Sequence record: OM386662.1
Length of the DNA stretch: 64,000 nucleotides
Source of the DNA: Escherichia phage vB_EcoM_ESCO47
Direction: 5' to 3' (one strand)
The notes under the pieces: model-generated
The model's input: only the letters and a program-made list of their open reading frames with translations
Databases searched by the model: none
What the model was told of the DNA's origin: nothing
Position numbers and translations under genes: made by a program
Shown: one piece after another, positions 1-64,000 of the stretch
How positions within the stretch are numbered: the stretch's first letter is position 1
Layout: each line of letters starts with the position of its first letter

Positions 1-39
1 TCATTACTCTTGTAACTAACGTACTGTGAGGAATACACG

Positions 40-369
40 ATGAATAAGTTGAATATTGTTAATGAACTTCGTAAATGTGCAGAACCTACTCAGGAAGGAT
101 GGGATATTTGGTACCACGGTGCTTATCTTGGAACTATTGTAAAGATTAAAGCTGGTAAATATATGATTCTTCGTGAAGATAAGGATGCTCCAGTAGGTAT
201 TCGCAATAACTTCATGGCTGCAATTGGTTCATTCGTTGATGCTGCATACGAAGTGTATAAAGAAGATTACAAAGAACTTATGGAATCACAACCAGTTATT
301 CGTTCGATTGGCGTTAACAAAGTTCAACAGAAAAGCCTATGGCAACGTGTTAAAGGATGGTTCAAATGA
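40..369 (+). CDS. hypothetical early protein
   Basis: 109-aa ATG ORF; its stop overlaps the next start (ATGA); no motif recognised. Confidence 0.5.
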
Positions 370-827
370 AAACCTTTGAAGAACGTTTAGCTTTGTTAGA
401 TAAAGCCCTATCACGTGAGACCCCTGAAAGTCTGGCTGCTAAATTACAGTCATATGGATACGAATATACGAAACAAGATGTTTTAGATGAAGTTCCTGAA
501 ATTTGTTGGGAAATTGGTCATTGGTGTAATGACCAGAAATTCCAACGACGAATTGTCTGTGCAGCCAACCGATTTAAATTAAAGGATGGTGGAACACTTG
601 TTATTCCAGGTGCTCGTCATTATTCTAAAGATATGGCTGCGGTATTAGATGCAGTTGAAGATAAGGTTGTTTCATGTCAGGTTTGTGGCGACGACCAAGG
701 CTTTATCGACCAGTATAGCAATTATTGGACTCGTAAAGAAGCAATGATTATTGCTACTTATGCCGGTCAGGTACGTATTGAACGCGGTGGTCGTGAAGAC
801 GAACTTTATTCAGAGGACCTTTACTAG
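366..827 (+). CDS. hypothetical early protein, Cys/His-rich
   Basis: ORF 357..827; ATG at 366 preferred (AAGGA 9 nt upstream, ATGA overlap with previous stop); contains CxxxxHxC and CxxC spacings. Confidence 0.5.
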
Positions 828-1105
828 TGAATCTTAAACAAATGCAGATTGATGATATTGAAACCCATATTAATCATATCAACCGCGGGAATGCCATGGT
901 GGAAGATAATTGGGGAACTTATGTTAACCAACCTGCATGGGACGCTTTAGATCACGAATATATAAACAATATTTCTCCTATTGACATTCACAAAAATATG
1001 AACGGTTTAAAACCATTTTTACGTGATATGTATATTGCTACAAACAAAGAAATTATTAGTTCGTTGGAATATCAATTAAGGAAACTAAAAGATGAGGACT
1101 CTTGA
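827..1105 (+). CDS. hypothetical protein
   Basis: 92-aa ORF with GTG start overlapping the upstream stop; alternative ATG at 842. Confidence 0.4.
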   Translation: MNLKQMQIDDIETHINHINRGNAMVEDNWGTYVNQPAWDALDHEYINNISPIDIHKNMNGLKPFLRDMYIATNKEIISSLEYQLRKLKDEDS

Positions 1106-1301
1106 TTCAAAGTCGGAATATTTTAATTCTTTAAATGACAAAACCAAAGCTTTAATACGTCATTTTATAGTTGAAATGGGCTATACCAACTCAAGCGACC
1201 TTAGAGAACATATAATTGAATGTGGTGTAGCCAAGAAATTCTCATTCACTGGAAAATGTTTAAACGTGGTAATTGCCCATTATGAACAATCTTGTAGCTA
1301 A
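1092..1301 (+). CDS. hypothetical protein
   Basis: 69-aa ATG ORF overlapping the previous ORF end. Confidence 0.4.
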   Translation: MRTLDSKSEYFNSLNDKTKALIRHFIVEMGYTNSSDLREHIIECGVAKKFSFTGKCLNVVIAHYEQSCS

Positions 1302-1390
1302 GCACAACTTCAATAAGGCTTCCGTCCACAAAGACAAGAAGAAAAACTTTAAAGAGTCTAACCGTAAGCAGAAACATAAAGGGAAAGGCT

Positions 1391-1678
1391 ATGATTACTA
1401 AGATCAAAGAACTACCGGCAACTGAACTTGTTCTGCACTGCGAATTGTTAGCCGAGTTATATTCCGTCAATAAAAATGTCTACCGTAGTGTCATTGTTGA
1501 TATGGAAGATGAAGTGTGTTCTCGCGTCAGGTTTCCTGTCGAGTTTAGTTACCATCCACCAGGTAACATTACGGTTGTTTTTGGTTCTGATTTTACCGAA
1601 GAAGAGGTCTTAGCAAAGCTCAAAGAAGAAATTGAAGCCTTTGAATTGCAAGATTATATTGACGACTATAGAGGGTAA
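1391..1678 (+). CDS. hypothetical acidic protein, possibly Arn (anti-restriction) by position and size
   Basis: 95-aa ORF just upstream of asiA, acidic C-terminus; T4 arn occupies this position; sequence not recalled. Confidence 0.45.
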   Translation: MITKIKELPATELVLHCELLAELYSVNKNVYRSVIVDMEDEVCSRVRFPVEFSYHPPGNITVVFGSDFTEEEVLAKLKEEIEAFELQDYIDDYRG

Positions 1679-1681
1679 AGT

Positions 1682-1840
1682 ATGAGCCATAACTTAGAGA
1701 ACGTAGTAGATGCCGAACGTGAAAGGGAAGCCTTAGTCTATAATGAACTATTATCTCATCTTACTACCTTACACTCGTATGAGCAGGAAGACTATACAAA
1801 ATATGTAGAAAGTGTAGAAAAATATGTTTACAATCCGTAA
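1682..1840 (+). CDS. small hypothetical ORF (52 aa)
   Basis: ATG ORF filling the arn-asiA gap; overlaps the asiA early promoter. Confidence 0.25.
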   Translation: MSHNLENVVDAEREREALVYNELLSHLTTLHSYEQEDYTKYVESVEKYVYNP

Positions 1841-1854
1841 GGATATGTTAATAT
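1826..1854 (+). promoter_or_regulatory. early promoter (GTTTAC, 17 bp, TAATAT) for asiA
   Basis: GTTTAC 1826-1831, -10 1849-1854. Confidence 0.6.
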
Positions 1855-1888
1855 ACACCTATCAACTAAATGGAATGAATAAAACATT

Positions 1889-2164
1889 ATGACTACCAAA
1901 AATATTGAAATCGTCCGTGAAATTATTACTGTTGCTTCTATTCTGATGAAATTTTCAAGGGAAGACATTGTTGAGGATCGTCAAACATTTATCGAATTCT
2001 TGAATGAGATAGGAATTAGAAATGATGGCCGACAGTTAAATCAAAACTCATTTAAAAAGCTAGTTTCGAATTTAACTGTCGAAGAAAAGAAAACACTGAT
2101 CAGTGAATTCAATGAGGGTTACGAAAATATTTATCGTCATTTAGTGATGCATTCTAACAATTGA
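1889..2164 (+). CDS. asiA: anti-sigma70 factor AsiA
   Basis: 91 aa; N-terminus VREIITVASIL..KFSREDIV and C-terminal KKTLI.EFNEG match recalled T4 AsiA; early promoter upstream. Confidence 0.9.
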   Translation: MTTKNIEIVREIITVASILMKFSREDIVEDRQTFIEFLNEIGIRNDGRQLNQNSFKKLVSNLTVEEKKTLISEFNEGYENIYRHLVMHSNN

Positions 2165-2169
2165 TTCAA

Positions 2170-2829
2170 TTATTTAGCCCTTCCTAAAATCCTGGCCGCT
2201 TGGTTACAAATAGAAGCTAAGCGGTCTTCTCCTATTATTTTAGTCCCCTTATACCAATACATTGAAACAGCCCCAGCATATACGTTGTCCAAATTAAAAT
2301 AAGGGCAACTATACATGTAGTTTAGTTCCTCAGTTTTAGACTTTGTTGGCAGAAATGCGAACTCTGTTTTAGAATCAAAGTGCCTTCCACTTAAATGAAT
2401 TAAATATTCATTCATAGTCTTATCCACCGGAAATCCACCTAAAGACTTCTCGGAAATGGTAGTAGGTAGTTTACCCTCATATGCAATAAGGTCCACAAAA
2501 TAATTTAAATTTTTAGGGCGGAAAGAATACACTGCACTAAAATCTGCACCGGAAGAGATATGAACTATCTGTAATTGTTCTAAAGCCGCAGATTCAAAAC
2601 GTTGGTCTCTTTCCTTTTGTATAACTTCTGTGTATGTGTCATATTTGGCTCTCACATAATAGTCGAGGAATATAGTTCCTTTATACCATATCAAAGCCAT
2701 AATGAATAAAAGAACAACAACGGCCACACGAGAAACAAGAACTTTCCCGGTGGCATTATCTTTGAAAATACGATCTAACAACCCAAATAGAATATCACTA
2801 GGAGAGAATGATACTCTAGGCGCTGCCAT
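2170..2829 (-). CDS. t: holin T
   Basis: 219 aa; N-terminal LLDRIFKDNATGKVLVSR followed by one TM segment as in T4 holin; adjacent to gene 38. Confidence 0.9.
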   Translation of the reverse strand: MAAPRVSFSPSDILFGLLDRIFKDNATGKVLVSRVAVVVLLFIMALIWYKGTIFLDYYVRAKYDTYTEVIQKERDQRFESAALEQLQIVHISSGADFSAVYSFRPKNLNYFVDLIAYEGKLPTTISEKSLGGFPVDKTMNEYLIHLSGRHFDSKTEFAFLPTKSKTEELNYMYSCPYFNLDNVYAGAVSMYWYKGTKIIGEDRLASICNQAARILGRAK

Positions 2830-2839
2830 AATACCTCCT

Positions 2840-3391
2840 TTATCTGAAGATATTTATCACTCTTTTAAAAAATGATTTTCGTTCTTTTTCTGGCCATGCC
2901 GGGAATTCGCCACCTAAATGCTCATGCTTTTCATAAAGAGCAAAGAAACGTTTAAGATTCTGGTAATAGAATTTCTCGTCTTTATTTGCAACAGAAGCTT
3001 CAACCAAATTAGACAAGACTTGGTACTCTTTAAAAAGTTGATCAAGTTTTCTATTTCTAAGAGTCAAACGTTTATAACACTCATCCTCTTTCCAGCCGCC
3101 ATCTATCCAAAGATCAAACTCGCCAGGCTCATCAAATGTTGCACCCTGTAAGCTTCCTATACTATCAATTTTAACGGGTTGTTTATCGAAGGTCCAAGCT
3201 AGTTTACCGCGATGATCTTCTTCGTAAATCCAATCTTGAATGCGTTCGTCAAAAACAATCGCATATCCTTCTTTATGATCAAGTGGTTTTTTAGTTGTAG
3301 AATGCGCCGGGAGCCCAATGCCTTTAACAGGTTTATATGTTTCTTCTTTATAAAATTCTTTAGTGTCAAAATAGTAGTGGTAAATTTTCAT
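2840..3391 (-). CDS. 38: gp38, T4-type long tail fibre assembly chaperone
   Basis: 183 aa (same as T4 gp38), MKIYHYYFDTKEFYKEE N-terminus; directly downstream of gene 37. Confidence 0.85.
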   Translation of the reverse strand: MKIYHYYFDTKEFYKEETYKPVKGIGLPAHSTTKKPLDHKEGYAIVFDERIQDWIYEEDHRGKLAWTFDKQPVKIDSIGSLQGATFDEPGEFDLWIDGGWKEDECYKRLTLRNRKLDQLFKEYQVLSNLVEASVANKDEKFYYQNLKRFFALYEKHEHLGGEFPAWPEKERKSFFKRVINIFR

Positions 3392-3422
3392 TATTATAAA
3401 GGGCCCGAAGGCCCTCTCCTTA
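3389..3422 (-). promoter_or_regulatory. split ribosome-binding site of gene 38: SD, UUCG hairpin, 9 nt, AUG
   Basis: mRNA reads UAA GGAGA GGGCC-UUCG-GGCCC UUUAUAAUA AUG; hairpin 3401-3414. Confidence 0.65.
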
Positions 3423-6400
3423 AGCTAAACGAACGATATAGTTAAACGCAACGTTTTTAACAGTGTTCTCTGTATTACCTGTTGCGTTAACTGTTATTGT
3501 GTGACTATGTGAGCCTAATGCAACGGTGTGTGTATGAGCACCAATACCTACAGTATGCGTATGAGCACCAACGGCCACGTTATGTGTATGTGCTCCAGCC
3601 GAAGCAGCAGTACCAGATAAAGAGTGACTGTGGTTGCCCTGACTGTCTGTTTTCGCACAATAACCAGCTCCCTGCTGGTTGGTTCCTTTAACCGTGGATA
3701 CACTTGCCGGAATGGTTACTGTTCCGTATTGGCTCCAACCACTACTGCTCATCCTTAAACCATCTGTGTGAGCATGGGCGCCGGTTGAGTTTGTGGAACC
3801 GCTCAGACTATGTGTATGCGCACCAGCTGAAGCAGCAGATTTGGTACCGTAGTCAAAACTCGAACTTGTCTTAGTACCGTAGTCAAAACTTGACGACGTT
3901 TTTGTACCTAGATCAACCGAGTTAGAAGAAGCACTATGGGTATGAGATTTAACACCATCTGCTTCTGTACTCAACACTGCACGACCACTCGGTTTACCTT
4001 TAATAGTTTGTCCACGCATATCAGGAATAGTTCCTGAAGTATATACTGCACCTAATTTAGGATACGCCGCTTTGTCAAAAGTCTGGCCTTCCATAATAGC
4101 ATAACCCACAGGAGGTGTATCAGTTGGCCATGGAATCGGAGCACCAATCGGATAACTAGAGATGATATCCGTCTTAAGACTATTTATCGTCGTATTTAGG
4201 TTAGCAAAGTTACCAGTACCACCTGTGATATTACCATCAGTACCAATTATAACGGTATTAATTTCAATTTTATTAGGTGAACGGAACGAGCCATCACGTC
4301 TAAATTGCCATGCTAAATCCGCCTTTTGTGGACCTGTTGAATCATTATCACCGCCTTCATGATAGTGAATTCTAAAATCACCCGTACTAATTAATGTACC
4401 CAAAGAATAACAACTATCGCCCTGGACATATCGTTGTTTCAAAATAGGAACGTAAGTACTTGTATCTGTACGATTAATATTCATGTAGAATGGGGCACGA
4501 ACATTTTCATTATTTTGCGAGACAAATGAACCAGCCCCTGCTGGTTTAACAATATCAGTACATTCAGCATCAATATATGTCGACTGCCCTAATTGCATAC
4601 GGAAATTAGGACTTATACGCGAATTAGTGGTCAACACAACGAGTTTTGTATCATTGTCTACGGTGACCATATTACCGCCGGCACCATCATCACCTAATGT
4701 AACGGTATGACGCATTTGTACCATGCCATTATTAAGACTAATACTTAATGGGCGGAGATTACTTATTCCACCGCTTTCACCAGCATCTTTGGGAGTTGGA
4801 ATAATATGCAATGCTGCTTCAGAGCGGCGGAAAATAGCACCGTATTCGGCATTCCAAATTCTTAATGCATCATTAGTTCCACCAATTTTAACTTGACCAC
4901 TAATAGAAGAACCGCCTGTTAAACTAAGTCCATTGCTCATGGTAACTGCACCATTTAAAGTGCTCAAACCATCAACTTTAAGACTTCCTGCAGTGTTAAT
5001 AGAGCCGTTAGCATTAACTTGTCCATTGAACTGGGATACAACAGGCCCAGTAGTTTCAGAGCCACTTGGAGCCATACGCTGTGAATAAAAATAATATCCT
5101 TGTCCATCAGAAACTTCGAATACTGTTTCGCGCGCTTTGTCACCGGTAGCATTAAAACTATTACCCCAAGCTTTAACAGTCACATAACTTTTATTCTGTC
5201 CTGCTCTAGAACCAGCTTCCCACAAGATTTGTTTTGTGCCGTCTACCCCTGTAGGAGCTTTAAATGTTAAAGCCGACGTATTATCGTCACCTGCAAAATA
5301 CATGCCGGATCGTATAGAAATACGTTGGGTTGAATAGATGGTACCATCAGCCCTAAGATTTAATTCATTATTACCGGTTTTGATGTTTAATATGCCAGGT
5401 TCAACAATAAGACCCTCGGACATAGATACTGCCATACGTCCTGTGCCACGGAAATAATGATAAAACTTACCATTACTATTATACCCAAGATGAGTTTGTC
5501 CATCACCGTTAGCATTACCATCAGGAGTTGTTTGAATTGTTAAAACAGAAGCGTTATTTCCAGGCATTACCCAGGTGGCACCAGAGTCATCTGAGCGACC
5601 GACAGTCAAACGTTTCGTACTTAAAAATACCCCATTTGTTAAAGTCGCAGTAGAAGTACCTTGTGCAACAAAATCAATTTTACCTGAAGCGATAGATTTG
5701 AATCCAGTAGATGGGTCCCCTAGAACTATATAACATTCGCCCATAGCGCCAGTTGAACCATAGTTATTAATGTTTTCATCTGCGGTAATTGTGCCAATTG
5801 CGAGAGAACGACGTAATACTAAAGATCCATCATTACGAAGACCCATCCGTTTATTAATCGCGGTGTCACCTGTCCACCAAGAAATCTCTTCGCTTTTACC
5901 AGTTTGTGAAGAAACTAATTCATGATAAATCGTGCCGCCGGATTTTGCGCGGAATTTACGAAGATAGTTAATACCGTTTTCTTCACCTGTGCCAGGATAA
6001 ACATACTGAACTAATGATTGCGAATCGTATTGTCCAAATGCTTTTGTGTCTAAAACAATGGTTTTCGTATTAACTTGTGGAGCAGAAACTATACCAGTAG
6101 CGGAGTTAATATTGCCTGACGCAGAAATATTACCTGTTGCAACAACCAAGCTACCAGAATCAACCGTAAATCCACCATCGCGTCGGAAAGTCCAATATTT
6201 CGAAGTGCCTGTTTCATCAATATAATGCATCTTCATTGAGCCTTCATTAACTAAGGTCCCTAATGAGAAAGTACCATCTTTATAACGTTGCTTAATTAAC
6301 GGGTTATATTCTGAAGTAGCGGTTGATGCGGAAATATCCATGAAAATAGGGGCTTTTGCCGTGTGTTGACCGGCCCAAGAACCAACTCCGGTGCCCTTAT

Positions 6401-6674
6401 AAGCAAATTCGATATATCCACCTGATGCAACATTTTGTGAGCCTATTAAATTAAATGTACCTGTCTGAGTATAGTTACCTACATGAGTTACATTACCATT
6501 AATATCCCCACCTTTAGCGAACCCAAGGTTAATAATATTGCCTAAATCATCTTTTGTAAAAATAGTACGATCTTTTAAGTTTATAGCCAATTCACCTTCG
6601 GCTAATTGCGCAGCTGTTGGATTAACACCAGCTACTTTGCTTCTTTTAAATTGTATTTGCTTAATAGTAGCCAT
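3420..6674 (-). CDS. 37: gp37, long tail fibre distal subunit (receptor-binding tip)
   Basis: 1084 aa; C-terminal GAHTHS/GAHAHT/GSHSHT His-box repeats and ..NYIVRLA end typical of T4 gp37. Confidence 0.9.
3500..3640 (-). repeat. His-box repeats (GAHTH / GSHSH) at gp37 C-terminal tip
   Basis: repeated GTGTGAGC / GTGTATGAGCACC motifs encoding HxH pairs. Confidence 0.7.
3844..3933 (-). repeat. 30-bp in-frame tandem repeat within gene 37 ([10 protein letters not shown] units)
   Basis: GTACCGTAGTCAAAACT recurs at 3844 and 3874, diverged third unit at 3904. Confidence 0.7.
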
Positions 6675-6688
6675 AAGTCCTCTTTAAC

Positions 6689-7351
6689 TTAATAATAGCC
6701 GAAATCTTGTACAGAATCTTTAATAACAATTTGGTCAAAACGAGGAACGTGTGAAGGATCTGACGCAGGGTTCTGGGAGAAAAAGTTTGGAGCTGTTAAT
6801 GCACCAATCATAGTATCGCCTGAACGAAGTACACGGCTGTTTGCGTTATTATTAACTGTATTTATTTGCCCATCAACATAATCTTTACGAGTAAGGTCAT
6901 TAGCCGCGATAGGAGCAACTGCATTACTTCTTATTTGACCTACTGCTGTCACAACGCCTTTTGTACTAATATCACCATTACGTGCATTAATTACAACAGT
7001 TCGGTCTGCTGAACCTTGTGATGATTTAAAACCAATACCATTCCACGAAACGATGTCGATATTTGCCATATCAAAAGTAGCTGAATCACCGTTACCTGGA
7101 TAAACACCACACTGTTGACTACTACCTACGGTAGGAACATGTACGCCTCCATTAAATCGAACAGTTGCAGCGTAAGTACCACCATTAGCTTTAGAAACGA
7201 AATCGTTATCAGCCGCTTGTGGTTTGTTATATTCAGAATATAATTTAAACGTTTTGTATAAGATGTCGTCGCCAGCTGGCATTAAAGGGAAATTACCTTG
7301 GTGCCAAATGACCGAACCACCTGTTGTTGAACCTGCTTTTAAATCTGCCAT
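6689..7351 (-). CDS. 36: gp36, long tail fibre distal connector
   Basis: 220 aa, position between 35 and 37; TATAAATA late promoter upstream. Confidence 0.85.
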   Translation of the reverse strand: MADLKAGSTTGGSVIWHQGNFPLMPAGDDILYKTFKLYSEYNKPQAADNDFVSKANGGTYAATVRFNGGVHVPTVGSSQQCGVYPGNGDSATFDMANIDIVSWNGIGFKSSQGSADRTVVINARNGDISTKGVVTAVGQIRSNAVAPIAANDLTRKDYVDGQINTVNNNANSRVLRSGDTMIGALTAPNFFSQNPASDPSHVPRFDQIVIKDSVQDFGYY

Positions 7352-7377
7352 TATTTGGCCTCCTTATAAGTATACCG

Positions 7378-7385
7378 TATTTATA
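7378..7385 (-). promoter_or_regulatory. late promoter TATAAATA for gene 36
   Basis: TATTTATA on + strand, 27 nt upstream of start. Confidence 0.55.
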
Positions 7386-7410
7386 CAAAAATGGGAGACC
7401 GAAGTCTCCC
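7386..7410 (-). terminator. hairpin terminator between genes 35 and 36
   Basis: same 18-nt GGGAGAC-UUCG-GUCUCCC module on - strand, followed by AUUUUUG. Confidence 0.55.
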
Positions 7411-7414
7411 TAAA

Positions 7415-8542
7415 TTATTCCGATGCTTCTCTAAATTCTTGACCAAATACTTTACCCGTATCAGTTGAAGATTGGGTAGGGAACGTCATAATATCTGGAG
7501 GACTTAAAGATTCTGAAACATAATTTACACGAATACCATTTACACCAAATTCTGCGGCCTTCGGTATACTTCCATTACACGAAACTTCAGTGAATATAAT
7601 ATTTCGTAATCCACCTTGACCGGCTGCCGCAGTTCGATAACAATAAATTGTGAACCCGTCAGCATCAGCAGGAATTTTAGTATACTCTTCAAATATCTTC
7701 CATTGTCCTGCTGTTCCATCAAAGTTTAAATCTTTAAATGAAATAGGAGACGTTGAAGGAGATTTAAAGAAACGTATAGAAAGTCTTGTGGTTCCTTGAG
7801 CTAACAAATCAGCGTCAGCCATCATCTGGAATTTCGTATAAAGAAAATCACCAGGCTTTAAATTGTAGTTAGCAAGAGGAGTCACTAGTGATGTTGTAGG
7901 CATCCTTTTAACTTCATTATTAGTTCCACCAACGGTAGATAAAAATGTATCCGTCGATTCAAATGTGCGAACAGGGAAACCGGTAGCACCTATATCATCA
8001 ATTGTATCATAAACGACTTCTAACGGAGTGCTATAATCAGCACGAGACTTTTTATTTCCATATTTTATATGCTCTAAAGCAATAGCGTTCTTTCCTGACA
8101 CATAAAACGCGGAATATGAAATGTCCACGATATTTAACACCGGTTGAGCCATAGGAATAACTGAACTACCTGCTTTAGTGAACCAAGTTAAAACTTCAGG
8201 CGGGAAGTTAGTCTTATTATTTGTCACAAAAGCAAATATGAATCCGGGAGCGTAAGAGTTCATAAATGCAACAAAAGCATTTGAAGTTGCGTCGTTTACA
8301 GTAGAAAAATTATAAACTTTACTTTCTACTATGGCACCTGACGACGGATTTATAATGCGAACATTTAATCCAACTGCGAAAACTTGACCACCGAGCGGAC
8401 TATCCTGAAAATTTATATACGGGTTTGTAGTTGAAAGCGGGCATGAACCCGCTATACTTAATTTAAATCTTACTGAATTGCTTTCCGATAAAAATGGCGT
8501 TTGGACGTATCCTTGTCCAAACTTAGCCATAAATTTTTCCAT
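7415..8542 (-). CDS. 35: gp35, long tail fibre hinge
   Basis: 375 aa, synteny 34-35-36. Confidence 0.85.
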   Translation of the reverse strand: MEKFMAKFGQGYVQTPFLSESNSVRFKLSIAGSCPLSTTNPYINFQDSPLGGQVFAVGLNVRIINPSSGAIVESKVYNFSTVNDATSNAFVAFMNSYAPGFIFAFVTNNKTNFPPEVLTWFTKAGSSVIPMAQPVLNIVDISYSAFYVSGKNAIALEHIKYGNKKSRADYSTPLEVVYDTIDDIGATGFPVRTFESTDTFLSTVGGTNNEVKRMPTTSLVTPLANYNLKPGDFLYTKFQMMADADLLAQGTTRLSIRFFKSPSTSPISFKDLNFDGTAGQWKIFEEYTKIPADADGFTIYCYRTAAAGQGGLRNIIFTEVSCNGSIPKAAEFGVNGIRVNYVSESLSPPDIMTFPTQSSTDTGKVFGQEFREASE

Positions 8543-8550
8543 AATACCTC

Positions 8551-11500
8551 TTATTCAATCCATTCGAATTTAACGGTTTTATTAATTGGATCTGGAACAA
8601 TTCTAACATTACCTATACGCAAGAAGTCACGAATAGTAAGGTTACCAATTACCGCGTTATCTGAAGGCAGAGCACCGACATCTGACGGTGAAGGTGGGTT
8701 ACCACTATCAAACACCATAGCAAAAGACGTCCAAGCATCTTTATTTCTCTGCCAGGTTCTAGTGTAACGTATACTACCGCCATTAGCTCCTGTCGGATAA
8801 CAAATCCAATCTTGATAAAGAGAATTTAAACTATTACCGAATTGGGTTAATGTGCCTGGATATTTAATTTCTTGAACACGATTACCTGCAGCATCCCTAG
8901 TCCAATAACCTGGGAACTGAGTATATGTCGCTTCATCATTAATATCGATAGACCAGAATCCAACCGTGCCTTCGGTAGGTTTACGAGTATAAAGATCAGC
9001 CGTTTTAGAGCCACTAGAAATGATTCGACTGTTTACAGTTAAACCACCTGAAGTAATAGTAGCACCATTTGTTATCTGTACACCGTTATCTAATCTAACC
9101 AGACCTGTAGCATTATTGATAGTCAATGGGCGTAATGAGTTAAATGTCCCAGACTGATTACCAGAATCGGTTAAAACGAAATATGAACTATTTCCGGCGT
9201 TATGAATCATAAAGCCGTAGTTACCATTAATCGCTCTAAATGCTATAGGAGATCGAGAAACAATTTCACCATTAGACGAAATAGAACCGGTAGAAGTGGT
9301 CGTACCTGTCACAGTCAAATTACCTGTTGCATTAAGGTTTACGGATGTCAATCCACCATTAACGTTCATCTGGATATTGCCAAGATTATTTCTCTGAGTA
9401 TAGAAATGATGGCTTGTTTCATCACTAACTTCAAATACTGTAGCTCGTGTTTTATCAGCACCGCTGCCAAACGTATTACCAAAAACTCGAATAGAAACGT
9501 TTTCTGTTGAACTTGTGGCGTACTGATTTCCCTTTTCGAAAATTAGACGCGGAGCAGTATCGGTATTAGCAATAGTTAATGTACTATTTGCGGATACTGA
9601 ACCACCAAAGAATCCGGTGCTTGTAGATACTAAAGGAGCACTCAGGTTCAATTGTTTAGTCAGACTTAAAGAACCATTAACTGTCTGGTCGATATCTCTA
9701 CGGATAAACTGAAGAGAATCCAGGCCATCTAACAACTCAGTATCAGCGGCTTTTGCTTTCAATGGTAAATAGTTAGCAAGCACACGGTTAAATTCATAAG
9801 GAGAAATAGCATAACTATTTTTCTCGTATAAGTTTAGATCCTGAGTATTGCCTTGTGTATCATTACCAACAAAAGTGATAGAACCGGATGAAGTTTTAAC
9901 GAATCCGCGAATCGCCGTAGTAGCAGCCCATGTTGGTTCATTCTGGACAATCCATTTTAAATTCTTAGGAGATACAGCGGTATTAGCTGAAGTACCAGTA
10001 ACTGTTTCTGCTTGGGTGGCGACTTTAATTACACCTTCAGAAGTTTCAGTGGACTTAGTCCCTAAAAGCTTTTTAGGAGTAATAAGAACATCATCTAAAG
10101 TTCCTGCATTAGATTCTGCCTGGGTCGCTACGCGAAGTGTACCACGTTGTGTTTCATTTGCTTTAGAAATATCGAGAGTATAATGGTTCCACAAGGTTCC
10201 TTCTTCAATAAGTCCGGAATCAGAATTAACACCAGTACGGTCAGAAGAATCAAAATGAGTTTTAACTTTCAAGGGAGTTGAAATTCGAGTATCATCAGTC
10301 CCAGCATCAAATTCAACTTGAGTTGCAATCTCTGCAATACCACTTAAAGCTTCTGTAGCTTTCCTGTCATTTAACGTTTTAGGCGTTACCGCACGAGTAT
10401 AATCAGTCCCAGCATCAGTCTCTGCTTGCGTAGCAATTTCAATTAAACCAATACGTCCGTCTGTAGAAGTTTTCTTATGCAGAGTTTCGGGGGTGACAAC
10501 AGCATGAGAATAACCAGCTTGAGATTGACCTGCAATTACTTCACTTTCAAGAGCCAGAATAGTAGCACCCTGTTGAGTAGAAGTCGCTTTATACTGATCG
10601 AGAGCTTTAGGCGAAATAGTTAACGTAGTTGTGTCTTTATTATAAACGTTAGTGCCTGCAGTCCCACGAGTAGCAGCAGGAGTAGCTGAAGCAGTCGATA
10701 CATATTTAACTATACCTGATAGAGTTTCTGAACCCTGACGTGCCTGTAATTTCTTAGGAGTGATAATAGTTGTATCATCGGTCCCAGCATCAGTCTCTGC
10801 TTGAGTAGCTATTTCTGCTAAACCGCGACGAGTTTCAGTCGCTGTACGCTCATTTAATTTCTTAGGTGTAACAATTGTATCATCAACAAATGTTGCAGTA
10901 GAATCCTGATTAACTTGAGCGGTAGTAGCAGTTTTTGCAATACCACGTCGAGTTTCAGTCGCTGTACGATTAGCTAATGTCTCTGGGGTAATTGCAACTT
11001 CTTTAGCCGGAGAATTTTCTAAATCAACATTTGCTTGTGCTTGGTTAGCCAAAGCAATAACACCTACACGAGCACGAGTAGTATCATTTAATGAATCAAC
11101 ACGTTCTACAGTCGGTATGTTTTGTTGAACAATCCAATAGTTGTTTCTACCGGCTTCTTCGATATAAGCTAATTCAATTACAGGAACATAAGAAGTAGTC
11201 CCATTAAATTCTAACTCTGTAACGGAAACCCAATCGGCATCAGGTGGATATTCTGAACGTTTAGGGAACTGAAGAAGTTCTACACTACTATAAATTGTAT
11301 CGGTACTTGCGGCTTTAATTTTAACCGTTTGACCTTTACGCATATAGTTTAATGAAATTTTAACAGTGTCTCCACTCAAAATTCCGGTAGGAAGAGTAAG
11401 ATTCACAGTTGATACTGAAGCATTGTTAGCACCAAACACGAGAATTTCTTCGTTAGGGCTAATTACGGTGTCAGTTCGTACAATGCGCAGTCGTGATTTC

Positions 11501-12396
11501 TGGTCACCTTCCCATACTCTCCACAAACTAGATGCTGCATCAAAAATAAAAAGAGCATCAGCAAAATTACGACCTTCAGCGATATGTGTCCCAACTTCAC
11601 GGATAGAAGTCGTATCATCAAATGTTTTAACAATTGTATGATACAAAGGGTTTAATTTATCCAAATCGACGAGATTAATTACGTCACCGTTATTAGCGTT
11701 GCGTGGCAATGTAATATTAATAGGAGCTGCACTGGTAAAACGACGAATAATAAAATCATTAGCTTGCGCCTGATAAGGTGCCGCTGGAGTTACTATAGTA
11801 GATTTGTTACCATAATCAACAAGATACATGTGCCATAAACGATTGCTGAAAACTAAAACAATCTGAGATTTAGGGTGAGTCATTAAAACCGAACGAACCT
11901 GTTCGCCTTTAAAGTTCACAATACTCTGAACTGAAGCGTTGATTTGCACTTTAACTGTGCCTGGTTTGCCACCAATATCCGCTAAAACGATTGTATCACC
12001 ATCAACAGGAGAGCTAGGCAAAGTGAAGTCCATGTCATTCCCGGCGGCTGTATTAACAGAAATCGATTCACCTGATGCTAATTGATATGACCCAGTAGAA
12101 ACGGTTATCCACTGTGCATCTGTACGAACTGCACGCCACAGACCTAAATTGAAATTACCTGCCGGAGAAGGAATATCATTAATTGCTTGATATAAGCGGT
12201 TATCATAAAGAACAACAAACCCGCGCACGTATCCGCGTGTATTACTATAATTCTGTACGGTGTTTTCTTGTACCAGGAAGTCAACGTTTACGCCATCAGT
12301 ACCAACTGTACGGTCGGCTAATGCTACGTTAACAATCTTGTCGCCACCGGCGTCCAGTCCGTCTTCGGCTCTGAACTTACGTTTGATGTCGGCCAT
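8551..12396 (-). CDS. 34: gp34, long tail fibre proximal subunit
   Basis: 1281 aa, internal roughly 40-aa repeats (..ATQAETDAGTDDT..TPKKL..), late promoter upstream, divergent from rnh. Confidence 0.9.
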   Translation of the reverse strand: MADIKRKFRAEDGLDAGGDKIVNVALADRTVGTDGVNVDFLVQENTVQNYSNTRGYVRGFVVLYDNRLYQAINDIPSPAGNFNLGLWRAVRTDAQWITVSTGSYQLASGESISVNTAAGNDMDFTLPSSPVDGDTIVLADIGGKPGTVKVQINASVQSIVNFKGEQVRSVLMTHPKSQIVLVFSNRLWHMYLVDYGNKSTIVTPAAPYQAQANDFIIRRFTSAAPINITLPRNANNGDVINLVDLDKLNPLYHTIVKTFDDTTSIREVGTHIAEGRNFADALFIFDAASSLWRVWEGDQKSRLRIVRTDTVISPNEEILVFGANNASVSTVNLTLPTGILSGDTVKISLNYMRKGQTVKIKAASTDTIYSSVELLQFPKRSEYPPDADWVSVTELEFNGTTSYVPVIELAYIEEAGRNNYWIVQQNIPTVERVDSLNDTTRARVGVIALANQAQANVDLENSPAKEVAITPETLANRTATETRRGIAKTATTAQVNQDSTATFVDDTIVTPKKLNERTATETRRGLAEIATQAETDAGTDDTTIITPKKLQARQGSETLSGIVKYVSTASATPAATRGTAGTNVYNKDTTTLTISPKALDQYKATSTQQGATILALESEVIAGQSQAGYSHAVVTPETLHKKTSTDGRIGLIEIATQAETDAGTDYTRAVTPKTLNDRKATEALSGIAEIATQVEFDAGTDDTRISTPLKVKTHFDSSDRTGVNSDSGLIEEGTLWNHYTLDISKANETQRGTLRVATQAESNAGTLDDVLITPKKLLGTKSTETSEGVIKVATQAETVTGTSANTAVSPKNLKWIVQNEPTWAATTAIRGFVKTSSGSITFVGNDTQGNTQDLNLYEKNSYAISPYEFNRVLANYLPLKAKAADTELLDGLDSLQFIRRDIDQTVNGSLSLTKQLNLSAPLVSTSTGFFGGSVSANSTLTIANTDTAPRLIFEKGNQYATSSTENVSIRVFGNTFGSGADKTRATVFEVSDETSHHFYTQRNNLGNIQMNVNGGLTSVNLNATGNLTVTGTTTSTGSISSNGEIVSRSPIAFRAINGNYGFMIHNAGNSSYFVLTDSGNQSGTFNSLRPLTINNATGLVRLDNGVQITNGATITSGGLTVNSRIISSGSKTADLYTRKPTEGTVGFWSIDINDEATYTQFPGYWTRDAAGNRVQEIKYPGTLTQFGNSLNSLYQDWICYPTGANGGSIRYTRTWQRNKDAWTSFAMVFDSGNPPSPSDVGALPSDNAVIGNLTIRDFLRIGNVRIVPDPINKTVKFEWIE

Positions 12397-12426
12397 TCGT
12401 TTTTCCTTTATTGTTTCAATAATACT

Positions 12427-12434
12427 TATTTATA
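12427..12434 (-). promoter_or_regulatory. late promoter TATAAATA for gene 34
   Basis: TATTTATA on + strand, about 31 nt upstream of start. Confidence 0.6.
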
Positions 12435-12437
12435 CCA

Positions 12438-12467
12438 GTTTACGCTTTCAAACGGTTATGTTACTAT
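12438..12467 (+). promoter_or_regulatory. early promoter for rnh
   Basis: GTTTAC 12438-12443, TACTAT 12462-12467. Confidence 0.6.
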
Positions 12468-12499
12468 AGACAAGTTGACTAACTGAACAAGAGGTTCAT

Positions 12500-13417
12500 A
12501 TGGATTTAGAAATGATGTTGGATGAAGATTATAAAGAAGGTGTTGTGCTTGCAGACTTTAGTAACATCGCGTTAGCTGCAGCATTAAACAACTTTGAAGA
12601 CGGTGATAAGATCACAGTACCTATGGTTCGCCATGTAATCTTGAATTCTATTCGTAAAAACGTTGTGATGTTTCGTAAACAAGGTTATTCAAAATTTGTT
12701 CTATGTATGGATAACGCTACTTCGGGTTACTGGCGACGTGACTTTGCATACTACTACAAGAAAAACCGTAAAACTGATCGCGAAGCTTCAAAATGGGATT
12801 GGGAAGGTTATTTCACTGCTCTCCGTCAAGTTGTTGATGAGCTAAAGAAATATATGCCTTATGTTGTAATGGACATTGACAAATATGAAGCGGATGACCA
12901 TATTGGTGTTCTTTCTAAACACTTATCCCTTTTAGGATATAAAGTTCTCATCGCTGCATCTGATGGTGACTTTACACAATTGCACAAATATCCTAACGTA
13001 AAACAATGGTCTCCACCACAGAAAAAATGGGTTAAAACTAAGAATGGTTCTGCTGAAATCGATTGCATGACCAAAATTCTTAAAGGTGACCGTAAGGATG
13101 GTGTCGCATCGGTTCGAGTTCGTGGTGATTTCTGGTTCACACGTCTTGAAGGTGAACGAACTCCAAGCATGAAAACAAGCATTATTGAAGCTATTGCTAA
13201 TGATCGTAGTCAAGCCGAAGTGCTTCTTAGCGCTGAAGAATATAAACGTTATCAAGAAAACTTGGTTTTAATTGATTTCGATTATATTCCTGACAATATT
13301 GCTTCAAACATTATAGAGTATTATAACTCTTACAAACCACAACCTAAAGGCAAGATTTATTCATATTTCGTTAAATCAGGTCTTTCTAAATTAACAAGCG
13401 TAATTAATGAATTCTGA
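12500..13417 (+). CDS. rnh: RNase H (5-prime to 3-prime exonuclease, FEN family)
   Basis: 305 aa, same length as T4 RNase H; early promoter upstream. Confidence 0.9.
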   Translation: MDLEMMLDEDYKEGVVLADFSNIALAAALNNFEDGDKITVPMVRHVILNSIRKNVVMFRKQGYSKFVLCMDNATSGYWRRDFAYYYKKNRKTDREASKWDWEGYFTALRQVVDELKKYMPYVVMDIDKYEADDHIGVLSKHLSLLGYKVLIAASDGDFTQLHKYPNVKQWSPPQKKWVKTKNGSAEIDCMTKILKGDRKDGVASVRVRGDFWFTRLEGERTPSMKTSIIEAIANDRSQAEVLLSAEEYKRYQENLVLIDFDYIPDNIASNIIEYYNSYKPQPKGKIYSYFVKSGLSKLTSVINEF

Positions 13418-13424
13418 GGTAAAC

Positions 13425-13694
13425 ATGGCTAAGAAAGAAGCAGTCGAATTTAATCAAGATGTACACGGTGAAGAACTGGCGAAACTGGTCAAGGAAGCTT
13501 CCGATAATAAACTTAAAATTTCTGGGTATAACGAACTGATTAAAGACATTCGTATTCGTGCTAAAGACGAACTTGGCGTCGATGGTAAAATGTTTAATCG
13601 TTTGCTGGCTCTTTATCATAAAGATGCTCGCGATCAATTTGAAGCCGAAACCGAAGAAGTGGTGGAATTATATGACACTGTTTTCACTAAGTGA
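13425..13694 (+). CDS. dsbA: dsDNA-binding protein DsbA
   Basis: ORF 13407..13694; ATG at 13425 gives 89 aa (T4 DsbA length) with GAGG SD. Confidence 0.8.
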   Translation: MAKKEAVEFNQDVHGEELAKLVKEASDNKLKISGYNELIKDIRIRAKDELGVDGKMFNRLLALYHKDARDQFEAETEEVVELYDTVFTK

Positions 13695-14010
13695 TATTAA
13701 ACCGGTCGATGAGGCCGGTCTCTCCGAAAAAGAGTTAGCGGTAAAACAAGACAAAGATGATATTGCTAAACTCCTTGATCGCCAAGAAAATGGCTTCTTA
13801 ATCGAGTCTATGGTAAATCAGTACGGTATGACTTATTTAGAAGCAACGACTGCTTTTCTGGAAGAGAACTCTATTCCTGAAACCCAGTTTGCTAAATTTA
13901 TTCCATCAGGAATTATTGAAAAAATTACAAGCGAAGCCGTTGATGAGAATATGCTTCGCCCTTCAATTGCTCGCGGTGAAAAAACTAATACGTTAGATTT
14001 CTTATTATGA
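13672..14010 (+). CDS. 33: gp33, late transcription co-activator
   Basis: ORF 13558..14010; internal ATG at 13672 gives 112 aa (T4 gp33 length); between dsbA and 59. Confidence 0.8.
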   Translation: MTLFSLSDIKPVDEAGLSEKELAVKQDKDDIAKLLDRQENGFLIESMVNQYGMTYLEATTAFLEENSIPETQFAKFIPSGIIEKITSEAVDENMLRPSIARGEKTNTLDFLL

Positions 14011-14660
14011 TTAAAATACGCATGCCTCCTGATGGAGAACGTTATATTAATGGAAAATCGGTATACAAACTATACTTGATGTGCAAACAACATTTCAACG
14101 GTCGGTATGACGTAATCAAATATAACTGGTGCATGCGTGTTTCGGATAATGCATATCAAAAACGCCGAGATAAATATTTCTTTGAGAAACTAGCAGAGAA
14201 ATATAAGTTAAAGGAACTCACTCTGATATTCATTAGTAACTTAGTTGCTAACCAAGATGCTTGGATTGGTGAGATATCAGACGCTGATGCATTAGTTTTT
14301 TATAGGGAATATATTGGACGTCTTAAACAAGCCAAGGAGTCGTTCGCTGAAGACGTACGTAACATCTACTATTTCAGTAAGAAAGTGGAAGTTAACGCGC
14401 TTCAAGAAATATTTGATTATAATAATAAAGTTCAGTCGAGCTACATATTCAAACTACTACAAAGTAGTATAATTTCATTTGAGACCTTCTTGTTGTTGGA
14501 CTCATTCCTGAATATTATAGATAAGCATGACGAACTAACCGATAATTTAGTCTGGCAAAACTATTCTACCAAATTAAAGGCATATCGAAAAATACTTCAA
14601 ATCGATAGTAATGCCGCTAAGAAATTGTTCATAGAAACAATCAAATCTTGTAAATATTAA
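14007..14660 (+). CDS. 59: gp59, helicase loader
   Basis: 217 aa, same as T4 gp59, directly downstream of gene 32 region. Confidence 0.9.
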   Translation: MIKIRMPPDGERYINGKSVYKLYLMCKQHFNGRYDVIKYNWCMRVSDNAYQKRRDKYFFEKLAEKYKLKELTLIFISNLVANQDAWIGEISDADALVFYREYIGRLKQAKESFAEDVRNIYYFSKKVEVNALQEIFDYNNKVQSSYIFKLLQSSIISFETFLLLDSFLNIIDKHDELTDNLVWQNYSTKLKAYRKILQIDSNAAKKLFIETIKSCKY

Positions 14661-14665
14661 GCTTT

Positions 14666-14691
14666 ATGCTTTGTGTGATAAAATTTATCGT
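14666..14691 (+). promoter_or_regulatory. possible MotA-dependent middle promoter for gene 32
   Basis: ATGCTTTG MotA-like box then TATCGT (TAnnnT) about 12 bp later. Confidence 0.3.
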
Positions 14692-14698
14692 ATAAATA
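14691..14698 (+). promoter_or_regulatory. late promoter TATAAATA upstream of gene 32
   Basis: exact TATAAATA. Confidence 0.45.
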
Positions 14699-14708
14699 AA
14701 ACATACCA

Positions 14709-14769
14709 GCTACGAGGTGTAGTGTCGTAGCACCAACTGTAAAATTTAATAATCTAAAAGGTAAATATA
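14709..14769 (+). promoter_or_regulatory. candidate gene 32 translational operator (hairpin plus A/U-rich unstructured leader)
   Basis: GCUACG..CGUAGC 6-bp stem 14709-14731, then about 35 nt A/U-rich to AUG 14770. Confidence 0.4.
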
Positions 14770-15678
14770 ATGTTTAAACGTAAATCTACTGCTGACCTCG
14801 CTGCTCAAATGGCTAAACTGAATGGTAATAAAGGTTTCTCTTCAGAAGATAAAGGCGAATGGAAGCTGAAGCTAGATGCATCAGGTAATGGTCAGGCGGT
14901 AATTCGTTTCTTGCCAGCAAAAACTGATGATGCACTACCATTTGCAATTCTTGTTAACCACGGTTTCAAGAAAAATGGTAAATGGTATATTGAAAATTGC
15001 TCTTCTACACATGGTGATTACGACTCTTGTCCTGTATGTCAGTACATTAGTAAAAATGACCTGTACAATACCAACAAAACCGAATATTCTCAACTGAAAC
15101 GTAAAACTTCTTATTGGGCTAATATTCTGGTTGTTAAAGACCCTCAAGCTCCAGATAACGAAGGTAAAGTATTTAAATATCGTTTCGGTAAAAAGATTTG
15201 GGACAAAATCAATGCAATGATTGCTGTTGATACCGAAATGGGTGAAACTCCGGTTGATGTTACTTGTCCTTGGGAAGGTGCTAACTTTGTTCTTAAAGCC
15301 AAGCAGGTTTCTGGTTTCAGTAACTACGATGAATCTAAATTCTTGGGTCAATCTGAAATTCCTCGTATTAACGACGAATCTTTCCAGAAAGAATTGTTTG
15401 ACCAGATGGAAGACCTGTCTGAAATGACTGCTAAAGACAAGTTCAAGTCCTTTGAAAAATTGACTGAATCTTTTGTTAAGGTTCTTGGTACTGCAGCAAT
15501 GGGTGGTGCAGCAGCTGCCGCAGCTAGTGTTGCAGATAAAGTTGCTTCTGATCTTGATGATTTTGATAAAGACATGGAAGCATTCAATACAACATCCACC
15601 AAATCCGCTGATGATTTCATGAGTTCTAGCACATCTTCTGATGATGGCGACCTCGATGACCTGTTAGCTGGTCTATAA
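14770..15678 (+). CDS. 32: gp32, ssDNA-binding protein
   Basis: 302 aa; [36 protein letters not shown] and acidic Ala/Asp-rich C-terminus as in T4 gp32. Confidence 0.95.
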
Positions 15679-15684
15679 TAAATC

Positions 15685-15706
15685 GGGAGACTTCGGTCTC
15701 CCTTTT
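15685..15706 (+). terminator. intrinsic terminator after gene 32
   Basis: GGGAGAC-UUCG-GUCUCCC followed by UUUU. Confidence 0.7.
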
Positions 15707-15732
15707 GAGTATCTGTAAATTGCCGAAAAGTT

Positions 15733-15761
15733 GTTTACTTCTTCCCTGGATGTGTTAGTAT
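15733..15761 (+). promoter_or_regulatory. early promoter
   Basis: GTTTAC 15733-15738, TGTGTTAGTAT -10 region 15756-15761. Confidence 0.6.
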
Positions 15762-15790
15762 AGACCTATCAACAACATGAGGAAATCAAA

Positions 15791-16183
15791 ATGGAAATCG
15801 GAAAATCTTATATCATTAACCCTTTATTTAAAGACGACTTTGTTCAAGAAGCACCGCACAATAACGCTAAGATGTTAAAATTGATTGAACTCCATGGGCC
15901 CAGTTTTGTTGTAAACGGAATGGAACCTGATTATGATAGCGATACGCTAAACGTAGTAAGTGTAACTATGGAAGACGGTACTGTATGTTCTGCCGGCGGT
16001 GAAATTGAAACTTATTTTGAGATTTATTACGATGAGTTCAAATACTTTACTGAGGTAGATTTAGTAAAGCCTCAACCTACTAACAAAGGTATAGCTTTAG
16101 GTGTAACAAAAATCCATTGTATCGTAGATGAAACCAATGTCGACGAAGTCATCGAACTTTTGCAAAAAACTTTTAAAAAGTAG
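15791..16183 (+). CDS. hypothetical early protein (frd.x position)
   Basis: 130-aa ATG ORF with early promoter and GAGGA SD. Confidence 0.6.
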   Translation: MEIGKSYIINPLFKDDFVQEAPHNNAKMLKLIELHGPSFVVNGMEPDYDSDTLNVVSVTMEDGTVCSAGGEIETYFEIYYDEFKYFTEVDLVKPQPTNKGIALGVTKIHCIVDETNVDEVIELLQKTFKK

Positions 16184-16212
16184 TTTATAACAAGATAGGG
16201 CTATGTTATAGT
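16183..16212 (+). promoter_or_regulatory. early-promoter-like module (GTTTAT variant) overlapping a palindrome
   Basis: GTTTAT 16183-16188, TATAGT 16207-16212. Confidence 0.4.
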
Positions 16213-16246
16213 AGCCCTATCTAATAAAAGTGAAGAGGAGAATAAA

Positions 16247-17926
<1,680 letters not shown>

Positions 17927-18181
17927 ATGATTTTACGTTTTATTAATTCATATGGCACCACAATTTTTGAAATAAAAAATCCTACCGAACTAGATATCCC
18001 TTCACCGAATAGTGAAATCACAGTTAAAGGTGAACGATTCATTTGTTATTCACACGAACGAATTTATGAATATCGCGAATTTTGTGGTGGTTACGGTATG
18101 GAAAAAGAACCATTGGTTTATTTCGATATCACGGTCTTGACACCTAAAGAATACAAAGAAATTATTGCTGAGGATAATTAA
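17927..18181 (+). CDS. hypothetical protein (nrdA.1 position)
   Basis: 84-aa ORF starting at td stop. Confidence 0.6.
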   Translation: MILRFINSYGTTIFEIKNPTELDIPSPNSEITVKGERFICYSHERIYEYREFCGGYGMEKEPLVYFDITVLTPKEYKEIIAEDN

Positions 18182-18268
18182 CGCTTCAGTTTAAAAGTGT
18201 ATAATAAATTAACGGGATAAATACTATCCCGTTTGGAGTAATGATTACCAACCTATGCTGAGGAATAT

Positions 18269-20524
18269 ATGCAAGTAACTAAGAGCAGTGGTGTATCCCA
18301 AAATTTTGATGCACAGAAAATTATTCAAGTCTTAACTTGGCAATGTGAAGGAACACAAATTGACCCATATGAATTGTACGAAGAAATTAAGACCCATCTT
18401 GTCGACGGGATGAGCACCAAAGATATCCAGAAGATTTGTATTAAAGTTGCAGCTAACTCGATTTCTGTCGAAGAACCTGATTATCAGTATGTCGCTGCCA
18501 AAGGGCTAATGTTTGCACTTCGTAAAGATGTATATGGGCAGTTTGAACCGCCTGCTTTTATCGACCATATTTCTTATTGTGTTAATGAAGGCAAATATGA
18601 TCCTGAGTTGTTGTCTAGATATTCTGCAGAAGAAATCATTTATCTTGATTCTCGGATTAAACATGAGCGAGATTTTGATCTGACTTATGCTGGTGCTATG
18701 CAGCTTAAAGAAAAATACCTGGTTAAAGATAAAACAACTGGTAAGATTTATGAAACTCCACAGTTTGCTATCATGGCTATCGGTATGGCCTTACATCAAG
18801 ACGAAACTCATGACCGTTTGAAACATATTATTCGTTTTTATGATGCCGTTTCTACTCATCAAGTTTCATTGCCTACTCCAATTATGGCAGGTGCTCGTAC
18901 TCCGACTAGACAGTTTTCCAGCTGTGTAGTTATTGAATCCGGTGATTCGTTGAAGTCTATTAACAAAACGTCAGCATCAATTATCGAATATATTTCCAAA
19001 CGAGCTGGTATTGGTATTAACGTTGGTATGCTTCGCGCTGAAGGTTCTAAAATTGGCATGGGTGAAGTGCGTCATACAGGTGTTATTCCGTTCTGGAAAC
19101 ATTTCCAAACAGCAGTAAAATCTTGTTCTCAAGGTGGTATTCGTGGTGGTGCTGCAACCGCATATTATCCGATGTGGCATTTGGAAGTAGAGAACCTGTT
19201 AGTTCTTAAAAATAACAAAGGTGTTGACGAAAACCGTATCCGTCATATGGACTATGGAATTCAGATTAATGACCTTATGATGGAACGCCTTGGTAAAAAT
19301 GATTATATTACTTTATTTAGCCCTCACGAAATGTCCGGCGAATTGTATTACTCGTTCTTTGAAGACCAAGATAAGTTCCGTGAGCTTTATGAAAAAGCAG
19401 AAAAAGACCCGGCAATCAGAAAGAAACGAATCAAAGCATTAGAACTTTTTGAATTGTTTATGACTGAACGTTCAGGTACTGCTCGAATTTATCCACAGTT
19501 TGTTGATAACACGAATAACTACACTCCGTTTATTCGTGAAAAAGCTCCAATTCGTCAGAGTAACTTATGTTGTGAAATCGCTATTCCGACTAATGATGTT
19601 AACAGTCCTGACGCTGAAATTGGTTTATGCACGTTATCTGCTTTTGTATTAGATAAATTTGATTGGCAAGACCAAGATAAAATTAATGAACTTGCTGAAG
19701 TACAAGTACGTGCACTTGATAACCTGTTAGACTATCAAGATTATCCGGTTCCAGAAGCTTTAAAAGCTAAAAAGCGTCGAAATCTCGGTGTCGGTGTTAC
19801 TAACTATGCAGCTTGGTTAGCTTCTAACTTTGCCTCATATGAAGATGCTAACGATTTGACCCACGAATTATTTGAGAGATTACAGTATGGACTCATTAAA
19901 GCTTCAATCAAGTTGGCCAAAGAAAAAGGACCTTGCGAGTATTATTCAGACACTAAATGGTCTCGAGGCGAATTACCTATCGACTGGTACAATAAAAAGA
20001 TTGACCAAATCGCAGCTCCAAAATACGTTTGTGACTGGTCGGGGCTACGTGAAGACCTTAAGCTCTTTGGCATTCGCAACAGCACATTATCAGCTCTTAT
20101 GCCATGTGAATCAAGCAGCCAGGTTTCCAACTCTACAAACGGTATCGAGCCTCCACGTGGTCCGGTAAGTATTAAAGAATCTAAAGAAGGTAATTTCCGC
20201 CAGGTAGTTCCTAATATCGAACACAACATTGGTCTTTATGACTACGCCTGGAAACTTGCTAAGAAAGGTAATAAACCTTATTTGACTCAAGTTGCTATTA
20301 TGTTGAAATGGGTATGTCAATCGGCTTCAGCCAATACGTACTACGACCCAGAGAATTACGAGAAAGGTAAAGTGCCAATGTCTGTAATGCTTGACGATTT
20401 GCTTTACTTCTGGTACTTCGGCGGTAAAAACCTCTACTATCATAATACTCGCGATGGTTCTGGTACTGACGACTATGAACTAGAAACTCCAAAAGTTGAT
20501 GATTGTTCAGCTTGTAAGCTTTAA
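18269..20524 (+). CDS. nrdA: ribonucleotide reductase large subunit
   Basis: 751 aa; class Ia RNR alpha motifs (..NLCCEI.., C-terminal CxxC tail). Confidence 0.95.
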   Translation: MQVTKSSGVSQNFDAQKIIQVLTWQCEGTQIDPYELYEEIKTHLVDGMSTKDIQKICIKVAANSISVEEPDYQYVAAKGLMFALRKDVYGQFEPPAFIDHISYCVNEGKYDPELLSRYSAEEIIYLDSRIKHERDFDLTYAGAMQLKEKYLVKDKTTGKIYETPQFAIMAIGMALHQDETHDRLKHIIRFYDAVSTHQVSLPTPIMAGARTPTRQFSSCVVIESGDSLKSINKTSASIIEYISKRAGIGINVGMLRAEGSKIGMGEVRHTGVIPFWKHFQTAVKSCSQGGIRGGAATAYYPMWHLEVENLLVLKNNKGVDENRIRHMDYGIQINDLMMERLGKNDYITLFSPHEMSGELYYSFFEDQDKFRELYEKAEKDPAIRKKRIKALELFELFMTERSGTARIYPQFVDNTNNYTPFIREKAPIRQSNLCCEIAIPTNDVNSPDAEIGLCTLSAFVLDKFDWQDQDKINELAEVQVRALDNLLDYQDYPVPEALKAKKRRNLGVGVTNYAAWLASNFASYEDANDLTHELFERLQYGLIKASIKLAKEKGPCEYYSDTKWSRGELPIDWYNKKIDQIAAPKYVCDWSGLREDLKLFGIRNSTLSALMPCESSSQVSNSTNGIEPPRGPVSIKESKEGNFRQVVPNIEHNIGLYDYAWKLAKKGNKPYLTQVAIMLKWVCQSASANTYYDPENYEKGKVPMSVMLDDLLYFWYFGGKNLYYHNTRDGSGTDDYELETPKVDDCSACKL

Positions 20525-20575
20525 GAATTTTAATTATAATTGACTCATGGATGAGTCACTATTGAGAGAATATAA

Positions 20576-21754
20576 ATGAGTACAGTTTTTAATACACAAC
20601 AAGTTGATGTTTTGAACGAACCTATGTTCTTCGGTTCAGGTCTCGGTCTTGCACGTTACGATATTCAACGACATAAAGTTTTTGAAGAGCTTATCGAAAA
20701 GCAGCTCTCGTTCTTTTGGCGTCCCGAGGAAGTAAACTTGATGTTGGATTCAGCCCAGTTTAATAAGCTTCCACAGTTCCAACAGGACATCTTTACCAAC
20801 AACCTTAAGTATCAATCATTATTAGATTCTATCCAAGGCAGAGCACCATCTGCGGTACTTATGTCATTGCTTTCAGACCCTTCATTAGATACATGGGTCG
20901 CTACATGGACTTTCAGTGAAACTATTCACTCTCGTTCATATACTCATATTATGCGAAATCTTTATACAGATCCATCGAAAGTATTTGATGAGATTGTATT
21001 AGATGACGCAATTATGAAGCGTGCCGAATCTATCGGACGATATTATGATGATGTTCTGGTTAAAACTCGAGCTTGGGAAAATTCTAAAGAATTTGTAGAA
21101 CAAGCTAAAGAATCTCCTGATGCCGACCTTCGTTTAAACCAAGCTATTAAACAAGAGTCTGAAGCTAAACGAGACCTAATGAAATCTCTTTATCTTTGTT
21201 TGCATGTCATCAATGCATTGGAAGCTATTCGTTTTTACGTGTCTTTTGCTTGTACTTTCAACTTCCATAAGAATATGGAAATTATGGAAGGCAATGCGAA
21301 GATTATGAAGTTCATTGCTCGTGATGAACAGCTCCACCTCAAGGGCACTCAATATATTATTCGTGCTTTACAAGACGGTGAAGACGGTGATGAATGGGTC
21401 AAAATTGCTCAAGAGTGTGAACAAGAAGCAGTTGATATTTTCATGGAAGTTAACGCTCAAGAAAAAGAATGGGCTGAACACTTGTTTAAAGATGGTGCTC
21501 TTCCAGGCCTAAATGTTAAAATCCTAAGTGAATTTGTAGATTATCTAACCGTGTCTCGTATGCGTAGTTGCGGTCTACCATGTCCTCTTAAAGACATATC
21601 AACTCGTCATCCTATTCCATGGATTCGTGAGTATTTGAACTCTGATTTGGTTCAAGCTGCACCACAAGAAGTTGAGATCAGTTCTTATCTTGTCGCTCAA
21701 ATTGATAATGACGTCAACCAAGATGTAATAAATTCATACAAAAAATATTTCTAA
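20576..21754 (+). CDS. nrdB: ribonucleotide reductase small subunit, uninterrupted
   Basis: 392 aa contiguous; di-iron ligand-like ExxH regions. Confidence 0.95.
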   Translation: MSTVFNTQQVDVLNEPMFFGSGLGLARYDIQRHKVFEELIEKQLSFFWRPEEVNLMLDSAQFNKLPQFQQDIFTNNLKYQSLLDSIQGRAPSAVLMSLLSDPSLDTWVATWTFSETIHSRSYTHIMRNLYTDPSKVFDEIVLDDAIMKRAESIGRYYDDVLVKTRAWENSKEFVEQAKESPDADLRLNQAIKQESEAKRDLMKSLYLCLHVINALEAIRFYVSFACTFNFHKNMEIMEGNAKIMKFIARDEQLHLKGTQYIIRALQDGEDGDEWVKIAQECEQEAVDIFMEVNAQEKEWAEHLFKDGALPGLNVKILSEFVDYLTVSRMRSCGLPCPLKDISTRHPIPWIREYLNSDLVQAAPQEVEISSYLVAQIDNDVNQDVINSYKKYF

Positions 21755-21784
21755 GGAAGGGACTTAGGTCCCTCTTATATTATG
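21753..21784 (+). promoter_or_regulatory. candidate split RBS of denA: SD, hairpin, 8 nt, AUG
   Basis: AAGGA 21753-21757, hairpin AGGGAC-UUAG-GUCCCU 21758-21773, CUUAUAUU, AUG 21782. Confidence 0.45.
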
Positions 21785-22192
21785 AAAGATATCGCCGCAG
21801 AATATTCTTTTATTAAATATACAGAGTTAGAATTATTGGAAGACGCGACAATTAAAACGGTTGAAGTCCCTAATAAGAAAAACGTTATCTATGCGATTGT
21901 AATAGATGATGAACTCATGTATATTGGTAAAACTAAGAATCTAAAGAAACGCATTAACTATTATCGAACTGCTATAAATCGAAAAGACCAGACTTCAGAC
22001 TCTAGAAAATCTTTAATGATTTTAGACGCGTTAATGCAAGGTCTAAAGGTCGAATTCTGGGCCCGCCAATGTTTCGACCTATCGGTCACCAACGAACTCG
22101 GTTCTATGACCATCGCAACGATGGACCTTGAAGAGCCACTGTTTATTAAGAAGTTCAACCCGCCTTGGAATATCCAATACAAGAAAAAGTAG
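21782..22192 (+). CDS. denA: endonuclease II (GIY-YIG)
   Basis: 136 aa (T4 length); IYAIV..YIGKT..YY GIY-YIG motif. Confidence 0.9.
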   Translation: MKDIAAEYSFIKYTELELLEDATIKTVEVPNKKNVIYAIVIDDELMYIGKTKNLKKRINYYRTAINRKDQTSDSRKSLMILDALMQGLKVEFWARQCFDLSVTNELGSMTIATMDLEEPLFIKKFNPPWNIQYKKK

Positions 22193-22221
22193 TTTACATA
22201 CCACATGGACTGTGGTATAAT
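22192..22221 (+). promoter_or_regulatory. early promoter for rnlA
   Basis: GTTTAC 22192-22197, TGTGGTATAAT 22216-22221. Confidence 0.65.
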
Positions 22222-22238
22222 TTTTAAAAATCAAATGA

Positions 22239-23372
<1,134 letters not shown>

Positions 23373-23374
23373 TG

Positions 23375-23404
23375 GTTTACAAACGCCAAGGATGGTGTTA
23401 CTAT
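23375..23404 (+). promoter_or_regulatory. early promoter for alc
   Basis: GTTTAC 23375-23380, TACTAT 23399-23404. Confidence 0.6.
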
Positions 23405-23432
23405 GGACATATCAATTACCTAGGAGAACATT

Positions 23433-23933
23433 ATGAACATGCAATTGATTACTAATGATATGGTTGTAGCAGCATTTGGGGATTCAACCGACGGCATCCA
23501 AGTCTTTAAGAAAGGACGTGCAGTTGGTTACCTCACTGATCTTCGTACTACCCTGGCTAAAAATGCTAAAAAGAAGGTGAAGCAAAAGGAATACTCTACA
23601 CGATATGTTGAAGAAAAACGCGAAGCAATGCCGGAAGCAGTAAACGCAATGGTAGAGTTCCTTCAAAACAATCTGTCTAAATATGACGCTAATGTGTTCA
23701 TTAATATTAGTCAACCTAATGTTCATATTGCTGATAACAAATTTTATATCATTTGCGATCCTTTGTCTGATAAATTCAATCGTCTCGGAATTTCAAGCCC
23801 TTATCATACAGCAGAAGAGTTGTGTGTACTGTTTGAGACTTATAAAATCCAATGTGATGGTCCTAAGACAGTCTTGATTAATGGTTTGTCCCGAGACGAA
23901 ATCATTGAGATTATTGAAAAATGCTTAAAGTAA
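23433..23933 (+). CDS. alc: Alc, inhibitor of host transcription on dC-DNA
   Basis: 166 aa, position between rnlA and spanins as in T4; early promoter. Confidence 0.75.
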   Translation: MNMQLITNDMVVAAFGDSTDGIQVFKKGRAVGYLTDLRTTLAKNAKKKVKQKEYSTRYVEEKREAMPEAVNAMVEFLQNNLSKYDANVFINISQPNVHIADNKFYIICDPLSDKFNRLGISSPYHTAEELCVLFETYKIQCDGPKTVLINGLSRDEIIEIIEKCLK

Positions 23934-24277
23934 ATCCGATTTATGCTGTCATCGGAGCATTTGCTCTGGTTTCAGTGGTTACAATAGTTTTCTTAAATCA
24001 TAAAGTTGACTCGTTAACAACCGAATTGACCACAGTTAAACAGGTCGCTAAAAACAACGCTGAAGCGTTAGATTCATTCAAGATTCAATATGAGTCCATT
24101 AAAACCATGACTTATAAGAATCAGGCATTAGTTGAGCAAATTAAGGCTGAAAATGAAAAACTCCGGAAGGATGCGAAGAAGAGCAGCGTGGTGGCAAAGA
24201 AACCAGGACTCGTCGAGAACCAAATCAACAAGTCCTTTAACGCCTATGCAGAAGACCTCAGGAAGCTTTCAGAATGA
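23921..24277 (+). CDS. i-spanin (inner-membrane spanin, pseT.3-type)
   Basis: 118 aa; N-terminal TM segment AVIGAFALVSVVTIVFL then coiled-coil-like periplasmic domain; adjacent lipoprotein gene. Confidence 0.7.
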   Translation: MLKVNPIYAVIGAFALVSVVTIVFLNHKVDSLTTELTTVKQVAKNNAEALDSFKIQYESIKTMTYKNQALVEQIKAENEKLRKDAKKSSVVAKKPGLVENQINKSFNAYAEDLRKLSE

Positions 24278-24564
24278 TTAAATTATCTGTACTTGTATTA
24301 TCTATTGGTCTTTTGGTTGGATGTGCTCAGGACATTCCTGTAAGCCCTAAAGAGACTTTACACCCATCATGGCCTAGTCCTATTGCAGAGTATAACCAAA
24401 AATGGCAAGTTAAAGTCATTGACGGTATTCCATGGGTAGGTATGCCTTTTGAAGACTCTCAAGAATTCCGAATCTGGATGAATGACGTAAAAAGATATGT
24501 ACATGACCAGAAAACTATGATATGTTATTATCGTAGTGGTTTAAAAGAGGACAAATGCAAATGA
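24274..24564 (+). CDS. o-spanin (outer-membrane lipoprotein, pseT.2-type)
   Basis: 96 aa; signal peptide with lipobox LVGC (MIKLSVLVLSIGLLVGC), Pro-rich; overlaps i-spanin stop. Confidence 0.7.
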   Translation: MIKLSVLVLSIGLLVGCAQDIPVSPKETLHPSWPSPIAEYNQKWQVKVIDGIPWVGMPFEDSQEFRIWMNDVKRYVHDQKTMICYYRSGLKEDKCK

Positions 24565-24779
24565 CACCTACTCAACTAGAACATCTTAAAGGGTTGATCT
24601 ATGAGTCTGAAATGGCCGCAATGATTTACGGACGGCAGATTCAACGTTTAGAATCTTTACCTCCTTCAGGTGACCCACTGATAGTTCAGTCTAGAGCTAA
24701 TCTTAAAAATGAGTACCAAAACAAGTGGGGCAAAGCGGCCAATGCACTTCATGAGTACATTCAAACTCTAGTAAAATAG
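24555..24779 (+). CDS. hypothetical protein (pseT.1 position)
   Basis: 74-aa ATG ORF. Confidence 0.55.
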   Translation: MQMTPTQLEHLKGLIYESEMAAMIYGRQIQRLESLPPSGDPLIVQSRANLKNEYQNKWGKAANALHEYIQTLVK

Positions 24780-24826
24780 TTGTACAAACTCTTGGGAGCA
24801 GAGTATAATGCTCCTATGGACAATAA

Positions 24827-25743
<917 letters not shown>

Positions 25744-25744
<1 letters not shown>

Positions 25745-25935
25745 TGAAACTATTATATGAAGTGATTGAGGCCATCGAACAGCATAAAGAATATTTGTTT
25801 GTAGCCTGGCCTTTAGTAAATGGACAGTTCGGTATTGATGTGCTGGACTATGAGCATGAAGAACGTTTGGACGGTGGTATATTTGATAACGTCGACCAGG
25901 CAATTGAATGGTTAAATGAAAACTATGTACGATAA
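25744..25935 (+). CDS. hypothetical protein (cd.x)
   Basis: 63-aa ORF. Confidence 0.5.
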
Positions 25936-26140
25936 ACATCATGAAATCGAAGATGAAGCATACAAAATGCTTCGTAAACTAGTGGGACTTAATATGAGTC
26001 CTACATTAATCAACAAACTCGCAGGAATTCGTAATGATCTGAATACTCGTTACAAAGGCGAATATCATGTAGAGTTTGTTCCTGTAGGTGAACCGACCGA
26101 GCGATTTGTTGTTCGAGTTAAAGTAAATACTGTACACTGA
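25916..26140 (+). CDS. hypothetical protein (cd.x)
   Basis: 74-aa ORF. Confidence 0.5.
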   Translation: MKTMYDKHHEIEDEAYKMLRKLVGLNMSPTLINKLAGIRNDLNTRYKGEYHVEFVPVGEPTERFVVRVKVNTVH

Positions 26141-26147
26141 GGTAATT

Positions 26148-26423
26148 ATGTTCCCAACTTATTCTGAAATTGTAAAGGTAGTCTTCAGTCAGATTATTGC
26201 TAATAATATGTTTGAAGTGCTTGATAATGCAGCCGAACTCAGAGTTCATGCTCAACTAACTCATGTACTCAATGCTTTGCTCCCGGACCAAGTAGATTCT
26301 ATTGCTATTACTCTTCTCCCTGGGTCTGCACACGTCATAGTGGTATTTGATCTTGACGGCGATTTAGTTATCCAATGTGATATCAATTTCGGTACACAAA
26401 AAATTGAATGCAAAGCAATTTAA
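26148..26423 (+). CDS. hypothetical protein (cd.x)
   Basis: 91-aa ORF. Confidence 0.55.
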   Translation: MFPTYSEIVKVVFSQIIANNMFEVLDNAAELRVHAQLTHVLNALLPDQVDSIAITLLPGSAHVIVVFDLDGDLVIQCDINFGTQKIECKAI

Positions 26424-26425
26424 TG

Positions 26426-26455
26426 GTTTACAACATGGTGGAGTTGTGATACTAT
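26426..26455 (+). promoter_or_regulatory. early promoter
   Basis: GTTTAC 26426-26431, TGTGATACTAT 26450-26455. Confidence 0.6.
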
Positions 26456-26483
26456 AACTCTACCAACAAATGAGGAAATAGAA

Positions 26484-26720
26484 ATGCTAAGTGAAAACCC
26501 AATTACAGTACACGAATTTCAGATTAAAGTAAAAGAATTTGCTCAAGCACTCATCAATAAAGTGTCTGAACGTTTCCAAGATGCAACATTACGAGTTATT
26601 CAAGAATCTCCACGTTCTTTTCTCATAATCGTTAATCCTAAAGACGGTGACCAAATTACTAATCTTAAATTAGGCAGTGATGGTCTTGTTGAAGCAACTC
26701 GAGTATATGGAACACTATAA
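26484..26720 (+). CDS. hypothetical protein (cd.x)
   Basis: 78-aa ORF with early promoter and GAGGA SD. Confidence 0.55.
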   Translation: MLSENPITVHEFQIKVKEFAQALINKVSERFQDATLRVIQESPRSFLIIVNPKDGDQITNLKLGSDGLVEATRVYGTL

Positions 26721-26828
26721 TGAGAGCTATCTCATTACTATCGAGAATGGTCATAAATCTGAGCACTACCAACTTAGCCTGTCTAATCCGGTTAAAGGTA
26801 TTGTTGTTTATATCTCCTAAGGATTGTT

Positions 26829-27821
26829 ATGTTACCTGTCATCAGAAAACTTATTTCTCCAAAAGAACTGGCTGAGATTATTCCTTTGTCGGAAGCTTAC
26901 GCATCACAAGTGGCTTCTCATCGCGAACAAGTTAATTCGATTATGAACGGTGAAGACCCACGCAAACTTATTGTTGTAGGTCCTTGTTCAATTCATGACC
27001 CTATTGCTGCTGTTGAATACGGCAAACGTCTGGCTGAACTTCAAACTCGTCTTCCTAATGTTCTGTTAGTGATGCGCGTTTATTTTGAAAAGCCTCGAAC
27101 TACCGTAGGTTGGAAAGGTCTTGTAAATGATCCATATCTTGACGGAAGTTTTGATATGAACCACGGTCTTATAGTTGCACGAACATTGTGTCGTAAACTT
27201 CTGCGTATGGGACTTCCATTAGCAACTGAAGTATTAGACCCATTCACGATTAAGTATCTTTCTGGTATTTTCTCATGGGTTGCTATTGGCGCCCGTACGA
27301 CTGAAAGTCAGACACATCGTGAAATTGCTTCAGGTCTACCGATGTGCGTAGGCTTCAAGAACGCAACCAATGGTTCTATTAAAGTAGCTACAGACGCGAT
27401 GTATAGTGCCGCCCAGCCTCATCGGTATATGGGTATGGACGTCGATGGTACTGTAGGCATTGTTGAAGCTGAAGGTAATCAGAATACGCATATCGTATTG
27501 CGTGGTGGGACTAACGGTCCGAACTATCATTCTTCTGATATTCAAGAAGCTTCTAACAAAGCAAGTGCGGTAGGTCTGAATCATTATGTAATGGTTGACT
27601 GTAGCCATGCAAACGCTGGTGGGTATTATAGCAATCAAATTGATATTGGTAAAAATTTAGCAGCTAATGATTTGGTCAAAGGAATTATGATAGAATCATT
27701 CCTACATGAAGGAAATCAAAAAATTTCTGATAATATGTCCTATGGCGTTTCCATTACCGATGCGTGCATCAGTTGGGAACAAACTAAAGAGCTGTTAACT
27801 TATATTAATAAGGTTCAATAA
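26829..27821 (+). CDS. 3-deoxy-D-arabino-heptulosonate 7-phosphate (DAHP) synthase, class I (AroG/AroF/AroH-like)
   Basis: 330 aa; near-identical blocks to recalled E. coli AroG: GPCSIHDP, RVYFEKPRTTVGWKGL, WVAIGARTTESQ.HRE.ASGL, VGFKN, CSHAN, ESFLHEGNQ, ITDAC; AAGGA SD; phage-like codon usage. Confidence 0.9.
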   Translation: MLPVIRKLISPKELAEIIPLSEAYASQVASHREQVNSIMNGEDPRKLIVVGPCSIHDPIAAVEYGKRLAELQTRLPNVLLVMRVYFEKPRTTVGWKGLVNDPYLDGSFDMNHGLIVARTLCRKLLRMGLPLATEVLDPFTIKYLSGIFSWVAIGARTTESQTHREIASGLPMCVGFKNATNGSIKVATDAMYSAAQPHRYMGMDVDGTVGIVEAEGNQNTHIVLRGGTNGPNYHSSDIQEASNKASAVGLNHYVMVDCSHANAGGYYSNQIDIGKNLAANDLVKGIMIESFLHEGNQKISDNMSYGVSITDACISWEQTKELLTYINKVQ

Positions 27822-28402
27822 TGAAAGCTAGCACATATCTTCAAATTGCTTATTTGATTTCTCAAGAATCAAAATGTTGTTCATGGAAAGTTGGTGCCGT
27901 CATTGAAAAAGATGGACGCATTATCTCTACTGGATATAATGGTTCACCTGCAGGTGGCGTTAACTGTTGCGAACAGGCATCCGAAAATGGTTGGTTGAAG
28001 AATAAACCGAGTCCGGTCATCGTTGCTGGACATAAAGAAGGCACTACGGCATTTGGACGGGCAGATAATTTTGTTTTGGCTAAAGAACATCGAGCGGCTC
28101 ATAGTGCATGGTCTGCTAATAATGAAATCCATGCTGAACTGAATGCAATTTTATTTGCAGCTCGTAAAGGTAATTCTATTGAAGGTGCTACGTTGTATAC
28201 GACGCTTTCTCCGTGTCCTGATTGCACTAAAGCTATTACACAGTCGGGTATTAAAAAGGTTGTATACGCAGAATTATATGACAGATCTCCTGAAAATTGG
28301 GCAGACATTCTTAAACAAGCTGGTATTGAAGTAATTCAGTACTCTCGTAATAATCTTCGTTCTCTGAATTGGGAACAAATCCGAAACTTTTGTGGTGAAT
28401 AA
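27821..28402 (+). CDS. cd: dCMP deaminase
   Basis: 193 aa (T4 length); zinc motifs HAELNA and SPCPDC. Confidence 0.95.
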   Translation: MKASTYLQIAYLISQESKCCSWKVGAVIEKDGRIISTGYNGSPAGGVNCCEQASENGWLKNKPSPVIVAGHKEGTTAFGRADNFVLAKEHRAAHSAWSANNEIHAELNAILFAARKGNSIEGATLYTTLSPCPDCTKAITQSGIKKVVYAELYDRSPENWADILKQAGIEVIQYSRNNLRSLNWEQIRNFCGE

Positions 28403-28403
28403 T

Positions 28404-28700
28404 ATGATTTTAACTGAACAAGAAACTACGGTTCTTCGTGAACGTATTAAAACTATTCTGTCTGTAGGCGTTCATTGTGTTGTATTTGAAAAGGCTAATG
28501 GTGATGTTCGTACGATGTTTGCCTCCCGCGATGAACTTGAAGTCAAATATGAAAATAGAAATCCGGCAACAGAAGTTCGTTCTGAACCTCGTGAATCAGT
28601 TCGAGCATTCGATACCAAGTTAGGTCAGTGGCGTTCTTTTCGCCTTGATAAAGTAATTTCGGTTGATGGTACTCCGGTAGAACGTTTGCTTCTTCTGTAA
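28404..28700 (+). CDS. hypothetical protein (31.x position)
   Basis: ORF 28392 starts at GTG; first ATG at 28404 gives 98 aa. Confidence 0.5.
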   Translation: MILTEQETTVLRERIKTILSVGVHCVVFEKANGDVRTMFASRDELEVKYENRNPATEVRSEPRESVRAFDTKLGQWRSFRLDKVISVDGTPVERLLLL

Positions 28701-28702
28701 TT

Positions 28703-28727
28703 TGCTTTACGTTTAATATGTTATTAT
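28703..28727 (+). promoter_or_regulatory. MotA-box middle promoter for gene 31
   Basis: TGCTTTA 28703-28709, TATTAT 28722-28727. Confidence 0.45.
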
Positions 28728-28757
28728 TAATCTATCGTTAAACAAAAAGGAAATAAG

Positions 28758-29090
28758 ATGTCTGAAGTACAACTCCCAATTCGTGCTGTTGGTGAATATG
28801 TTATTCTGGTTTCTGAACCCGCTCAAGCAGGTGATGAAGAAGTTACCGAATCAGGACTTGTGATTGGTAAACGTGTTCAAGGTGAAGTTCCTGAACTATG
28901 TGTAGTTCATTCTGTAGGTCCTGATGTTCCTGAAGGTTTCTGTGAAGTTGGTGATTTGACTCCACTACCAGTTGGACAAATTCGAAATGTTCCACATCCA
29001 TTTGTGGCTTTAGGACTTAAACAACCTAAAGAAATTAAACAGAAATTTGTCACTTGTCATTACAAAGCAATCCCGTGTCTTTATAAGTGA
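28758..29090 (+). CDS. 31: gp31, GroES-like co-chaperonin
   Basis: 110 aa; [34 protein letters not shown] matches recalled T4 gp31; MotA-box middle promoter upstream. Confidence 0.9.
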
Positions 29091-29216
29091 TATAAATAAT
29101 AATATGAATTGAGTTCCAATTCTATGAGGTAGTCTACAACTGAGAGATCTGTCGAAAGAAGATGAAATTCAGAAGAACGTGACTACCAAGTTTTAATCTC
29201 TAACGAGAATTTTTAA

Positions 29217-29465
29217 ATGATTAAACAATTACAACACGCTCTCGAACTGCAACGCTCTGCATGGAACAACGGTCACGAAAACTACGGTGCATCAATTGAT
29301 GTTGAAGCCGAAGCACTGGAAATCCTGCAGTATTTCAAACATCTGAATCCTGTCCAAGCTGATCTTCGTGATGTTCTGGCTCAGAAAGATGAACTGAAAT
29401 ATGCTAAGCCTCTGGCTTCTGCCGCACGTAAAGCAGTTCGTCATTTTGTTATTACTTTGAAATAA
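29217..29465 (+). CDS. rIII: RIII lysis-inhibition accessory protein
   Basis: 82 aa (T4 RIII length), position downstream of gene 31. Confidence 0.75.
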   Translation: MIKQLQHALELQRSAWNNGHENYGASIDVEAEALEILQYFKHLNPVQADLRDVLAQKDELKYAKPLASAARKAVRHFVITLK

Positions 29466-29628
29466 TTGCTATCATGCGTCAGCAAAAGGTTAGCTGTGTA
29501 AGTCATGGTAGGTATGATGACAGGTTTATGGTTATCCTGTCGGTAAATATACAAAACCTATGTTCCCCTCGAGGGCTTACGCAGGCAATGTCAATAAGTC
29601 CTGCATTTTCATTTAAAGAGAATTTATA

Positions 29629-29808
29629 ATGGCAAAACAAGCTAAAGCAAAGAAAGCAGTTGAAAAGAAAGTTGATGGTACCTCTAAACGCGCTGGATAC
29701 AAGCGTGGGTCGAACTCTCGTATTAATCAAACCGTTGAGAAGATCATGCGCAGAGCACGTGCAGTTCTTCGAGATGATGCTTCTCGTTTTGGAAAGGTTG
29801 TTGCATAA
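29629..29808 (+). CDS. small basic protein (59 aa)
   Basis: ATG with AAGAGA SD, Lys/Arg-rich, followed immediately by a UUCG hairpin terminator; below the ORF-track size cutoff. Confidence 0.45.
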   Translation: MAKQAKAKKAVEKKVDGTSKRAGYKRGSNSRINQTVEKIMRRARAVLRDDASRFGKVVA

Positions 29809-29813
29809 TTTTA

Positions 29814-29835
29814 GGGAGACTTCGGTCTCCCTTTT
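29814..29835 (+). terminator. intrinsic terminator (identical hairpin to 15685)
   Basis: GGGAGAC-UUCG-GUCUCCC plus UUUU. Confidence 0.7.
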
Positions 29836-29872
29836 GTGCGTTTAGGGCAGAAAAAGTTTAAAAAAAAAAGAT

Positions 29873-29901
29873 GTTTACTCTCCTGTAGGATGTGTTACTA
29901 T
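29873..29901 (+). promoter_or_regulatory. early promoter
   Basis: GTTTAC 29873-29878, TACTAT 29896-29901. Confidence 0.6.
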
Positions 29902-29942
29902 AGACTTGTACCACCTAATCAATAAAACAACCGGAGAATAAA

Positions 29943-30314
29943 ATGAACACTATCAATTTAAATGCTACAATTAAATGCCGTGACCATGATGGATATAAAT
30001 CTCAAGTTGTTAACGAGTTACAGTGGATGGTTCGTTCAGTTCAAGGTGATGTGGTTTATTGTACAACTCCTGATGGCCCTTCAGACGATTTTTGTTATCA
30101 TATCGAAATCGAAAACTTTTTCACTGGTGAAATTTACCGTCTGAATTCTACAGTTTATGGCTGTATTCGTTCTAAAACTTACGAAGATGAAGAAACTGGT
30201 TACTCTGAAGATGTTGTATGGTACGAAAACGCCAGAAATCGCGCAGAGACATTAATCGAGAAGATTAAAGCAAAAGGTGTTATTGATTCAGCTAAGTGGA
30301 CAAAAATCAAATAA
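29943..30314 (+). CDS. hypothetical early protein (30.x)
   Basis: 123-aa ORF, early promoter and GGAGAA SD. Confidence 0.6.
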   Translation: MNTINLNATIKCRDHDGYKSQVVNELQWMVRSVQGDVVYCTTPDGPSDDFCYHIEIENFFTGEIYRLNSTVYGCIRSKTYEDEETGYSEDVVWYENARNRAETLIEKIKAKGVIDSAKWTKIK

Positions 30315-30318
30315 AAAT

Positions 30319-30347
30319 GTTTACTTTGGTACAGGATATGTTATTAT
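30319..30347 (+). promoter_or_regulatory. early promoter
   Basis: GTTTAC 30319-30324, TATTAT 30342-30347. Confidence 0.6.
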
Positions 30348-30388
30348 ATACCTGTACCAACAAACAACTTAAACATCTGGAGAATAAA

Positions 30389-30754
30389 ATGAACTACACC
30401 AACTTCGAACGCAAATATGTTTCTAACGGTATCGCTGGTTCTATTGATACGATTTGCTTATGGAAACATAACAATGGTTCAGTATGTGAAATTGAGCAGT
30501 ATATGACACCTAATTATGTTTATATGCGATTTGAAAATGGTATCACCCTTTCAATTACAATGGAAGGTTCCAACTTCAAAATCGCTCTGGATGATGACTT
30601 CCGTCAACGTGATTTAGGTACTCATCCTTGTTGGAATGGTGATAATCGTAAGCTTCTGGTTAAAACTTGGATTCGCCATATTCTGAGTAATAGAGCTAAA
30701 CCTGAACATCTTGAAGCAATCTTTGATGTAGTTCTTAACGAATTCGATATTTGA
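30389..30754 (+). CDS. hypothetical early protein (30.x)
   Basis: ORF 30296..30754; ATG at 30389 chosen because the early promoter and GGAGAA SD lie directly upstream. Confidence 0.6.
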   Translation: MNYTNFERKYVSNGIAGSIDTICLWKHNNGSVCEIEQYMTPNYVYMRFENGITLSITMEGSNFKIALDDDFRQRDLGTHPCWNGDNRKLLVKTWIRHILSNRAKPEHLEAIFDVVLNEFDI

Positions 30755-30765
30755 TCTAACAAACA

Positions 30766-30779
30766 GGGGCTTCGGCCCC
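30766..30779 (+). terminator. UUCG hairpin after ORF 30389..30754 (weak U tract)
   Basis: GGGGC-UUCG-GCCCC. Confidence 0.35.
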
Positions 30780-30795
30780 TATTGAGGAAATTAAA

Positions 30796-30990
30796 ATGAA
30801 TTTATTTGTATCGCAAACTGTCCGGTTAAAAGGCGATGGAATTCCCGGAATGATTTCTAAAGTGTTACCTGCATTTAAATTGGGAGATATTCAGATCAAA
30901 GAAACCTATGTGGTCTTATGGGTAGACGGTACTGAAGATGTTCGTATGGGTTCTGAATTAGCAGTAATCAAATGTTTAAAGCGAGGATAA
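30796..30990 (+). CDS. hypothetical protein
   Basis: 64-aa ORF with GAGGAAA SD. Confidence 0.45.
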   Translation: MNLFVSQTVRLKGDGIPGMISKVLPAFKLGDIQIKETYVVLWVDGTEDVRMGSELAVIKCLKRG

Positions 30991-30991
30991 T

Positions 30992-31102
30992 ATGATTAAG
31001 AAGCTAATCCAAAAATTGCTTGGCACTGAAATAGTTGAAGTTACTTATCGTGTGACTGACGTAAGCCCACGGACCCGAAATATTGGACCGTACTAAAACA
31101 AT
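30992..31102 (+). CDS. small hypothetical ORF (36 aa)
   Basis: ATG with GAGGA SD 6 nt upstream, fills gap; speculative. Confidence 0.3.
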
Positions 31103-31115
31103 TGAGAGATTCATT

Positions 31116-31952
31116 ATGAAACCCGTGATTTTAACCGATATTGATGGAGTATGTTTGAGCTGGCAGTCAGGTCTTCCATATTTTGCACAAAAATATAATC
31201 TGCCTTTAGAACATATCCTTAAAATGATTCAAGACGAAAAGTTTATTGCTCCTGGTAAACTTTTCAATACTGACGATAATCTTGGTAAACAATTAATCGA
31301 AAAATATAATTGTTCTGATTTTATTCGTTATTTAGCTCCATATACTGACGCTTTGCGTGTAATCAATAAGCTCAAATCCGACTACAATTTTGTAGCTGTA
31401 ACGGCTCTAGGTGATTCAATTGATGCCCGTTTGAATAGACAATTTAATCTAAACGCATTGTTCCCTGGCGCTTTCTCAGAAGTTATGATGTGCGGTCATG
31501 ATTCTTCAAAGGAACAATTGTTTAAAAAGGCTAAAGAGAAATATAATATTGTATGTTATGTCGATGATTTGGCTCACCACTGTGACCATGCATCAGAAAT
31601 TCTTAATGTGCCGGTATACTGGTTAGCTCGTGGTGAACGTGATGCAATTCCACGTACTGCACAACGTGTTTATACGTGGGACGATATTGAGCATCGTTTG
31701 GTTCCACCCGAGCATAATTCAGATTCAGATCGTGAAGACCTTTTAAAACGATTGGCGGATTTGCTTAAAGAATCCGGTGCAACAAGTCCAGGTGCGTGGC
31801 CTAATCAAATTGGCGCTCCGTCGAATCCGTATACCTGGCGAACCCCAGGACCAACCGATATGCAGCCTCATTGGCGATACACTAATGTAGGCGAACATCC
31901 TGTTCCTCCGTATTGGGCAGTTCCACAAGGTTACGGCACAACTAAGGGTTAA
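31116..31952 (+). CDS. HAD-superfamily-like protein with Pro/Trp/Tyr-rich C-terminal tail
   Basis: ORF 31083 starts at TTG; ATG at 31116 with GAGAG SD; N-terminal ILTDIDGV (DxDG HAD motif I); tail ..PGAWPNQIGAPSNPYTWRTPGP.. Confidence 0.6.
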   Translation: MKPVILTDIDGVCLSWQSGLPYFAQKYNLPLEHILKMIQDEKFIAPGKLFNTDDNLGKQLIEKYNCSDFIRYLAPYTDALRVINKLKSDYNFVAVTALGDSIDARLNRQFNLNALFPGAFSEVMMCGHDSSKEQLFKKAKEKYNIVCYVDDLAHHCDHASEILNVPVYWLARGERDAIPRTAQRVYTWDDIEHRLVPPEHNSDSDREDLLKRLADLLKESGATSPGAWPNQIGAPSNPYTWRTPGPTDMQPHWRYTNVGEHPVPPYWAVPQGYGTTKG

Positions 31953-31954
31953 TT

Positions 31955-32224
31955 ATGTTTGTAGTTCATGATATTACAGACGGCAAAAACACAACGCGTG
32001 ACTACGGTCATGTTAACATGTTCTTTCGAGACTGGCCATTGTTTCGTTCAGTAAAAGACGCAGAAATATTTAAAGAGTGTGTTGAACAAGGGTTCATCTA
32101 CATTTCAGAATATTATGTTGAAGGTCTCGGTAAATGGATTACAACTTATCAGAAAACGCTGAAATCGCTTCTAGATGAAGTGGCTTATAATAGAACCGTA
32201 ACCAAAATCGAGGACATCAAATGA
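31955..32224 (+). CDS. hypothetical protein (30.1 position)
   Basis: 89-aa ORF, stop overlaps gene 30 start. Confidence 0.55.
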   Translation: MFVVHDITDGKNTTRDYGHVNMFFRDWPLFRSVKDAEIFKECVEQGFIYISEYYVEGLGKWITTYQKTLKSLLDEVAYNRTVTKIEDIK

Positions 32225-33714
32225 TTTTAGATATTTTAAACCAAATAGCCGCGATCGGTTCTACTAAAACAAAACAGGAAATCATTAAGAAAAATAAGGA
32301 CAACAAATTACTTGAACGTGTGTATCGTTTAACATATGCACGTGGTATCCAGTATTATATTAAGAAATGGCCAGGACCAGGTGAAAGGTCTCAAGCGTAT
32401 GGTCTTCTTGAATTAGATGACATGTTGGATTTTATTGAGTTCACATTAGCCACTCGTAAACTCACTGGTAATGCTGCAATTAAAGAGCTCATGGGTTATA
32501 TCGCTGACGGTAAACCTGATGATGTAGAAGTCCTTCGTCGTGTAATGATGCGCGACCTTGAAGTAGGTGCTTCAGTGTCTATCGCGAATAAGGTGTGGCC
32601 TGGACTTATTCAATTGCAACCACAGATGTTAGCATCGGCATATGATGAGAAATTGATTACTAAAAATATTAAATGGCCCGCATTTGCCCAATTAAAAGCA
32701 GATGGTGCTCGTTGTTTCGCTGAAGTTCGCGATGATGGTGTTCAATTCTTTTCTCGTGCCGGTAACGAATACCATGGTCTTACTCTATTAGCGGATGAAC
32801 TGATGGAAATGACTAAAGAAGCTCGTGAAAGACACCCTAATGGGGTTTTAATCGACGGTGAATTAGTTTATCATTCATTTGATATTAAAAAGGCTGTGAG
32901 CTCAGGAAATGACCTGTCGTTCTTATTTGGTGATAATGAAGAATCCGAAGAAGTACAGGTTGCAGACCGTAGCACTTCAAATGGTTTAGCAAATAAATCT
33001 CTTCAAGGGACTATTTCTCCTAAAGAAGCTGAAGGTATGGTTCTTCAAGCCTGGGACTATGTTCCTTTAGATGAAGTCTATTCTGATGGCAAAATTAAAG
33101 GTCAGAAATACGATGTTCGTTTTGCTGCTCTTGAAAATATGGCTGAAGGCTTTAAGCGAATTGAGCCAATTGAAAATCAGTTAGTTCGTAATCTTGATGA
33201 AGCTAAAGCGGTTTATAAAAAATATGTTGACCAAGGTCTTGAAGGTATTATCCTTAAAAACCGTGATTCATATTGGGAAAACAAACGCTCTAAGAACCTA
33301 ATTAAATTTAAAGAAGTTATTGATATCGCTTTAGAAGTTGTAGGATACTATGAACACTCTAAAGACCCTAACAAATTAGGTGGCGTCGAACTCGTATCAC
33401 GTTGTCGTCGTATTACAACCGATTGTGGTTCAGGTTTTAAAGATACAACTCATAAAACAGTTGATGGTGTAAAGGTTCTTATTCCTTTAGACGAGCGTCA
33501 TGATTTGGACCGTGAACGATTAATGGCCGAAGCTCGTGAAGGTAAATTAATTGGACGTATCGCTGATTGTGAATGTAATGGTTGGGTTCATTCTAAAGGC
33601 CGCGAAGGTACTGTAGGTATTTTCCTTCCAATTATTAAAGGGTTCCGTTTTGATAAAACAGAAGCGGATTCGTTTGAAGACGTATTTGGACCATGGTCCC
33701 AGACAGGTTTATAA
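32221..33714 (+). CDS. 30: ATP-dependent DNA ligase
   Basis: 497 aa; adenylation motif KADGARC; synteny. Confidence 0.95.
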   Translation: MILDILNQIAAIGSTKTKQEIIKKNKDNKLLERVYRLTYARGIQYYIKKWPGPGERSQAYGLLELDDMLDFIEFTLATRKLTGNAAIKELMGYIADGKPDDVEVLRRVMMRDLEVGASVSIANKVWPGLIQLQPQMLASAYDEKLITKNIKWPAFAQLKADGARCFAEVRDDGVQFFSRAGNEYHGLTLLADELMEMTKEARERHPNGVLIDGELVYHSFDIKKAVSSGNDLSFLFGDNEESEEVQVADRSTSNGLANKSLQGTISPKEAEGMVLQAWDYVPLDEVYSDGKIKGQKYDVRFAALENMAEGFKRIEPIENQLVRNLDEAKAVYKKYVDQGLEGIILKNRDSYWENKRSKNLIKFKEVIDIALEVVGYYEHSKDPNKLGGVELVSRCRRITTDCGSGFKDTTHKTVDGVKVLIPLDERHDLDRERLMAEAREGKLIGRIADCECNGWVHSKGREGTVGIFLPIIKGFRFDKTEADSFEDVFGPWSQTGL

Positions 33715-33902
33715 TGAAAGCTTATTTAGAAACAGTAGTTGTCGCCAATAAAGACGGTAGTGATGTTTCTGCCTCTTGTTCCCAAATTGTATTAGATTTT
33801 CCTAATAACGATTCCTATCATATTTTTATGGACAATTTTGATAAGTACGAAAAAGGCCCTAATTTTGAAGTTTATCGTACTTTGCTCCCGATTGTGGATT
33901 AA
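33714..33902 (+). CDS. hypothetical protein
   Basis: ORF 33693..33902; ATG at 33714 overlaps ligase stop (TAATG); followed by UUCG terminator. Confidence 0.45.
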   Translation: MKAYLETVVVANKDGSDVSASCSQIVLDFPNNDSYHIFMDNFDKYEKGPNFEVYRTLLPIVD

Positions 33903-33921
33903 GAGCCTTCGGGCTCTTTTT
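33902..33921 (+). terminator. intrinsic terminator upstream of alt
   Basis: AGAGCC-UUCG-GGCUCU plus UUUUU. Confidence 0.65.
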
Positions 33922-33957
33922 GGCATAAATATAAATTATTACTAAAAGGAAAACACT

Positions 33958-36045
33958 ATGTCTGAACAATTAAATGAAGTGTTTGAATCCGAAGGCAGTC
34001 TTCCTGTCGTCAATTTGAACCCTAAAGCTAAAGTTCCACAAGTCTGGAAAATTGGTGATGTTGATACAAATATTGTAGTTCGTTTATTCTCTTACCTTTC
34101 CGAAGGCGACGCTGTAAAACAAGTTAAACTTGGGGACAAATACGCTCATGTTGTTATTATGAGTCTGTCTGAAAAGGGTAATCTTGCTGAATTGAAAAAT
34201 GGCCTTGGTCCTGCTCCTATTGATGCAATCAACACCATTTTCAATACAGTATATGAACAGGTTAAAGCTCTTCGTATGGATGCAGTTCTGTTCCGATTCC
34301 CTACCAAGAAATTGAAAGGACGTGGACAGCAGCTTCAAACTCTTCTTGCTCGTTTAGTTTCTACTAAAACCGGCGGTCGTTTTAAAGTATTGTCTGCAAT
34401 GTATCAATTCACAGGTAAACACACCTATGTGATGATGGTTCGTAAAAATGCCAACATTGAAGATATTAAAGGCATCCCTAACATTAACACAGAGTTGTAC
34501 ACGAAAGTAGATTCTGATGTTGGTGAAGTTTATGTGAGTAAAAAGACTGGCGAAAAGGTCACCAAAGAAACGGCTATCGCCGGTTCTATTGCTGCTGTAG
34601 AAGAAAAACGTAAAGATAAGCCTGTTATTGCTCGTACTAAAATTTCTCGTCGTGCTATTGCAGCAAGTCAATCTTTAGAAGCCGACCGACAAGAAGGTGA
34701 GTTATTCCAGAAATACGAAAATTCTGCTAAAGAAGTTAGTGGCCCAGCTACAGCCGAATTACTTCCTGAAGCATATGAAATCGTACTAGCCCAAGCATCG
34801 TCCACAGCAAAAGGCACTTTAGTTGCTGATATCGAAAATAAGATTTATAATCGTATTGATGAATCCTTTAAATTTGCTGATGAAGTTTCTTATGGTAGTG
34901 TTATTAAGCCGTCTTTAGAAAAGTTTGCTAAGAAAATTAAAACCGAAAAAACAACATCTGTTAAAGCATTAGCTGCTTTTGTTGAAGCTGCAAACGAAAT
35001 TGCAGACTCTATTAAAGACGAATGGTTTGAAGATTTTAGACGAGATAATTTCCAACTGGCTGACGACGTTTTAGCTGAAGTATCTGAAAGAACTTGGAAA
35101 CAACGTAAATCAGCATTCTTGTCTAATGTGATGTATACTTATGCACGAGAATCGGCTAGAGGTACCTTTAATATAACAATGAATCGGGACCCTAAACAAT
35201 ACTCTGTTGCTGAAAAACGAGCTATTCGTGAATATGCCTCTTCTGCGTATACTGATATCAATAATATGTTGTTAGGTCGTTATAAACCAGATTTTTACGA
35301 TGTTGCAGATGAAGATGAAGTTAAACGCGCTATTGATGGTCTTGATTCGGCGTTTTTAAATGGAGACCGTTTACCTGAAGGGCTAACGTTATATAGAGCT
35401 CAGTCTATCAGAATGCCTATTTACGAAGCGATGGTTAAAAATAAGGTATTCTACTTCAGAAACTATGTTTCCACTTCACTAGCTCCTATTATTTTCGGCG
35501 GGTTTAAAGAGAACGTTGCCATTGGACTTGCTCCTGAAGAAGTTCGCAAAGATCTTAACATTGACAATAATGACGAAGGTGTTACTATTTCTCCTAGTCT
35601 AGTAAGAACAGCTATGCATGCGCCAGAACAAATCCGTGTTAACGTTGGATGGGCTATTGATGGCGCCCATAAAGTTAACGTGATTTATCCAGGACAGTTG
35701 AGTAATCACCCTAATGAGCAAGAAATTATTTTGCCTAGAGGCATTCTCTTGCAGATAAATAAAATTACAGATGCGTCATCTGACACTGGTGCAGGTTTAG
35801 AATCCAACCTTAAATTTATTCAAGCTGAAGTCATGTCCTCAGACCAGTTGGACGAAGCTGTCATTTACGATGGTGACGTTCTCATGGAAACAGGCGAGGT
35901 GGTTGCTATGACGGGTGAAATCGAATCAGATGAGCCGGTATCGTTCTCCTCATTTGTAGAAAAAACTAGTGCACCTAAAGGTTTGAAATTGCTGGCATCT
36001 TTAATGGATTTAGAATCAGTTCCATTTAAATTTGTCCAAGGATAG
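33958..36045 (+). CDS. alt: Alt, packaged ADP-ribosyltransferase
   Basis: 695 aa; ART-like triad near C-terminal half (YRAQ.., ..STSLA.., ..EQEIILPRG); position between 30 and 54. Confidence 0.75.
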   Translation: MSEQLNEVFESEGSLPVVNLNPKAKVPQVWKIGDVDTNIVVRLFSYLSEGDAVKQVKLGDKYAHVVIMSLSEKGNLAELKNGLGPAPIDAINTIFNTVYEQVKALRMDAVLFRFPTKKLKGRGQQLQTLLARLVSTKTGGRFKVLSAMYQFTGKHTYVMMVRKNANIEDIKGIPNINTELYTKVDSDVGEVYVSKKTGEKVTKETAIAGSIAAVEEKRKDKPVIARTKISRRAIAASQSLEADRQEGELFQKYENSAKEVSGPATAELLPEAYEIVLAQASSTAKGTLVADIENKIYNRIDESFKFADEVSYGSVIKPSLEKFAKKIKTEKTTSVKALAAFVEAANEIADSIKDEWFEDFRRDNFQLADDVLAEVSERTWKQRKSAFLSNVMYTYARESARGTFNITMNRDPKQYSVAEKRAIREYASSAYTDINNMLLGRYKPDFYDVADEDEVKRAIDGLDSAFLNGDRLPEGLTLYRAQSIRMPIYEAMVKNKVFYFRNYVSTSLAPIIFGGFKENVAIGLAPEEVRKDLNIDNNDEGVTISPSLVRTAMHAPEQIRVNVGWAIDGAHKVNVIYPGQLSNHPNEQEIILPRGILLQINKITDASSDTGAGLESNLKFIQAEVMSSDQLDEAVIYDGDVLMETGEVVAMTGEIESDEPVSFSSFVEKTSAPKGLKLLASLMDLESVPFKFVQG

Positions 36046-36074
36046 TTTACAAACACATGGATGTGTGATACTAT
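36045..36074 (+). promoter_or_regulatory. early promoter
   Basis: GTTTAC 36045-36050, TGTGATACTAT 36069-36074. Confidence 0.6.
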
Positions 36075-36103
36075 CATCCCATCAACAACATGAGGAAACC
36101 GTT

Positions 36104-36397
36104 ATGAAATCTATGCTTCGCTTTAATGGTCAAGAACTAGTAGTTGAAGATGCTATCCCAGCGGATGATGTTTTTAACGAAGCTGTTATTGACGAATTGA
36201 ATCGAGTATTCCCAGGTGCATTCCATATTGCTATGGAACCTCTTAAAAACTTTCGTGACCCTGAGCACACTGATCAAATTTTTATCGGTGTAGTGGCAGG
36301 TCATTTAGAAACAGAGGTACCAATGGTCGTATTAGTTAAATACTCTAAAGATGATACTCCATTCCGAGCACCAGCATTCCTTTCATTCCGTAAATAA
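36104..36397 (+). CDS. hypothetical early protein
   Basis: ORF 36032..36397; ATG at 36104 chosen (early promoter 36045-36074 and GAGGAAA SD upstream); terminator follows. Confidence 0.55.
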   Translation: MKSMLRFNGQELVVEDAIPADDVFNEAVIDELNRVFPGAFHIAMEPLKNFRDPEHTDQIFIGVVAGHLETEVPMVVLVKYSKDDTPFRAPAFLSFRK

Positions 36398-36406
36398 ACC
36401 CCTAAA

Positions 36407-36429
36407 GGGAGACGTTGTCTCCCTTTTTT
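36407..36429 (+). terminator. intrinsic terminator after the alt-proximal ORF
   Basis: GGGAGAC-GUU-GUCUCCC plus UUUUUU. Confidence 0.65.
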
Positions 36430-36430
36430 C

Positions 36431-37393
36431 TTATAGTCCTAAAACTCTTGATGTAGAATTCACCACACCTGTCAATGTGTTTATATTAGACACACCTCCA
36501 GCAGTCCCACCTAATCTAGAAAGTCTTGATACTGCACTTCCTAGACCAGAATCATTCTGATTATTTCCAAACATTCCTGAAACACTACTAATAAGTCCTG
36601 ATTCCAGCCATTCTAAAGCAGCCTGTCTATTTACAGCACCTGATTGCATAACGCGATAAGCAAATGTTACATCAAAAACTGTTATCTGATTATCACCATC
36701 ATACGTTAACTCAGGAGAAGAGACACTAACAGGAATACATCCGGTGAACATGACAGCGGTATGTGGTAAACCATTTCGTGCATGTAAATTAACCTGAATA
36801 TCTGCTTCGACGTCTTGTGGTAAAGCACGAAGACCTGTTACAGGGTCTTGGACTGAGTTTACCCAGTCTTGCATTGCTCTAAAGTTAGATGCTTCGGAAT
36901 CCATTCTAAAGCTTATTACTAATGGGTCCATTTCTCGGCCTGTAATTCGGATGTTCGGGGAGTTATAGTTGAAATCCGTTTCATAAGATAATCGGTTCTC
37001 AGGCATTTTTACAGAATAAATCATTAAACCTGTATTATTATATGCCATATTGAAGAAGTCTATCAGATAAGCTCCTACTGTGAACTCACCTAACAAGCTT
37101 TGTACCGTACGTTGACTCATTGCTCCAATCAGATATTTACTTATACCTGATTTTCGAATTAATTTCTGTGTTCCCGCTGTAATCAGGGTTGTTATGCCCT
37201 GATTGATATCACCTTGAGTCAATCCTAGCCAATCGGAATCCAACCCTAAGTTATTATAAGCAAAACTACCAATTGACGAAATTAGTGAAGACGATTTGGT
37301 TGATGGTGTAGTAGCAAATACACAACTAAACATATTGTTTCGTTGGAAATCTGCATTTATAGCTTGGTTATTAAATTCTTCTAAAGAGTACAT
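36431..37393 (-). CDS. 54: gp54, baseplate tail-tube initiator
   Basis: 320 aa (T4 length), synteny. Confidence 0.85.
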   Translation of the reverse strand: MYSLEEFNNQAINADFQRNNMFSCVFATTPSTKSSSLISSIGSFAYNNLGLDSDWLGLTQGDINQGITTLITAGTQKLIRKSGISKYLIGAMSQRTVQSLLGEFTVGAYLIDFFNMAYNNTGLMIYSVKMPENRLSYETDFNYNSPNIRITGREMDPLVISFRMDSEASNFRAMQDWVNSVQDPVTGLRALPQDVEADIQVNLHARNGLPHTAVMFTGCIPVSVSSPELTYDGDNQITVFDVTFAYRVMQSGAVNRQAALEWLESGLISSVSGMFGNNQNDSGLGSAVSRLSRLGGTAGGVSNINTLTGVVNSTSRVLGL

Positions 37394-38502
37394 TAGAAAG
37401 TCCCCGCATAAAGTGAAGAACGGTTTAATGTAATAATTTCTCGCATTGTTATCTCTAACGTAAATGTTGATGGTAAGTTAGGAGCAACAGCAAGACCATT
37501 AAATTGTCCATTTGGAGTTTTATCAAAACGTACGCTTTGAATTTGACATGGGCCAAATACGTCAGTTAATCCATCAAATTTAGACGTATAACCAAAGTTT
37601 TTAACCATCCAAATTGTAGGGTTGCTTACAACTAATACATTTGTTAATGACGCAGTAATCTTTTCAAACAATGTCTTATTTTTTACTGCATCGGCTGGCG
37701 TCATAGGCTCAATAAACGTTGAACGGTACCATTCGTCTAAATAACTTTTAATCTCTTGGGCGTATTGTGATTTACCTGTCTCACCATATGAGAAATAATT
37801 AAAATATTGGTAAATGTTTATAATAGCCATAAGGTCTTCAGTTGAACGTGGAGTTAAATCCCAGGTAAAGACTTTAGTACGGTTCTCAGCACCGCCATAC
37901 ATACTACGAGAAGTCGTATAAATCTGTTCGTTATTATCGGCCATAAGCCCTTGAGTAATAGAATCTAATGCACCAAAAACTGCAGTAGAAGCAATGTTAC
38001 TTAAAACACCAGTAGCAGTACCTCCACCTTTAGTAATAAGGCTATCACCGATATCATTAAAACGATGTGAAGTTGTATCAACATCAGATTTGGAACGCGG
38101 CAAAAGGATATTGGCAACAGGAGTTTTATTTATAGTAGATTTATTAGCTCCGGCAGGAAGCAGTCCGTTTGAGAATTTAGTCACCGCATCTTTCACGTTA
38201 TCAGTTAAATCTGATATGATACCATTAGATGAAGTCCCAACGTATGCCGGACGTAAATTCCTGAGGGATCCTGAATCGCGTGCAGACATATTGTACGCGG
38301 TAAATAATAATCCATTCTTATAAAGGTCTGTTACCTGGAAGTCTCCTGTGGAGTCATTTCCGGCTGCTCTTCCTGTAGGAAATTGGGCAACATACGTTTT
38401 AGTAGTTGTTTCGGTTTTAGTGCTTTGCCCGGCACTTTCTGAGACTGGGATTGCTTTATTTAAATCCTTTGCATCTACTACTATTTCTTTTACACTAATC
38501 AT
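37393..38502 (-). CDS. 48: gp48, baseplate tail-tube cap
   Basis: 369 aa, synteny 29-48-54. Confidence 0.85.
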   Translation of the reverse strand: MISVKEIVVDAKDLNKAIPVSESAGQSTKTETTTKTYVAQFPTGRAAGNDSTGDFQVTDLYKNGLLFTAYNMSARDSGSLRNLRPAYVGTSSNGIISDLTDNVKDAVTKFSNGLLPAGANKSTINKTPVANILLPRSKSDVDTTSHRFNDIGDSLITKGGGTATGVLSNIASTAVFGALDSITQGLMADNNEQIYTTSRSMYGGAENRTKVFTWDLTPRSTEDLMAIINIYQYFNYFSYGETGKSQYAQEIKSYLDEWYRSTFIEPMTPADAVKNKTLFEKITASLTNVLVVSNPTIWMVKNFGYTSKFDGLTDVFGPCQIQSVRFDKTPNGQFNGLAVAPNLPSTFTLEITMREIITLNRSSLYAGTF

Positions 38503-38510
38503 AATAATCC

Positions 38511-40283
38511 TTAATTAACACCGGTGGCACGGAAAATTCCAGGAGCCGTTGTACTTGTTACAGGGGTCATATTCTGGACTACGGTATTCTTTTTGACGAC
38601 ATTATTTGTGTTACTAATCGCCGCTACCGGTTGCTGTTGTTTAGATTCAGAAGCACGTCCTTTCTCTATTGACTGGACTTGTTTTGCTTCCGGAGATTTA
38701 GACGAAGATTCAGGCTTAACTGTTGTCTGAGCCTTTTTGGCTTCAGCCATTTTATTATTTAGCTTTTCAAATCTAGCATCTAATTCCTTTTTAACAACAG
38801 GAGTTTTATTAAGTTCAGGGTCTTTAATAAGTTTACTTAAATCAGCATAAGACTTCTCGACGTTTTTAGCATTTTCCGGATTAGACATATCGATTTTATC
38901 GATATAATCCTCAAATCTAACCAGTGCCGCACGAGTTTCATTAGCTTTTATATACGCTTCTTTACGCTCCTCTTCAGGTAACTCTTTTAATTTTGACGAT
39001 TCCGCAGCACGCTCATCGCTTGTACTAAACTCTTCTTTATTGTCATTACCACGAACCCAGTTAGTAACGAATGTTTTGCCGCGTTGTAACATATCAAGAC
39101 CTTTAGAAACGGTTCCTAATTCCCCGTCGTCACGCTTCATTTGATATTTAGCGACTTTCTCTTGGTCTTCTTTCTTTAATTTGTTCCCAGTAGTTTCTTG
39201 GAATCCCTCTAAAGCACGTCCTTCTATTTCGTCCGCGGTATCACCAAAACCTATAGCACGCAATATAGACGCGGAGAGTTTAGCCATTCCTAATTGAATT
39301 AGTTCACCTAAGTTCATTAACGCTGTTCCTACACCTTTGACAATAGCAACGGTTAAACCACCCCAGTCTCCAGCTTCCCACAATTGTTTTATCGAGTCAA
39401 TAGAAGTAAATATATCACTTAAGAATTTACCCCATGTACCAGCTTCATCGGAGAATTTAGTAAAGTTTTCATCAAATAAATCCCAGGCAGAAGTGAACTT
39501 GTCTGTCCAATATTTGAAATGGACTATCAATAAATCAATACCGATAACAATACCAAGAATAAGTGCGGCCATTTTTGCTGCTTCAATAGCAGCCGTTATA
39601 GTGTATTTGAAAAGCATCCCAGCAATTCTGTCTGAAATTGATATTGATTTACTAAACCCGGTTTGAACTGTTTTGGTGAGCATTGCAATTTTATCGCTCA
39701 ATTTAAAGCTAATTCCGCCTTTAGAATCGGAAGTAGAATTAGCACTTTCTTGAACCGGGGCTGGGAAGAAATCTTCGTCTGGCTTATTATCAATCTTTTC
39801 AGGTGTAGGGAATGCTTTAAACAACTCATCAGAAGTTTCATTCTCAACCACTTTAACAGGTATTGCGTTCTCAATTACTTCAAGAGAGGTGCCTCCTGTA
39901 TTTTGAATAGCGGTAGATGTTTGTAATTTTTGCTCTAATAATGTAGCTAATCGGTCTAACTTAGAGCTTATTGCACTAGAAACTTCGTTTATACTTTTAG
40001 TGACTTCAGTTTGGTTTTCAATAACTTCTGCGATAAGCTCTGTGCCTTCAGCAGTATTATCTGTCGAATTCTTTAAGTCTCCAATTGATTCAATAATTCC
40101 ATTGCCTTTATCTTCTACACTTTGTGATGTGAGTTCAGACGCGGCTTGGACATCGTCTAGTTTTGATGAAATGTTATTCAATGCTTCTAATGAATCGGTA
40201 GCTGCTGTTGCAGCTACTTTTTGTGGTTTATTATCGGCAATGACCTTATTTCTACGCATGGATTTCATTTCTTCAGGTTTCAT
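38511..40283 (-). CDS. 29: gp29, tail tape-measure / baseplate hub protein
   Basis: 590 aa (T4 length), low-complexity coiled regions. Confidence 0.85.
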   Translation of the reverse strand: MKPEEMKSMRRNKVIADNKPQKVAATAATDSLEALNNISSKLDDVQAASELTSQSVEDKGNGIIESIGDLKNSTDNTAEGTELIAEVIENQTEVTKSINEVSSAISSKLDRLATLLEQKLQTSTAIQNTGGTSLEVIENAIPVKVVENETSDELFKAFPTPEKIDNKPDEDFFPAPVQESANSTSDSKGGISFKLSDKIAMLTKTVQTGFSKSISISDRIAGMLFKYTITAAIEAAKMAALILGIVIGIDLLIVHFKYWTDKFTSAWDLFDENFTKFSDEAGTWGKFLSDIFTSIDSIKQLWEAGDWGGLTVAIVKGVGTALMNLGELIQLGMAKLSASILRAIGFGDTADEIEGRALEGFQETTGNKLKKEDQEKVAKYQMKRDDGELGTVSKGLDMLQRGKTFVTNWVRGNDNKEEFSTSDERAAESSKLKELPEEERKEAYIKANETRAALVRFEDYIDKIDMSNPENAKNVEKSYADLSKLIKDPELNKTPVVKKELDARFEKLNNKMAEAKKAQTTVKPESSSKSPEAKQVQSIEKGRASESKQQQPVAAISNTNNVVKKNTVVQNMTPVTSTTAPGIFRATGVN

Positions 40284-40813
40284 TCAAGCAATCCAATAAT
40301 TTCTGCTATACCCTTAATAGGACCATTAGGGCCTGGAATAGCAATAGTTGTCGAAAGGTCTTCTGCCCATTTGATTACAAAAGCAGGCATCTCAAGGAAA
40401 GAAATTTCTTTCTCTTCGTCATTAACTTTTATTAAGCAATTTGATAGCATTTCACTGATTGTAGCGAATTGTTCAAATTTGCCTGGGGGTCTAAAATAAA
40501 AAGTATTACCTTGAAATTGGAATTCTGTTCGTTGGCATACATAGACGTCATCTAGTTTATAAGTGAATCCATCTTTTTCAACTTCAGACTTAAGTTTGTT
40601 ATTAAATTCCAATATGTGTAGACATGCAAAATCAAAATCTGCTGGACTCATATTTTTACAAATAGAATCAGCTAAGATTTTCATGTTTTCGTCAGGACCT
40701 TTAACGTCCTTTAAAAGATTATAATGTTTGAGCCCTAATTTGGGAATCATTACCTTTTTATTAGACTGTGGTAGAATTATTTTCTTTAGAGGTAGAATCA
40801 GATTTAAGTTCAT
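40280..40813 (-). CDS. 28: gp28, baseplate distal hub
   Basis: 177 aa (T4 length). Confidence 0.8.
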
Positions 40814-41933
40814 TTTTAACCTTAACTGGGTTAACAGGTTCTAACACCATTGAGTTGGTAAACATGTACAGATGAGTTTGTGAGTTGTTATTTGATAACT
40901 CATGAATAACTTCATCGACGTAAAATTCGGATTTGAATTGGTTCTTTTGGTCAACAAATATAATTTTAGTAGCAGGCGTTATGTTAAAATTACCTGTAGT
41001 AGTGCATTTAGCATATCCGTCATATTGAGCCATTGTCTGAAGACGACTTGCTTCTTCAAATCCATTACGATAGGTCATTTCGGAATATCCACCGGATCTT
41101 GACACAACAATAGCATTATCACCATCGCCTGTAACAATAACCGGAATAGATGTATCTAAAAATGAATGAGCGAATATCGTGGCGTTTTTAATAGGGTCTC
41201 TTGTAAATTGGTTAGCTTTAGTCATCCAGGTGAAATCCCATACTAATGGATACTCAAGCTCTTGAATATACTGACCTACGGTATTTGGCTCGCCTACAAT
41301 CATCTTAATGCCTTCCTGGCCAATAAGAGTATCGTAGTCAATCATGTTTACGCCTAAAATATCTTGCCATACGAATACGAACTTATCACTCGCTGTAGCA
41401 AGTCCTAATTCTCTGACATATGCCAAATAATCATCAAATGTGCTTGTCCAAGGAATATCAGGAACATAAGCATTAATAGTGTTTATTGGCGGAGTAATTA
41501 ACGTACGGTCTTTATATATTACACCTAACATTTCACGTATAGATTCTCCTGCGTCCGGGAAGAACGGTCGCCCAAATTTAAGGTTCTCTATAGAATGTAT
41601 TGTTCCAAGCTCAATTGCAATAATATTGTCACCTTTTGAGTCCACAGACACAGAATAATGTCTACATCCGTAAATTCGAGTTCTAACTTGGAGAGGTGTG
41701 TTTGAATTTGAAACAGAGATTTGGACTATCTGTCTACCATCCATTTTAGTGTGGAGGTTTTTAGTGTCATAAAATTGAAGAATCCCTTCATTTCTTCCAT
41801 ATAGTGAATCTCGCATGGTTAAAGTTGTTATTGTTGCTGCGAGTTCAACATATCTATTTTCTTGCCAAGCCGAATAATCTTGGTATAATTTAACACTTAA
41901 GTTAGGATATCCTGGACGTTGGAATACTGTCAT
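40761..41933 (-). CDS. 27: gp27, baseplate hub
   Basis: 390 aa, synteny. Confidence 0.85.
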
Positions 41934-42682
41934 TTTTTATGGTCCTTTTCTACTAATGTTAAAGCAATACCACGTTCAACAGGAATCATTTGCATAATAG
42001 AATCCAATGTGTATTGACTCTTTACTAGTGAATGGTTTATCTGATAGAATGTAAAAATCTCATCAGGGTTAACTAACAATTTAAAAACCTCTAAGATGTC
42101 AGTATATGTTTTAACATGACGTTCACAACAACATAATCTAAGGGTCAAATTAATAGGGTTCATAGAAGCAATAACCTTCTCGAGTGAGTCAATGTCTATT
42201 GCTTCTATTACTTGGATTTGGTTCTCTTCAGTCAAATCATTCCATGGGTACCATTCATCATTATAATATATTTCTTTTATGTTTTCACTTATCATTAATG
42301 CCTTGTTGTCATAAAACTTTTCAGGGAAAGAAAAACGTATTTTTATACCAGCAACATCAAGTTCAGGTTCGACTAGTTCTTTTTGATATATCTCAAATGG
42401 TGCAGTTTTTTCTTTAGAGCATTTAGGGCAAGTGAAAATAACGGGAACTTTTGTTTTGCCTATAGAGCCTGCAAAAACTTGCAGGAATATAAATGGTTGC
42501 CATGTTTTAGGGTATTCGTTAAAATAATCATCAATCAGATCGGCAATTATTTCTTTTTGTTCTTGCGGCGAACGATGTTCGATATCATTTCTAACTAGTA
42601 AAAAGTCTCTATAATCCGCCACAGTGAACGGCTTGAAACGATGAACACCATCCGGTAATTTACAACGAATTATATTAGCCAT
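41930..42682 (-). CDS. 51: gp51, baseplate hub assembly catalyst
   Basis: 250 aa; divergent from gene 26 with shared late promoter palindrome. Confidence 0.8.
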
Positions 42683-42699
42683 AATTACTCCTTTTCTAT

Positions 42700-42707
42700 T
42701 ATTTATA
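42700..42707 (-). promoter_or_regulatory. late promoter TATAAATA for gene 51
   Basis: TATTTATA on + strand; overlaps the gene 26 promoter in the palindrome TATTTATAAATA. Confidence 0.55.
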
Positions 42708-42711
42708 AATA
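42704..42711 (+). promoter_or_regulatory. late promoter TATAAATA for gene 26
   Basis: exact TATAAATA 19 nt upstream of ATG, GGAG SD between. Confidence 0.6.
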
Positions 42712-42729
42712 CACAATAAAGGAGTTAAC

Positions 42730-43356
42730 ATGTACAAATATACGTTTACCGTACGTTTAGGCGATAAAGAAGTGAATTGTAGAGCCTTTACTTTAAAAGA
42801 ATATTTAGGACTTATAGGTGCGCGGGCTACCGGTACTATTGAATCAGCAGTGAACAATATTATCACTAATTGCTCTAACGCTAAAAACTTGACTAAACAA
42901 GAAGCCGAGTTATTGTTGGTAAATTTGTGGGCACATTCGTTAGGTGAAGTGAATCAAGAACACACCTGGAATTGTTCCTGTGGGCATTCATTTCAAGTCT
43001 ATATGAATTTATTGCACACTCAATTGGATGAACAGGCCGATCCCTGGTATTCGTTTAGTGGTATTAAAATTAAGTTCCGTCAACCTAAATTATTTGACGA
43101 TAAAAATATCGCATTAATGATTGCTTCATGTATTGAGGCTGTTTTTGTCAATGGAGAGTCCATCCCTGTTGAAGATTTAACTGAAGCGGAAATAAACGAC
43201 CTTTACGGCCTTATAACAGAAGATGACATGATCAATATTAAAAATCTTTTGGTATCGCCATCAATTTATCTGGCAACCCCTATTAAATGTCCCAAATGTG
43301 GGGCGTCACACGTTCACACAATACGAGGCCTCAAAGAATTCTTTGAGTTACTATAA
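42730..43356 (+). CDS. 26: gp26, baseplate hub subunit
   Basis: 208 aa (T4 length); TATAAATA plus GGAG upstream. Confidence 0.8.
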   Translation: MYKYTFTVRLGDKEVNCRAFTLKEYLGLIGARATGTIESAVNNIITNCSNAKNLTKQEAELLLVNLWAHSLGEVNQEHTWNCSCGHSFQVYMNLLHTQLDEQADPWYSFSGIKIKFRQPKLFDDKNIALMIASCIEAVFVNGESIPVEDLTEAEINDLYGLITEDDMINIKNLLVSPSIYLATPIKCPKCGASHVHTIRGLKEFFELL

Positions 43357-43358
43357 TG
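43325..43358 (+). promoter_or_regulatory. split RBS of gene 25: SD, hairpin, 8 nt, AUG
   Basis: GAGG 43325-43328, hairpin CUCAAAG-AAUU-CUUUGAG 43330-43347, UUACUAUA, AUG 43356. Confidence 0.6.
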
Positions 43359-43754
43359 TCTAATATCAATAAACTTTATTCAGATATCGACCCGGAAATG
43401 CGTATGGATTGGAACAAGGACGTTGCTCGTTCTTTAGGACTTCGTTCTATTAAAAATAGTCTTCTTGGCATAGTGACAACTAGAAAAGGCTCGCGCCCCT
43501 TCGACCCTGAATTTGGATGCGATTTGGTCGACGAACTTTTCGAGAACATGACACCGCTTACAGCCGATACGATTGAGCGTAATATCCAGGCAGCAGTCCG
43601 TAACTATGAGCCGCGCATCGACAAACTTTCTGTAAGTGTAACGCCAGTATATGATGACTATACAGTTATAGTAGAGATTAGATTTTCGGTCGTAGATAAC
43701 CCTGATGATATCGAACAAATCAAACTTCAGTTAGCATCAAGCAATAGAGTGTAA
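43356..43754 (+). CDS. 25: gp25, baseplate wedge (sheath initiator)
   Basis: 132 aa (T4 length); TAATG overlap with 26. Confidence 0.85.
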   Translation: MSNINKLYSDIDPEMRMDWNKDVARSLGLRSIKNSLLGIVTTRKGSRPFDPEFGCDLVDELFENMTPLTADTIERNIQAAVRNYEPRIDKLSVSVTPVYDDYTVIVEIRFSVVDNPDDIEQIKLQLASSNRV

Positions 43755-43779
43755 TGCTTCAAGCAAAACTGTGTATAAT
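43755..43779 (+). promoter_or_regulatory. MotA-box middle promoter for uvsY
   Basis: TGCTTCA 43755-43761, 12 bp, TATAAT 43774-43779. Confidence 0.55.
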
Positions 43780-43834
43780 GGTTTTAGGTCCTTCCGATAC
43801 AGCCGGGAGATTATTAGTTAAAAGAGAGAATATT

Positions 43835-44248
43835 ATGAAGCTGGAAGATTTACAGGAAGAGTTAGACGCAGACTTAGCTATTGATACGACAAAGTTGCAA
43901 TATGAGACGGCGAATAATGTTAAGTTATACAGCAAATGGCTACGTAAGCACTCATTTATTCGTAAAGAAATGTTGCGTATAGAGACTCAGAAGAAAACTG
44001 CTCTAAAAGCAAGATTAGACTACTACTCGGGACGAGGTGACGGTGATGAATTCAGTATGGACCGATACGAGAAATCTGAAATGAAAACTGTCCTGGCTGC
44101 AGATAAAGATATTCTTAAGGTAGAGACATCTTTACAATACTGGGGAATTTTACTTGAGTTCTGTAGTGGTGCACTTGACGCAGTTAAGTCTCGTAGTTTT
44201 GCACTTAAACATATCCAAGATATGAGAGCCTTTGAAGCGGGGCAATAA
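43835..44248 (+). CDS. uvsY: UvsY recombination mediator
   Basis: ORF 43754..44248; ATG at 43835 gives 137 aa (T4 length) and lies downstream of a MotA-box middle promoter. Confidence 0.85.
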   Translation: MKLEDLQEELDADLAIDTTKLQYETANNVKLYSKWLRKHSFIRKEMLRIETQKKTALKARLDYYSGRGDGDEFSMDRYEKSEMKTVLAADKDILKVETSLQYWGILLEFCSGALDAVKSRSFALKHIQDMRAFEAGQ

Positions 44249-44472
44249 TGCGTTATTCAATTGAAGATGCCTTTAATAATGATGAAGAATTTGAAACTGA
44301 AATTAAATTCTTAATGGAAAAGTATCGTCTACGTCGTCAGGATATTCGTATCCTGGCAGACCACCCTTGTGGCGAAGACGTCCTTTATATTAAAGGGAAG
44401 TTTGCCGGGTACATCGACGAGTATTTTTATACAAAAGATATGGGTATCGATATGTGCATGCGAGTGGTATAA
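44248..44472 (+). CDS. hypothetical protein (uvsY.-1 position)
   Basis: 74-aa ORF overlapping uvsY stop. Confidence 0.55.
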   Translation: MRYSIEDAFNNDEEFETEIKFLMEKYRLRRQDIRILADHPCGEDVLYIKGKFAGYIDEYFYTKDMGIDMCMRVV

Positions 44473-44475
44473 ATA
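44468..44475 (+). promoter_or_regulatory. late promoter TATAAATA for small ORF 44505
   Basis: exact TATAAATA 30 nt upstream of ATG. Confidence 0.5.
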
Positions 44476-44504
44476 GATATGTAATTTCAACTTAGGAGGC
44501 AATC

Positions 44505-44672
44505 ATGTCAGATAAGATTTGTGTTGTCTGTAAAACTCCAATCGATTCTGCATTGGTTGTTGAAACAGACAAAGGTCCAGCACATCCTGGTCCTTGTTAT
44601 AATTATGTCAAACAATTGCCGGTTTCAGAAAGTTCAGAAGAGCAATTGAACGAAACCCAACTTTTACTATAG
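44505..44672 (+). CDS. small Cys-containing protein (55 aa)
   Basis: ATG with AGGAGG SD, TATAAATA 30 nt upstream, hairpin terminator downstream; CxxC...HxxC spacing. Confidence 0.55.
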   Translation: MSDKICVVCKTPIDSALVVETDKGPAHPGPCYNYVKQLPVSESSEEQLNETQLLL

Positions 44673-44696
44673 TGTTACCTTTTTTGCCTATGGTTT

Positions 44697-44727
44697 TTGG
44701 CCCTTCCAAAAAGGTCGGGCCTTTTTT
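44697..44727. terminator. hairpin with flanking A/T runs between convergent small ORF 44505 and uvsW.1
   Basis: GGCCC..GGGCC inverted repeat with AAAAA and TTTTTT tracts. Confidence 0.5.
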
Positions 44728-44729
44728 AA

Positions 44730-44963
44730 TTAGAAGTCTTCTTCCTCATCCTCATCATCGTCGCCTTCAAGTTCGGCACGCTTACCTGCTAAGGCATCCC
44801 TGACAGAAATATCATCTGTATCTTTTAATTCCGTTTCTTTTATACGTTTCTTATAATAAGCTTCCAATTCTTCAAGCCCTTCTAAGGTATGACAACTAGC
44901 AATTTTACCCATGAATTCGTCAATAGATGCTTCGTATAAAAATTGTTTAAATTCAAGTACCAT
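44730..44963 (-). CDS. UvsW.1 accessory protein
   Basis: 77 aa acidic ORF immediately downstream of uvsW. Confidence 0.6.
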   Translation of the reverse strand: MVLEFKQFLYEASIDEFMGKIASCHTLEGLEELEAYYKKRIKETELKDTDDISVRDALAGKRAELEGDDDEDEEEDF

Positions 44964-44988
44964 TTTTATCTCCTAAGGGCCGAAGCCC

Positions 44989-46503
44989 TTATAAATTAAT
45001 TGTTTTCATTACATAGTTAAATTTCTCATCAGCGTAACGTTGGATACGATCAATACCGTGTTTTAACAAGTAATTAAGATGAGTATACTTCTTTTTAGTA
45101 TTTAATGATTTAGGTTTTACACCTGCGTCATCGATGAGATCCCAAACTGTAGCAACAGCTTTAGAACCATGCTTACGAAGCACACGACCTACGGTTTGAA
45201 GTACGATAATTTTTGATTTAACACCATGGGCGAAAATAACATGATGAAGATTCTTGACTGAAATACCAGTAGAGAATACTCCATATGATGCGACAATAAT
45301 AATGCCTTTACCATTTTCTGCCATGACTTTAAGCGCGTTACGTGTTTCAGTATCAACTTCACCTGATACGTAATAAACTTTTTCGTATCCAAGCTCTTTA
45401 ATAGCTTCAAATATTTCTTTACCGTGTGTAACATGTTTAAACATTACAAAGGCGTTCTCGTCTTTCTTAGCCAATTTGACTGAAAGTTGAGCAATCCACT
45501 TTGTACGTCGTTTTAGTCCGGTAATAATTTTAACTTCTTCTTGGTATGTTTTACCTTTTAATTTAATGGTGAATTCGTCCGGATAACGAAGGAAAATACT
45601 ATTAATCTTAAGCTCAGTTACCTGTCCGTCTTCCATTAATTTAGACGTGCTAACAGGACGGAAGATTTCGCCGAACATACCTACGTACTGCATTACATTG
45701 GCTTTTCCGTCTCTTAATGAGCCAGATAAACCGAATTTAAACATGCAATTATTTAATCCTGAGATGATTGAAGAAATACTTTTGCCTGTTGCTAAGTGGC
45801 ATTCATCGTTCATCATCATACCGAACTGAGAGAACCATTCTTTAGGCTGCTTAACTACCGTTTGCCATGTGCCAACAATAATTGGAGCGTCGTTTTTAGA
45901 TTTGTCCACTTTATCAGCACCACCGCCAATTTTCTTAATCATCGAATGACTAAACAAGCGATAATCAACAAAATCATTAGCCATCTGGGTTGTCAATGCT
46001 GTTGTAGGGACGATAATGAGAATTTTACCTTCATAGTTCTCTAGATAATACCGAGCTAAAAGTGCTTGGATTAGTGATTTACCTGCTGATGTCGGAAGGT
46101 TTAAAATTCGACGACGATTAACTAGTCCTTCATATACTGCATCTTTTTGATACCAATGTGGTTCGATTTTGGCGTTGCCCGAATAAATTTCTTGTTTAGA
46201 AAGCCACGCGTCAAAATCTTCCCTGGTAAGGTCTTCGGTCTCAAAGATTTTAGGGTCAATCCATACAGAATAACTCATATTGTTACAGAACTTTTTTATT
46301 TGTCCTACAAGTCCATATGGTAACAAACGATTGTAATCTAAAAGACGAATTCTACCATCCCAGTTCCCATATTTGTAACGCGGGTTAAATTTATACCCGT
46401 CAGCTTCAAAGCTAAAAAAGTCACGAAGTTCGTAAAACGTACTTTCGTCGCATTCAATGCGAACGTGACTAAAATCATAAAAATGTACTTTAATGTCAGT
46501 CAT
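44989..46503 (-). CDS. uvsW: UvsW helicase (SF2)
   Basis: 504 aa; Walker A NLPTSAGKS and DECH box; late promoter upstream. Confidence 0.9.
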   Translation of the reverse strand: MTDIKVHFYDFSHVRIECDESTFYELRDFFSFEADGYKFNPRYKYGNWDGRIRLLDYNRLLPYGLVGQIKKFCNNMSYSVWIDPKIFETEDLTREDFDAWLSKQEIYSGNAKIEPHWYQKDAVYEGLVNRRRILNLPTSAGKSLIQALLARYYLENYEGKILIIVPTTALTTQMANDFVDYRLFSHSMIKKIGGGADKVDKSKNDAPIIVGTWQTVVKQPKEWFSQFGMMMNDECHLATGKSISSIISGLNNCMFKFGLSGSLRDGKANVMQYVGMFGEIFRPVSTSKLMEDGQVTELKINSIFLRYPDEFTIKLKGKTYQEEVKIITGLKRRTKWIAQLSVKLAKKDENAFVMFKHVTHGKEIFEAIKELGYEKVYYVSGEVDTETRNALKVMAENGKGIIIVASYGVFSTGISVKNLHHVIFAHGVKSKIIVLQTVGRVLRKHGSKAVATVWDLIDDAGVKPKSLNTKKKYTHLNYLLKHGIDRIQRYADEKFNYVMKTINL

Positions 46504-46532
46504 GTCAAATTACCATGTAATAAATATAGTTA

Positions 46533-46540
46533 TATTTATA
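46533..46540 (-). promoter_or_regulatory. late promoter TATAAATA for uvsW
   Basis: 30 nt upstream of start. Confidence 0.55.
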
Positions 46541-46553
46541 ATGAGGAAATACC

Positions 46554-47222
46554 ATGATCGATAAAGACTATATTGAAGAGTTACGTGCTCTTTCTGATAA
46601 AAAGGAAGCCAAAGCTAAACTGTTTGAATATGCGGGACAATTTGGCATTAGTGTTAAGAAAACAAAATCATTCGATAATATTGTTATTGATATCGAAGAA
46701 GCTCTTAACGCACTGGCTGATGAACCATTACCTGAAACTGATGGATTATCTATCACCGATTTAATTACTGCCGCAGATGATGTAGACGGTGTTAATTTCA
46801 CCAACGAAGAAGTTAAAGAAGAAGCTATTCTGTTGTTTGACTCTCCAACAGAACAAGTTGAAGTATTAGAAGTTGTCGAACAAGAAAAAGAATTCGACCA
46901 TGATAAATTCGAAGAAGCAATTACTCAGGTTGTTGAATCCGAAAAAGAGCCTGAGACAGAGGTAAATAAAGAAGTAAAATTTGTTCTGCCTGAAAATTTT
47001 AGTCCTACACTCATTAAATTAGGCAAAGGCCTAGGATATGTTACTGTTCCTTGGTGGATTTATCAATGGATAACCGAAACCCCAGATTGGAAATCTCGCC
47101 CAACTAGTTTTGTGCATGCTTCTGCTCACCAAACATTATTTAGCTTAATTTATTATATTAATCGCGATGGATCAGTTCTAATTCGTGAAACTCGTAATTC
47201 TTCTTTCGTAACATTAAAATAA
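46554..47222 (+). CDS. inh: Inh, inhibitor of prohead protease
   Basis: 222 aa acidic protein directly upstream of hoc. Confidence 0.6.
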   Translation: MIDKDYIEELRALSDKKEAKAKLFEYAGQFGISVKKTKSFDNIVIDIEEALNALADEPLPETDGLSITDLITAADDVDGVNFTNEEVKEEAILLFDSPTEQVEVLEVVEQEKEFDHDKFEEAITQVVESEKEPETEVNKEVKFVLPENFSPTLIKLGKGLGYVTVPWWIYQWITETPDWKSRPTSFVHASAHQTLFSLIYYINRDGSVLIRETRNSSFVTLK

Positions 47223-47231
47223 GGATAACTT

Positions 47232-48362
47232 ATGGCTTTTACAGTTGATATAACTCCTAAAACACCAACAGGGGTTATTGATGAAACCAAACAGTTTACT
47301 GCTGCACCTAGTGGTCAGGCTGAAGGTGGAACTATTACCTATGCATGGAGTGTAGATAATGTTCCTCAGGAAGGATCAGAGGCAACTTTTGATTATGTGT
47401 TAAAAGGACCTGCTGGTCAAAAGACTATTAAGGTAGTTGCAACAAATACTATTCCTGATTCTGAAGCTGAAACAGCTGAAATTAGTACAACTATTACAGT
47501 TCAAAACAAGACACAGACAACTACCTTGGCAGTAACTCCTGATAGCCCCGCGGCTGGAGTAATCGGAACAGCCGTTGAATTTACCGCTGCTTTAGCTTCG
47601 CAGCCACCGGACGCAAACGCTACTTATCAATGGTATGTAGATGATTCTCCTGTGGACGAAGCAACTTCTGCTACATTCAATTACACTCCTACCACAAGCG
47701 GAGTTAAAACAATTAAGTGTGTGGCTCAAGTAACCGCGACAGATTATGATGCAAAGGAAGTTACTTCGAATGAAGTATCATTAACGGTTAATAAGAAGAC
47801 AATGAATCCACAGGTTACATTGACTCCTCCTTCTATTAACGTTAAGCAAGATGCTTCAGCTACATTTACCGCTAATGTCACTGATACTCCAGAAGAAGCG
47901 CAAATTGAGTATTCATGGAAGAAAGATTCTTCTCCTGTAGAAGGGACAACTAATGTATATACCGTTGATACCTCATCTATTGGAAGTCAAACTATTGAAG
48001 TTACTGTAACTGTTACTGCTACTGATTATGATAGCAAAACTATTACAGCAGAAGGTCAAGTTCAGGTAACCGATAAAGTTGCTCCGGAACCAGAAGGTGA
48101 ATTACCTTATGTTCATCCTCTTCCACATCGTACTTCAGCTTACATCTGGTGCGGTTGGTGGGTTATGGATGAAATACAAAAAATGACTGAAGAAGGTAAA
48201 GATTGGAAAACTGAAGATCCAGATAGTAAATACTACCTGCATCGTTACACTCTTCAGAAGATGATGCAAGACTATCCGGAAGTTGATGTTCAAGAATCAC
48301 GTAATGGATACATCATCCATAAAACTGCTTTGGAAACTGGTATCATCTATACATATCCATAA
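47232..48362 (+). CDS. hoc: Hoc, highly immunogenic outer capsid protein
   Basis: 376 aa (T4 length), repeated Ig-like beta-rich modules, terminator after stop. Confidence 0.85.
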   Translation: MAFTVDITPKTPTGVIDETKQFTAAPSGQAEGGTITYAWSVDNVPQEGSEATFDYVLKGPAGQKTIKVVATNTIPDSEAETAEISTTITVQNKTQTTTLAVTPDSPAAGVIGTAVEFTAALASQPPDANATYQWYVDDSPVDEATSATFNYTPTTSGVKTIKCVAQVTATDYDAKEVTSNEVSLTVNKKTMNPQVTLTPPSINVKQDASATFTANVTDTPEEAQIEYSWKKDSSPVEGTTNVYTVDTSSIGSQTIEVTVTVTATDYDSKTITAEGQVQVTDKVAPEPEGELPYVHPLPHRTSAYIWCGWWVMDEIQKMTEEGKDWKTEDPDSKYYLHRYTLQKMMQDYPEVDVQESRNGYIIHKTALETGIIYTYP

Positions 48363-48365
48363 TCG

Positions 48366-48395
48366 AAAGGGGCTTCGGCCCCTTTCTTCGTTTTT
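48366..48395 (+). terminator. intrinsic terminator after hoc
   Basis: GAAAGGGGC-UUCG-GCCCCUUUC then U-rich. Confidence 0.65.
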
Positions 48396-48463
48396 AAAGC
48401 ATACAAAACACATCTTGAGATTGATGTATATAATGGCACAAACCAAATAATACGGGATTGATT

Positions 48464-48658
48464 ATGAGAGTTGAAGTTGAAGTTTATACATTACATGAGG
48501 CGGGATTTTCATTCGTAGAAATTGCTCAAAAAATCGGTTTACAACCTAAAGAAGTTGGATTACTATGGACTAAAGCCGAGACAGCTCGGTCAAAGTTTAA
48601 AGCAAAAGAAAAAGTTGTATACCGTAAACGTCTGATTAATAAAAAGGTGAAGAAATGA
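48464..48658 (+). CDS. hypothetical protein (24.3 position)
   Basis: ORF 48458 starts at TTG; ATG at 48464 gives 64 aa; basic C-terminus. Confidence 0.5.
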   Translation: MRVEVEVYTLHEAGFSFVEIAQKIGLQPKEVGLLWTKAETARSKFKAKEKVVYRKRLINKKVKK

Positions 48659-48906
48659 GTTTTGCACAGGAATTAAGAGAAAGGGCTCTGGCCACTAAAG
48701 CCAATTTGTTGAGTGATTTTATTACTAACTTCTCAGTAATAGCAGAGAAAGCTGCTGACAAAGGTCAGACATAATTCACGTACTATCCATCAAAGAATGA
48801 TTTAACTATCACCGAGCAAATCGGGCAATGGTTACGTGATAATGGCTTTCAGTATAAAATTAATCATGACCAGCGTGATGGGCACTGGATAGAAATCAAG
48901 TTCTAA
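48655..48906 (+). pseudogene. 24.2-like ORF interrupted by in-frame TAA (ochre) at 48772-48774
   Basis: ATG 48655 opens 39 codons, then TAA, then 43 further sense codons in the same frame to TAA at 48904-48906; no start codon for the downstream part. Confidence 0.35.
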
Positions 48907-49025
48907 TATGCTTTACATTTTTTGATGGTATAATGAATCTAGGTTCTATCCATTCAAATTAAACATCTGGTCAGAGACAGAGTCTCTGCTAATTATTTTG
49001 ATATTATTATTTATAATGGTGATTT

Positions 49026-50024
49026 ATGTTTAAGAAATACAGCAGTCTTGAAAACCACTACAACTCTAAGTTTATTGAAAAACTCTACACTAATGGTTTG
49101 ACTACTGGTGTTTGGGTAGCACGTGAGAAAATCCATGGGACTAACTTCTCGTTAATAATTGAACGTGACAACGTCACATGCGCCAAGCGCACAGGCCCTA
49201 TTCTTCCAGCAGAAGATTTTTATGGTTATGAAATCGTACTCAAGAAGTATGATAGAGCTATTAAAGCCGTTCAGGAATTCATGTACACAGCTCGAGCCGT
49301 ATCATATCAAGTATTCGGTGAATTCGCTGGCGGTGGAATCCAGAAAGGTGTTGACTACGGTGAAAAAGATTTTTATGTGTTCGATATCCTTATCAATACA
49401 GAAAGTGGTGATAATACGTATTTGACCGATTACGAAATGCAAGATTTCTGTAATGAATTCGGTTTTAAAATGGCACCAATGCTTGGTCGTGGAACATTTG
49501 ATGCTCTTATCACTATTCCAAACGACCTTGATTCCGTCTTAGCCGCTTATAATGCTACTGCGTCAGAAGACCTTGTCGAAGCAAATAATTGTGTATTTGA
49601 TGCTAATGTTATTGGTGATAATACTACGGAAGGTTATGTTCTGAAGCCTTGTTTCCCTAAATGGCTGCCAAACGGTACTCGTGTAGCTATTAAGTGCAAG
49701 AACTCTAAATTCAGTGAAAAGAAAAAGTCTGATAAGCCTATTAAAACTCAGGTTCCATTAACAGAAATTGACAAAAACTTGCTTGATGTTCTAGCTTGTT
49801 ATGTTACATTAAATCGTGTTAATAATGTTATTTCTAAGATTGGGACTGTAACGCCAAAAGATTTTGGCAAAGTGATGGGATTGACTGTTCAAGATATTCT
49901 GGAAGAAACTTCTCGTGAAGGTATTGTATTAACATCATCTGATAATCCGAATCTTGTTAAGAAAGAATTAGTCCGAATGGTGCAAGATGTTCTGCGTCCT
50001 GCATGGATTGAATTAGTATCATAA
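49026..50024 (+). CDS. rnlB: RNA ligase 2
   Basis: 332 aa; N-terminal KIHGTN adenylation lysine motif. Confidence 0.9.
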
Positions 50025-50025
50025 C

Positions 50026-50060
50026 AAAAAAAAAAGGGACCGTAAGGTCCCTTTTTTTTT
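50026..50060. terminator. bidirectional terminator between convergent rnlB and gene 24
   Basis: A10 GGGACC-GUAA-GGUCCC T9. Confidence 0.75.
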
Positions 50061-51342
50061 ATTCATCTATAATAATTTTAGGCAATTTAACACCGAGTAA
50101 AACAGACAAGTCCGAACGTCCTGCCATTTTATCCATGTCCCCGCCATCAATTATTCTCGCTTCTTTTTCATCTTTTGCTACTGTGTAAGGATTTGCTGAT
50201 AAAGCATATCTAACCAATAATCCGATAGACGGTTGCAAGCTTTCTGGATCAACTACAACTTTAAATGCACCAACATGTTCCGGGTCATCTAAATCTACTC
50301 CTTCAGTGTATGGAGCATAAAAGATGGACCCTACAATTTCTTTTTCGCCGATATTTTCTACAACACCCACAACAACATAATCTAACGGACTGTTGGTATC
50401 GCAGTAAAGAGGTAATCCATTTGCCAAGAATCCATAAGCATTTTGTGAAAGATACTTGTCATCTTCTGGCTTATGTTTTAACCAACCAGAAGCAGCAAGA
50501 ATAGCAGCTGCACGAGCTGAGGCTACACAAAACGTTGCAGTATAAGTTGTCTCTTTTTGAATGTGTGATACCATTTCACACACCATTCGATATAATGAAC
50601 GACCTGCTTCTGGAGCGGATGCATAGCTCAAGTCAATAAATCCGGTGTCAGTAATTCCAGTAACTTTATAACGTTTCGATACAGTAATTAAAGACTGAAG
50701 AATATCTTTATTAATTTCATCAGCCATTTCAGTTGCAAGCAAATCTTCTAAGAAGTTAGGGGCATCAAATCCATTCGCTTCCAAGTCTTGCGCTAATTCA
50801 ACCGTGAGACCAGTTTTAAGTTTACGGGATTTGACTGAAGTTTGCCATTTATTAATCTGGAATCTTGCATCCGCAATTTTGCTATCAGAGCTTTCAAATT
50901 TGCTTGTTGACGCTGCGTCAGAAAATAGACGAACCTTTAAAAGAACGACTGCAATCTGAAGAGCTAACTCTAAGTCGCTTTCTTCAATATCAGCAAATGG
51001 AGTATCTTCTAACACTTTATAGACGATATTATTATATTTGAATAAATCGCCTTTATCGAGAGTTAATTTAGACTCTTCTGTTAATTCTGTGATTTGTTCT
51101 CGGTCTACATATCCAGCTTCGCCTGCATAAGTAGCACCAGTTTTAAATGTGAATTCGTTATCTGGGTTAAGATATTTGATACCATAAAAAGCAGCAACAG
51201 GTTGATTAGTTCTTTGTGTTGCTACAATGTCAGAATATATTAATTTGGTCGTAGCGCGAGTCAAAGCAACGAGATTTGGGCGACCAATTGAGTTGCTAGT
51301 AGACGTTGTAGATTCACGCAATAATTTTTGGATTTTACTCAT
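50059..51342 (-). CDS. 24: gp24, capsid vertex protein
   Basis: 427 aa (T4 length), paralogous fold to gp23; late promoter upstream. Confidence 0.9.
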   Translation of the reverse strand: MSKIQKLLRESTTSTSNSIGRPNLVALTRATTKLIYSDIVATQRTNQPVAAFYGIKYLNPDNEFTFKTGATYAGEAGYVDREQITELTEESKLTLDKGDLFKYNNIVYKVLEDTPFADIEESDLELALQIAVVLLKVRLFSDAASTSKFESSDSKIADARFQINKWQTSVKSRKLKTGLTVELAQDLEANGFDAPNFLEDLLATEMADEINKDILQSLITVSKRYKVTGITDTGFIDLSYASAPEAGRSLYRMVCEMVSHIQKETTYTATFCVASARAAAILAASGWLKHKPEDDKYLSQNAYGFLANGLPLYCDTNSPLDYVVVGVVENIGEKEIVGSIFYAPYTEGVDLDDPEHVGAFKVVVDPESLQPSIGLLVRYALSANPYTVAKDEKEARIIDGGDMDKMAGRSDLSVLLGVKLPKIIIDE

Positions 51343-51369
51343 TGCATTTTTTCCTTATGTGATATAGAT

Positions 51370-51377
51370 TATTTATA
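51370..51377 (-). promoter_or_regulatory. late promoter TATAAATA for gene 24
   Basis: 28 nt upstream of start. Confidence 0.6.
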
Positions 51378-51383
51378 AAGATT

Positions 51384-51413
51384 GTTTACAACGTATTTGG
51401 TATGTGATACTAT
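51384..51413 (+). promoter_or_regulatory. early promoter
   Basis: GTTTAC 51384-51389, TGTGATACTAT 51408-51413. Confidence 0.6.
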
Positions 51414-51443
51414 AGACTTATCAACTACAGAGGAGTAAACAAA

Positions 51444-51713
51444 ATGACTAAAGCACGTTTCTTACGAGATACTTTAAAAGTTCTGGAAGCTGAAGCAGTT
51501 AAGTTAGTAGAAAAATATGGTGCAAAAGTTAATGGTAATGCCTTCAACAAAGTATGGATGAAAGTTGATTCTGAAGCTCGAGCTAAAGGTTATTGGGCCA
51601 CTGATAAACTTGCATCATTCAAAAACAAAGACGGTTCTCCAGCATATGTCCAAAAAGGTATGCCTAATTGGCAAAATATTTTGAAAACTTACATCGAAAT
51701 TGCACAGAAATAA
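51444..51713 (+). CDS. hypothetical early protein in the 24/23 intergenic slot
   Basis: 89-aa ATG ORF with early promoter and GAGGAG SD. Confidence 0.55.
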   Translation: MTKARFLRDTLKVLEAEAVKLVEKYGAKVNGNAFNKVWMKVDSEARAKGYWATDKLASFKNKDGSPAYVQKGMPNWQNILKTYIEIAQK

Positions 51714-51746
51714 AACCAAAAATGGGAGACCGAAGTCTCCCAAAAA
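51711..51746 (-). terminator. terminator downstream of gene 23 (A/T runs on both sides)
   Basis: GGGAGACCGAAGTCTCCC on + strand gives GGGAGAC-UUCG-GUCUCCC on - strand, flanked by AAAAA and AAAAAT. Confidence 0.65.
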
Positions 51747-51766
51747 TAAGATTTAATCAATTAAGA

Positions 51767-53335
51767 TTAGATGCCTTTTACATATACACGGCGGAAGTAA
51801 GCATTCTTACCAAGGCTGTTCAGGATAGACGGCGAACCGGACTGGATGCGAGCACCTGGAGCCTGCTGGGAACTTTCAGCAAACGGGTTAACACCGATAC
51901 CGTAACGAGTTTTAAAGCCCATTACCGGCTGGAAGTTCTTAGGATCGGAACCACGCAGTGGGGTGAGTGCAACGTAAGGAGCATAGTAAATACCTGCATC
52001 CATTTCGTTAGCGCCTTTGTAACCAACGGTGAAGTAATCCTGTTTAGCATACTGGTCGATGTATACGCGGTATTTACCACCAAGTACACCGGCGAATACA
52101 GACTTAGTAGTGTCGGTATTAAAACCAGAAGCCAGACCCTGTGCAGCGTAAGAAATACCAGTATCAACTGAAGCCAGTACGTTAACTACGTTACGGGAAG
52201 CGATAATGAAGTTACCTTCACCACGGCCGGTTTGACGAGCAATTTCAACTGCTTCTTTATCAATCTGGAACAACAGAGCTTTAAAGCTCTCACCAGCCCA
52301 ACGAGCACCACGGATATCAATCGGATCCTGGAAGTCAAATACACCAGCTTTAGCACCAGCAGTATTGGTCATACCGGATTTACCAACCTGTGCAGAGTAG
52401 TTAATCCAATCAACAACTTCACGGTTGATTTCAAGCATGATTTCAGTAGCCAGAATACCACTCAGTTCAGCATCTGCATCCATACCGTGTACTGCACGAA
52501 GATCCTGTGCCAGTTCGATAGAGTAAGCAGCTTTCAACTGACGGGATTTAGCTTCGATAACTTGTTTATCGATACGGAAGCCCATTTCGTTCCAAGGGTT
52601 ATCACTAGAACCATTGAAGCCTTCCTGAAGTTCAGCGATAGAAGTAGCCATACCTTCAGCGATTTCAACGAGTTTACCAGCTTCAACTTGTTTCAGAACT
52701 TCTTCATCAAGTAGTTTAGGGGTGGTAGCTGCAGCATCAATAGTAACAGCTTCAACAGCCTGCAGATATGCAGAACCGGTTTCAGTGAAGAAATGATAAT
52801 AAATGTCGCCAACTACAGTGGTCAGACCAGCTGCAACAGGAGCGAATGCTTGAGCGGCACCTTTACCAGAATACATTGCATCCGGAGCATACATCGGATG
52901 GAAAGCTTCTTTAGCACCGGCAGCGACAGGGTCTTTACCATATACTGCGCGAAGAGCAAATACCTGACCGGTAGGGCTGTTCATAGGCTGAACACCGCAA
53001 ATATCAAAAGCGATCAGATTAGGGATAGCACGACGAACCATACCCATAACTGCCGGACCGATCTGGGTTACTGCACCAGAGGTTTGACCTGCTGCGATGT
53101 TCTGAGCATTATAACCGTGGTCACCGCCAATTTCTGCTTCGGTCAAGAAAGAACCAAATGCCTGAGCGATTTTTTCGTCTTTATATTCAGGGGATACTTC
53201 GAAATCTTTTTCCTGGTTTTCGAAGATTTTAGCGATAATAGCCTGCTTGCTATTAGCGATTTCCGGCAGGCCTTCACCTTCCAGCAGTTCTTTCCATTTG
53301 TCTACGAGCTGAGCTTTAGTTTTGATAGTAGTCAT
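51767..53335 (-). CDS. 23: gp23, major capsid protein
   Basis: 522 aa; AAEIGGDHGYNAQNIAAGQTSGAVTQIGPAVMGMVRR matches recalled T4 gp23; GC-richer codon usage. Confidence 0.95.
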   Translation of the reverse strand: MTTIKTKAQLVDKWKELLEGEGLPEIANSKQAIIAKIFENQEKDFEVSPEYKDEKIAQAFGSFLTEAEIGGDHGYNAQNIAAGQTSGAVTQIGPAVMGMVRRAIPNLIAFDICGVQPMNSPTGQVFALRAVYGKDPVAAGAKEAFHPMYAPDAMYSGKGAAQAFAPVAAGLTTVVGDIYYHFFTETGSAYLQAVEAVTIDAAATTPKLLDEEVLKQVEAGKLVEIAEGMATSIAELQEGFNGSSDNPWNEMGFRIDKQVIEAKSRQLKAAYSIELAQDLRAVHGMDADAELSGILATEIMLEINREVVDWINYSAQVGKSGMTNTAGAKAGVFDFQDPIDIRGARWAGESFKALLFQIDKEAVEIARQTGRGEGNFIIASRNVVNVLASVDTGISYAAQGLASGFNTDTTKSVFAGVLGGKYRVYIDQYAKQDYFTVGYKGANEMDAGIYYAPYVALTPLRGSDPKNFQPVMGFKTRYGIGVNPFAESSQQAPGARIQSGSPSILNSLGKNAYFRRVYVKGI

Positions 53336-53352
53336 TTGTGTTAACCTTTAAA

Positions 53353-54165
53353 TTAGAAACGAGATGCGACTTTCGCATATAAACTTACATTAGAATTCTG
53401 TTCTACCGGAGTTTCGGTATTCCCAACTGCTTCGGTAACAAAATTAAGACCGGCAGCGTCATTGTCAACGGTATTTATACTTTCAGTAATGGCGGTTTCT
53501 TCTTTAGTAGAACCTTTAACCATTTCTACGATAGCCGACAGTTTAGTACCAAATACGTCGGAATAATCCATTCCTTCAACCAGACCAATAACTTTTTCTT
53601 TCTGAGATTCGGTCAGGTCTTTAACGCTTTCAATAATAGCGGTTTCACGCTGAACGTAATTAATATACGCATCACGTTTGGTAACTTCTTCGAACAAATG
53701 AGCAGTTTCTGCTTTATGTTCAGCCAGCTCTTCTTCCATTTCTGCAACTACATCAACGGATTCTTCTGGAACAACAACATTGTGTTCAACGAACAGTTCT
53801 TTAAGACCACCAAGCATGGATTCGAACAAATCAGCTTTAATGCCTTTATCGACTGCGATTTGGTTTTCGGCAAGCCATTCTTTGGCAAGATGATCAAGGA
53901 ATTTAGAAGCTTGTTCAGTCAATTTTTTATCAGCTTTGTCTTCAGCGTCTTCCTTAGCCTTTTCAACTTCCTCTTCGGCTTTTTCTGCAATAGCTTTGAT
54001 ATGGGATTCAGCCAGTTTAACGGCTTCCTGCTTAACGGTGGCTTCGAATACAGTGCTGAAATTAGCTTTAACGTCCGGAGACAGGTCAACTGATTCGAAA
54101 ACACTATTAAGAGCAACTGAAGTCTCGATATTCTGAGCTTCTTTCAAAAGTTGTTCTTTAATCAT
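53353..54165 (-). CDS. 22: gp22, prohead core scaffold
   Basis: 270 aa, Glu/Lys/Ala-rich helical protein, synteny. Confidence 0.85.
   Translation of the reverse strand: MIKEQLLKEAQNIETSVALNSVFESVDLSPDVKANFSTVFEATVKQEAVKLAESHIKAIAEKAEEEVEKAKEDAEDKADKKLTEQASKFLDHLAKEWLAENQIAVDKGIKADLFESMLGGLKELFVEHNVVVPEESVDVVAEMEEELAEHKAETAHLFEEVTKRDAYINYVQRETAIIESVKDLTESQKEKVIGLVEGMDYSDVFGTKLSAIVEMVKGSTKEETAITESINTVDNDAAGLNFVTEAVGNTETPVEQNSNVSLYAKVASRF
53472..53479 (-). promoter_or_regulatory. candidate late promoter for gene 23 (inside gene 22 3-prime end)
   Basis: TATTTATA on + strand about 140 nt upstream of gene 23 start. Confidence 0.35.
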
Positions 54166-54195
54166 TTTAGTGTCCTGTGGTTTAGATTACATTAT

Positions 54196-54203
54196 TATTT
54201 ATA
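54196..54203 (-). promoter_or_regulatory. late promoter TATAAATA for gene 22
   Basis: 31 nt upstream of start. Confidence 0.55.
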
Positions 54204-54840
54204 ATGCTTTTAAACTCTCTGCGAGAGCTTTAAATGCTTCATCAGCACTGTTTTTGGTGGAATCCACCATTGTTTCTGATTCTGAAATTTGTTTTGGAGT
54301 AACCCAAGCATCTGGAGCAGAAGGTCCCCATACGGCGTCAACGCCTACGGTTAATTTAAAACCTTCGTTAACAATACGGTATCCTTTGTTGGTTTCAGTT
54401 AAAGAACCTAGACCACGAGAGGAAACGCCTGGAATCCAACCTGCACGTATATTAGCTGCTAATTTATCACCGGGACCATGGTCACCTTCAATAATTCTAG
54501 CACGCCCATATACATCATTTCCTTTCCACCACATATCTTCGATAATGATAGCGGCTTGCATAGGGTCAACGTTTGCACGAGGTGGATGATTTAATTCTCC
54601 AAGGGCTTGTTTAGTAACAACTTGCTCTTTAATATAATCCGAAACAGCTTTTTCTAAAACACGTTTAGGATATAAGCGTTTATTACGGTTAACTACTTCC
54701 GCCTGAAGAAAAATACCTTCTATATAAAGCCCTGGTTTTAAGCCAGAATCTTTTCCATCGTGAGATTCCAACATTGGAACACCGTCGATAATCTCACCGG
54801 GTTGACCCCAAGTTTCAATAAGTAACTCGGGAGTATTCAT
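54199..54840 (-). CDS. 21: gp21, prohead protease
   Basis: 213 aa, synteny 20-67-68-21-22-23. Confidence 0.9.
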   Translation of the reverse strand: MNTPELLIETWGQPGEIIDGVPMLESHDGKDSGLKPGLYIEGIFLQAEVVNRNKRLYPKRVLEKAVSDYIKEQVVTKQALGELNHPPRANVDPMQAAIIIEDMWWKGNDVYGRARIIEGDHGPGDKLAANIRAGWIPGVSSRGLGSLTETNKGYRIVNEGFKLTVGVDAVWGPSAPDAWVTPKQISESETMVDSTKNSADEAFKALAESLKAL

Positions 54841-55265
54841 TAACTTAATCCTAATGCTTGACGACGTTTAATAGCTTTTTTACGCTTACGCTGAGCACGA
54901 GCCTGACCAGATGGGTTGGCTTTTTTAGCTTTAACGACCTTACGAGCGATTTGTCTACGTTTTGCTTTAGAAAGACCCGTAGTTTGGAACGCATTACGTT
55001 CGCGAGTTTTACGGTCTTTAGTGCGGGTAATTTCACCGCGAGAAGAAACGTGTTTAACAATAAACTCATTTAGCTGTTCTTCGTTAATAATAGAAGCCAT
55101 TGCGATAGCTAAATCCGTTTCAGTTTCAAGCATGTTCTCGATAATATTATTTATATCATTATTATCGAGAGCAGAAGACAATGCATCGATACGGCCCTGT
55201 GCTTCAGGAATAAGTGCTTCGACATTTTCGAGTACTAATTCATAAGATTCAGGGATTAAATACAT
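54840..55265 (-). CDS. 68: gp68, prohead core protein
   Basis: 141 aa, basic C-terminus. Confidence 0.75.
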
Positions 55266-55498
55266 TATTCGTCCTCGTCGTCTTCGTCATCTTCCGACTC
55301 ATCTTCGTCTTCATACTCATCTTCGTCTTCAGACTCATCTTCGTCTTTAGGTTCTTCGCCTTCAATCATAAATTGCCTAGCAATTTCTACTTTGCGAGCT
55401 TCAACCAAACTAGTCGCTTTCGCCGCCATCGCACTTTCAAAAAATTTACGAGCAGCAACGAGGTCGTTTGATTTAATAGCCTGAATTAAATCGTCCAT
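55265..55498 (-). CDS. 67: gp67, prohead core protein
   Basis: 77 aa with Asp/Glu-rich C-terminal tail. Confidence 0.7.
55266..55345 (-). repeat. imperfect tandem repeat encoding the acidic tail of gp67
   Basis: TCATCTTCGTCTTCA units recur three times. Confidence 0.6.
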
Positions 55499-57069
55499 TA
55501 AAAATCCTCTTGTTCTTGATCGGGGTCTTGGAAACGAGCCTCTTTCGACTCTTCTTCAATCTGCTTAGCCTCTTGTTCAATTTCCTCATCAGACATCTGA
55601 AGAATATCTTTCATTGCTGATCTATGAGAAATATATTTACCAATAAATGGTTCGGCCATCTGAAGCATGTTAATGCGTCGCTCCAGAATTTCAGCATCTT
55701 TTAATTCCGAGAAATAACTATCCCGATGAAATTTTATCTTAATATTATTTATTTCATCGTTCCACTCGTCTTCCGTAATAATTCCTTTAAGAATTAAATT
55801 AGTTTTAAGCGGGTCTAGGAATATCTCTTCAAATTTATGTTGCAGCTCACGAATAAATTTACCAAATGTCAATTCATCTCGTGTAATAGAAGTACCAGCA
55901 TCAAACTGTATACCACCTTGGTCGCTTGGAATACGGGTAATAGGAATACGTAAAGCCATATAAAGCGCATTACGGAACCAACGTACATCTTCCATATTTC
56001 CAGTATTATCTGCACCCGGTAATGTATCAACTTCTGTTACTGCTTTACCATCACGTCGTTGTAACCAATAATCTTCGGTCATCGACATAATATGCTGTTG
56101 GTTTTTAATCTTGCCTGTAGTAGCATCATATGCAATACGGTTTTTCATCGTATTCATAACATGTTGCATATGTTCTGCTGCTTTTCTTGAAGGCATATTA
56201 CCTGTATCAACGTACCATACACGACGATCGGGAGCACGAGTAATACGATAAATTACGACAGCATCTTCAAGAAGTTTTAATTGGTTCGCCGGCTTAATAG
56301 CCCGATGCAAATAACCAATGATATTTTTACCACAACAATCAACTAAACCAGAATGGGCATAAACAATCGCGGCTTTAGGGATTTTTATTTTTGTGCCAGC
56401 TTCATATATGCGACCATCACAAGCATAAGATTCGTGTGATGTGTCATAAATGAAATATTCTTTATAACCCTTGACTATTTTAACACCAGCTTCAGTGGTT
56501 GTAATAACTTCACGGACATATTGAACTTGACGTGGGTCTAAACGACGAAGCTCTTTAATACCTTCTTTAGGGCGTTTAGGGTCAATAATTTTATGGAAGA
56601 AAATTCGAGAATCTACGTACCAACGTCTAAAATGGTCTGAACCTTTACGTTGGAAAGATAAATGATTTAACACTTCGTTAAATTCATCCAACATCATTGA
56701 TTTGATATTTGGACTAAATTTTGTGTTGTCTAAATTTATAGAAACGACTTCTGTATCATCTTCATACACGATAGCATCGGAAACTATTTCAGAGACTGCA
56801 TTATCCACTTCATAGTTCGTCATCAAATTTCGATACGTATCGATTAATTCACGGGTTGATTTGAGCCCTGGTTCTTGGCTACCGAACATTCTCTGAAACA
56901 TAGCATTATATGTTTGCTGTGCTTCATTTTCAGATACTTCGTATTCTCTAGCACCGTCGTCTATTTTTGGAGCGGTAATAGATTCTAAATTTTCTTTTTC
57001 TTTTTGTTGATAATCACGTTCGTCCATTTTTGCCCATGGAGCAAACAAACTTAAGATATTAAATTTCAT
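55498..57069 (-). CDS. 20: gp20, portal vertex protein
   Basis: 523 aa, late promoter 29 nt upstream. Confidence 0.9.
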
Positions 57070-57097
57070 TGTATTCTCCGAATGGGAATTATAGTTA

Positions 57098-57105
57098 TAT
57101 TTATA
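57098..57105 (-). promoter_or_regulatory. late promoter TATAAATA for gene 20
   Basis: 29 nt upstream of start. Confidence 0.6.
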
Positions 57106-57153
57106 ATGGACTACTCCGCATCAGCAGGAAATGGGGATTTCTCCCCATCATAA

Positions 57154-57645
57154 TTATTCCCACCAATCGAATGCAAGAGTCACTTCAAATGTTTCAATCT
57201 CGTTATTACTATCCCAATCAAGAGATACTTCGCCTACGTTAATAGGCCACATGCCGACGATTTCAACTTCTTTAGTGATAGTTTTAGCATCACGGGCGAA
57301 TTGACGAACAACAGCAGTCTTTTTATATTCAGCCGGTTTACCACCAGTGATTTCATTGCCTTGTCCAGCAGCAATACCCTGCCAATCAACAAATTTCTGA
57401 CGAATGGTATGAGCGTCGTCATTCATTACAGTAATAGTCCAATCATCAAATGTACGGTCACCAGCGACATTGATTTTACGGTTCATATATGAAACAGGAA
57501 CCTTTTCAACAATACCAGCCGGAAGAGCAGTAGCACGACATTGGAAGCTAAAGTTTTGCCCAAGATAAGAGATTTCTACTTCGAATAGGTTAGGGCGAGC
57601 GAAATCACCGGATTCGAAGGCGCGAGTTACGTCATCTACAAACAT
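57154..57645 (-). CDS. 19: gp19, tail tube protein
   Basis: 163 aa (T4 length). Confidence 0.9.
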   Translation of the reverse strand: MFVDDVTRAFESGDFARPNLFEVEISYLGQNFSFQCRATALPAGIVEKVPVSYMNRKINVAGDRTFDDWTITVMNDDAHTIRQKFVDWQGIAAGQGNEITGGKPAEYKKTAVVRQFARDAKTITKEVEIVGMWPINVGEVSLDWDSNNEIETFEVTLAFDWWE

Positions 57646-57717
57646 ATTAGCCTCTGTAGTATTATGGGCTCTAGATTAACCAGATGCCCATAGAATTAAT
57701 TTTTAATCGATATAGTA

Positions 57718-57725
57718 TATTTATA
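57718..57725 (-). promoter_or_regulatory. late promoter TATAAATA for gene 19
   Basis: in 18-19 intergenic region. Confidence 0.5.
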
Positions 57726-57757
57726 TGGCCTACGCTAATAGGCCATCAGGCTATCTC

Positions 57758-59737
57758 TTAACCCACAACACCAATCAGTTCATCGAAATCTGCACCAGTC
57801 GCAGTAGCAACAAAGTTCAGAGTGATGTAATTTATCGATCGCGACGGTTGCAAGTAGAAAGTAGCAACAAATTCATTACGATCGATAACAGCCGGTGTGT
57901 TGTTGGTAGTATCACAGACAACTTTAAAGTTATATACACCACCGAGTGCTTTAATACCCTGCAAATACTGAGACGTTTCTGTACGGAATGCAGAACGAGT
58001 AAATGCGTTGTTCAGTTCGAACAGACGGTATTTAGAGGCATTACCAATATTGGTCTTAACCATGTTGAACAAACGACGAACGTTAATACGATCAAATGGA
58101 GAAGGAACAGATGTAGCGGTTTTATCGCCATACAGAACAAATCCATCACCACCGGTACCGGTAACAGGGTTAATGCCTTCCTGGTATAAACGATCACGTT
58201 GTGCTTGGCGAGTTTCTATAGCCAATTTAATAACATTAAGAATCTGGCCACGATTATAACCAGCCGGAGACATCCAAGGATGAGAAATATTGTCGGTACG
58301 AGCACAAAGACCTGCGATATCAGCTGCTAACGGAACCCAACGATTCACATCGTTATATTTGTCATACTGATACTTATAGTTACCGTCAATAGCAGCGTAT
58401 GTCGAGCTTACGTTAAAGTTATTATCGGTGTATGTACCAGCAGCAGTACGCCAGTCAACAAGATTGTCAACAGCACGATTAACAGGAACACCAACGACTG
58501 TTTCACGAGGCGGTGAGCAAAGTACCAGGCAGTCTTGACGAGAATCACCTATTGCAACAACGTGTTTCTGAACAGTAGACGCAACTTCTAAAGATTCACC
58601 TGCACAAGCACCAGCAATAAACAACTGAGCATTAACTGATTCACGGTCAGCGAAAAAATCCCACGCTTCCATTAAATCGCCTGCTTGAACAGTTTCGTTA
58701 GAAGATAAACCGCCGCTCAATTTAATAACACCGGAAAAACCTTTCGGCCAACCCTGGGAAGTAGCGAAAATATAGTTGCTTGCTCCTTTAGCGAAGAAAT
58801 CATCGATAAAGATATTGCTACCGTAAATATCACGTTCACCGCGTTTAGTAGAAAGAACTATACTCTGTACAACTGCGTCATTACGACGAACAATAATTGC
58901 GTACTGATCATCAGTTTGCGGCCCGTATCCAAAAATAGCTTTAGCGGTAGAATAACGAGTACCACCATCAGGATAAACTTTAAGCTGAGCAGAAGCTCCT
59001 AATGCATAATCAGCTTTAGAAACTATTTCGATTTCGATCTGGTCGCCTAATTCACCTGGATAAAGAGCAACAACACCTGGAAGACCATATTTTTTAATAG
59101 CTTCCTGGAATTGAGTAGAAGTGATAGCTTCTTCGGATGTTTCGACTTCAGTCAAAAGAATCCCGGAATCAGTTACAATAGAACCAATTGTAATAACACC
59201 GGAAATACCAGAAGAAGAGTTAGAAACTTCAGCTGTCCAGTTAGAACTTAGTGCCGGGTATTCATTAATTTCTTTAGCTTTAGCTATAATTTTAGCTGTC
59301 GGGATAAAAATGCTTAAAATTTTACCGTCCGCGTCAACTGAAGTAATAACGCCTTCACTTTCAACGATAGTAGTTGAATATTTGACGACAATTTTTTCGC
59401 CAACCGTATAGTTACTACCAGCGGCAGAAATTGTGTATTCAATATTGCCTGCAACAGGAGAAGAGTTCTTAGCAGTTTCACGATCTACTGCACGAACAAC
59501 ACGAAGATCATTACCGTATTGCAGGAAGTTCATTGCCGACATAAAATAATCAGCGGTTTCGTTATTAGGAGTACCAAACATATCAACTAACGCAACTTCA
59601 TCAGTGACTTGTTTAATCTGGAATGCAGGTCCCCATTGGAATTTTCCAACCAGGGCAGCAGTACCAGTGGAGTTATTAACTACAGTACTCTGTACCGTAG
59701 TTTCTTTGAGCTCAACGCCCGGAGAGAGAAGTGCCAT
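57758..59737 (-). CDS. 18: gp18, contractile tail sheath
   Basis: 659 aa (T4 length), late promoter upstream. Confidence 0.9.
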   Translation of the reverse strand: MALLSPGVELKETTVQSTVVNNSTGTAALVGKFQWGPAFQIKQVTDEVALVDMFGTPNNETADYFMSAMNFLQYGNDLRVVRAVDRETAKNSSPVAGNIEYTISAAGSNYTVGEKIVVKYSTTIVESEGVITSVDADGKILSIFIPTAKIIAKAKEINEYPALSSNWTAEVSNSSSGISGVITIGSIVTDSGILLTEVETSEEAITSTQFQEAIKKYGLPGVVALYPGELGDQIEIEIVSKADYALGASAQLKVYPDGGTRYSTAKAIFGYGPQTDDQYAIIVRRNDAVVQSIVLSTKRGERDIYGSNIFIDDFFAKGASNYIFATSQGWPKGFSGVIKLSGGLSSNETVQAGDLMEAWDFFADRESVNAQLFIAGACAGESLEVASTVQKHVVAIGDSRQDCLVLCSPPRETVVGVPVNRAVDNLVDWRTAAGTYTDNNFNVSSTYAAIDGNYKYQYDKYNDVNRWVPLAADIAGLCARTDNISHPWMSPAGYNRGQILNVIKLAIETRQAQRDRLYQEGINPVTGTGGDGFVLYGDKTATSVPSPFDRINVRRLFNMVKTNIGNASKYRLFELNNAFTRSAFRTETSQYLQGIKALGGVYNFKVVCDTTNNTPAVIDRNEFVATFYLQPSRSINYITLNFVATATGADFDELIGVVG

Positions 59738-59765
59738 TTTAATTCCTCTTAATTTGCTTTATTTT

Positions 59766-62078
<2,313 letters not shown>

Positions 62079-62087
62079 TTTAACCTC

Positions 62088-62909
62088 TTATTGTTTTCTA
62101 GGACCAGGCGGAGTAGGTGGTGACGGTATAGGAATATCATGAGTGTATGACTTATCAACTTCGCCATTCCAGTCTTGTACTTCAACATCTCTCGGCACAA
62201 CTTCTGTGTCTACCGATTCAAAAATACTCTCGGCTGTTTCAAGTTCTCTAGCATTAGCATGAAAATCAAGATACGTTGTTTTAATAAGACCTTCAGCTTC
62301 TCCAACAGGAGGATACATCCAACCGTTTACCTCAAATGTAAGGCTCCATTCTAGTCGACGACGAGATAAATTATCCCCGTCAATTTGTTCATCCATTGAT
62401 GCAGCCATCCACACTACTTTAATATCCCTTTCAAACGGAATATCTTGTCCGTATTGTTCAGTCATTGTGGTGTTAAAATGCGGTTGGAAATACGGGATAA
62501 TTTGCTCTACGATTTGAAACATGTCATCTTCATAACGAGTAAAGATGCTTAATTCAAAAATCATTTTAATTGGTGAAGGGTTATATTGGTCAACGATATC
62601 ACTAGTTGATTTACTCAAAAGTGTGTTGTTCAATATATTCGTTTTAAACGTAGGGTTATAAACGAAGTCCACCATTTGGAGATTTATGCGTGGCAGAATA
62701 GTTTCAACTTTAGCCACATCTTCTTGTGAGTTTATAGAAGTCCACTTATTAAGTTTCATCATAAAGTGCTCTTTAGATGCATAAGTAATAGGGACCCGAA
62801 TTAAAGTGTTGCCTGATGATAATTGACGGTTGACTTGGATATTTGAAAACAAGTCACCCATCAGTGTAATATATCGTCTGAATGACGAGTTATAAAAATA
62901 ACCAAACAT
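62088..62909 (-). CDS. 15: gp15, tail sheath stabiliser / tail terminator
   Basis: 273 aa, synteny. Confidence 0.8.
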   Translation of the reverse strand: MFGYFYNSSFRRYITLMGDLFSNIQVNRQLSSGNTLIRVPITYASKEHFMMKLNKWTSINSQEDVAKVETILPRINLQMVDFVYNPTFKTNILNNTLLSKSTSDIVDQYNPSPIKMIFELSIFTRYEDDMFQIVEQIIPYFQPHFNTTMTEQYGQDIPFERDIKVVWMAASMDEQIDGDNLSRRRLEWSLTFEVNGWMYPPVGEAEGLIKTTYLDFHANARELETAESIFESVDTEVVPRDVEVQDWNGEVDKSYTHDIPIPSPPTPPGPRKQ

Positions 62910-62957
62910 TATTTCTCCTAACCGGCCTTTCGACCGGTGTTTGCTTTATCTTATTTA

Positions 62958-63719
62958 TTAATTCATGAACTCATCATCAAATGGTGATTGTTTACCTCTG
63001 TTATTAACTACAACATACGGCTCAACAAATTCTGAGGCCTCTTTATTGATCTGATCAACTTCGGAATACTCATCAATATCAATATCATGAATTCCATTAA
63101 GATTTCTAACAGGATTAAGTTCAAGATCACTAAATTCAGGGATATTAATTCCATCATTTTTCTGGAGAACCGGATTAATCTCTTCACCTGAGTAGATAAA
63201 TTTACCTGCCGTAATTTTACGAATAGCGTTTTTACCGACTTGATAGAACGGGTCATATGGTTCAACCCAATTAATTTCAAACAAGCTATTGTCCATTGGG
63301 AAGTATATTAAATCACCTTCTTTAGGCTCCTGGCCGTTGACCTGATGTTTGAAAAGACCTGGGTTGATAGATAATGTAACTTCGTCTTGTACTTGCATTC
63401 CGAAGTTGCTGAAGAACGATTTCGCTCCTTCATAACCTTCAAAAGAGTTCAAATACGCTGCGAACTTCCAAGCTTTAGTGAATTTATTTTTAAGGTCTTC
63501 ACCAAAAATAAGGTCCGCTGCAACATATTCACGTGGAACATAAAAACATTCTATCCCACGCATCTGTATACTTTCTGCTACTAACACATCAGCTAGGGTT
63601 TGACTATTTTCGTATTTGTTGAAGTTCACGTATTTGTTTAAAATCTCGGTTTCATTTGTCTGAGCATAACCACCGCGATTTTCTAGTTTAGCGAATAGAT
63701 TTTTATCATAAGTGGCCAT
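62958..63719 (-). CDS. 14: gp14, neck protein
   Basis: 253 aa, synteny. Confidence 0.8.
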
Positions 63720-63723
63720 AGTT

Positions 63724-64000
63724 TTAACCTATCAAGATGCCTGCTGGCGGATCAAGTAAATACAATTCTTCGCGTAAAGCTTCTTTTTCTAATCGAGCTT
63801 CTTCAATTAATCTCACCCCATCTACAGTAACACCGCCGGGCAGCATCATACCCTGATGTTTAGCTAAAATTTGTCCATTTAGTTCTTTAGCTAAAGCTGT
63901 TGCATAATCTTTAACCCAACGATTGTTATATGCACCTTGCTTCATTCCAGGATCTTCACCAACACGACGTCCGACTAAGTTGCGGTCTGGGTTATTGTAT
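63724..64000 (-). CDS. 13: gp13, neck protein (C-terminal part; CDS runs off window edge)
   Basis: reading frame open with no stop from 63945 to 64000; position upstream of gene 14. Confidence 0.65.

Follow-up and report, generated by a model that had tools for sequence, protein, structure and literature searches.

Results

Organization of the 36-37-38-t region

The window analyzed here is a stretch of 64,000 nucleotides of Escherichia phage vB_EcoM_ESCO47 (OM386662.1). Its minus strand encodes genes 36, 37, 38 and t in the order known from T4 (Table 1). Annotation of gene 37 draws on a region of phage LF82-41 that is 95.9% identical. The gene 38 product was recognized by tblastn, with identities of 98.4% to LF82-41, 76.4% to T4 gp38, ~65% to typical Mosigvirus gp38 and ~29% to lambda Tfa; a Pfam search of this 183-aa protein gave no match. 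These gp38 identities, together with a 20-kb backbone stretch that is ~91% identical to Mosigvirus-like phages, identify the phage not as T4, but as a Mosigvirus-like relative that carries a T4-type gp38 chaperone. Positions 2840-6674 (minus strand) are mosaic with respect to the rest of the window, gp38 being nearer to T4 (76%) than to typical Mosigvirus (65%), and LF82-41 is the only close match (96-98%) to the 37/38 region. The 3' part of gene 37 (3436-3800, minus strand) shares ~90% DNA identity with the side tail fibre gene of siphovirus 9g (Nonagvirus), indicating that unrelated phage families have exchanged the receptor-binding tip horizontally. At the gp35 position, a 375-aa protein (7415-8542, minus strand) matches the Pfam family ILEI (interleukin-like EMT inducer) with an E-value of 1.3e-6 and 29.3 bits, just over the gathering threshold of 27. 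An Rfam scan of positions 2000-9000 returned nothing at the 37/38 junction and two sub-threshold chance matches elsewhere.

The nearest T4-type late promoter upstream of gene 38 precedes gene 36 and is the presumed source of a 36-37-38 transcript. Between this site and gene 38, the pattern search of the minus strand recovered no further TATAAATA, and close upstream of gene 38 there is no late-promoter site with one mismatch or fewer. A promoter belonging to gene 38 itself was therefore rejected, sigma-70-like matches being at background level. Because no late promoter was found nearer, gene 38 is most likely read from the 36-37 late mRNA. Further downstream, GATAAATA at 2851-2858 (minus strand) is one mismatch away from the late-promoter consensus and stands just before the ordinary Shine-Dalgarno (SD) sequence AAGGAGG of gene t, whose AUG is at 2829. 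In RB69 an exact TATAAATA stands at the corresponding position before gene t (locus L030, about 6180-6187), and gene t may possess its own late promoter in some relatives.

Table 1. Features of the 36-37-38-t region and related hairpin elements of the window.
Feature	Position	Strand	Basis
Holin T (gene t)	2170-2829	-	Pfam
Gene 38, T4-type (Tfa-like) distal tail-fibre assembly chaperone, 183 aa	2840..3391	-	tblastn
Gene 38 AUG	3389..3391	-	first possible start of the ORF
A/U-only spacer UUUAUAAUA, 9 nt	3392..3400	-	sequence
Extended hairpin, 8 bp, predicted	3398..3417	-	MFE structures
Core hairpin GGGCC-UUCG-GGCCC, five G/C pairs, C(UUCG)G tetraloop	3401..3414	-	sequence, RNAfold
Stem arm 2, GGCCC	3405-3401	-	
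Loop, UUCG	3409-3406	-	
Stem arm 1, GGGCC	3414-3410	-	
Shine-Dalgarno UAAGGAGA, overlaps gene 37 stop	3415..3422	-	sequence; invariant in 12 distinct junctions
GGAGA	3419-3415	-	sequence
Gene 37 stop, TAA/UAA	3422-3420	-	ORF list
Gene 37, long tail fibre distal subunit, 1084 aa	3420..6674	-	ORF list; Pfam Collar and Phage_fiber; GenBank annotation of LF82-41
gp36	6689-7351	-	Pfam
Late promoter TATAAATA, T4-type, nearest upstream, before gene 36	7378..7385	-	pattern search
GGGAGAC-UUCG-GUCUCCC after gene 35; then U5, TATAAATA (7385-7378) and normal gene 36 SD	7410-7393	-	
AGGGGC-UUCG-GCCCCU-auu-GAGGA, AUG 8 nt further	30765-30780	+	
Gene 25 split ribosome-binding site: GAGG (43325-43328), CUCAAAG-AAUU-CUUUGAG (43330-43347), 8-nt spacer UUACUAUA, AUG (43356)	43325-43358	+	
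UAAGGGC-UUCG-GCCCUUA-GGAGA-uaaaa-AUG; stop in 5' arm, SD begins in 3' arm	44991-44974	-	

A hairpin separates the Shine-Dalgarno sequence from the gene 38 start codon

The stop codon of gene 37 is part of the SD sequence UAAGGAGA, which is complementary over 7 nt (UAAGGAG) to the 3' end of the 16S rRNA; the computed energy of its duplex with ACCUCCUUA is -9.0 kcal/mol. The spacer that follows the hairpin (3400-3392) holds neither a G nor an SD-like sequence, and no other SD is present ahead of the gene 38 AUG, which lies 28 nt from the gene 37 stop codon. From residue 1 onwards, the N-terminus MKIYHYYFDTKEF aligns with T4 gp38 and its relatives. An alternative start of gene 38 was discarded, given this conservation and the position of the AUG at 3391 as the first possible start. 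Cleavage by RegB at GGAG was likewise set aside. RegB acts on early mRNAs, and gene 38 is a late-strand gene.

The sequence-only reading of this DNA had placed GGAGA 23 nt from the AUG in linear sequence and an all-G/C stem of 5 bp with a UUCG loop (3401-3414) between the two, and reading the interval 3419-3389 confirms this layout. At such a distance (more than about 15 nt) the SD is too far away for direct use, as is characteristic of a split ribosome-binding site. Once the 14-nt hairpin is looped out, 9 nt remain from GGAGA, in line with the roughly 9 nt proposed earlier, and 10 nt from GGAG, both in the functional range.

The predicted fold also covers part of the Shine-Dalgarno sequence

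RNA folding had been suggested as a check, and RNAfold indeed forms the hairpin in contexts of 71 nt as well as 201 nt. The core lies wholly between SD and AUG, appears in the MFE and centroid structures and has an energy of -9.6 kcal/mol. In the MFE structure the stem extends to 8 bp by three weak pairs (A3417-U3398, G3416-U3399 and A3415-U3400) between the AGA of the SD and the UUU 3' of the core. The computed probability of being unpaired is 0.17, 0.06 and 0.02 for the A-G-A of GGAGA, and 0.94 and 0.85 for its two G's. In free RNA the hairpin is thus predicted to bridge and also to partly mask the SD, and such a structure might hold initiation back as well. The lower stem contributes -3.6 kcal/mol in the window and -5.7 kcal/mol in phage p000v; since both values are weaker than the -9.0 kcal/mol of the SD:anti-SD duplex, binding of the 30S subunit should open it.

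An extension of the core by weak A-U and G·U pairs is predicted in all junction variants described below, to 8 bp here and to 10-11 bp in the Mosigvirus types. Weaker cores go along with longer A-U/G-U lower stems (variants L002, L008, L009, L020, L022 and others), and the total stability of the extended hairpin is near constant (-12.6 to -13.6 kcal/mol) at core energies between -6.9 and -10.0 kcal/mol. Folding energy alone is not significant, as the 71-nt segment reaches a z-score of only -1.47 and 16 of 200 shuffles fold as well.

The helix is conserved among T4-type junctions

We read the 37/38 junctions of 24 genomes or contigs of GenBank phages, which yielded 12 distinct T4-type sequences. 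Scans of IMG/VR and metagenomes gave few loci (two with a gene 37 3'-end pattern; one, five and three in gp38 protein and alignment searches). UAAGGAGA is invariant in 12/12 distinct junctions and in all of them the stop codon lies within the SD (UAAGGAG). The 5-bp helix is paired in every one of the 60 cells of the alignment (12 junctions, five pairs). Pair 4 is G-C in five junctions (T4, VR25, PhiZZ30, C6 and TH58), A-U in another five (p000v and other Mosigvirus), C-G in one, shared by this window and LF82-41, and G·U in one (G53); the junction of LF82-41 is identical and was already public. Compensatory changes hence keep the helix, and only two of 500 shuffles reach the observed covariation score, slid controls scoring lower. 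The other four of the five stem pairs never vary, so that all covariation falls in one pair among fairly close relatives, and since only one pair varies the support from compensatory change is modest. Loops vary between UUCG, UUAG, UUAU, UUCU and GUUA with the stem kept, and the spacer from hairpin to AUG is 7-11 nt long, A/U-rich and never SD-like in all T4-type junctions.

The conserved structure is specific to the mRNA sense. In every variant the sense strand is computed to be more stable than the antisense strand, as in G53, whose G·U pair corresponds to an A·C mismatch in the antisense sequence (-12.6 versus -5.8 kcal/mol). A cruciform or protein-binding palindrome acting at the DNA level was rejected on account of this strand asymmetry, seen both in the G53 G·U pair and in the UUCG loop, which exists on the sense strand only.

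UUCG hairpins are enriched in the window and follow stop codons

The whole-segment z-score of -1.47 would by itself be compatible with a chance palindrome that has no function. We compared counts in the 64-kb window with 300 dinucleotide shuffles. Perfect all-G/C stems of 5 bp with a 4-nt loop occur three times at 0.10 expected, and all three have a UUCG loop, a combination that the shuffles never produced; C(UUCG)G hairpins whose stem has 5 bp or more occur nine times at 0.36 expected. It is this enumeration and comparison, not energy, that places the 37/38 hairpin above chance, and the helix is moreover kept with compensatory changes and across unrelated flanks. A chance origin can thus be dismissed for practical purposes.

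All nine UUCG hairpins are intergenic, and eight of them lie at most 24 nt after the nearest called same-strand stop; the ninth (29813-29832) is found 347 nt past such a stop. The hairpin at the 37/38 junction is the sole one of the nine with an SD upstream and none downstream. The other eight stand ahead of a promoter, a U-run or an ordinary SD, and only that of 37/38 splits an SD from its start codon. Four are copies of GGGAGAC-UUCG-GUCUCCC, at 15685-15702 and 29813-29832 on the plus strand and at 51742-51723 and 7410-7393 on the minus strand, each followed by a U-run, and by their sequence they look like intrinsic terminators. The elements at 44991-44974 (minus strand) and 30765-30780 (plus strand) show the conventional order of hairpin, SD and AUG. 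Tuerk et al. reportedly described C(UUCG)G hairpins of T4 intercistronic regions in 1988. The 37/38 element resembles these in having an unusually stable UUCG loop closed by C-G, a G/C stem, an intercistronic position and an enrichment over chance.

According to a rival explanation, the 37/38 hairpin would act as a rho-independent terminator or attenuator behind gene 37 and lower transcription into 38 and t. A G/C-rich hairpin followed by U-rich sequence, with a purine run before and a U run after the stem, resembles a terminator; in addition, the Mosigvirus relatives carry 5-6 U after the stem, and the records of two of them, G53 ("putative transcriptional terminator, -11.20") and NBG1, annotate a terminator. 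In the window, however, only three U follow the core stem and these are predicted to pair with the SD. A consensus scan gave no call at the 37/38 site, although it reported the 35/36 hairpin, and T4 has UUCUAAAU after the stem and no U-run. Furthermore, no promoter belonging to gene 38 was found, and efficient termination would abolish expression of an essential chaperone gene; for this reason at most a partial attenuator is plausible. We consider termination unlikely as the main role of the 37/38 hairpin.

Relatives keep the hairpin with a downstream Shine-Dalgarno sequence

Several relatives keep a hairpin at the same place and have their SD elsewhere. The junction of Citrobacter phage Moon, whose gp38 is of the T4 type and 34% identical, reads UAA-UAGAUU-GGGGC-UUCG-GCCCC-UCU-GAGGA-AACU-AUG, with the ribosome-binding site annotated downstream of the hairpin. 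RB69 and T2 encode unrelated T2-type adhesins as gp38, and their junctions read UAAUAA-GA-GGGGC-UUCG-GCCCC-UU-GGAGG-UGUAU-AUG and UAA-A-AGAGGGC-UUCG-GCCCUCU-AAGGA-UUUUUA-AUG, respectively. None of these three has a U-run after the stem, a further point against a terminator. When the junction types are aligned, the hairpin alone is shared and the flanks of RB69, T2 and Moon are unrelated. T4, RB69 and Moon share the 14-nt hairpin without a single difference, although the gp38 proteins are only 34% identical (Moon) or unrelated (RB69). Siphovirus 9g, which shares ~90% of the fibre-tip DNA, has a TAATG stop-start overlap to its tfa gene and no hairpin.

Because RB69, T2 and Moon keep the hairpin together with a downstream SD, bridging cannot be its only reason, and the hairpin either pre-dates the split arrangement or is independent of it. 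One explanation goes further and holds that its main job has nothing to do with initiation: as a member of the post-stop UUCG family it would protect the mRNA from 3' exonucleases, mark a processing site or insulate cistrons, and gene 38 would merely tolerate it. Besides the hairpins of the three relatives with their unrelated flanks, this explanation draws on the nine intergenic UUCG hairpins of the window, enriched over chance and in eight cases within 24 nt after a same-strand stop. It leaves unexplained, however, how translation of gene 38 starts in the absence of a nearby SD, why UAAGGAGA invariably abuts the stem and why the distance from stem to AUG is limited to 7-11 nt in T4-type junctions. 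We regard a main role outside initiation as possible, but lean against it; as an account of where the hairpin came from, it is compatible with bridging.

Judged from these sequences, the T4-type site looks like a case of initiation accommodated to a pre-existing hairpin. RB69 UAAGAGGGGC and T4 UAAGGAGAGGGGC differ in three bases, which suggests an easy route by which an upstream SD might have arisen. An extended version of this idea can be formulated. The UUCG hairpin after gene 37 would be an ancestral T-even element, independent of the SD, and form a conserved island of ~20 nt between two hypervariable host-range cassettes. Possible roles there include that of an mRNA 3'-end element, an insulator or a patch of homology at which cassettes are exchanged. 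The split ribosome-binding site would be secondary: a lambda-like fibre-tip/Tfa module would have become attached at the hairpin, and the purine-rich stretch 5' of the hairpin (RB69 UAAGAG) would have turned into an SD (UAAGGAGAG). A weaker core would be balanced by a longer lower stem, so that the total stability stays near -13 kcal/mol, and this would tune the gp38:gp37 ratio. Taken as a whole, this is a tentative picture that we would not yet favour.

Discussion

Noncontiguous initiation sites have a well-known example in T4. A review reports that the 22-nt spacing of T4 gene 38 is cut to 5 by an intervening structure, that of T4 gene 25 from 27 to 11, and that destabilising mutations lower initiation (PMC3014915). 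The sequence-only reading had likened the junction studied here to that of T4 gene 38, a likeness borne out by two reviews (PMC3014915; PMC7297116) and by the T4 junction itself, which we read from phage T4T as UAAGGAGA-GGGGC-UUCG-GCCCC-UUCUAAAU-AUG, where SD and AUG are 22 nt apart. The T4T and window junctions align base for base except in pair 4 and the spacer. Both have the orthologous 37/38 position, UAAGGAGA on the gene 37 stop, a 5-bp G/C hairpin with C(UUCG)G directly after the SD, an A/U spacer to the AUG and no proximal SD. They differ in stem pair 4, which is C-G in the window and G-C in T4, and in the spacer, with 9 nt (UUUAUAAUA) in the window versus 8 nt (UUCUAAAU) in T4 and a linear spacing of 23 versus 22 nt. 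The gp38 proteins are only 76% identical, and the genome backbone is Mosigvirus-like. We conclude that the 37/38 element is probably the orthologue of the hairpin-bridged, or split, ribosome-binding site of T4 gene 38, an arrangement already known from T4 and hence not new.

This conclusion is supported by the presence in the window of the second T4 split site, that of gene 25 at the 26/25 junction, built by the same logic, with a hairpin and a short spacer between a distant SD and the AUG. Its details differ from those of the 37/38 site, as the hairpin is A/U-rich with 7 bp and an AAUU loop and the SD is located inside the upstream gene and not at its stop. The linear spacing in the window is 27 nt, equal to the value reported for T4. 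The gp25 of the window is 89% identical to what we take to be the T4 gp25 sequence. For gene 25, a review (PMC3014915) cites experimental tests (Nivinskas et al. 1999; Malys and Nivinskas 2009) that used mutations, DMS probing and lacZ fusions. For T4 gene 38, another review credits bridging to Gold 1988 and says that a positive effect "was suggested" (PMC7297116). In the literature consulted, where the primary papers are represented by the reviews that cite them, no experiment on gene 38 itself was found. Sites of this kind are termed noncontiguous or split, and rpmE, thrS and fis of E. coli are bacterial examples of noncontiguous initiation regions (PMC7297116). Here, too, the initiation region contains a stable stem-loop that is tolerated by the 30S subunit and helps to arrange SD and start codon. 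However, these are cellular genes with larger structures that also are binding sites of regulatory proteins, and the 37/38 element implies no regulator.

The mechanism at gene 38 would follow mainly from inference and analogy. Gene 38, without a promoter of its own, would be read from the late 36-37-38 mRNA, and its sole SD, UAAGGAGA, fused to the gene 37 stop, would at 23 nt from the AUG be too far for normal initiation. The C(UUCG)G hairpin would fold between SD and AUG and be looped out on the 30S subunit, leaving an A/U spacer of about 9-10 nt that is within the working range. In free RNA the stem is probably lengthened by the three weak pairs over the 3' half of the SD. The exposed UAAGG would then pair with the 16S rRNA (-9.0 kcal/mol) and displace these weak pairs (-3.6 kcal/mol), and the G/C core would stay folded. 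It thus seems plausible that ribosomes initiate from the upstream SD while the hairpin is looped out, and that the stability of the hairpin sets the output of gp38, coupling its expression to RNA folding. As a counterpoint to bridging, the A/U-rich spacer might support an SD-independent, S1-mediated initiation.

Ribosomes could also arrive at the gene 38 start from gene 37. In such a termination-reinitiation scheme, ribosomes that end gene 37 would be held by the SD at the stop codon until the refolding hairpin brings the AUG, 28 nt away, within reach. The overlap of stop codon and SD (UAAGGAG) in all T4-type junctions would suit this scheme, as would the failure to find an independent gene 38 promoter; the homologous fibre-tip/Tfa module of 9g has, with its TAATG overlap, the classic coupled arrangement. 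Yet the scheme is purely inferential, and an SD of 7 nt is strong enough to recruit free 30S subunits as well. We consider reinitiation rather unlikely as the route taken. It is a variant of bridging and not an exclusive alternative, and sequence alone cannot separate the two.

The junction thus shows that T4 relatives outside Tequatrovirus also conserve this textbook exception to the SD-spacing rule, with compensatory mutation preserving it. What is added to the T4 arrangement is modest, namely the C-G flip allele, the near-constant total stability, the predicted partial masking of the SD and the evidence for a hairpin that pre-dates the split arrangement. The 37/38 finding opens no new question. 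The comparative evidence for a hairpin older than the split arrangement offers a concrete and testable picture of how noncontiguous initiation sites can arise.

There is also a practical value for annotation, since gene callers and terminator predictors misread the 37/38 junction. Some records label the hairpin as a terminator, and two have moved the start of gene 38 to an AUG in the loop. The latter are the records of O157 typing phages 3 (L009, 383-401) and 6 (L026, 375-393), in which a change of the loop from UUCG to UUAU creates an in-frame AUG. This loop AUG precedes the usual start by six codons and follows GGAG by 9 nt, and its annotation as the gene 38 start makes the protein 6 aa longer.

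Follow-up and report, generated by a model that had tools for sequence, protein, structure and literature searches.

The distal end of the T4 long tail fibre is formed by gp37, whose needle is an interwoven trimer in which each chain runs out and back; the stem has an outgoing part (residues 882-931) and a returning part (residues 960-1009), between which residues 932-959 form the tip proper (PMC9603124). Seven irons are coordinated in this structure by the histidines of HxH motifs (PMC6957217; PMC11705849). A receptor-binding family shared by T4 and lambda has been described over the last ~215 residues of these proteins (PMC9659904), and the side tail fibre of Ur-lambda (Stf), the distal part of which is structurally homologous to gp37, binds OmpC (PMC12617516).

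A gene of this family is present in the stretch of DNA analysed here (64,000 nucleotides of Escherichia phage vB_EcoM_ESCO47, record OM386662.1; hereafter the window). Over its full length, the product of the open reading frame shares 55% identity with T4 gp37, and residues 2-242 of the T4 needle structure (PDB 2XGF) match its last 271 residues (aa 814-1084) with E=6.1e-88 in phmmer. A Collar domain ahead of the needle scores 41.8 bits (cutoff 24), while the match to PF03335 (Phage_fiber) is marginal (21.8 bits, cutoff 20, best stretch aa 1010-1023). The upstream reading frames share 61% and 81% identity with gp35 and gp36 of T4, respectively. Downstream, homologues of gp38 and of the holin t (both 76%) are followed by an asiA homologue on the opposite strand, the identities of gp35, gp36, gp38, t, and asiA to T4 spanning 61-81%, and the T4 gene order 35-36-37-38-t is kept. 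The 2XGF match, the Collar domain, and this synteny agree with the assignment to gp37 made in a preliminary description of the locus; the product is a T4-type gp37, and the region 3500-3933, on which that description focussed, encodes its needle.

Gene 38 lies directly downstream of gene 37, an arrangement common to T4, LF82-41, and GiZh. Its product gave no Pfam match at E<=0.01. A direct comparison with T4 gp38 (E=9e-107) identifies it as a T4-type chaperone, which would help the fibre to fold, and not a T2-type adhesin. The gap of 28 nt between the two genes holds a C(UUCG)G-type hairpin that folds at -14.2 kcal/mol and is flanked by GGAG and the gene 38 ATG; T4 has an equivalent arrangement, the stem of its hairpin differing slightly. 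In the phage collection, no record spans at least 80% of the length of gene 37, and the best-covering Tequatrovirus records are only ~87% identical to a 12-kb piece of the window.

Table 1. Features of the gene 37 locus, given in window positions and gp37 residues (HxH motifs by their first residue).
Feature	Window position	Strand	gp37 residues	Basis or remark
Gene 38, T4-type tail-fibre assembly chaperone, 183 aa	2840..3391	-		T4 gp38 comparison
C(UUCG)G-type hairpin	3398..3417	-		between genes 37 and 38
Gene 37, distal long-tail-fibre subunit, 1084 aa	3420..6674	-		ORF; T4 gp37 homology
Collar ('knob') domain	4002..4145	-	844-891	Pfam PF07484, E=1e-10
Outgoing needle-stem half (60 aa; T4 50)	3765..3944	-	911-970	T4 882-931 alignment; HxH 1-3 and GTK units
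Three 10-residue GTK units	3828-3917	-	920-949	
GTK unit 1	3888-3917	-		10 residues
GTK unit 2	3858-3887	-		10 residues
GTK unit 3	3828-3857	-		10 residues
Receptor-contacting head ('tip') subdomain, lambda-Stf type	3651..3764	-	~971-1008	homology to T4 932-959
Returning needle-stem half	3474..3650	-	~1009-1067	HxH spacing; HxH 4-8
9g-like lineage tract within LF82-41-like flanks	3519..3878	-	933-1052	segment identities
HxH1	3936-3944	-	911	
HxH2	3810-3818	-	953	
HxH3	3768-3776	-	967	
HxH4	3624-3632	-	1015	
HxH5	3582-3590	-	1029	
HxH6	3555-3563	-	1038	
HxH7	3528-3536	-	1047	
HxH8	3501-3509	-	1056	

Eight HxH pairs are located within the last 174 residues of the protein (window span 3501-3944), and every one of the 16 histidines in the last 175 residues belongs to such a pair. 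The preliminary description had counted six or more, having overlooked KSHTHS and GNHSHS. It had also likened the array to the metal-binding needle of T4, and when aligned with 2XGF, 7/7 T4 HxH positions (883, 915, 929, 966, 980, 989, and 998) find a match: every iron-site motif of T4 is kept in register, and one additional 9-residue His box is present. Each HxH, contributed by all three chains, would coordinate one iron ion octahedrally on the fibre axis, so that from its eight motifs the fibre of the window phage should carry eight irons per trimer compared with seven in T4. For the unit itself, a literature search found no publication that uses the phrase 'His box'.

By homology with the T4 tip, three chains would extend from the collar to the end of the fibre, build a small receptor-contacting head there, and turn back, which would yield a six-stranded interwoven stem. 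The returning half of this stem has, after a 14-residue interval, four His boxes that are 9 residues apart (three intervals; T4 has two), and TRF detects a repeat in it at 3532-3597 (period 27, 2.4 copies, 76% matches). The region 3500-3933 had been called the receptor-binding tip as a whole; most of it is needle stem, and only the part at ~3651-3764 corresponds to the head. The GTK repeat likewise lies in the structural stem, outside the receptor-contacting head. An AF2 model of aa 809-1084, in which the interwoven trimer was treated as a single chain (31-sequence alignment), reached a mean pLDDT of 53 and a pTM of 0.27, the collar alone scoring 70-79 and the needle below 60.

Relative to T4, gp37 is extended from 1026 to 1084 residues, in agreement with the lengths given in the preliminary description. 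The 58 extra residues are distributed over the tip region (30), the shaft near aa 653 (11), and aa 63-190 (net 17). Those of the tip region are made up of one GTK unit (10), one His box (9), and an enlarged head (11), with the stem insertions located at aa 938 and aa 1027. The alignment with T4 gp37 that had been proposed as a check accordingly contains a 10-residue indel exactly at the repeat, so that the refuting outcome named with it, an alignment of the repeat free of indels, did not arise.

The head was compared over the 45 residues between HxH3 and HxH4. It is identical to that of LF82-41 at 43 positions, of 9g at 38, and of lambda Stf at 32, compared with 8 for T4. As the head is lambda-Stf-like, OmpC is the likely receptor of the phage, a prediction extrapolated from 71% identity over this 45-residue domain. 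The receptor is thus better predicted from lambda Stf and 9g, with their OmpC-type head, than from T4.

The outgoing half of the stem contains the three GTK units, which TRF reports as a period-30 array of 2.6 copies with 77% matches. A period-10 repeat with three units had been described correctly (TRF; aa 920-949), the claim of an exact 30-bp duplication, however, does not hold. The peptide that had been reported twice is present once, and it is another 10-residue peptide that is exactly repeated, at aa 923-932 and aa 933-942. The DNA of its two copies is identical at 23/30 positions. Both copies start with GGT and end with AGT TTT GAC TAC, and in between copy 1 reads ACA, AAA, ACG, TCG, and TCA where copy 2 reads ACT, AAG, ACA, AGT, and TCG, all seven differences (7/7) being synonymous and including a TCG/AGT serine switch.

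A comparison with the gp37/Stf genes of LF82-41, 9g, lambda, TuIa, GiZh, JK45, and T4 places this repeat in context. Three units are present in all of them except T4, which has two. In the unit register, one window unit matches another at 15-19/30 bases, whereas unit 1 matches unit 1 of LF82-41 at 29/30, unit 2 matches unit 2 of 9g at 29/30, and unit 3 matches unit 3 of 9g at 28/30. The 9-codon His-box units behave similarly: compared with one another they share at most 20/27 bases, but units 5 and 6 share 26-27/27 with 9g (unit 7, 22/27). Because the GTK units match their counterparts in other phages far better than their own neighbours, the duplication is older than the split between myovirus, lambdoid phage, and Nonagvirus fibres, and the three-unit layout is old and widespread, with no recent origin by slippage, contrary to the earlier suggestion. 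That units 1 and 2 encode identical peptides is a coincidence arising from two lineages: unit 1 resembles LF82-41 save for one ACG-to-TCG (Thr-to-Ser) change, unit 2 is 9g-like, and the joining of the two lineages together with this one change accounts for the identity. More generally, identity of repeats at the peptide level is no evidence of recency, and a codon comparison is needed.

The joining of lineages is not limited to the repeat. Over the last 263 codons, the gene is 92% identical to LF82-41 at the DNA level, with the differences clustered. Segment A (aa 903-932) is 98% identical to LF82-41 and 69% to 9g, and segment B (aa 933-952) shows the reverse (70% and 97%). In segment C (aa 953-1022) both identities are high (99% and 91%), in segment D (aa 1023-1052) 9g is again the closer relative (74% and 93%), and segment E (aa 1053-1084) returns to LF82-41 (97% and 78%). 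One joint of the 9g-like tract lies within GTK unit 2, and the other separates His box 7 from His box 8. As segment B of LF82-41 is itself 93% GiZh-like, LF82-41 retains the 9g lineage in the head only, and the window retains it across aa 933-1052. By this pattern of identities, the tip is a recombination mosaic with joints in the GTK and His-box repeats. Another mosaic boundary is indicated in aa 100-200, a region with 14-17% identity to T4 and LF82-41 and 71% to GiZh. The proposal that recombination had acted on gp37 therefore stands for the tip as a mosaic of patches, and not for the origin of the repeat. We may speculate that the predicted side-by-side position of B and D in the stem is why both differ together.

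The two halves of the stem are also linked by number. The motif spacing was written as a string for 116 relatives and subsequently for 138, including IMG/VR contigs. A protein search that gave mostly E. coli prophage fibres, with a top identity of 74% among the 120 matches listed, served as a sample of the family, and many of the 138 sequences are close relatives of each other. Across the 138 relatives, the distance from HxH1 to HxH2 equals 12+10n residues, and the number of terminal 9-residue HxH intervals equals n. A single sequence has n=1 (L022), 98 have n=2 (T4 among them), 36 have n=3 (including the window, lambda, and 9g), and a single sequence has n=4 (P0093). Two apparent exceptions were encountered, of which one is an artefact (P0051, a frameshifted lambda Stf) and the other is real: the TuIa-like L009 has three units and only two 9-residue intervals, and unequal counts may hence be tolerated. 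The rule holds over 29 clusters of head domains, and 2:2 and 3:3 forms occur together in two of them.

A structural reason for this equality is suggested by T4, where the contacts G921-F970 and H929-G964 have been reported (PMC6957217). The identities of these residues were verified in the T4 gp37 sequence, and the contacts imply an antiparallel register with paired residue numbers summing to ~1892. In this register, the T4 GTK units (892-911) lie opposite residues 981-1000, that is, the 9-spaced His boxes. From these two contacts quoted from a paper and the count correlation, as opposed to coordinates, we infer that the GTK units of the outgoing strand pair with the His boxes of the returning strand. 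The units would thus form a constant structural part of the outgoing chain, situated next to the returning 9-residue His boxes, and the numbers of units and of His-box intervals would be kept equal, with 3 and 3 here and 2 and 2 in T4, making the stem of the window fibre one layer longer than that of T4. Since unit count equals His-box interval count in the 138 relatives, the stem appears to lengthen by whole matched layers. A stricter form of this idea is offered as a tentative suggestion that we consider possible but not probable: throughout the gp37/Stf family, each GTK unit would need one returning His box and its iron, length would change by whole layers (n=1-4), and apposed segments would be exchanged or co-selected together, as with the paired patches by which this allele differs from LF82-41.

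Other histories of the repeats have to be weighed against this account. The preliminary description read the repeat as a single 30-bp unit that had recently been duplicated by replication slippage or unequal recombination, thereby altering a host-range determinant. Two identical neighbouring 10-residue peptides, a period-30 array detected by TRF, and the lack of one unit in T4 at exactly the same place all speak for such an event, as do laboratory host-range mutants of T4 with duplications in the same part of gp37 that Tetart et al. reportedly described in 1996. The copies nevertheless differ at 7/30 bases, and their serine switch needs several steps. The same three units recur in lambda, 9g, TuIa, GiZh, JK45, and LF82-41 (the three-unit form is found in 36/138 surveyed relatives), each window unit agrees with a counterpart in some other phage at 28-29/30 bases, and the extra unit is paired with an extra His box ~100 codons downstream, where a single slippage could not yield both. 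A recent duplication is consequently very improbable. We consider concerted evolution, in which old units were made identical by recent gene conversion between units 1 and 2, to be equally improbable. It would fit the observation that the peptides are identical here when LF82-41 and 9g are each one residue off in unit 1 or 2; conversion would have copied the DNA, however, in which the identity is only 77%, and the two units have separate nearest relatives in LF82-41 and 9g. Gene conversion between the units was rejected on the synonymous differences between the copies. Finally, the clustering of HxH pairs might be a by-product of a low-complexity, repeat-rich sequence without any role in metal binding. 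Nothing specific favours this beyond the richness of the region in Gly, Ser, Thr, and His, and the explanation is hardly credible given that the seven iron-binding positions of T4 are conserved in register and that, in 31 aligned relatives, six of the eight motifs have histidines that are either invariant or conserved to at least 90% (the exceptions being HxH6, which belongs to the variable-number unit, and HxH5, of which the second His, H223, is invariant and the first is not listed). Moreover, eight HxH pairs were reached in 1 of 100,000 composition-preserving shuffles, on which basis chance clustering was rejected.

The old age of the three-unit layout being preferred, the equality of the two counts could still reflect inheritance only, if stem and head travelled as one recombination cassette and no structural need kept them matched. 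The 9g-like tract of the window does cover both stem segments as well as the head, many of the sampled sequences are closely related, and L009 shows a 3:2 mismatch. On the other hand, the rule is followed for n = 1, 2, 3, and 4 and in head domains from 29 different clusters, two of them with 2:2 as well as 3:3 members. The heads of LF82-41 and the window are 99% alike, yet both stem patches differ together, and the T4 contact data put the two segments side by side. Shared inheritance as the sole cause is therefore unlikely, though a more serious contender than a recent duplication or gene conversion. The strict pairing in number of GTK units and His boxes is in any case only a mildly new point. 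If the layer rule is true, and if it has not been stated before, it would provide a design rule for the engineering of fibre length and allow iron content to be read from sequence. In practice, the matched count allows stem length and iron sites to be estimated quickly from the sequence, and for the engineering of chimeric fibres, junctions are best placed such that both sides of the stem remain matched.

Taken as a whole, the locus very probably encodes a T4-type gp37 needle with a longer stem of eight motifs, an old three-unit layout, a head of the lambda/9g type, and a mosaic allele. The needle is an ordinary T4-type tip with features that are standard among T4/lambda fibres; the allele represents a new mosaic form within this well-known family of fibre tips. 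With the T4 needle (PDB 2XGF; collar D10 and stem/tip D11), it shares the collar, the predicted six-stranded stem with its HxH motifs as putative iron sites, and the GTK units, and with the T4 locus the 11-residue C-terminal end of gp37, the T4-type gp38 gene, and the order of the genes. It differs in a stem that is one layer longer (3 vs 2 GTK units, 8 vs 7 HxH) and in a head of unrelated sequence.

Ur-lambda Stf (orf-401/orf-314) shares the motif spacing of the window, H-10-u-10-u-10-u-12-H-14-H-48-H-14-H-9-H-9-H-9-H, and is 72.5% identical over 246 matched C-terminal residues. Unlike gp37, it serves as a side fibre in a siphovirus, its N-terminal part is unrelated, its chaperone is Tfa, and the DNA of the two tips is only ~71% identical. 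The closest tips are those of the Mosigvirus LF82-41 gp37 (93.5% protein, 91% DNA) and of the side tail fibre of the siphophage 9g, a Nonagvirus (85% protein, 87.5% DNA), both of which have the 3:3 stem layout and the head type seen here. The window combines the two. GTK units 2-3 and His boxes 5-7 resemble those of 9g; the head, and the sequence outside aa 933-1052, follow LF82-41. The N-terminal 500 residues of the window protein are not LF82-41-like. In T-even phages, work by Tetart and Krisch is said to have established that segments of the gp37 adhesin are exchanged by recombination at conserved His-box motifs. The joints of the present mosaic, located in or next to GTK and GxHxH motifs, resemble such exchanges. 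They differ in that it is the stem that diverges, in two patches enclosing a head with 99% identity to that of the nearest relative.

Within the tip of gp37, the distal subunit of the long tail fibre, departures from the nearest relative, the Mosigvirus gp37 of LF82-41, are confined to short patches (aa 863-882, 933-952, and 1023-1052). The latter two are 93-97% identical to the side fibre of siphophage 9g, and the prediction is that they lie next to each other once the stem has folded; the receptor-contacting head between them is 99% LF82-41-like. Along the whole of gene 37, identity to LF82-41 reaches 88-97% only from about aa 500 on, and the N-terminal shaft segment (aa 100-200) shares 71% identity with the fibre gene of GiZh as against only 14-17% with T4 and LF82-41 gp37. 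These identity shifts, at aa 100-200 and around aa 500, mark additional mosaic boundaries in gene 37.

Features in and next to gene 37 (window coordinates)
Feature	Position	Strand	Basis
64-aa ORF antisense to the His-box (HxH) region	3497-3691	+	open reading frame
Tip patches differing from LF82-41	within 3519-3878, and 4029-4088	minus	comparison with LF82-41
N-terminal shaft segment, gene 37 aa 100-200	about 6075-6375	minus	identity comparison
Hairpin GGGCC-UUCG-GGCCC	3398-3417	minus	-14.2 kcal/mol fold

The antisense ORF is most likely a side effect of the repetitive codon pattern of the coding strand and not a gene.

Among the 138 relatives surveyed, the stem-length series extends from one GTK unit (the 10-residue repeat of the outgoing strand), one nine-residue His-box interval, and four HxH motifs in L022 to four units, four intervals, and a total of 10 HxH motifs in P0093. 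The sole real departure from the rule that both counts match is the TuIa-like fibre tip of IMGVR_UViG_3300030021_000020 (match 1501-2310), which has three GTK units versus two nine-residue intervals. This mismatch could stem from real slippage that deleted 27 bp, from a faulty assembly, or from the allele being defective.

The phage appears to be of the T-even type without a close sequenced relative in the phage collection searched: records covering most of the 12 kb at 20000-32000 (the nrd, RNA ligase, and pnk region) are about 87% identical to it, and no record in the collection covers at least 80% of the length of gene 37.

On the minus strand, the hairpin lies between the gene 37 stop codon (3420-3422) and the ATG of gene 38 (3389-3391), the downstream chaperone gene, and is enclosed in the approximately 24 nt that separate a GGAG from this start codon. 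It looks like the known device that moves a distant Shine-Dalgarno sequence near the AUG. The gene 37/38 gap of T4 has an equivalent layout, but its stem reads GGGC-UUCG-GCCC.

Follow-up and report, generated by a model that had tools for sequence, protein, structure and literature searches.

The denA gene of Escherichia phage vB_EcoM_ESCO47 (OM386662.1) is probably translated from a split ('accommodated') initiation region, possibly doubling as a weak attenuator, in which a hairpin would be looped out between the Shine–Dalgarno (SD) sequence and the start codon. At the junction between nrdB and denA the SD is distant from the start codon, a hairpin fills the gap, no alternative SD or start is present, and the arrangement is conserved with compensatory changes. 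From these comparisons we infer that denA translation requires, or is raised by, the hairpin; denA would be a third, apparently undescribed, example beside genes 38 and 25.

The stretch of DNA that was analysed (64,000 nt, hereafter the window) carries both genes on the + strand. The ORF list gives nrdB (20576..21754) as an intron-less frame of 392 aa, which every matching record annotates as the small subunit of ribonucleotide reductase, and denA (21782..22192) as a frame of 136 aa. The latter matches the endonuclease II/DenA family of PHROGs (phrog_1111, E = 5.6e-62), its product is 76% identical to T4 DenA, and we take it to be the gene of a host-DNA-degrading nuclease. The junction reads tattTCTAAGGAAGGGACTTAGGTCCCTCTTATATTATGaaagat. 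The nrdB stop codon TAA (21752–21754) overlaps the denA SD AAGGA (21753–21757), which as UAAGGA is complementary to the 3' end of 16S rRNA (computed duplex energy −5.9 kcal/mol). The 5' arm AGGGAC (21758–21763), the loop UUAG (TTAG in the DNA, 21764–21767) and the 3' arm GUCCCU (21768–21773) follow, the arms being supported by sequence, fold and covariation. A pyrimidine-rich spacer of 8 nt, CUUAUAUU (21774–21781; read as CTTATATT), contains no SD-like sequence and leads from the hairpin to the denA AUG (21782–21784). The order AAGGA, hairpin, 8 nt and AUG, as put forward in an earlier note on this DNA, is thus exact by direct reading of the sequence.

In the linear sequence, the SD lies 24 nt upstream of the AUG; removal of the 16-nt hairpin leaves a spacing of 1 + 8 = 9 nt. 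The gap between the nrdB stop and the denA AUG likewise shrinks from 27 nt to 11 nt when the hairpin is folded, and because the SD overlaps the nrdB stop, a ribosome terminating there sits on the SD. In the mechanism that we propose, denA would be transcribed within the nrdB message, and its sole SD, UAAGGA, would be too distant (24 nt) for normal initiation. The intervening 16 nt would fold into a GC-rich hairpin of 6 bp, so that a 30S subunit, either newly arrived or just finished with nrdB, would meet SD and AUG about 8–9 nt apart and could initiate.

The isolated hairpin folds at −9.3 kcal/mol, with 4 G–C pairs in its 6-bp stem. For a 32-nt fragment the z score is −1.93, 15 of 200 shuffled sequences folding equally well, and for a 76-nt context around the hairpin it is −0.99. 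Single-sequence fold statistics do not distinguish the hairpin from chance; the comparative data alone do. We compared 23 distinct nrdB–denA junctions from about 14 genera, T4 included. Across these leaders, 96.4% of stem cells are paired, and 24 cells carry changes on both sides, affecting 4 of the 6 pairs. The covariation score is 0.469 versus 0.168 in shuffles, a value that none of 500 shuffles reaches, and the signal is lost in slid stem registers. Column pair 17/24 occurs as A–U, G–C and C–G, and column pair 13/28 as A–U, U–A, G–C and C–G; in a set of 16 sequences, double changes are present in 5 of 7 pairs. The conservation with compensatory changes that the earlier note had named as a check is therefore found, across about 14 genera, and judging from this covariation the denA hairpin is under selection. 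The loop is UUCG in 18 of the 23 leaders, with GCAA in T4, GUAA in L049, UUUG in L051 and UUAG, like the window, in L074. UNCG and GNRA loops are found only on the sense strand, which suggests an element acting at the RNA level on the + strand. A permissive Rfam search of 21500–22300 returned no known family, only chance-level snoRNA and sRNA matches (E of at least 0.46, far below the gathering scores). The exact window leader has no match in IMG/VR, and the closest of 669 phage records is 92.3% identical to it over 91 nt.

The position of the SD is as constant as the stem. An AGG lies 0–4 nt upstream of the stem in 23 of 23 distinct leaders, including variants with TAAAGG or TAAAAGG (L016, L021, L070, L074 and L075) and one, L078, in which it is displaced from the stop codon (TAAATTAGGAG). 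Since the AGG is kept when it is off the stop codon, it is not a by-product of that codon. The bases after the GG vary (GGAA in the window; GGAC, GGAU, GGUA, GGUG and GGCG in others). None of the hairpin-to-AUG tails of the leaders examined contains AGG, GGA or GAG. In 16 homologues these tails measure 6–10 nt, and in the linear sequence the last G of AAGG stands 24–29 nt before the AUG; with the hairpin excised this distance becomes 6–14 nt, with 8–10 nt in 13 of the 16 leaders and a mean of 9. The curators of Merlin and Mineola annotated ribosome-binding sites for neighbouring genes and none for denA, and a split site would explain why annotators see none. One point against such a site is the prediction that, in the short context of the window, the G's of the SD are mainly base-paired to the pyrimidine tail (probabilities of being unpaired 0.08 and 0.19); freeing the SD costs only 2.0 kcal/mol, versus −5.9 kcal/mol for its pairing with the anti-SD.

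The earlier note had likened the denA geometry to that of genes 38 and 25, and this match was obtained both within the window and against the T4 originals. On the − strand, the gene 37/38 junction (3389..3422) consists of UAAGGAG (3422–3416), the hairpin AGGGCC-UUCG-GGCCCU (3415–3400), 8 nt and an AUG (3391–3389); the product is a gp38-type tail-fibre assembly protein (phrog_105). Gene 25, for the baseplate wedge subunit gp25 (phrog_261), has on the + strand (43325..43358) GAGG (43325–43328), a single c, the hairpin CUCAAAG-AAUU-CUUUGAG (43330–43347), 8 nt and an AUG (43356–43358). With the hairpins excised, the last G of the SD is 9 nt from the AUG in denA, 9–10 nt in gene 38 and 9 nt in gene 25. 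The T4 leaders of genes 38 and 25 were also read directly, and the gene 38 spacing is 9–10 nt in T4 and window alike. That the layout is used at least three times in the window was borne out by a strict pattern scan (SD, at most 3 nt, perfect hairpin, 3–11 nt, ATG), which gave 3 matches, denA and genes 38 and 25, among about 83 gene starts, versus 0.06 expected (Poisson P about 4e-5). Two further candidates were rejected. The ATG of an apparent fourth split site at 11883 (−) is internal to the 1281-aa ORF of gene 34 (8551–12396), and a match at 29806 (−) proved to be a UUCG terminator of the + strand, read in reverse, that follows a 59-aa ORF.

The window has 10 sense-strand tetraloop hairpins; only those of denA and gene 38 lie within 8 nt before a start codon, and only these two are preceded by UAAGGA(G). 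Tetraloop hairpins farther from a gene leave that gene with its own SD downstream, and terminator-like hairpins carry a run of 3–5 U's at the stem or 1 nt after it. It counts against a split site that near-identical hairpins are apparent terminators elsewhere in the window. The window gene 38 leader and the Karamvirus denA leader have 24 consecutive nt in common. A survey of gene 38 leaders, intended as a positive control, yielded one extra IMG/VR locus and NBG1 only, and these are too few for covariation statistics.

Relatives that lack the hairpin, or have it elsewhere, provide natural variants. In L076, denA overlaps the nrdB stop (ATGA); in L085–L090 and L095 it overlaps the nrdA.1 stop in the same way, and L097 has a canonical SD before denA. 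In Krischvirus, the hairpin is 28 nt away and a separate GAGGAAAGGA stands 4 nt before the AUG. We consider that these natural variants agree with a split site in the leaders that do have the hairpin. Two details were counted against it: UAAGG precedes the Krischvirus hairpin despite the downstream SD, and L076 indicates that the hairpin is dispensable where stop and start overlap.

The hairpin might instead be nothing but an intrinsic (Rho-independent) terminator or attenuator of the nrdA–nrdB transcript, the AAGGA being idle and read-through transcripts being translated poorly or otherwise. It has the GC-rich stem, stable tetraloop and U-rich tail of such elements, is picked up by a simple terminator scan, and bears the label 'terminator' in the records of G53, fPS-90, Merlin, NBG1, G2469 and WFL6982. 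However, the gene 38 hairpin, an initiation enhancer according to the review discussed below, is called a 'terminator' by the same pipelines, so the label carries little weight. Good U-runs are present in T4 (A-UUUU-AUU), L006/L007 (UUUUUU) and CJ20 (UUUUU), but 3 or more U's directly follow the GC core in only about 7 of 16 lineages (by eye). The window tail CUUAUAUU has 5 U's in 8 nt with no run of 3 or more, unlike the terminator-like hairpins of the same phage. Overall, denA tails contain 3–6 U's in 8 nt versus 3–4 for genes 38 and 25.

Consensus scans of the stretch from the nrdB start to the denA AUG detected no promoter of the early, middle or late class. A dedicated denA promoter was rejected as a candidate: early, middle (MotA-box) and late (TATAAATA) scans in nrdB gave two weak, non-conserved TGCT matches. 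With no recognisable promoter of its own, denA must be transcribed through the hairpin. In T4 infection, DenA protein and RNA are both detected according to a supplement of PMC9697503, which, given that no promoter consensus is found, indicates that the hairpin is read through; DenA is made although no recognisable promoter lies downstream of the hairpin. The same supplement classes denA RNA as 'middle' and nrdB RNA as 'early', in favour of termination. The next promoter in the consensus scans comes after denA, so by these scans the hairpin is not the terminus of a transcription unit. Immediately downstream of the denA stop, 22193..22221 (+) matches the early-promoter consensus TTTACA-17 nt-TATAAT at 11 of 12 positions, with an embedded stem-loop (22198–22218) whose 8-bp stem is followed by AAUUUUUAAA. 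This segment is likely the 3' boundary of the nrdB–denA transcription unit; it resembles the 'PeSL' motifs, composites of terminator and promoter, that T4-like phages carry (PMC4122927). A pure terminator also leaves unexplained the invariant AGG upstream, the lack of an SD downstream and the narrow hairpin-to-AUG distance, and we regard it as unlikely. Partial termination is plausible in T4, L006/L007, CJ20 and phiP4-3, given the real U-runs of their leaders.

The hairpin could also be mainly an mRNA-stability or processing element, either a 3' exonuclease barrier for nrdB mRNA or a 5' cap for processed denA mRNA, with denA translated purely by termination–reinitiation and the SD position incidental. 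Tuerk and colleagues reportedly observed in 1988 that the intercistronic regions of T4 often contain C(UUCG)G hairpins, which speaks for this reading. So does the ATGA stop/start overlap at denA in the outgroups and L076, which makes coupling an ancestral or alternative mode. In addition, the SD of T4, Karamvirus and Bragavirus contains GGAG, the RegB cleavage motif (specificity as given in PMC2988021). Against this, a stability element need not sit 6–10 nt from an AUG, or adjoin an AGG, in every lineage. A RegB site as a conserved feature was rejected, GGAG being present in a minority of denA leaders only (the window has GGAA). Ribosomes reinitiate inefficiently across 27 nt when no SD assists them, and with the hairpin folded the reinitiation model turns into the split site. 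We regard this reading, too, as unlikely. In some lineages the same hairpin may also serve for weak termination or attenuation, or protect the 3' end of nrdB mRNA.

A quite different possibility is that denA starts farther upstream, at a GUG in the 5' arm as in the T4 reference, in which case the SD would adjoin the start codon, with the hairpin serving as coding sequence or as a brake on translation. T4 denA is indeed annotated as 435 nt from this GUG in AF158101.6 and MT984581.1, and an in-frame AUG occupies the equivalent position in JS98-type leaders. By contrast, 13 of 16 leaders, window included, lack an in-frame start codon in the interval from the nrdB stop to the AUG, 2 have in-frame stops there, and in 8 of the 16 the offset from the nrdB stop to the AUG is not a multiple of 3. 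This segment changes by base-pair covariation without codon conservation, and the T4 GUG shares the last G of GGAG, leaving zero SD spacing. The N-terminus MK(D/E)IA is conserved, and the T4 structure 2WSH, the published residue numbering (G49, R57, E118) and the original record X04140 all use the AUG start. The GUG, which is not conserved and conflicts with 2WSH and the published numbering, was therefore rejected as highly improbable; the finding argues that the T4 reference start at this GUG, with its product of 144 aa, is an error and that the 136-aa AUG form is correct.

Read-through of the nrdB stop promoted by the hairpin, yielding a NrdB–DenA fusion, was ruled out: in the window and T4 the denA AUG is in frame with nrdB without an intervening stop and the hairpin begins 3 nt past the stop codon, but the two frames agree in only 8 of 16 leaders, one of which (R3_1) has an in-frame TAG in between, and UAA is a strong stop codon.

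If a split site is correct, denA is a third, widely conserved case of a rare bacterial mode of initiation, with an mRNA hairpin looped out between SD and start codon, and one that is present in T4. It would also caution that, where phage genes are tightly joined, what automated annotation calls a 'terminator' can be an initiation element. The denA nuclease is toxic when expressed, and how its synthesis is set relative to nrdB would therefore be of some practical interest. The 23 natural variants, one of them hairpin-less, provide a ready-made design for a mutational test. More tentatively, and with considerable doubt on our part, Tevenvirinae could possess a reusable bifunctional cassette for gene junctions, made up of a stop-overlapping UAAGGAG, a tetraloop hairpin, 7–8 nt and an AUG. 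The upstream message would then be partly terminated or stabilised, while on read-through transcripts refolding of the hairpin would hand the just-terminated ribosome to the next AUG, a hairpin-mediated termination–reinitiation shunt. Such a cassette would hold NrdB and the toxic nuclease DenA at a fixed ratio, and the near-identical 37/38 and nrdB/denA copies in one genome would reflect cassette copying, not convergence.

Our literature search returned nothing on the denA leader, a terminator after nrdB or T4 3'-end maps, although an older mention is possible, and the only sites of this kind named in the review by Uzan and Miller (2010) are those of genes 38 and 25. For these two genes, mutation, lacZ fusions and DMS probing have shown that the structures enhance initiation, the gene 38 hairpin cutting the spacing from 22 nt to 5 nt, as summarised in the same review (PMC3014915). 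The T4 gene 38 layout is near-identical to that of denA, with a UAA stop overlapping UAAGGAG, a GC tetraloop hairpin of 6 bp, 7–8 A/U-rich nt and AUGAAA: compare UAAGGAG-AGGGGC-UUCG-GCCCCU-UCUAAAU-AUG for T4 gene 38 with UAAGGAG-UGGGCC-GCAA-GGCCCA-UUUUAUU-AUG for T4 denA. The function at gene 38 is known by experiment, whereas denA is likened to it from sequence. Gene 38 is late and denA prereplicative; denA tails are more pyrimidine- and U-rich than those of gene 38, with the SD in some phages predicted to be partly paired with the tail; and the UUAG loop of the window denA hairpin is not an extra-stable tetraloop, unlike that of gene 38.

Gene 25 resembles denA in having its SD 27 nt upstream, a hairpin of 16–18 nt and a tail of 8 nt. 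Its effective spacing is 9 nt by the present count and 11 nt by that of Malys and Nivinskas 2009, as cited in PMC3014915. It is kept in close T-even phages and not in distant T4-like phages, again like denA. Gene 25 differs in its SD (GAGG) and in its A/U-rich hairpin (−6.4 kcal/mol), which is embedded in the coding sequence of gene 26, whose stop overlaps the gene 25 AUG, whereas the denA hairpin is GC-rich, non-coding and terminator-like. In T4-like genomes, intrinsic terminators whose hairpins are of the C(UUCG)G or GNRA type have stems and loops like those of denA, and GGGAGAC-UUCG-GUCUCCC, the Winklervirus denA spacer, recurs four times in this window in terminator-like form. These copies have a U-run of 3–5, no AGG upstream, and a position far from the next gene or before the SD of that gene; the denA copy, by contrast, follows an AGG, lacks a U-run in the window and stands 8 nt before an AUG. 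Finally, ATGA coupling joins denA to the upstream gene in Tulanevirus, Biquartavirus, Angelvirus and L076, whereas in the window 27 nt of linear sequence, filled by an SD and a hairpin, separate the stop from the start.

The denA leader of the window comprises, all on the + strand, the nrdB stop codon (TAA, 21752-21754), an overlapping Shine-Dalgarno sequence (SD; AAGGA, 21753-21757), the hairpin AGGGAC-UUAG-GUCCCU (21758-21773), the tail CUUAUAUU (21774-21781) and the denA AUG (21782), matching in all details the layout of AAGGA, hairpin, 8 nt and AUG read from this stretch before. Five lines of evidence point to a role of the hairpin in translation initiation, in which it would bridge the gap between a distant SD and the AUG.

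The genes nrdA (18269-20524), nrdB (20576-21754), denA (21782-22192; phrog_1111, E = 5.6e-62) and rnlA/gene 63 (22248-23372), the others being taken from the ORF list, lie on the + strand in the same order as in T4. The closest records to this region are Mosigvirus phages (F31, 91% identity over 1 kb), while T4 is approximately 74% identical. Unlike in T4, nrdB has no intron and mobE is missing between nrdA and nrdB (20512-20575); the 51-nt gap between these genes contains a middle-promoter-like AAGCTTTAA...TATAAT, followed immediately 3' by the hairpin TGACTCATGGATGAGTCA (20541-20558).

In isolation, the denA-leader hairpin has a folding energy of -9.3 kcal/mol. Single-sequence fold statistics are unremarkable (z = -1.93 for a 32-mer and -0.99 for a 76-mer), and on these alone the hairpin could be a chance occurrence. 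The pyrimidine tail can pair weakly with the SD, whose G's are mostly paired in a structure prediction over 39 nt; releasing them has a computed cost of 2.0 kcal/mol versus -5.9 kcal/mol gained by SD:anti-SD pairing. Relative to the Mosigvirus consensus (C-GGGAC-UUCG-GUCCC-A), the window differs at 21758, 21766 and 21773: both stem-flanking bases are altered, converting a C·A mismatch into an A-U pair that extends the stem by one pair, and the loop reads UUAG instead of UUCG, with loss of the UNCG motif. This combination of A-U flank and UUAG loop occurs in no other record of the phage collection. The exact leader is absent from 669 phage records (top match 92.3% over 91 nt) and has no exact match in IMG/VR.

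Phage records in GenBank and contigs in IMG/VR (L-numbers below) supplied the nrdB-denA junctions for comparison. The order nrdB stop, AGG, GC-rich hairpin (4-7 bp), tail of approximately 6-10 nt and AUG is found in 23 distinct leaders from approximately 14 genera, including Tequatrovirus (with T4), Mosigvirus, Karamvirus, Dhakavirus, Moonvirus, Jiaodavirus, Gaprivervirus, Winklervirus, Marfavirus and Bragavirus. Stem sequences vary while complementarity is kept (GGGAC/GUCCC, UGGGCC/GGCCCA, AGGGGC/GCCCCU, CAGGGC/GCCCUG, GGGAGAC/GUCUCCC and others). In the 23-row alignment, 96.4% of cells are paired, and two-sided changes occur at 4 of the 6 stem pairs (24 cells). The covariation score is 0.469 compared to 0.168 ± 0.029 after shuffling, with none of 500 shuffles as high, so that the compensatory changes which the earlier note had proposed to look for in T4-like leaders do exist; slid registers all collapse, and a 16-row set gives the same outcome. 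The loop is UUCG in 18 of the 23 leaders, GCAA in T4, GUAA in L049, UUUG in L051 and UUAG in the window and L074. These UNCG and GNRA motifs are present on the sense strand only, and the object of selection is therefore the + strand RNA.

An AGG lies 0-4 nt upstream of the stem in every leader amid variable nucleotides, and is retained where it is displaced from the nrdB stop (TAAATTAGGAG in L078; TAAAGG and TAAAAGG variants), while SD-like triplets were found in none of the hairpin-to-AUG tails. Curators of the Merlin and Mineola records, who marked ribosome-binding sites gene by gene, gave denA none. The original T4 record (X04140) has two candidates, one 5' of the hairpin and one within it, the latter not conserved among relatives. 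Along the linear sequence, 24-29 nt separate the AUG from the last G of AAGG; leaving out the hairpin reduces this distance to 8-10 nt in 13 of the 16 leaders measured (mean 9; window 9). For genes 38 and 25, the corresponding values, read from T4 and the window, are 9-10 and 9 nt, bearing out the proposal that denA has the geometry of these two genes. In a strict pattern scan of the window, three genuine gene starts have the device, namely those of denA and of genes 25 and 38, in agreement with the suggestion of at least three uses; approximately 0.06 would be expected by chance among approximately 83 gene starts (P ~4e-5).

Natural variants agree with the prediction of a split site. In the T4-like contig L076 (IMGVR_UViG_2974786931_000001, approximately 340-405), whose relatives all have the hairpin, the entire 27-nt spacer comprising SD, hairpin and tail is gone, and the TGA stop of nrdB shares bases with the denA ATG (TTATGA). 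In more distant phages, denA is joined to nrdA.1 via an ATGA overlap, and denA of L097 has an ordinary SD. In Krischvirus (L026, 540-600; L082/L083), a different, hypothetical gene precedes denA, the hairpin is 28 nt from the AUG, and denA has its own SD GAGGAAAGGA 4 nt upstream of the start. The junction reads UAAUAAGG-U-GGGCGGGA-GAAA-UCCCGCC-UUUGUUGUG before this separate SD, so UAAGG ahead of such a hairpin is compatible with the presence of a normal SD.

The hairpin might instead be a terminator, as a simple terminator scan and the annotation of several genome records have it. That label does not discriminate, because the gene 38 hairpin in NBG1 carries it as well. Terminator-like hairpins of the window have 3-5 consecutive U's at the stem or 1 nt beyond it, such as the 18-mer GGGAGAC-UUCG-GUCUCCC with four identical copies (15685-15702 and 29814-29831, +; 7410-7393 and 51741-51724, -), which also forms the Winklervirus denA spacer. 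By contrast, the window denA tail has no U-run, and three or more U's directly follow the GC core in only about 7 of 16 lineages, as judged by eye. Moreover, scans of the stretch from the nrdB start to denA gave no consensus for an early, middle or late promoter, and the next promoter lies just 3' of the denA stop. Since T4 infection yields both RNA and protein of DenA (supplement of PMC9697503), transcription of denA must run through the hairpin, so efficient termination there is not possible. Some attenuation is plausible as a possible second function rather than as the main explanation, especially in T4 (A-UUUU-AUU), and is compatible with the T4 RNA classes, 'middle' for denA and 'early' for nrdB (PMC9697503). 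Immediately 3' of the denA stop, this downstream promoter is a strong, near-perfect early one (22193-22221, +; TTTACA-17 nt-TATAAT, the second hexamer being preceded by TG). Its hexamers enclose an 8-bp stem-loop (22198-22218), and the whole resembles the PeSL composite terminator/promoter motifs of T4-like phages (PMC4122927). Elsewhere, a perfect 15-bp hairpin flanked by A and U runs (A9GGGACC-GUAA-GGUCCCU9, 50027-50060) looks like a bidirectional terminator.

Two T4 records, one of them the T4 reference, annotate denA as 435 nt from a GUG (AF158101.6, 1318-1752; MT984581.1, 3477-3911) within the 5' arm, directly abutting GGAG. This is probably a mis-annotation, because the GUG is missing in 13 of 16 leaders, and the AUG (136 aa) is the start in X04140, in PDB 2WSH and in the published residue numbering. 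The lack of a conserved frame excludes stop-codon read-through from nrdB into denA.

UAAGGA(G) precedes only two of ten sense-strand tetraloop hairpins in the window, those of denA and gene 38, and only these lie at most 8 nt before a start codon; where hairpins are more distant, the gene has its own SD downstream. The 37/38 and nrdB/denA junction hairpins are near-identical (window 3400-3422, -; L103, 118-152; L008 and L037 denA leaders). The core GGGAC-UUCG-GUCCC is common to gene 38 of Mosigvirus NBG1 and Mosigvirus denA, and 24 consecutive nucleotides (UAAGGAGAGGGCCUUCGGGCCCUU) to the window gene 38 leader and the Karamvirus denA leader. This likeness could reflect convergence or copying between sites. 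Both junctions also share an SD that overlaps the upstream stop codon. At denA, a terminating ribosome would therefore occupy the SD and have to melt the 5' arm, and initiation may occur either de novo or by reinitiation aided by hairpin refolding.

Rfam has no family at the nrdB-denA junction. Full-text literature searches did not turn up an account of structure in the denA leader, although older key T4 sources fall outside their coverage and an earlier mention is possible. In the review of post-transcriptional control in T4, genes 38 and 25 are the only ones credited with such structures, which place the SD at a functional distance; destabilising mutations lower initiation, and the gene 25 case was confirmed with lacZ fusions and DMS probing (PMC3014915). 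Comparison across leaders gives good support to a putative split initiation region at denA. The finding, of modest interest to specialists, makes denA a well-supported candidate for a further member of the hairpin-bridged initiation regions known from genes 38 and 25.

Follow-up and report, generated by a model that had tools for sequence, protein, structure and literature searches.

The window, the whole 64-kb stretch of DNA that was analysed, comes from a Mosigvirus (an RB69-like T-even phage). Within it rIII (29217–29465, + strand; PHROG 1457, E 6e-42) is followed by a gap of 163 nt (29466–29628) and then by 30.9 (29629–29808, + strand), which encodes a 59-amino-acid basic protein of PHROG 1427. 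The local gene order is cd, 31.1, 31, rIII, gap, 30.9, a terminator hairpin and 30.8, all on the + strand, with rIII placed ahead of 30.9 in a single transcription unit; the product of 31.1 is a WYL_2/Sm-like fold protein. A first-pass annotation had described a long non-coding gap after rIII with a small basic-protein gene behind it, and on recheck its coordinates were exact. This is locally the longest gap, yet its near neighbours measure 126 nt (before rIII) and 134 nt (after 30.9), and a rIII–30.9 gap of 153–395 nt is present in every T-even genus fetched. The timing of lysis is under rIII control, and the RIII protein is an interaction partner of ribosomal protein S1 (PMC9409239); in T4, the RNA of 30.9 falls into the 'early' class and its protein went undetected (supplement of PMC9697503). 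A single-sequence AlphaFold model of gp30.9 contains two helices (mean pLDDT 73), and a profile search of the Protein Data Bank gave matches with E about 1 at best, with no Pfam family found either. Downstream of 30.9 we also observed a PeSL-like unit, formed of the terminator hairpin (29814–29835) and an early promoter (GTTTAC near 29873, TACTAT near 29896).

The gap had also been described as holding no convincing ORF, and we agree. Its sole sizeable ORF is an ATG-initiated frame of 51 codons (29474–29629) that covers most of the gap, and several GenBank records annotate a 'hypothetical protein' at this place. However, this ORF has no PHROG or Pfam match and no preceding Shine-Dalgarno sequence, and the frame is broken in relatives: in phage 55 a stop ends it after 32 amino acids, ATK47 lacks the start codon, T2 and L016 carry frameshifts, T4 is without the 5′ part of the ORF, and indels between relatives are 1 nt long. 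Across the relatives compared, no reading frame in the gap is conserved. It is therefore barely credible that the gap encodes a small protein, be it the 51-amino-acid product or that of a short AUGAUG ORF lying over the pseudoknot described below. As an upstream ORF the latter (29513) was rejected, its length ranging from 2 to 34 codons in varying frames, and so was a mini-ORF of the Karamvirus-type leader (MYFSKMED), whose start is missing in Gelderlandvirus and whose frame also varies.

Two repeats in the gap had been singled out from the sequence and both were found at the positions given, namely GACAGG (29519–29524) separated by 11 nt from CCTGTC (29536–29541), and the 10-bp palindrome CCCTCGAGGG (29566–29575). 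By themselves these repeats are no more than chance, as 6-bp inverted repeats with a 3–15 nt loop occur at 0.96 per 163 nt in the window, and 10-bp palindromes at 0.15 per 163 nt. Likewise, the folding energy of the whole gap is not unusual when compared with shuffles (z = −0.82 for the + strand and −1.84 for the − strand). It is comparison with relatives which shows, as far as sequence can, that the region is functional. The gap is matched by 771 phage records, and in a search for a host origin it had no match among 5,426 E. coli genomes. Over positions 29514–29628 the identity is 92% with T4, 94% with VR5 and 89% with JS10 (89–94% across T4, T2 and Dhakavirus), with rIII at 83–84% and 30.9 at 75–93% in the same comparison, and in these alignments the identity of this segment equals or exceeds that of the adjacent coding genes. 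Variability or absence in relatives, together with a lack of transcription, had been put forward as evidence against a function; the 3′ 115 nt of the gap are kept, but the 5′ 48 nt (29466–29513) do in part show this pattern, with T4 lacking that stretch. In more than 400 genomes the rIII–30.9 spacer of relatives holds an extra structured, multi-helix domain of 141 nt that is near-invariant, and the spacer of the window is a minimal version without it.

The GACAGG/CCTGTC repeat corresponds to stem 1 of a predicted H-type pseudoknot (29519–29561, + strand), which lies 68 nt ahead of the AUG of 30.9 and had not been visible to the first-pass annotation. Stem 1 and its loop span 29519–29541, with GACAGG (29519–29524) pairing to CCUGUC (29536–29541) around an 11-nt loop, UUUAUGGUUAU. 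Inside this loop lies the 5′ strand of stem 2, GGUU (29530–29533), which pairs with AACC (29555–29558) in the 3′ strand of stem 2 (29555–29561). Between stem 1 and this strand, the A-rich single-stranded tail (29542–29554; GGUAAAUAUACAA, consensus GUUAAAUAUCCAA) forms loop 3.

We evaluated the pseudoknot in a 27-sequence alignment, which was built by hand with the structure in mind, and in a plain MAFFT alignment of 16 sequences. In the hand-built alignment 84.6% of cells are paired compared with 65.8% in shuffles, covariation is 0.481 compared with 0.141 (a value of 0.481 being reached by 0 of 500 shuffles), and slid controls are 31–53% paired, while the MAFFT alignment gave 85.1% versus 69.3% paired and covariation of 0.406 versus 0.144. 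Ten of the 13 pseudoknot pairs change on both sides in the 27-sequence alignment. Stem 1, which RNAalifold predicts independently, is 91% paired with changes on both sides at four of its six pairs; variants include GAC/GUC, GUC/GAC, GUG/CAC and GGC/GCC in one half, and AGG/CCU, UGG/CCA and UAG/CUA in the other. The four core pairs of stem 2 are 100% paired in the 27 sequences, with three pair types at each of three positions. This stem is 4 bp long in the window and 7–9 bp in other genera, where the partner sets are CAAGGUU/AACCUUG (SEA1), GUUGGUU/AACCAAC (Jiaodavirus), UUAGUAGUU/AACUACUAA (L063), GGUAGUU/AACUGCU (L041) and UUGUGAG/CUCACAA (Karamvirus). In the aligned sequences both stems covary across seven or more genera, with independent compensatory events that are few, perhaps six to eight lineages, because the sequences are related. 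The pseudoknot stems contain nine G.U and three A.C pairs, an excess which points to an RNA of the + strand.

The unpaired positions behave differently from the stems. In alignment A3 the tail columns G30, A33, A34, A35, A37, C40 and A43 are invariant or near-invariant, whereas the flanking stems change sequence, and the invariant bases of loop and tail together are A21, C23, G30, A33, A34 and A43. Furthermore, a covariance model (R1) detected exactly one copy in the 64-kb window, at 65 bits with the next best hit at 13 bits. Across 58 T-even loci from at least seven genera, including four lineages that were outside model building, it likewise gave a single copy per locus.

The wider region is mosaic, with blocks A, B and W gained and lost among close relatives and whole hairpin modules exchanged, both among genera and between the leaders of rIII and 30.9. 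Block B has 407 matches. The rIII leader of the window is 98% identical to that of a Tequatrovirus and 81% to those of its nearest Mosigvirus relatives. Such a mosaic, together with repeats at chance level, would fit a leftover spacer made of decayed genes, tRNAs or mobile cassettes in a part of the genome prone to recombination, with chance palindromes and a conservation that reflects recent exchange between phages. In L027 and L058, the blocks lie among clustered tRNA genes and have at their flanks a 13-nt repeat with which tRNA-Gln begins. However, decay would not be expected to leave the pseudoknot once in each T-even locus, stems with compensatory changes and an identity at or above that of the adjacent coding genes. 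Moreover, ARAGORN detected no tRNA or tmRNA anywhere in the window, and the spacers of T4, T2, VR5, PKO111 and Karamvirus gave none either. We consider a leftover spacer to be very unlikely. A tRNA remnant was likewise rejected as a candidate, the 13-nt repeat being all that is common to the tRNA-Gln start in L027.

Changing stems around invariant loop and tail bases are also typical of small pseudoknot riboswitches, which the element resembles in topology, and it could be a small-molecule aptamer of the preQ1-I fold type that places 30.9 under metabolite control. Shared between the two are a stem of 5–7 bp, a U-rich loop of ~11 nt, an invariant C before the 3′ arm and an A-rich tail whose 3′ end pairs with the loop, and the 30.9 leader has the preQ1-I topology with both helices supported by covariation. 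In addition, the tail of the published 33-nt Thermoanaerobacter preQ1-I sequence (UUAACAAAAC) resembles GUUAACAAUUCAAAAC of SEA1, although this is a lead only. Unlike preQ1-I, the leader has a tail that is about 5 nt longer, and its pseudoknot stands at a variable distance from the ribosome-binding site and from the expression platform. With cmscan, using permissive filters and E up to 10, we detected no match to preQ1-I (RF00522), preQ1-II or preQ1-III in 29466–29640 (175 nt), nor did any other Rfam riboswitch model match; searches of 28500–30500, 29466–29640 and eight relatives against Rfam 15 gave no family match, with chance-level hits to unrelated families. The regulated gene encodes a small basic protein rather than a metabolic or transport function, and the gene context (30.9, then a terminator) is unrelated to queuosine or 7-deazaguanine. 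We also found no conserved alternative pairing, as a 1:2/2:3/3:4 attenuator arrangement holds only in the E. coli-phage type. A riboswitch is therefore very improbable, a little more so even than a leftover spacer.

The pseudoknot is one of several modules, all on the + strand. At the 5′ end of the gap the minimum-free-energy fold predicts a two-tier hairpin, W (29469–29511), with an outer stem formed by CUAUCAUG (29469–29476) and CAUGGUAG (29504–29511), and an inner stem formed by CAGC (29480–29483) and GCUG (29493–29496). W occurs in Mosigvirus and T2, and T4 is without it. By eye, the inner CAGC/GCUG becomes CAGA/UCUG in ATK47 and T2, and the outer CAUG/CAUG becomes CACG/CGUG in ATK47, while L052 has a W-like core within a different closing stem. 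Directly after the pseudoknot comes H2 (29562–29579), a conserved motif of the form GUWCCCYUYGAGGRCUUG that is single-copy in the window and, in L024, L041, L047, L051 and L052, directly follows the rIII stop codon.

H3 (29581–29604) begins one base past the H2 motif in all genera and is a hairpin in which GCAGG (29581–29585) pairs with CCUGC (29600–29604) around a 14-nt loop, CAAUGUCAAUAAGU. At the base of its stem, all five pairs form in every one of 10 distinct sequence types (100% paired), and four of the five change on both sides. Karamvirus and Jiaodavirus have a 58-nt hairpin in place of H3, and for the E. coli-phage type RNAalifold gives an alternative in which AGGGCUU pairs with AAGUCCU. 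An attenuator pairing the H1 3′ arm (CCUGUC) with the H3 5′ arm (GCAGG) was considered and rejected, this complementarity being confined to the E. coli-phage type and missing in Gelderlandvirus and Karamvirus. The last module, H4 (29605–29623), is a weak hairpin of AUUUUC (29605–29610) with GAGAAU (29618–29623) that appears in both minimum-free-energy and centroid folds. Its 3′ arm contains the Shine-Dalgarno-like AAGAGA of 30.9, and other genera have an analogous UUCUCC...GGAAGA arrangement. We infer this stem from folding models, as its six pairs are mostly A-U or G.U and do not covary.

The 10-bp palindrome lies within H2 (29566–29575), where it amounts to a 3-bp CCC/GGG mini-hairpin. It is perfect in the window, as had been noted, but it is private to a few phages and is not the conserved feature: among the sequences read, a perfect CCCTCGAGGG is found elsewhere only in L068, most relatives have CCCTTGAGGG, CCCTTTGAGGG or CCCTTCGAGGG at this site, and what they keep is just CCC-N4-5-GGG followed by CUUG. 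The palindrome owes its existence to the C at 29570, which also abolishes the TGA at which the ORF terminates in relatives.

The annotation had also found no promoter consensus in the gap. This is nearly right. We found neither a late promoter of the form TATAAATA in the gap nor an early one fitting TTTACW-N17-TAYWAT (the T4 early consensus; PMC4122927), and no MotA box accompanied by a −10 element. The scan returned only a weak sigma-70-like match (29446–29475, + strand), TTGTTA-18-TATCAT preceded by TG, which agrees at 9 of 12 positions and straddles the rIII stop codon. At the equivalent junction T2 has TTTACG-N17-TACTAT, near the early-promoter consensus. Three further candidates were tried and rejected: a late promoter at GTTAAATA, which is lost in SEA1; a MotA middle promoter at GGGCUUGCG, where the downstream sequence differs between genera so that there is no conserved −10 element; and TATGAT (29509–29514) as a −10 element, which has neither a −35 element nor a TG and has other modules upstream of it in other genera.

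A perfect palindrome and a promoter-like match could together suggest a signal acting in the DNA, such as an origin-type repeat, a promoter, an operator or the site of a dimeric DNA-binding protein, and in the GenBank record of ATK47 a stretch of 10 bp just ahead of the 30.9 start carries the label 'ori type 2 repeat'. Here, however, the lack of phage promoters adds to the restriction of the perfect palindrome to the window and L068. In relatives the CCC/GGG pairing is kept with a spacing of 4–5 nt, a variation that an operator would not tolerate. Furthermore, the stems of the region are maintained through compensatory changes that alter the sequence, and G.U pairs would be meaningless in duplex DNA. 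A DNA-level signal is accordingly highly improbable. Of the options first proposed for the gap (a small RNA, a processing site or a protein-binding region), the part that finds support is what they have in common, a functional and structured element at the RNA level; a protein-binding palindrome in the DNA is not supported. Support comes from conservation as high as in the flanking genes or higher, from the compensatory changes and from the single conserved copy in each T-even locus examined.

Such an RNA need not act in cis. A free-standing small RNA, made from its own promoter or cut from the rIII–30.9 transcript, could act in trans by base pairing or as a decoy for an RNA-binding protein of host or phage, and the promoter-like site overlapping the gap start would be in keeping with this, as would the better early-promoter matches just 5′ of the modules in T2 and the Dhakaviruses. 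H3 is followed by a U-rich run, CAUUUUCAUUU, and the equivalent hairpin of L024, L047 and L052 by UUUUAUU; the extra 141-nt domain of relatives is more structure than a simple leader would seem to need; and modules have been exchanged between the rIII and 30.9 leaders. Compared with an intrinsic terminator, though, H3 has a stem of 5 bp around a 14-nt loop and a U run that is interrupted, and a scan of 29000–30400 returned zero terminator sites. A transcript from the promoter-like site of the window would be without the 5′ arm of W, although this arm covaries. The last hairpin includes the Shine-Dalgarno sequence of 30.9, and wherever we followed a locus through to a start codon the element stood directly before it. 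The gap has no similarity to the T4 stable RNAs rnaC and rnaD, and no small RNA from the T4 spacer is reported in the literature searched. We regard a free-standing small RNA as rather unlikely: with no terminator, a Shine-Dalgarno sequence in the last hairpin and a start codon adjoining, a leader acting in cis fits better.

The interpretation that we favour, with modest confidence, is that the gap is a non-coding, structured and modular intercistronic leader of 30.9, acting in cis on the rIII–30.9 mRNA. Comparison among the phages shows the gap to be non-coding and under purifying selection, with pairings other than H4 kept by compensatory changes in the + strand. The leader would consist of a string of independently folding modules, namely W, the H-type pseudoknot, the CCC...GGG-CUUG motif, H3 and the weak hairpin at the ribosome-binding site, and would act post-transcriptionally by setting the level of gp30.9 translation and the lifetime of the mRNA; a further possible role is protection of the rIII message at its 3′ end. 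Since its loop and tail bases are invariant and its stems changeable, the pseudoknot is probably a recognition site for a trans-acting factor. That factor would most likely be a protein, either gp30.9 itself, for which T4 gp32 and ribosomal protein S15 offer analogies, or another RNA-binding protein of phage or host. Hairpin type and 30.9 protein type do not co-vary, with Jiaodavirus combining a window-like protein and a Karamvirus-type hairpin, which weakens the case for autoregulation through H3. The distance from pseudoknot to start codon is ~70 nt in the window and about 300 nt in Jiaodavirus, with module order also differing between genera, a variation that speaks against the pseudoknot acting on the ribosome-binding site through simple steric hindrance.

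More tentatively, the spacer of enterobacterial T-even phages could represent a new family of modular structured RNAs, serving, beyond any generic mRNA structure, as a specific sensor or decoy for a defined protein or small molecule and controlling 30.9 and/or rIII, or the host in trans; we think this possible rather than probable. Viewed as a family, its universal core is the riboswitch-like pseudoknot with invariant loop and tail bases.

We found no description of the spacer element in Rfam or in the literature searched. Hundreds of sequenced T-even phages carry it, T4 included, and the records read leave it without annotation or, now and then, call it a 'hypothetical protein' in error. A cis-acting leader may give a handle on the role of 30.9, and the exchange of modules among the leaders of rIII and 30.9, as well as from genus to genus, illustrates how untranslated regions of phages evolve.

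Hairpins that sequester the ribosome-binding site are known for T4 genes such as e (lysozyme). As in e, H4 has the Shine-Dalgarno sequence in its 3′ arm, on transcripts read through from upstream; unlike e, H4 is weak and contains no late promoter, so there is no route to an open transcript. Promoter-early stem-loop (PeSL) cassettes of T4-type phages (PMC4122927) and the gap are alike in being modular, shuffled intergenic units of T-even genomes. However, the gap has neither the terminator stem-loop with its U run nor the TTTACW-N17-TAYWAT promoter of these cassettes, and its modules are kept as RNA structures rather than as promoter sequences.

The closest parallels are found among pseudoknot leaders. 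E. coli rpsO, encoding S15 (cited in PMC3014915), likewise has a structured leader with a pseudoknot before the gene of a small basic protein, although gp30.9 shows no detectable similarity to Pfam families or solved structures. By eye, the 30.9 leader has no sequence similarity to the gene 32 leader present in the window (~14.66–14.77 kb), and model R1 gives no hit in the latter. In the gene 32 operator, an unstructured A/U-rich tract that serves cooperative protein binding runs from the pseudoknot to the ribosome-binding site, whereas in the 30.9 leader 29562–29623 is filled by H2, H3 and H4. None-the-less, gene 32 of T4 and RB69, with its autogenous gp32 operator, also carries an H-type pseudoknot in a T-even 5′ leader (PMC3014915). 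Both genes encode a protein of nucleic-acid-binding type, have a pseudoknot tens of nt before the start codon that is conserved among T-even phages, and have a UUAAA-type A/U-rich sequence after stem 1 (PMC3014915). A 2010 review of post-transcriptional control in T4-type phages, which rank among the best-studied viruses, held the gene 32 pseudoknot to be possibly the only viral one used for translational autoregulation; a second conserved pseudoknot leader, if true, would be a new and testable regulatory RNA in this model system.

The window phage belongs to Mosigvirus, among the RB69-like T-even phages, and over 29100-29950 it is matched best by Escherichia phages 55, AV109 and ATK47 (92-93% identity). 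All genes around the gap are carried on the + strand, namely a DAHP synthase gene (26829-27821; Pfam PF00793), cd (27821-28402; Pfam dCMP deaminase), 31.1 (28392-28700; Pfam WYL_2), gene 31 (28758-29090; Pfam Cpn10), rIII (29217-29465; PHROG 1457), 30.9 (29629-29808; PHROG 1427, function not assigned) and 30.8 (29943-30314; Pfam PF06019), with the 163-nt gap at 29466-29628. The DAHP synthase, which catalyses the first step in making aromatic amino acids, is class I (E 1e-75), and its gene lies directly upstream of cd. A T4-type late promoter (TATAAATA, 29091-98) precedes rIII, no terminator was found between rIII and 30.9 by sequence inspection or terminator scan, and a strong terminator lies 3' of 30.9. 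This is a UUCG-loop hairpin with a U run (GGGAGAC-UUCG-GUCUCCC, 29814-29835, +), recognised by eye, for which the automated scan gave no call. PeSL-like units are present at 29814-29905 and 30318-30347 (+), and T4-type early promoters GTTTAC-N17-TACTAT and TTTACT-16-TATTAT precede 30.8 and the next gene.

The first-pass annotation had singled out GACAGG (29519-24), CCTGTC (29536-41) and the 10-bp palindrome CCCTCGAGGG (29566-75), all of which are exactly where it placed them. Taken alone these repeats are not beyond chance, as across the window each 163 nt holds on average 0.96 inverted repeats of 6 bp (loop 3-15 nt) and 0.15 palindromes of 10 bp. Folding of the whole gap was likewise no better than that of shuffled sequence (z = -0.82), and the case therefore rests entirely on comparison with relatives.

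A rIII-30.9 spacer of 153-395 nt was present in every T-even genus fetched (Tequatro-, Mosig-, Dhaka-, Gelderland-, Jiaoda- and Karamvirus, plus IMG/VR lineages). A total of 771 phage records match the gap, 267 of them at 80% query coverage or more, with the remaining matches listed covering mostly the 3' 70%, and no homologue was found in E. coli genomes. Identity over 29514-29628 is 92% to T4, 91% to T2, 94% to VR5 and 89% to JS10, compared with 83-84% between rIII and its relatives and 93% (T4) or 75% (Dhakavirus) for 30.9, so this non-coding stretch is conserved at least as much as the flanking genes. The initial 48 nt of the gap, corresponding to module W, are missing in T4. Relatives share no reading frame here: the 51-aa ORF of the window ends at 32 aa in phage 55, at a TGA lost in the window through its C at 29570, lacks a start codon in ATK47 and is put out of frame in T2 and the T-even locus L016, and 1-nt indels are among the differences between relatives. 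No tRNA, tmRNA or Rfam family fits the gap, and our literature search found no published description of the spacer. Local mosaicism was also apparent, with the rIII leader (29091-29216) being 98% identical to Tequatrovirus teqdroes and only 81% to ATK47, whereas 30.9 (compared region 29466-29808) shares 99% identity with ATK47 and 93% with T4, which places recombination joints in or near structured spacers. A stretch with ~90% identity to this T-even rIII-30.9 spacer in 'Campylobacter phage A145' (MG065645.1, 109884-110136) is probably contamination or a mixed assembly.

Aligned across relatives, the spacer resolves into consecutive modules, which a given genus may retain, lack or carry in a different order. 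On the + strand of the window these are W, a two-tier hairpin (29469-29511), a pseudoknot (29519-29561), H2 (29562-29579), H3 (29581-29604) and H4 (29605-29623). Stem 1 of the pseudoknot is GACAGG/CCUGUC and encloses an 11-nt loop (UUUAUGGUUAU), in which GGUU (29530-33) pairs with AACC (29555-58) to form stem 2, and the A-rich tail between stem 1 and AACC (GGUAAAUAUACAA; consensus GUUAAAUAUCCAA) is conserved. The outer part of stem 1 varies as GAC/GUC, GUC/GAC, GUG/CAC and GGC/GCC, and the inner part as AGG/CCU, UGG/CCA, UGG/CCG and UAG/CUA. Stem 2, only 4 bp in the window, has loop and downstream strands that change as a set across lineages: GGUU/AACC in E. coli phages, CAAGGUU/AACCUUG in SEA1, CAAGGUU/AAUCUUG (with a G.U pair) in L021, GUUGGUU/AACCAAC in Jiaodavirus, UUAGUAGUU/AACUACUAA in L063, GGUAGUU/AACUGCU in L041 and UUGUGAG/CUCACAA in Karamvirus.

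In a hand-made alignment of 27 distinct sequences, 84.6% of cells were paired compared with 65.8% after shuffling, and the covariation score was 0.481 compared with 0.141, with 0/500 shuffles reaching the observed value; slid 3' partners, used as a control, were 31-53% paired. Changes on both sides were seen in 10 of 13 pairs, although kinship of the compared sequences means that few compensatory events are independent. As this alignment was made with the structure in mind, the count was repeated on an unguided MAFFT alignment (n = 16), giving 85.1% versus 69.3% paired and covariation of 0.406 versus 0.144, and stem 1 was predicted by RNAalifold unaided. A covariance model of stem 1 plus tail has a single hit in the 64-kb window (65 bits; second-best 13 bits, E 0.37), one in each of 58 T-even loci and none in two KVP40-like loci. 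Four of the 58 loci that were outside the seed (L051, L057, L065 and L068) also fit the pseudoknot. Since all local genes lie on the + strand the folded molecule is + strand RNA, and the two stems hold nine G.U versus three A.C pairs.

The palindrome lies within H2 (GUWCCCYUYGAGGRCUUG), and its perfect form occurs, among the sequences compared, in this phage and L068 only. Relatives carry CCCUUGAGGG, CCCUUUGAGGG, CCCUUCGAGGG, CCCUUCGAGGA, CCCUUAGGGG or CCCUUUAUGGGG, always with CUUG next. Its arms are retained and their spacing varies, consistent with a small hairpin in RNA or a recognition motif and not with a duplex-DNA operator. In several genera H2 abuts the rIII stop codon, 5' of the pseudoknot, and this shift in position marks it as a separate module. 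H3 (GCAGG, 14-nt loop, CCUGC) always starts one base 3' of the H2 motif, and pairing of its stem is never lost, with sequence and length replaced wholesale (GCAGG/CCUGC, GAACUGG/CCAGUUC, GGGAGC/GCUCCC, GGGAAC/GUUCCC, GUGGAG/CUCCAC); across 10 sequence types the five pairs at the base of the stem are always formed (100%), four having changed on both sides. In Karamvirus and Jiaodavirus, H3 takes the form of a three-tier hairpin of 58 nt, which ends in a GAAA tetraloop and whose internal loops are conserved. H4 (AUUUUC/AUUUAAA/GAGAAU), whose 3' arm carries the Shine-Dalgarno-like AAGAGA 8 nt 5' of the AUG, is a putative stem suggested by energy minimisation and by a comparable layout, UUCUCC...GGAAGA, in other genera. 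In the E. coli-phage type, the pairing favoured by RNAalifold is AGGGCUU (29572-78) with AAGUCCU (29596-602), within 29570-29604 (+), which would exclude both H2 and H3; this pairing is retained, with no covariation, in E. coli and Gelderlandvirus types, is broken in L063, and may reflect either a conformational switch or an artefact.

The gap structure is a single-copy, non-coding, + strand RNA under purifying selection, and on comparative grounds the element is very likely a selected RNA structure with a function at the level of RNA. It lies directly 5' of a start codon, nearly always that of 30.9, in every locus followed that far, and may well act in cis on expression of 30.9 and/or rIII. 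We infer an intercistronic leader of a rIII-30.9 mRNA, which would affect translation and/or stability in cis, because there is no terminator between the two genes, a strong one after 30.9 and a late promoter at 29091-98, and because T4 30.9 RNA is classed as 'early' with its protein not detected (PMC9697503 supplement). The earlier proposal of a small RNA, processing site or protein-binding region is borne out in part, in that the region is a structured RNA, with a cis-acting leader more probable than a free small RNA or DNA site. Invariant loop and tail bases combined with changeable pseudoknot stems resemble a recognition site, for which a protein would be the favoured partner over a metabolite. 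The pseudoknot lies about 70 to about 300 nt from the RBS, and with so variable a distance simple covering of the RBS by the pseudoknot cannot be the mechanism.

Further structured elements were observed. A 60-nt three-tier hairpin in the gene 31-rIII spacer, upstream of rIII (29128-29187, +; GGUAGUC / UACAA / CUGAG / AG / AUCU-G-UC-GAAA-GA-AGAU / GAAA / UUCAG / AAGAACGU / GACUACC), combines a bulged G with a GAAA tetraloop and internal loops that are conserved, and is the same module that replaces H3 upstream of 30.9 in Karamvirus and Jiaodavirus. The module is 96.6% paired, with 6 of 18 pairs changed on both sides, and the window hairpin has no Rfam match. Block B, a 141-nt segment (CGGCAAGUGCAUGCUACC...GGUGUGCAACAGAUAAGAG) absent from the window, lies between rIII and 30.9 in relatives including VR5 (L008) and JS10 (L007, about 560-700). 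It was found in 407 phage records (388 at least 90% identical) with Escherichia, Klebsiella, Enterobacter, Citrobacter, Edwardsiella and other hosts, and is uniform in length in all but one of 17 extracted sequences. RNAalifold gave it 44 pairs, 14 with compensatory changes, closing helix included; it has no Rfam match, and no RNA annotation among the matches listed. In two IMG/VR T4-like contigs (L027, 1285-1640, and L058) a T4-type spacer of block A plus pseudoknot core lies within a tRNA gene cluster, preceding ('driving') a 28-codon remnant of the rIII C-terminus and bounded by a direct repeat, TTTATTGGAGATT, with which tRNA-Gln also begins; here the leader was apparently transferred as a cassette, its start codon included. 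Finally, gp31.1, encoded in the gene run of structured leaders, has a match (E 2e-9) to WYL_2, whose fold is an Sm-like SH3 beta-barrel. Such folds often bind nucleic acid, making gp31.1 a candidate partner.

Among known systems, the PeSL cassettes (PMC4122927) describe the terminator-promoter units 3' of 30.9 and not the gap. The pseudoknot is similar in fold topology to preQ1-I riboswitches, but no Rfam model matches the gap even at E up to 10, and the genes around it are not those expected of such a riboswitch. The closest functional analogue of the 30.9 leader is the gene 32 leader pseudoknot of T4 and RB69, although the gene 32 leader of the same phage is unrelated in sequence and its tract 3' of the pseudoknot is unstructured, whereas that of the 30.9 leader is structured. 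The element is apparently an RNA motif not described before, although of a generally known kind.

What the first reader, a model, noticed from the sequence alone, without database searches (positions are those of the whole stretch)
31116..31952. HAD-like enzyme fused to a Pro/Trp/Tyr-rich tail
The N-terminus ILTDIDGV is a canonical HAD motif I. The last 60 residues are low-complexity and rich in P, W, Y and G (PGAWPNQIGAPSNPYTWRTPGPTDMQPHWRY..PVPPYWAVPQGY), unlike the rest of the proteome here. This could be a phosphatase or nucleotidase targeted through an aromatic, proline-rich interaction module.
Basis: partly seen in the sequence, partly recalled or inferred. Interest (0 to 1): 0.4.

Follow-up and report, generated by a model that had tools for sequence, protein, structure and literature searches.

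The report
T4 gp30.2-type phosphatase with floppy tail
This gene is the counterpart of the uncharacterised phage T4 gene 30.2: a small phosphatase, probably acting on nucleotides, that carries a floppy proline/tryptophan-rich tail found in many related phages, so it is a real feature but an ordinary one.

Summary
Window 31116-31952 (+) is one 278-aa ORF, and its last ~56 residues are the most Pro/Trp/Tyr-rich stretch in the 64 kb. It is the orthologue of T4 gene 30.2 (72% identity, same position upstream of 30.1 and DNA ligase) in a Mosigvirus-like phage.

- **Core (residues 1-195):** a confidently predicted HAD phosphatase with a C1 cap. All four catalytic motifs are invariant in 95 homologues. 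Fold searches return only HAD enzymes. The specific Pfam family most often hit by distant relatives is NT5C, the 5'(3')-deoxyribonucleotidases. The window protein itself does not reach that model.
- **Tail:** a helix (203-219) followed by a segment predicted to be disordered. About half of the 105 homologues have such a tail, and the named ones among them infect Enterobacterales. Most other relatives are about 200 aa and lack it.
- **Tail conservation:** tail sequences turn over fast between genera but stay Pro/Trp-rich and keep a W-x-x-P motif (TWRTPG here and in T4). Within Mosigvirus the proximal tail is under purifying selection.
- **Tail is not a shared module:** it was found on no other protein.

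The partner and role of the tail, and the substrate of the enzyme, remain inferred. No paper on gp30.2 turned up in the library. Verdict: new member of a known but uncharacterised family; modest interest.

The parts
31116..31952 (+). Whole CDS: orthologue of T4 gene 30.2 (278 aa plus stop)
   Evidence: ORF. It is 72% identical to T4 gp30.2 and 94% to Escherichia phage AV114, with the same position upstream of 30.1 and DNA ligase. PHROG 420, E=1e-76.
31104..31109 (+). Shine-Dalgarno-like GAGAGA, 6 nt before the ATG
   Evidence: Read directly from the sequence. Function is inferred.
31116..31700 (+). HAD phosphatase core, residues 1-195 (Rossmann-like domain plus C1 cap)
31137..31151 (+). HAD motif I, DIDGV (D8 nucleophile, D10 acid/base)
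   Evidence: D8 and D10 are invariant in 95 homologues. They align to the nucleophile and acid/base positions of mouse cdN 2jao.
31152..31340 (+). C1 cap, residues 13-75, five predicted helices. It includes the invariant W16, S18, Y64, N65 and S67.
   Evidence: Helices at 16-26, 32-40, 46-49, 54-65 and 68-72. Invariant residues. W16 aligns with the Phe eight residues after the nucleophile in cdN.
31401..31403 (+). HAD motif II, Thr96
   Evidence: Conserved in at least 90% of 95 homologues. It lies at the end of strand 91-96.
31509..31511 (+). HAD motif III, Lys132
   Evidence: Invariant in 95 close homologues and in 140 distant ones.
31563..31568 (+). HAD motif IV, Asp150-Asp151 (Mg2+ ligands)
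   Evidence: Invariant. They lie at the end of strand 145-150.
31701..31781 (+). Linker plus amphipathic helix, residues 196-222 (helix 203-219, DREDLLKRLADLLKESG)
   Evidence: AF2 predicts a helix. pLDDT is 76 for residues 201-210 and 92 for 211-220. A helix is also present at this place in the CC31-type homologue.
31782..31949 (+). Pro/Trp/Tyr/Gly-rich tail, residues 223-278, predicted disordered
   Evidence: pLDDT 46-55. Composition. Tails across the family have Pro 14.7% and Trp 4.9%, against 4.2% and 1.3% in the cores.
31833..31850 (+). Conserved short motif TWRTPG, residues 240-245 (family form: aromatic-[R/K/V]-x-P)
   Evidence: Identical in T4 and in 9 of 10 orthologues compared. W-x-x-P occurs in 30 of 57 tails, against 16.9 +/- 3.2 in shuffles.
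31869..31949 (+). Distal tail cassette, residues 252-278 (window type: HWRYTNVGEHPVPPYWAVPQGYGTTKG). Most Mosigvirus carry an unrelated Trp-rich end in its place.
   Evidence: This is not a frameshift of the RB69-type end. The full window-type tail is matched over at least 80% of its length in 9 phage records.
31700..31716 (.). Recombination breakpoint at the core/tail boundary
   Evidence: Identity to AV114 is 76-90% per 100 nt over 31116-31715 and 93-100% from 31716 into the ligase gene. pS is 0.58 in the core against 0.05-0.4 in the tail.

Best explanation
The gene is the orthologue of T4 early-region gene 30.2. Residues 1-195 form a Mg2+-dependent HAD phosphomonoesterase. D8 attacks the phosphate to form an aspartyl-phosphate intermediate. 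D10 acts as the acid/base. T96 and K132 hold the phosphate. D150 and D151 bind Mg2+. A helical C1 cap closes over the site, which fits a small substrate. The most likely substrate is a (deoxy)nucleoside monophosphate, as in the NT5C 5'(3')-deoxyribonucleotidases, with W16 in the place of the base-stacking Phe. Residues 196-222 form a linker and a helix. Residues 223-278 are an intrinsically disordered Pro/Trp-rich extension. It carries a short linear motif (TWRTPG) that most likely tethers the enzyme to a partner protein or regulates it. Shown here: orthology, fold, motif conservation, predicted disorder, the distribution of the tail and selection acting on it. Inferred: the substrate, the catalytic activity, and any binding by the tail.
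For: - **Orthology and synteny:**
- **Catalytic residues:** D8, D10, K132, D150 and D151 are invariant and T96 is conserved in at least 90% of 95 homologues. W16, S18, Y64, N65, S67, R108 and N111 are also invariant.
- **Link to nucleotidases:** the top PDB sequence hit (E=0.16, not significant) is cdN, with W16 aligned to its Phe. Of the 139 best relatives from a profile search of 1.84 billion proteins, 40 hit Pfam NT5C (best E=4e-10), against 24 for HAD_2 and 23 for Hydrolase. BFVD hits include phage proteins named '5' nucleotidase'.
- **Tail:** pLDDT is below 55 in two family members. The tails stay Pro/Trp-rich across genera and W-x-x-P is enriched at a consistent position. pN/pS for residues 223-251 is 0-0.16 within Mosigvirus, compared with 0.08 for the core. 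Tails of Karamvirus and Mosigvirus still recognise each other (E=2e-3).
Against: - The window protein does not reach Pfam NT5C at all, and HAD_2 scores only E=0.25. NCBIfam gives nothing.
- No biochemical or genetic data on gp30.2 were found.
- A nucleotidase looks counter-productive for a phage that salvages dNMPs.
- The tail is dispensable in many relatives, including E. coli phages 75-78% identical in the core.
- The distal 27 residues are swapped for unrelated sequence within one genus.
- Between T4 and this phage the tail evolves nearly neutrally (pN/pS 0.64-1.0).
- AF2 found no docking site for the tail.
Confidence: 0.6

Rival explanations
1. The tail has no function. It is a tolerated C-terminal extension created by drift or relocation of the stop codon, and only the HAD core matters.
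For: About 45 of 105 homologues end within a few residues of the core, and almost all of 1,098 wider family clusters are 190-220 aa. The distal 27 residues are replaced by unrelated sequence within Mosigvirus. Divergence between T4 and the window is near neutral. AF2 predicts disorder.
Against: Within Mosigvirus, residues 223-251 show 2-9 synonymous against 0-3 non-synonymous differences per pair (pN/pS 0-0.16). The Pro/Trp bias and the W-x-x-P motif persist across genera whose tails otherwise do not align, with 30 of 57 tails against 16.9 +/- 3.2 in shuffles. A second motif, GTGIEYLxxQPT, is conserved in T4, Karamvirus and other genera. Both alternative distal cassettes are Trp-rich.
Confidence: 0.2
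2. The enzyme acts on nucleic-acid ends, as a DNA/RNA 3'-phosphatase like the phosphatase domain of T4 polynucleotide kinase. It would prepare nicks for the neighbouring DNA ligase, and the tail would bind DNA or the ligase.
Confidence: 0.07
3. The odd composition of the tail reflects an overlapping element, such as an antisense or alternative-frame gene or a regulatory DNA site, rather than selection on this protein.
For: A 61-aa antisense ORF at 31743-31928 overlaps the tail, and local GC is raised.
Against: The antisense open frame is not conserved: the longest stop-free run is 25 codons in RB69 against 69 here. The GC rise sits at codon positions 1 and 2 of the sense frame. Synonymous changes in the sense frame dominate. 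No promoter-like or terminator-like site lies in the tail.
Confidence: 0.03

Closest known systems
Phage T4 gp30.2 (uncharacterised '32.4 kDa protein' between genes 30 and rIII; PHROG 420)
   Same: Orthologue. 72% identity overall and near-identical over residues 1-195. Same length (278 aa) and same gene neighbourhood. Same architecture of core, helix and Pro/Trp/Tyr-rich tail, with an identical TWRTPG.
   Different: The tail beyond TWRTPG is unrelated. T4 ends with GGIEYLYNRPTCGDNIFQGAF, a motif shared with many genera, whereas the window ends with PPYWAVPQGYGTTKG. In T4 the start of the gene overlaps the stop of 30.3 (adfN). In the window 30.3 is absent.
Mosigvirus (RB69-group) gp30.2
   Same: Residues 196-251 are nearly identical. 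Nine phage records match at least 80% of the window-type tail; AV114 and 308Ecol101PP match all of it at 96-98% identity.
   Different: Most Mosigvirus end with PWWTIQNFPLDSSKWTWSINC instead. The window's core is a diverged allele, 76-90% nucleotide identity with pS of about 0.58.
NT5C family: cytosolic and mitochondrial 5'(3')-deoxyribonucleotidases (cdN, mdN; Pfam PF06941)
   Same: HAD core with a helical C1 cap and all four motifs. An aromatic residue lies eight positions after the nucleophile (W16 against Phe). It is the best Foldseek hit and the only PDB sequence hit, and 40 of 139 relatives reach the Pfam model.
   Different: About 15-17% identity. The window protein does not score on PF06941. 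cdN and mdN have no Pro/Trp-rich tail. Activity was not tested.
Phosphatase domain of T4 polynucleotide kinase (PseT)
   Different: PNK has no cap and acts on nucleic-acid 3' ends, and it is fused to a kinase. gp30.2 has a C1 cap and no kinase domain.

Membership tests
HAD superfamily phosphatases | Rossmann-like alpha/beta core fold | tested here: met
HAD superfamily phosphatases | Motif I DxDx[T/V], with the second Asp that separates phosphatases from dehalogenases | tested here: met
   D8-I-D10-G-V. Both Asp residues are invariant in 95 homologues.
HAD superfamily phosphatases | Motif II (Ser/Thr), motif III (Lys) and motif IV (DD or equivalent) | tested here: met
   T96 is conserved in at least 90%. 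K132, D150 and D151 are invariant. K132 is also invariant in 140 distant relatives.
HAD superfamily phosphatases | Score above the curated Pfam HAD thresholds | tested here: not met
   HAD_2 scores E=0.25, 11.9 bits against a cut-off of 23.8. NCBIfam gives no hit. Membership therefore rests on fold and motifs.
HAD superfamily phosphatases | Mg2+-dependent phosphoryl transfer through an aspartyl-phosphate intermediate | not testable with these tools
   Needs an enzyme assay.
NT5C 5'(3')-deoxyribonucleotidases (PF06941) | Match to the family profile above the gathering score | tested here: not met
   The window protein has no NT5C hit at E<=1. Of 139 relatives, 40 hit NT5C at E<=0.01, best 4.2e-10, and P0230 scores 26.4 bits against a cut-off of 24.8. 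The link is transitive only.
NT5C 5'(3')-deoxyribonucleotidases (PF06941) | Helical C1 cap with an aromatic base-stacking residue eight positions after the nucleophile | tested here: met
   Cap helices lie within residues 13-75. The invariant W16 aligns with the Phe of 2jao. The role of that Phe is cited from memory of the mdN/cdN structure papers.
NT5C 5'(3')-deoxyribonucleotidases (PF06941) | Closest structural neighbours are nucleotidases | tested here: inconclusive
NT5C 5'(3')-deoxyribonucleotidases (PF06941) | Hydrolysis of dNMPs | not testable with these tools
   Needs an enzyme assay.
T4 gp30.2 family (PHROG 420) | Full-length profile match and a conserved position upstream of 30.1 and DNA ligase | tested here: met
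   PHROG 420 at E=9.6e-77 over residues 1-253. Synteny.

The most novel reading that the evidence does not exclude
The tail is a fast-evolving, motif-bearing disordered tether that docks a nucleotide phosphatase onto a host or phage partner as part of counter-defence. The gene sits in the T4 early region beside 30.3, which is AdfN, the NADAR enzyme that reverses DarT1 ADP-ribosylation of DNA (bioRxiv 10.1101/2024.07.11.602962). An enzyme of this kind could remove nucleotide-derived danger signals. One example is the m6-dAMP released by phage degradation of host DNA, which triggers the PUA-Cal-HAD defence (bioRxiv 10.64898/2026.01.15.699771). Swapping of tail cassettes, and of core against tail, would then reflect an arms race. 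None of this was tested here. Only adjacency, the fold and the evolutionary pattern of the tail support it.
Probability: 0.1. Interest if true: 0.7.

Novelty: new member of a known kind. Interest (0 to 1): 0.3.

Why it matters
gp30.2 homologues were found in about 1,400 phage genome records, including the model phage T4, yet the gene still has no assigned function. This analysis narrows it to an intact, capped HAD phosphatase nearest to the deoxyribonucleotidases. It also shows that the unusual tail is a recurrent feature under selection, with a small conserved motif (TWRTPG / W-x-x-P) that can be mutated directly. That makes a simple experiment possible in T4 itself. If the enzyme proves to be a nucleotidase, it would add an unexpected catabolic step to a textbook pathway in which the phage salvages host dNMPs. 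As a scan result, however, it is an orthologue of a known uncharacterised gene and not a new kind of system.

Tried and rejected
- **Simple frameshift between the two Mosigvirus tail endings:** rejected. No reading frame of either DNA yields the other peptide, and the DNA itself is diverged, with a 15-nt length difference.
- **Tail as a module shared with other proteins:** tblastn of two tail types against 50,697 phage records hit one place per record, always at the 30.2 locus. A tail-only search of 5.8 billion proteins returned one fragment of the same gene. That search collected only 2 candidates, so its sensitivity was poor.
- **Foreign GC-rich insert:** rejected on GC3.
- **Conserved antisense gene:** rejected.
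- **Second AF2 run to see whether the GTGIEYLxxQPT motif docks on the core:** I used a CC31-type homologue. The alignment was shallow (22 sequences, mean pLDDT 67) and the tail stayed below 50, so the result is uninformative.
- **Direct sequence searches of the PDB, with the single sequence and with a profile:** only a non-significant cdN hit (E=0.16 and 0.43).
- **Literature searches for gp30.2, and for HAD or nucleotidase in T4-like phages:** nothing found. One search was wasted on too loose a query.
- **Fusion of 30.2 to 30.1 (P0020):** it exists on a single 1.4-kb metagenome contig, which is too weak to use as Rosetta-stone evidence.

Full report
**1. What is at the coordinates**

Window 31116-31952 (+) is a single ORF of 278 codons plus a stop. 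The ORF lister begins it at TTG 31083. Every homologue starts MKP at ATG 31116, and GAGAGA lies 6 nt upstream of that ATG.

The composition claim holds. In the last 60 residues Pro is 18.3% against 3.6% in the window's 57 ORFs of at least 120 aa. Trp is 6.7% against 1.3%. Leu, Phe and Cys are absent. Of 15,155 sliding 60-aa windows, the only six that reach its P+W+Y count lie in this tail.

The region is a local GC peak, 0.51-0.52 against about 0.36. The excess sits at codon positions 1 and 2 (GC2 0.64 against 0.32), while GC3 is only 0.36 against 0.27. Amino-acid composition drives the peak, not foreign DNA.

**2. Identity**

The window is a T4-like phage of the RB69 group (Mosigvirus), about 94% identical in nucleotides to known isolates over 28000-36000. 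The protein is the orthologue of T4 gene 30.2.
- It is 72% identical to T4 gp30.2 (also 278 aa) and 94% identical to Escherichia phage AV114.
- It occupies the same position immediately upstream of 30.1 (DUF3045), DNA ligase gp30 and alt.
- tblastn finds a homologue in 1,438 phage records.
- It matches PHROG 420, 'unknown function', at E=1e-76.
- Some GenBank annotators already label it 'putative phosphatase', 'HAD-like protein' or '5' nucleotidase'.
- No paper in the library mentions gp30.2.

**3. The core is an intact HAD phosphatase**

Sequence profiles barely detect it. Pfam HAD_2 gives E=0.25, NCBIfam gives nothing, and the top PDB sequence hit is mouse cytosolic 5'(3')-deoxyribonucleotidase 2jao at E=0.16. 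Structure settles the question.
- With a 95-sequence alignment, AlphaFold2 gives pLDDT 93-98 for residues 1-190.
- Foldseek against the PDB gives 124 hits with E<=1e-3, and every listed hit is a HAD-fold protein. 2jao is first at E=1e-8.

Across 95 homologues D8, D10, K132, D150 and D151 are invariant, and T96 is conserved in at least 90%. These are motifs I to IV. The second Asp of motif I marks a phosphatase or phosphotransferase rather than a dehalogenase; this is established HAD knowledge, cited from memory. Residues 13-75 form a five-helix C1 cap, which in HAD enzymes goes with small substrates.

**4. Which HAD subfamily**

- **PDB hits.** cdN is the only PDB sequence hit and the top Foldseek hit. 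The nucleotidases give among the best target-normalised TM scores, 0.60-0.69.
- **Aligned aromatic residue.** The invariant W16 aligns with the Phe eight residues after the nucleophile in cdN. That Phe stacks on the base in the mdN and cdN structures (cited from memory).
- **Transitive homology.** A profile of the family searched against 1.84 billion representative proteins found 1,098 clusters at E<=1e-3. Of the best 139, 40 hit Pfam NT5C (best E=4e-10), against 24 for HAD_2 and 23 for Hydrolase.

The window protein itself fails the NT5C model. I therefore describe it as NT5C-like and do not file it as a member. The substrate is inferred.

**5. The tail**

AF2 places a helix at 203-219 (pLDDT is 76 for residues 201-210 and 92 for 211-220) and leaves 223-278 below pLDDT 55. 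A second family member behaves the same way, although that model was poor overall.

*Distribution.* Of 105 homologues, 57 carry tails of at least 40 residues and about 45 end within a few residues of the core.
- Where the phage is named, tailed forms come from phages of Enterobacterales: Escherichia, Klebsiella, Enterobacter, Citrobacter, Erwinia, Salmonella and Yersinia.
- Tail-less forms include phages of Acinetobacter, Aeromonas, Vibrio, Shewanella and Pseudomonas.
- Some E. coli phages that are 75-78% identical in the core also lack the tail.
- The wider family is almost entirely 190-220 aa.

*What is conserved.* Tail sequences differ strongly between genera, but several features persist.
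- Tails share composition: Pro 14.7% and Trp 4.9%, against 4.2% and 1.3% in the cores.
- They share a motif, aromatic-[R/K/V]-x-P, placed mostly 30-50 residues after the core. Examples are TWRTPG in T4 and Mosigvirus, KKWVNPG in Karamvirus, EEWVKPMTP and DWWKSPITP.
- W-x-x-P occurs in 30 of 57 tails against 16.9 +/- 3.2 in composition-preserving shuffles, with a maximum of 28 in 1,000 shuffles. The sequences are related to each other, so this is an indication and not a probability.
- Many genera, T4 included, also keep GTGIEYLxxQPT near the C-terminus. The window lacks it.
- Tails of Karamvirus and Mosigvirus still detect each other at E=2e-3, which points to common descent.

**6. Selection and mosaicism**

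Within Mosigvirus, pN/pS for residues 223-251 is 0-0.16, with 2-9 synonymous against 0-3 non-synonymous differences per pair. The core gives 0.08. The proximal tail is therefore translated and constrained.

Between T4 and the window the tail is close to neutral (pN/pS 0.64-1.0). Those values are saturated and the alignment is uncertain.

Mosigvirus carries two unrelated distal endings.
- The RB69 type is PWWTIQNFPLDSSKWTWSINC.
- The window type is HWRYTNVGEHPVPPYWAVPQGYGTTKG. Nine phage records match at least 80% of the window-type tail.
- These are not frameshift versions of each other.

The window gene is itself a mosaic. Identity to AV114 is 76-90% per 100 nt across the core (31116-31715) and 93-100% from 31716 through 30.1 and the ligase gene. 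The breakpoint falls at the core/tail boundary, so core and tail have separate histories.

**7. Rivals**

- **Functionless extension.** This is plausible for the distal part. It fits poorly with the selection on the proximal tail and the persistence of the motif.
- **PNK-like nucleic-acid 3'-phosphatase serving the nearby ligase.** The C1 cap disfavours it, as does the 40-to-1 ratio of NT5C to HAD_PNKP hits among relatives.
- **Overlapping antisense gene at 31743-31928.** The frame is not conserved: the longest stop-free run is 25 codons in RB69.
- **Tail as a shared module.** It was not found on any other protein.

**8. Context**

The upstream neighbour in T4 and RB69 is gene 30.3, whose stop overlaps the start of 30.2. 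It was recently shown to be AdfN, a NADAR DNA ADP-ribosylglycohydrolase that counters the DarTG1 defence (bioRxiv 10.1101/2024.07.11.602962).

The window has no 30.3 and no 30.6, and the 72-aa gene upstream of 30.3 is truncated to 34 codons. So 30.2 is kept without 30.3. Adjacency to a counter-defence gene is the only hint of an anti-defence role, and nothing tested here supports one.

**9. Verdict**

This is a new member of a known, uncharacterised family that is found in about 1,400 phage genome records. Interest is modest. The useful outputs are a concrete biochemical hypothesis and a six-residue motif that can be tested in T4.

Noticed in passing
window 30755-31115: Gene 30.3 (adfN, the NADAR anti-DarTG1 counter-defence gene of T-even phages) is absent from the whole 64-kb window, and so is 30.6. 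The 72-aa gene that precedes 30.3 in AV114 is truncated to 34 codons (30992-31096). Homology to AV114 resumes 22 nt before the 30.2 start. By the logic of bioRxiv 10.1101/2024.07.11.602962, this phage would be predicted sensitive to DarTG1 unless another factor compensates.
   Followed up: partly
window 31116-31715 versus 31716-33714: The gene is a mosaic. Its HAD core is a diverged allele, 76-90% nucleotide identity to AV114 and pS of about 0.58 to every Mosigvirus sampled. The tail, 30.1 and the ligase gene are 93-100% identical to AV114. The breakpoint coincides with the domain boundary.
   Followed up: yes
L014 (RB69) 301-1116, L003, L015-L018 versus window 31869-31949: Mosigvirus gp30.2 has two alternative, unrelated Trp-rich C-terminal endings (21 aa against 27 aa). 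Some members also carry a 3-residue TTR insertion before TWRTPG. JK36 has TWRTQG.
   Followed up: partly
A4 alignment (T4 L001 3001-3834; P0021, P0026 and others): A second conserved tail motif, GTGIEYLxxQPT, lies near the C-terminus in T4, the Karamvirus (CC31) group and several other genera. Glu is invariant and Tyr, Pro and Thr are nearly so. The motif is missing from the window and from RB69-type tails.
   Followed up: partly
L020 234-1142 (Logan SRR21148734 contig, protein P0020): A tail-less 30.2 core is fused in frame to a 30.1 (DUF3045) homologue on a single 1.4-kb metagenome contig. It could hint at a functional link or could be an assembly or stop-loss artefact.
   Followed up: partly
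P0065, P0067 (Yersinia phage phiR1-RT type); P0090; P0108, P0151, P0161, P0198: Some relatives carry other C-terminal or N-terminal additions in place of the Pro/Trp tail. Examples are a conserved extension of about 110 aa in Yersinia phages, a Cys-rich extension of 148 aa, and proteins of 365-660 aa. No Pfam match was found for these extra parts.
   Followed up: no
window 29943-30314: The 30.8-position gene (123 aa, PHROG 1507) is only 39% identical to T4 gp30.8, while the flanking 30.9 and 30.7 are 96% identical to T4. This is another sign of local mosaicism.
   Followed up: no
window 30296-30754: The ORF lister extends the 30.7 homologue to a GTG start (152 aa). The Pfam Phage_T4_Gp30_7 and T4 alignments begin at residue 32 (ATG 30389), so the true product is probably 121 aa.
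   Followed up: partly
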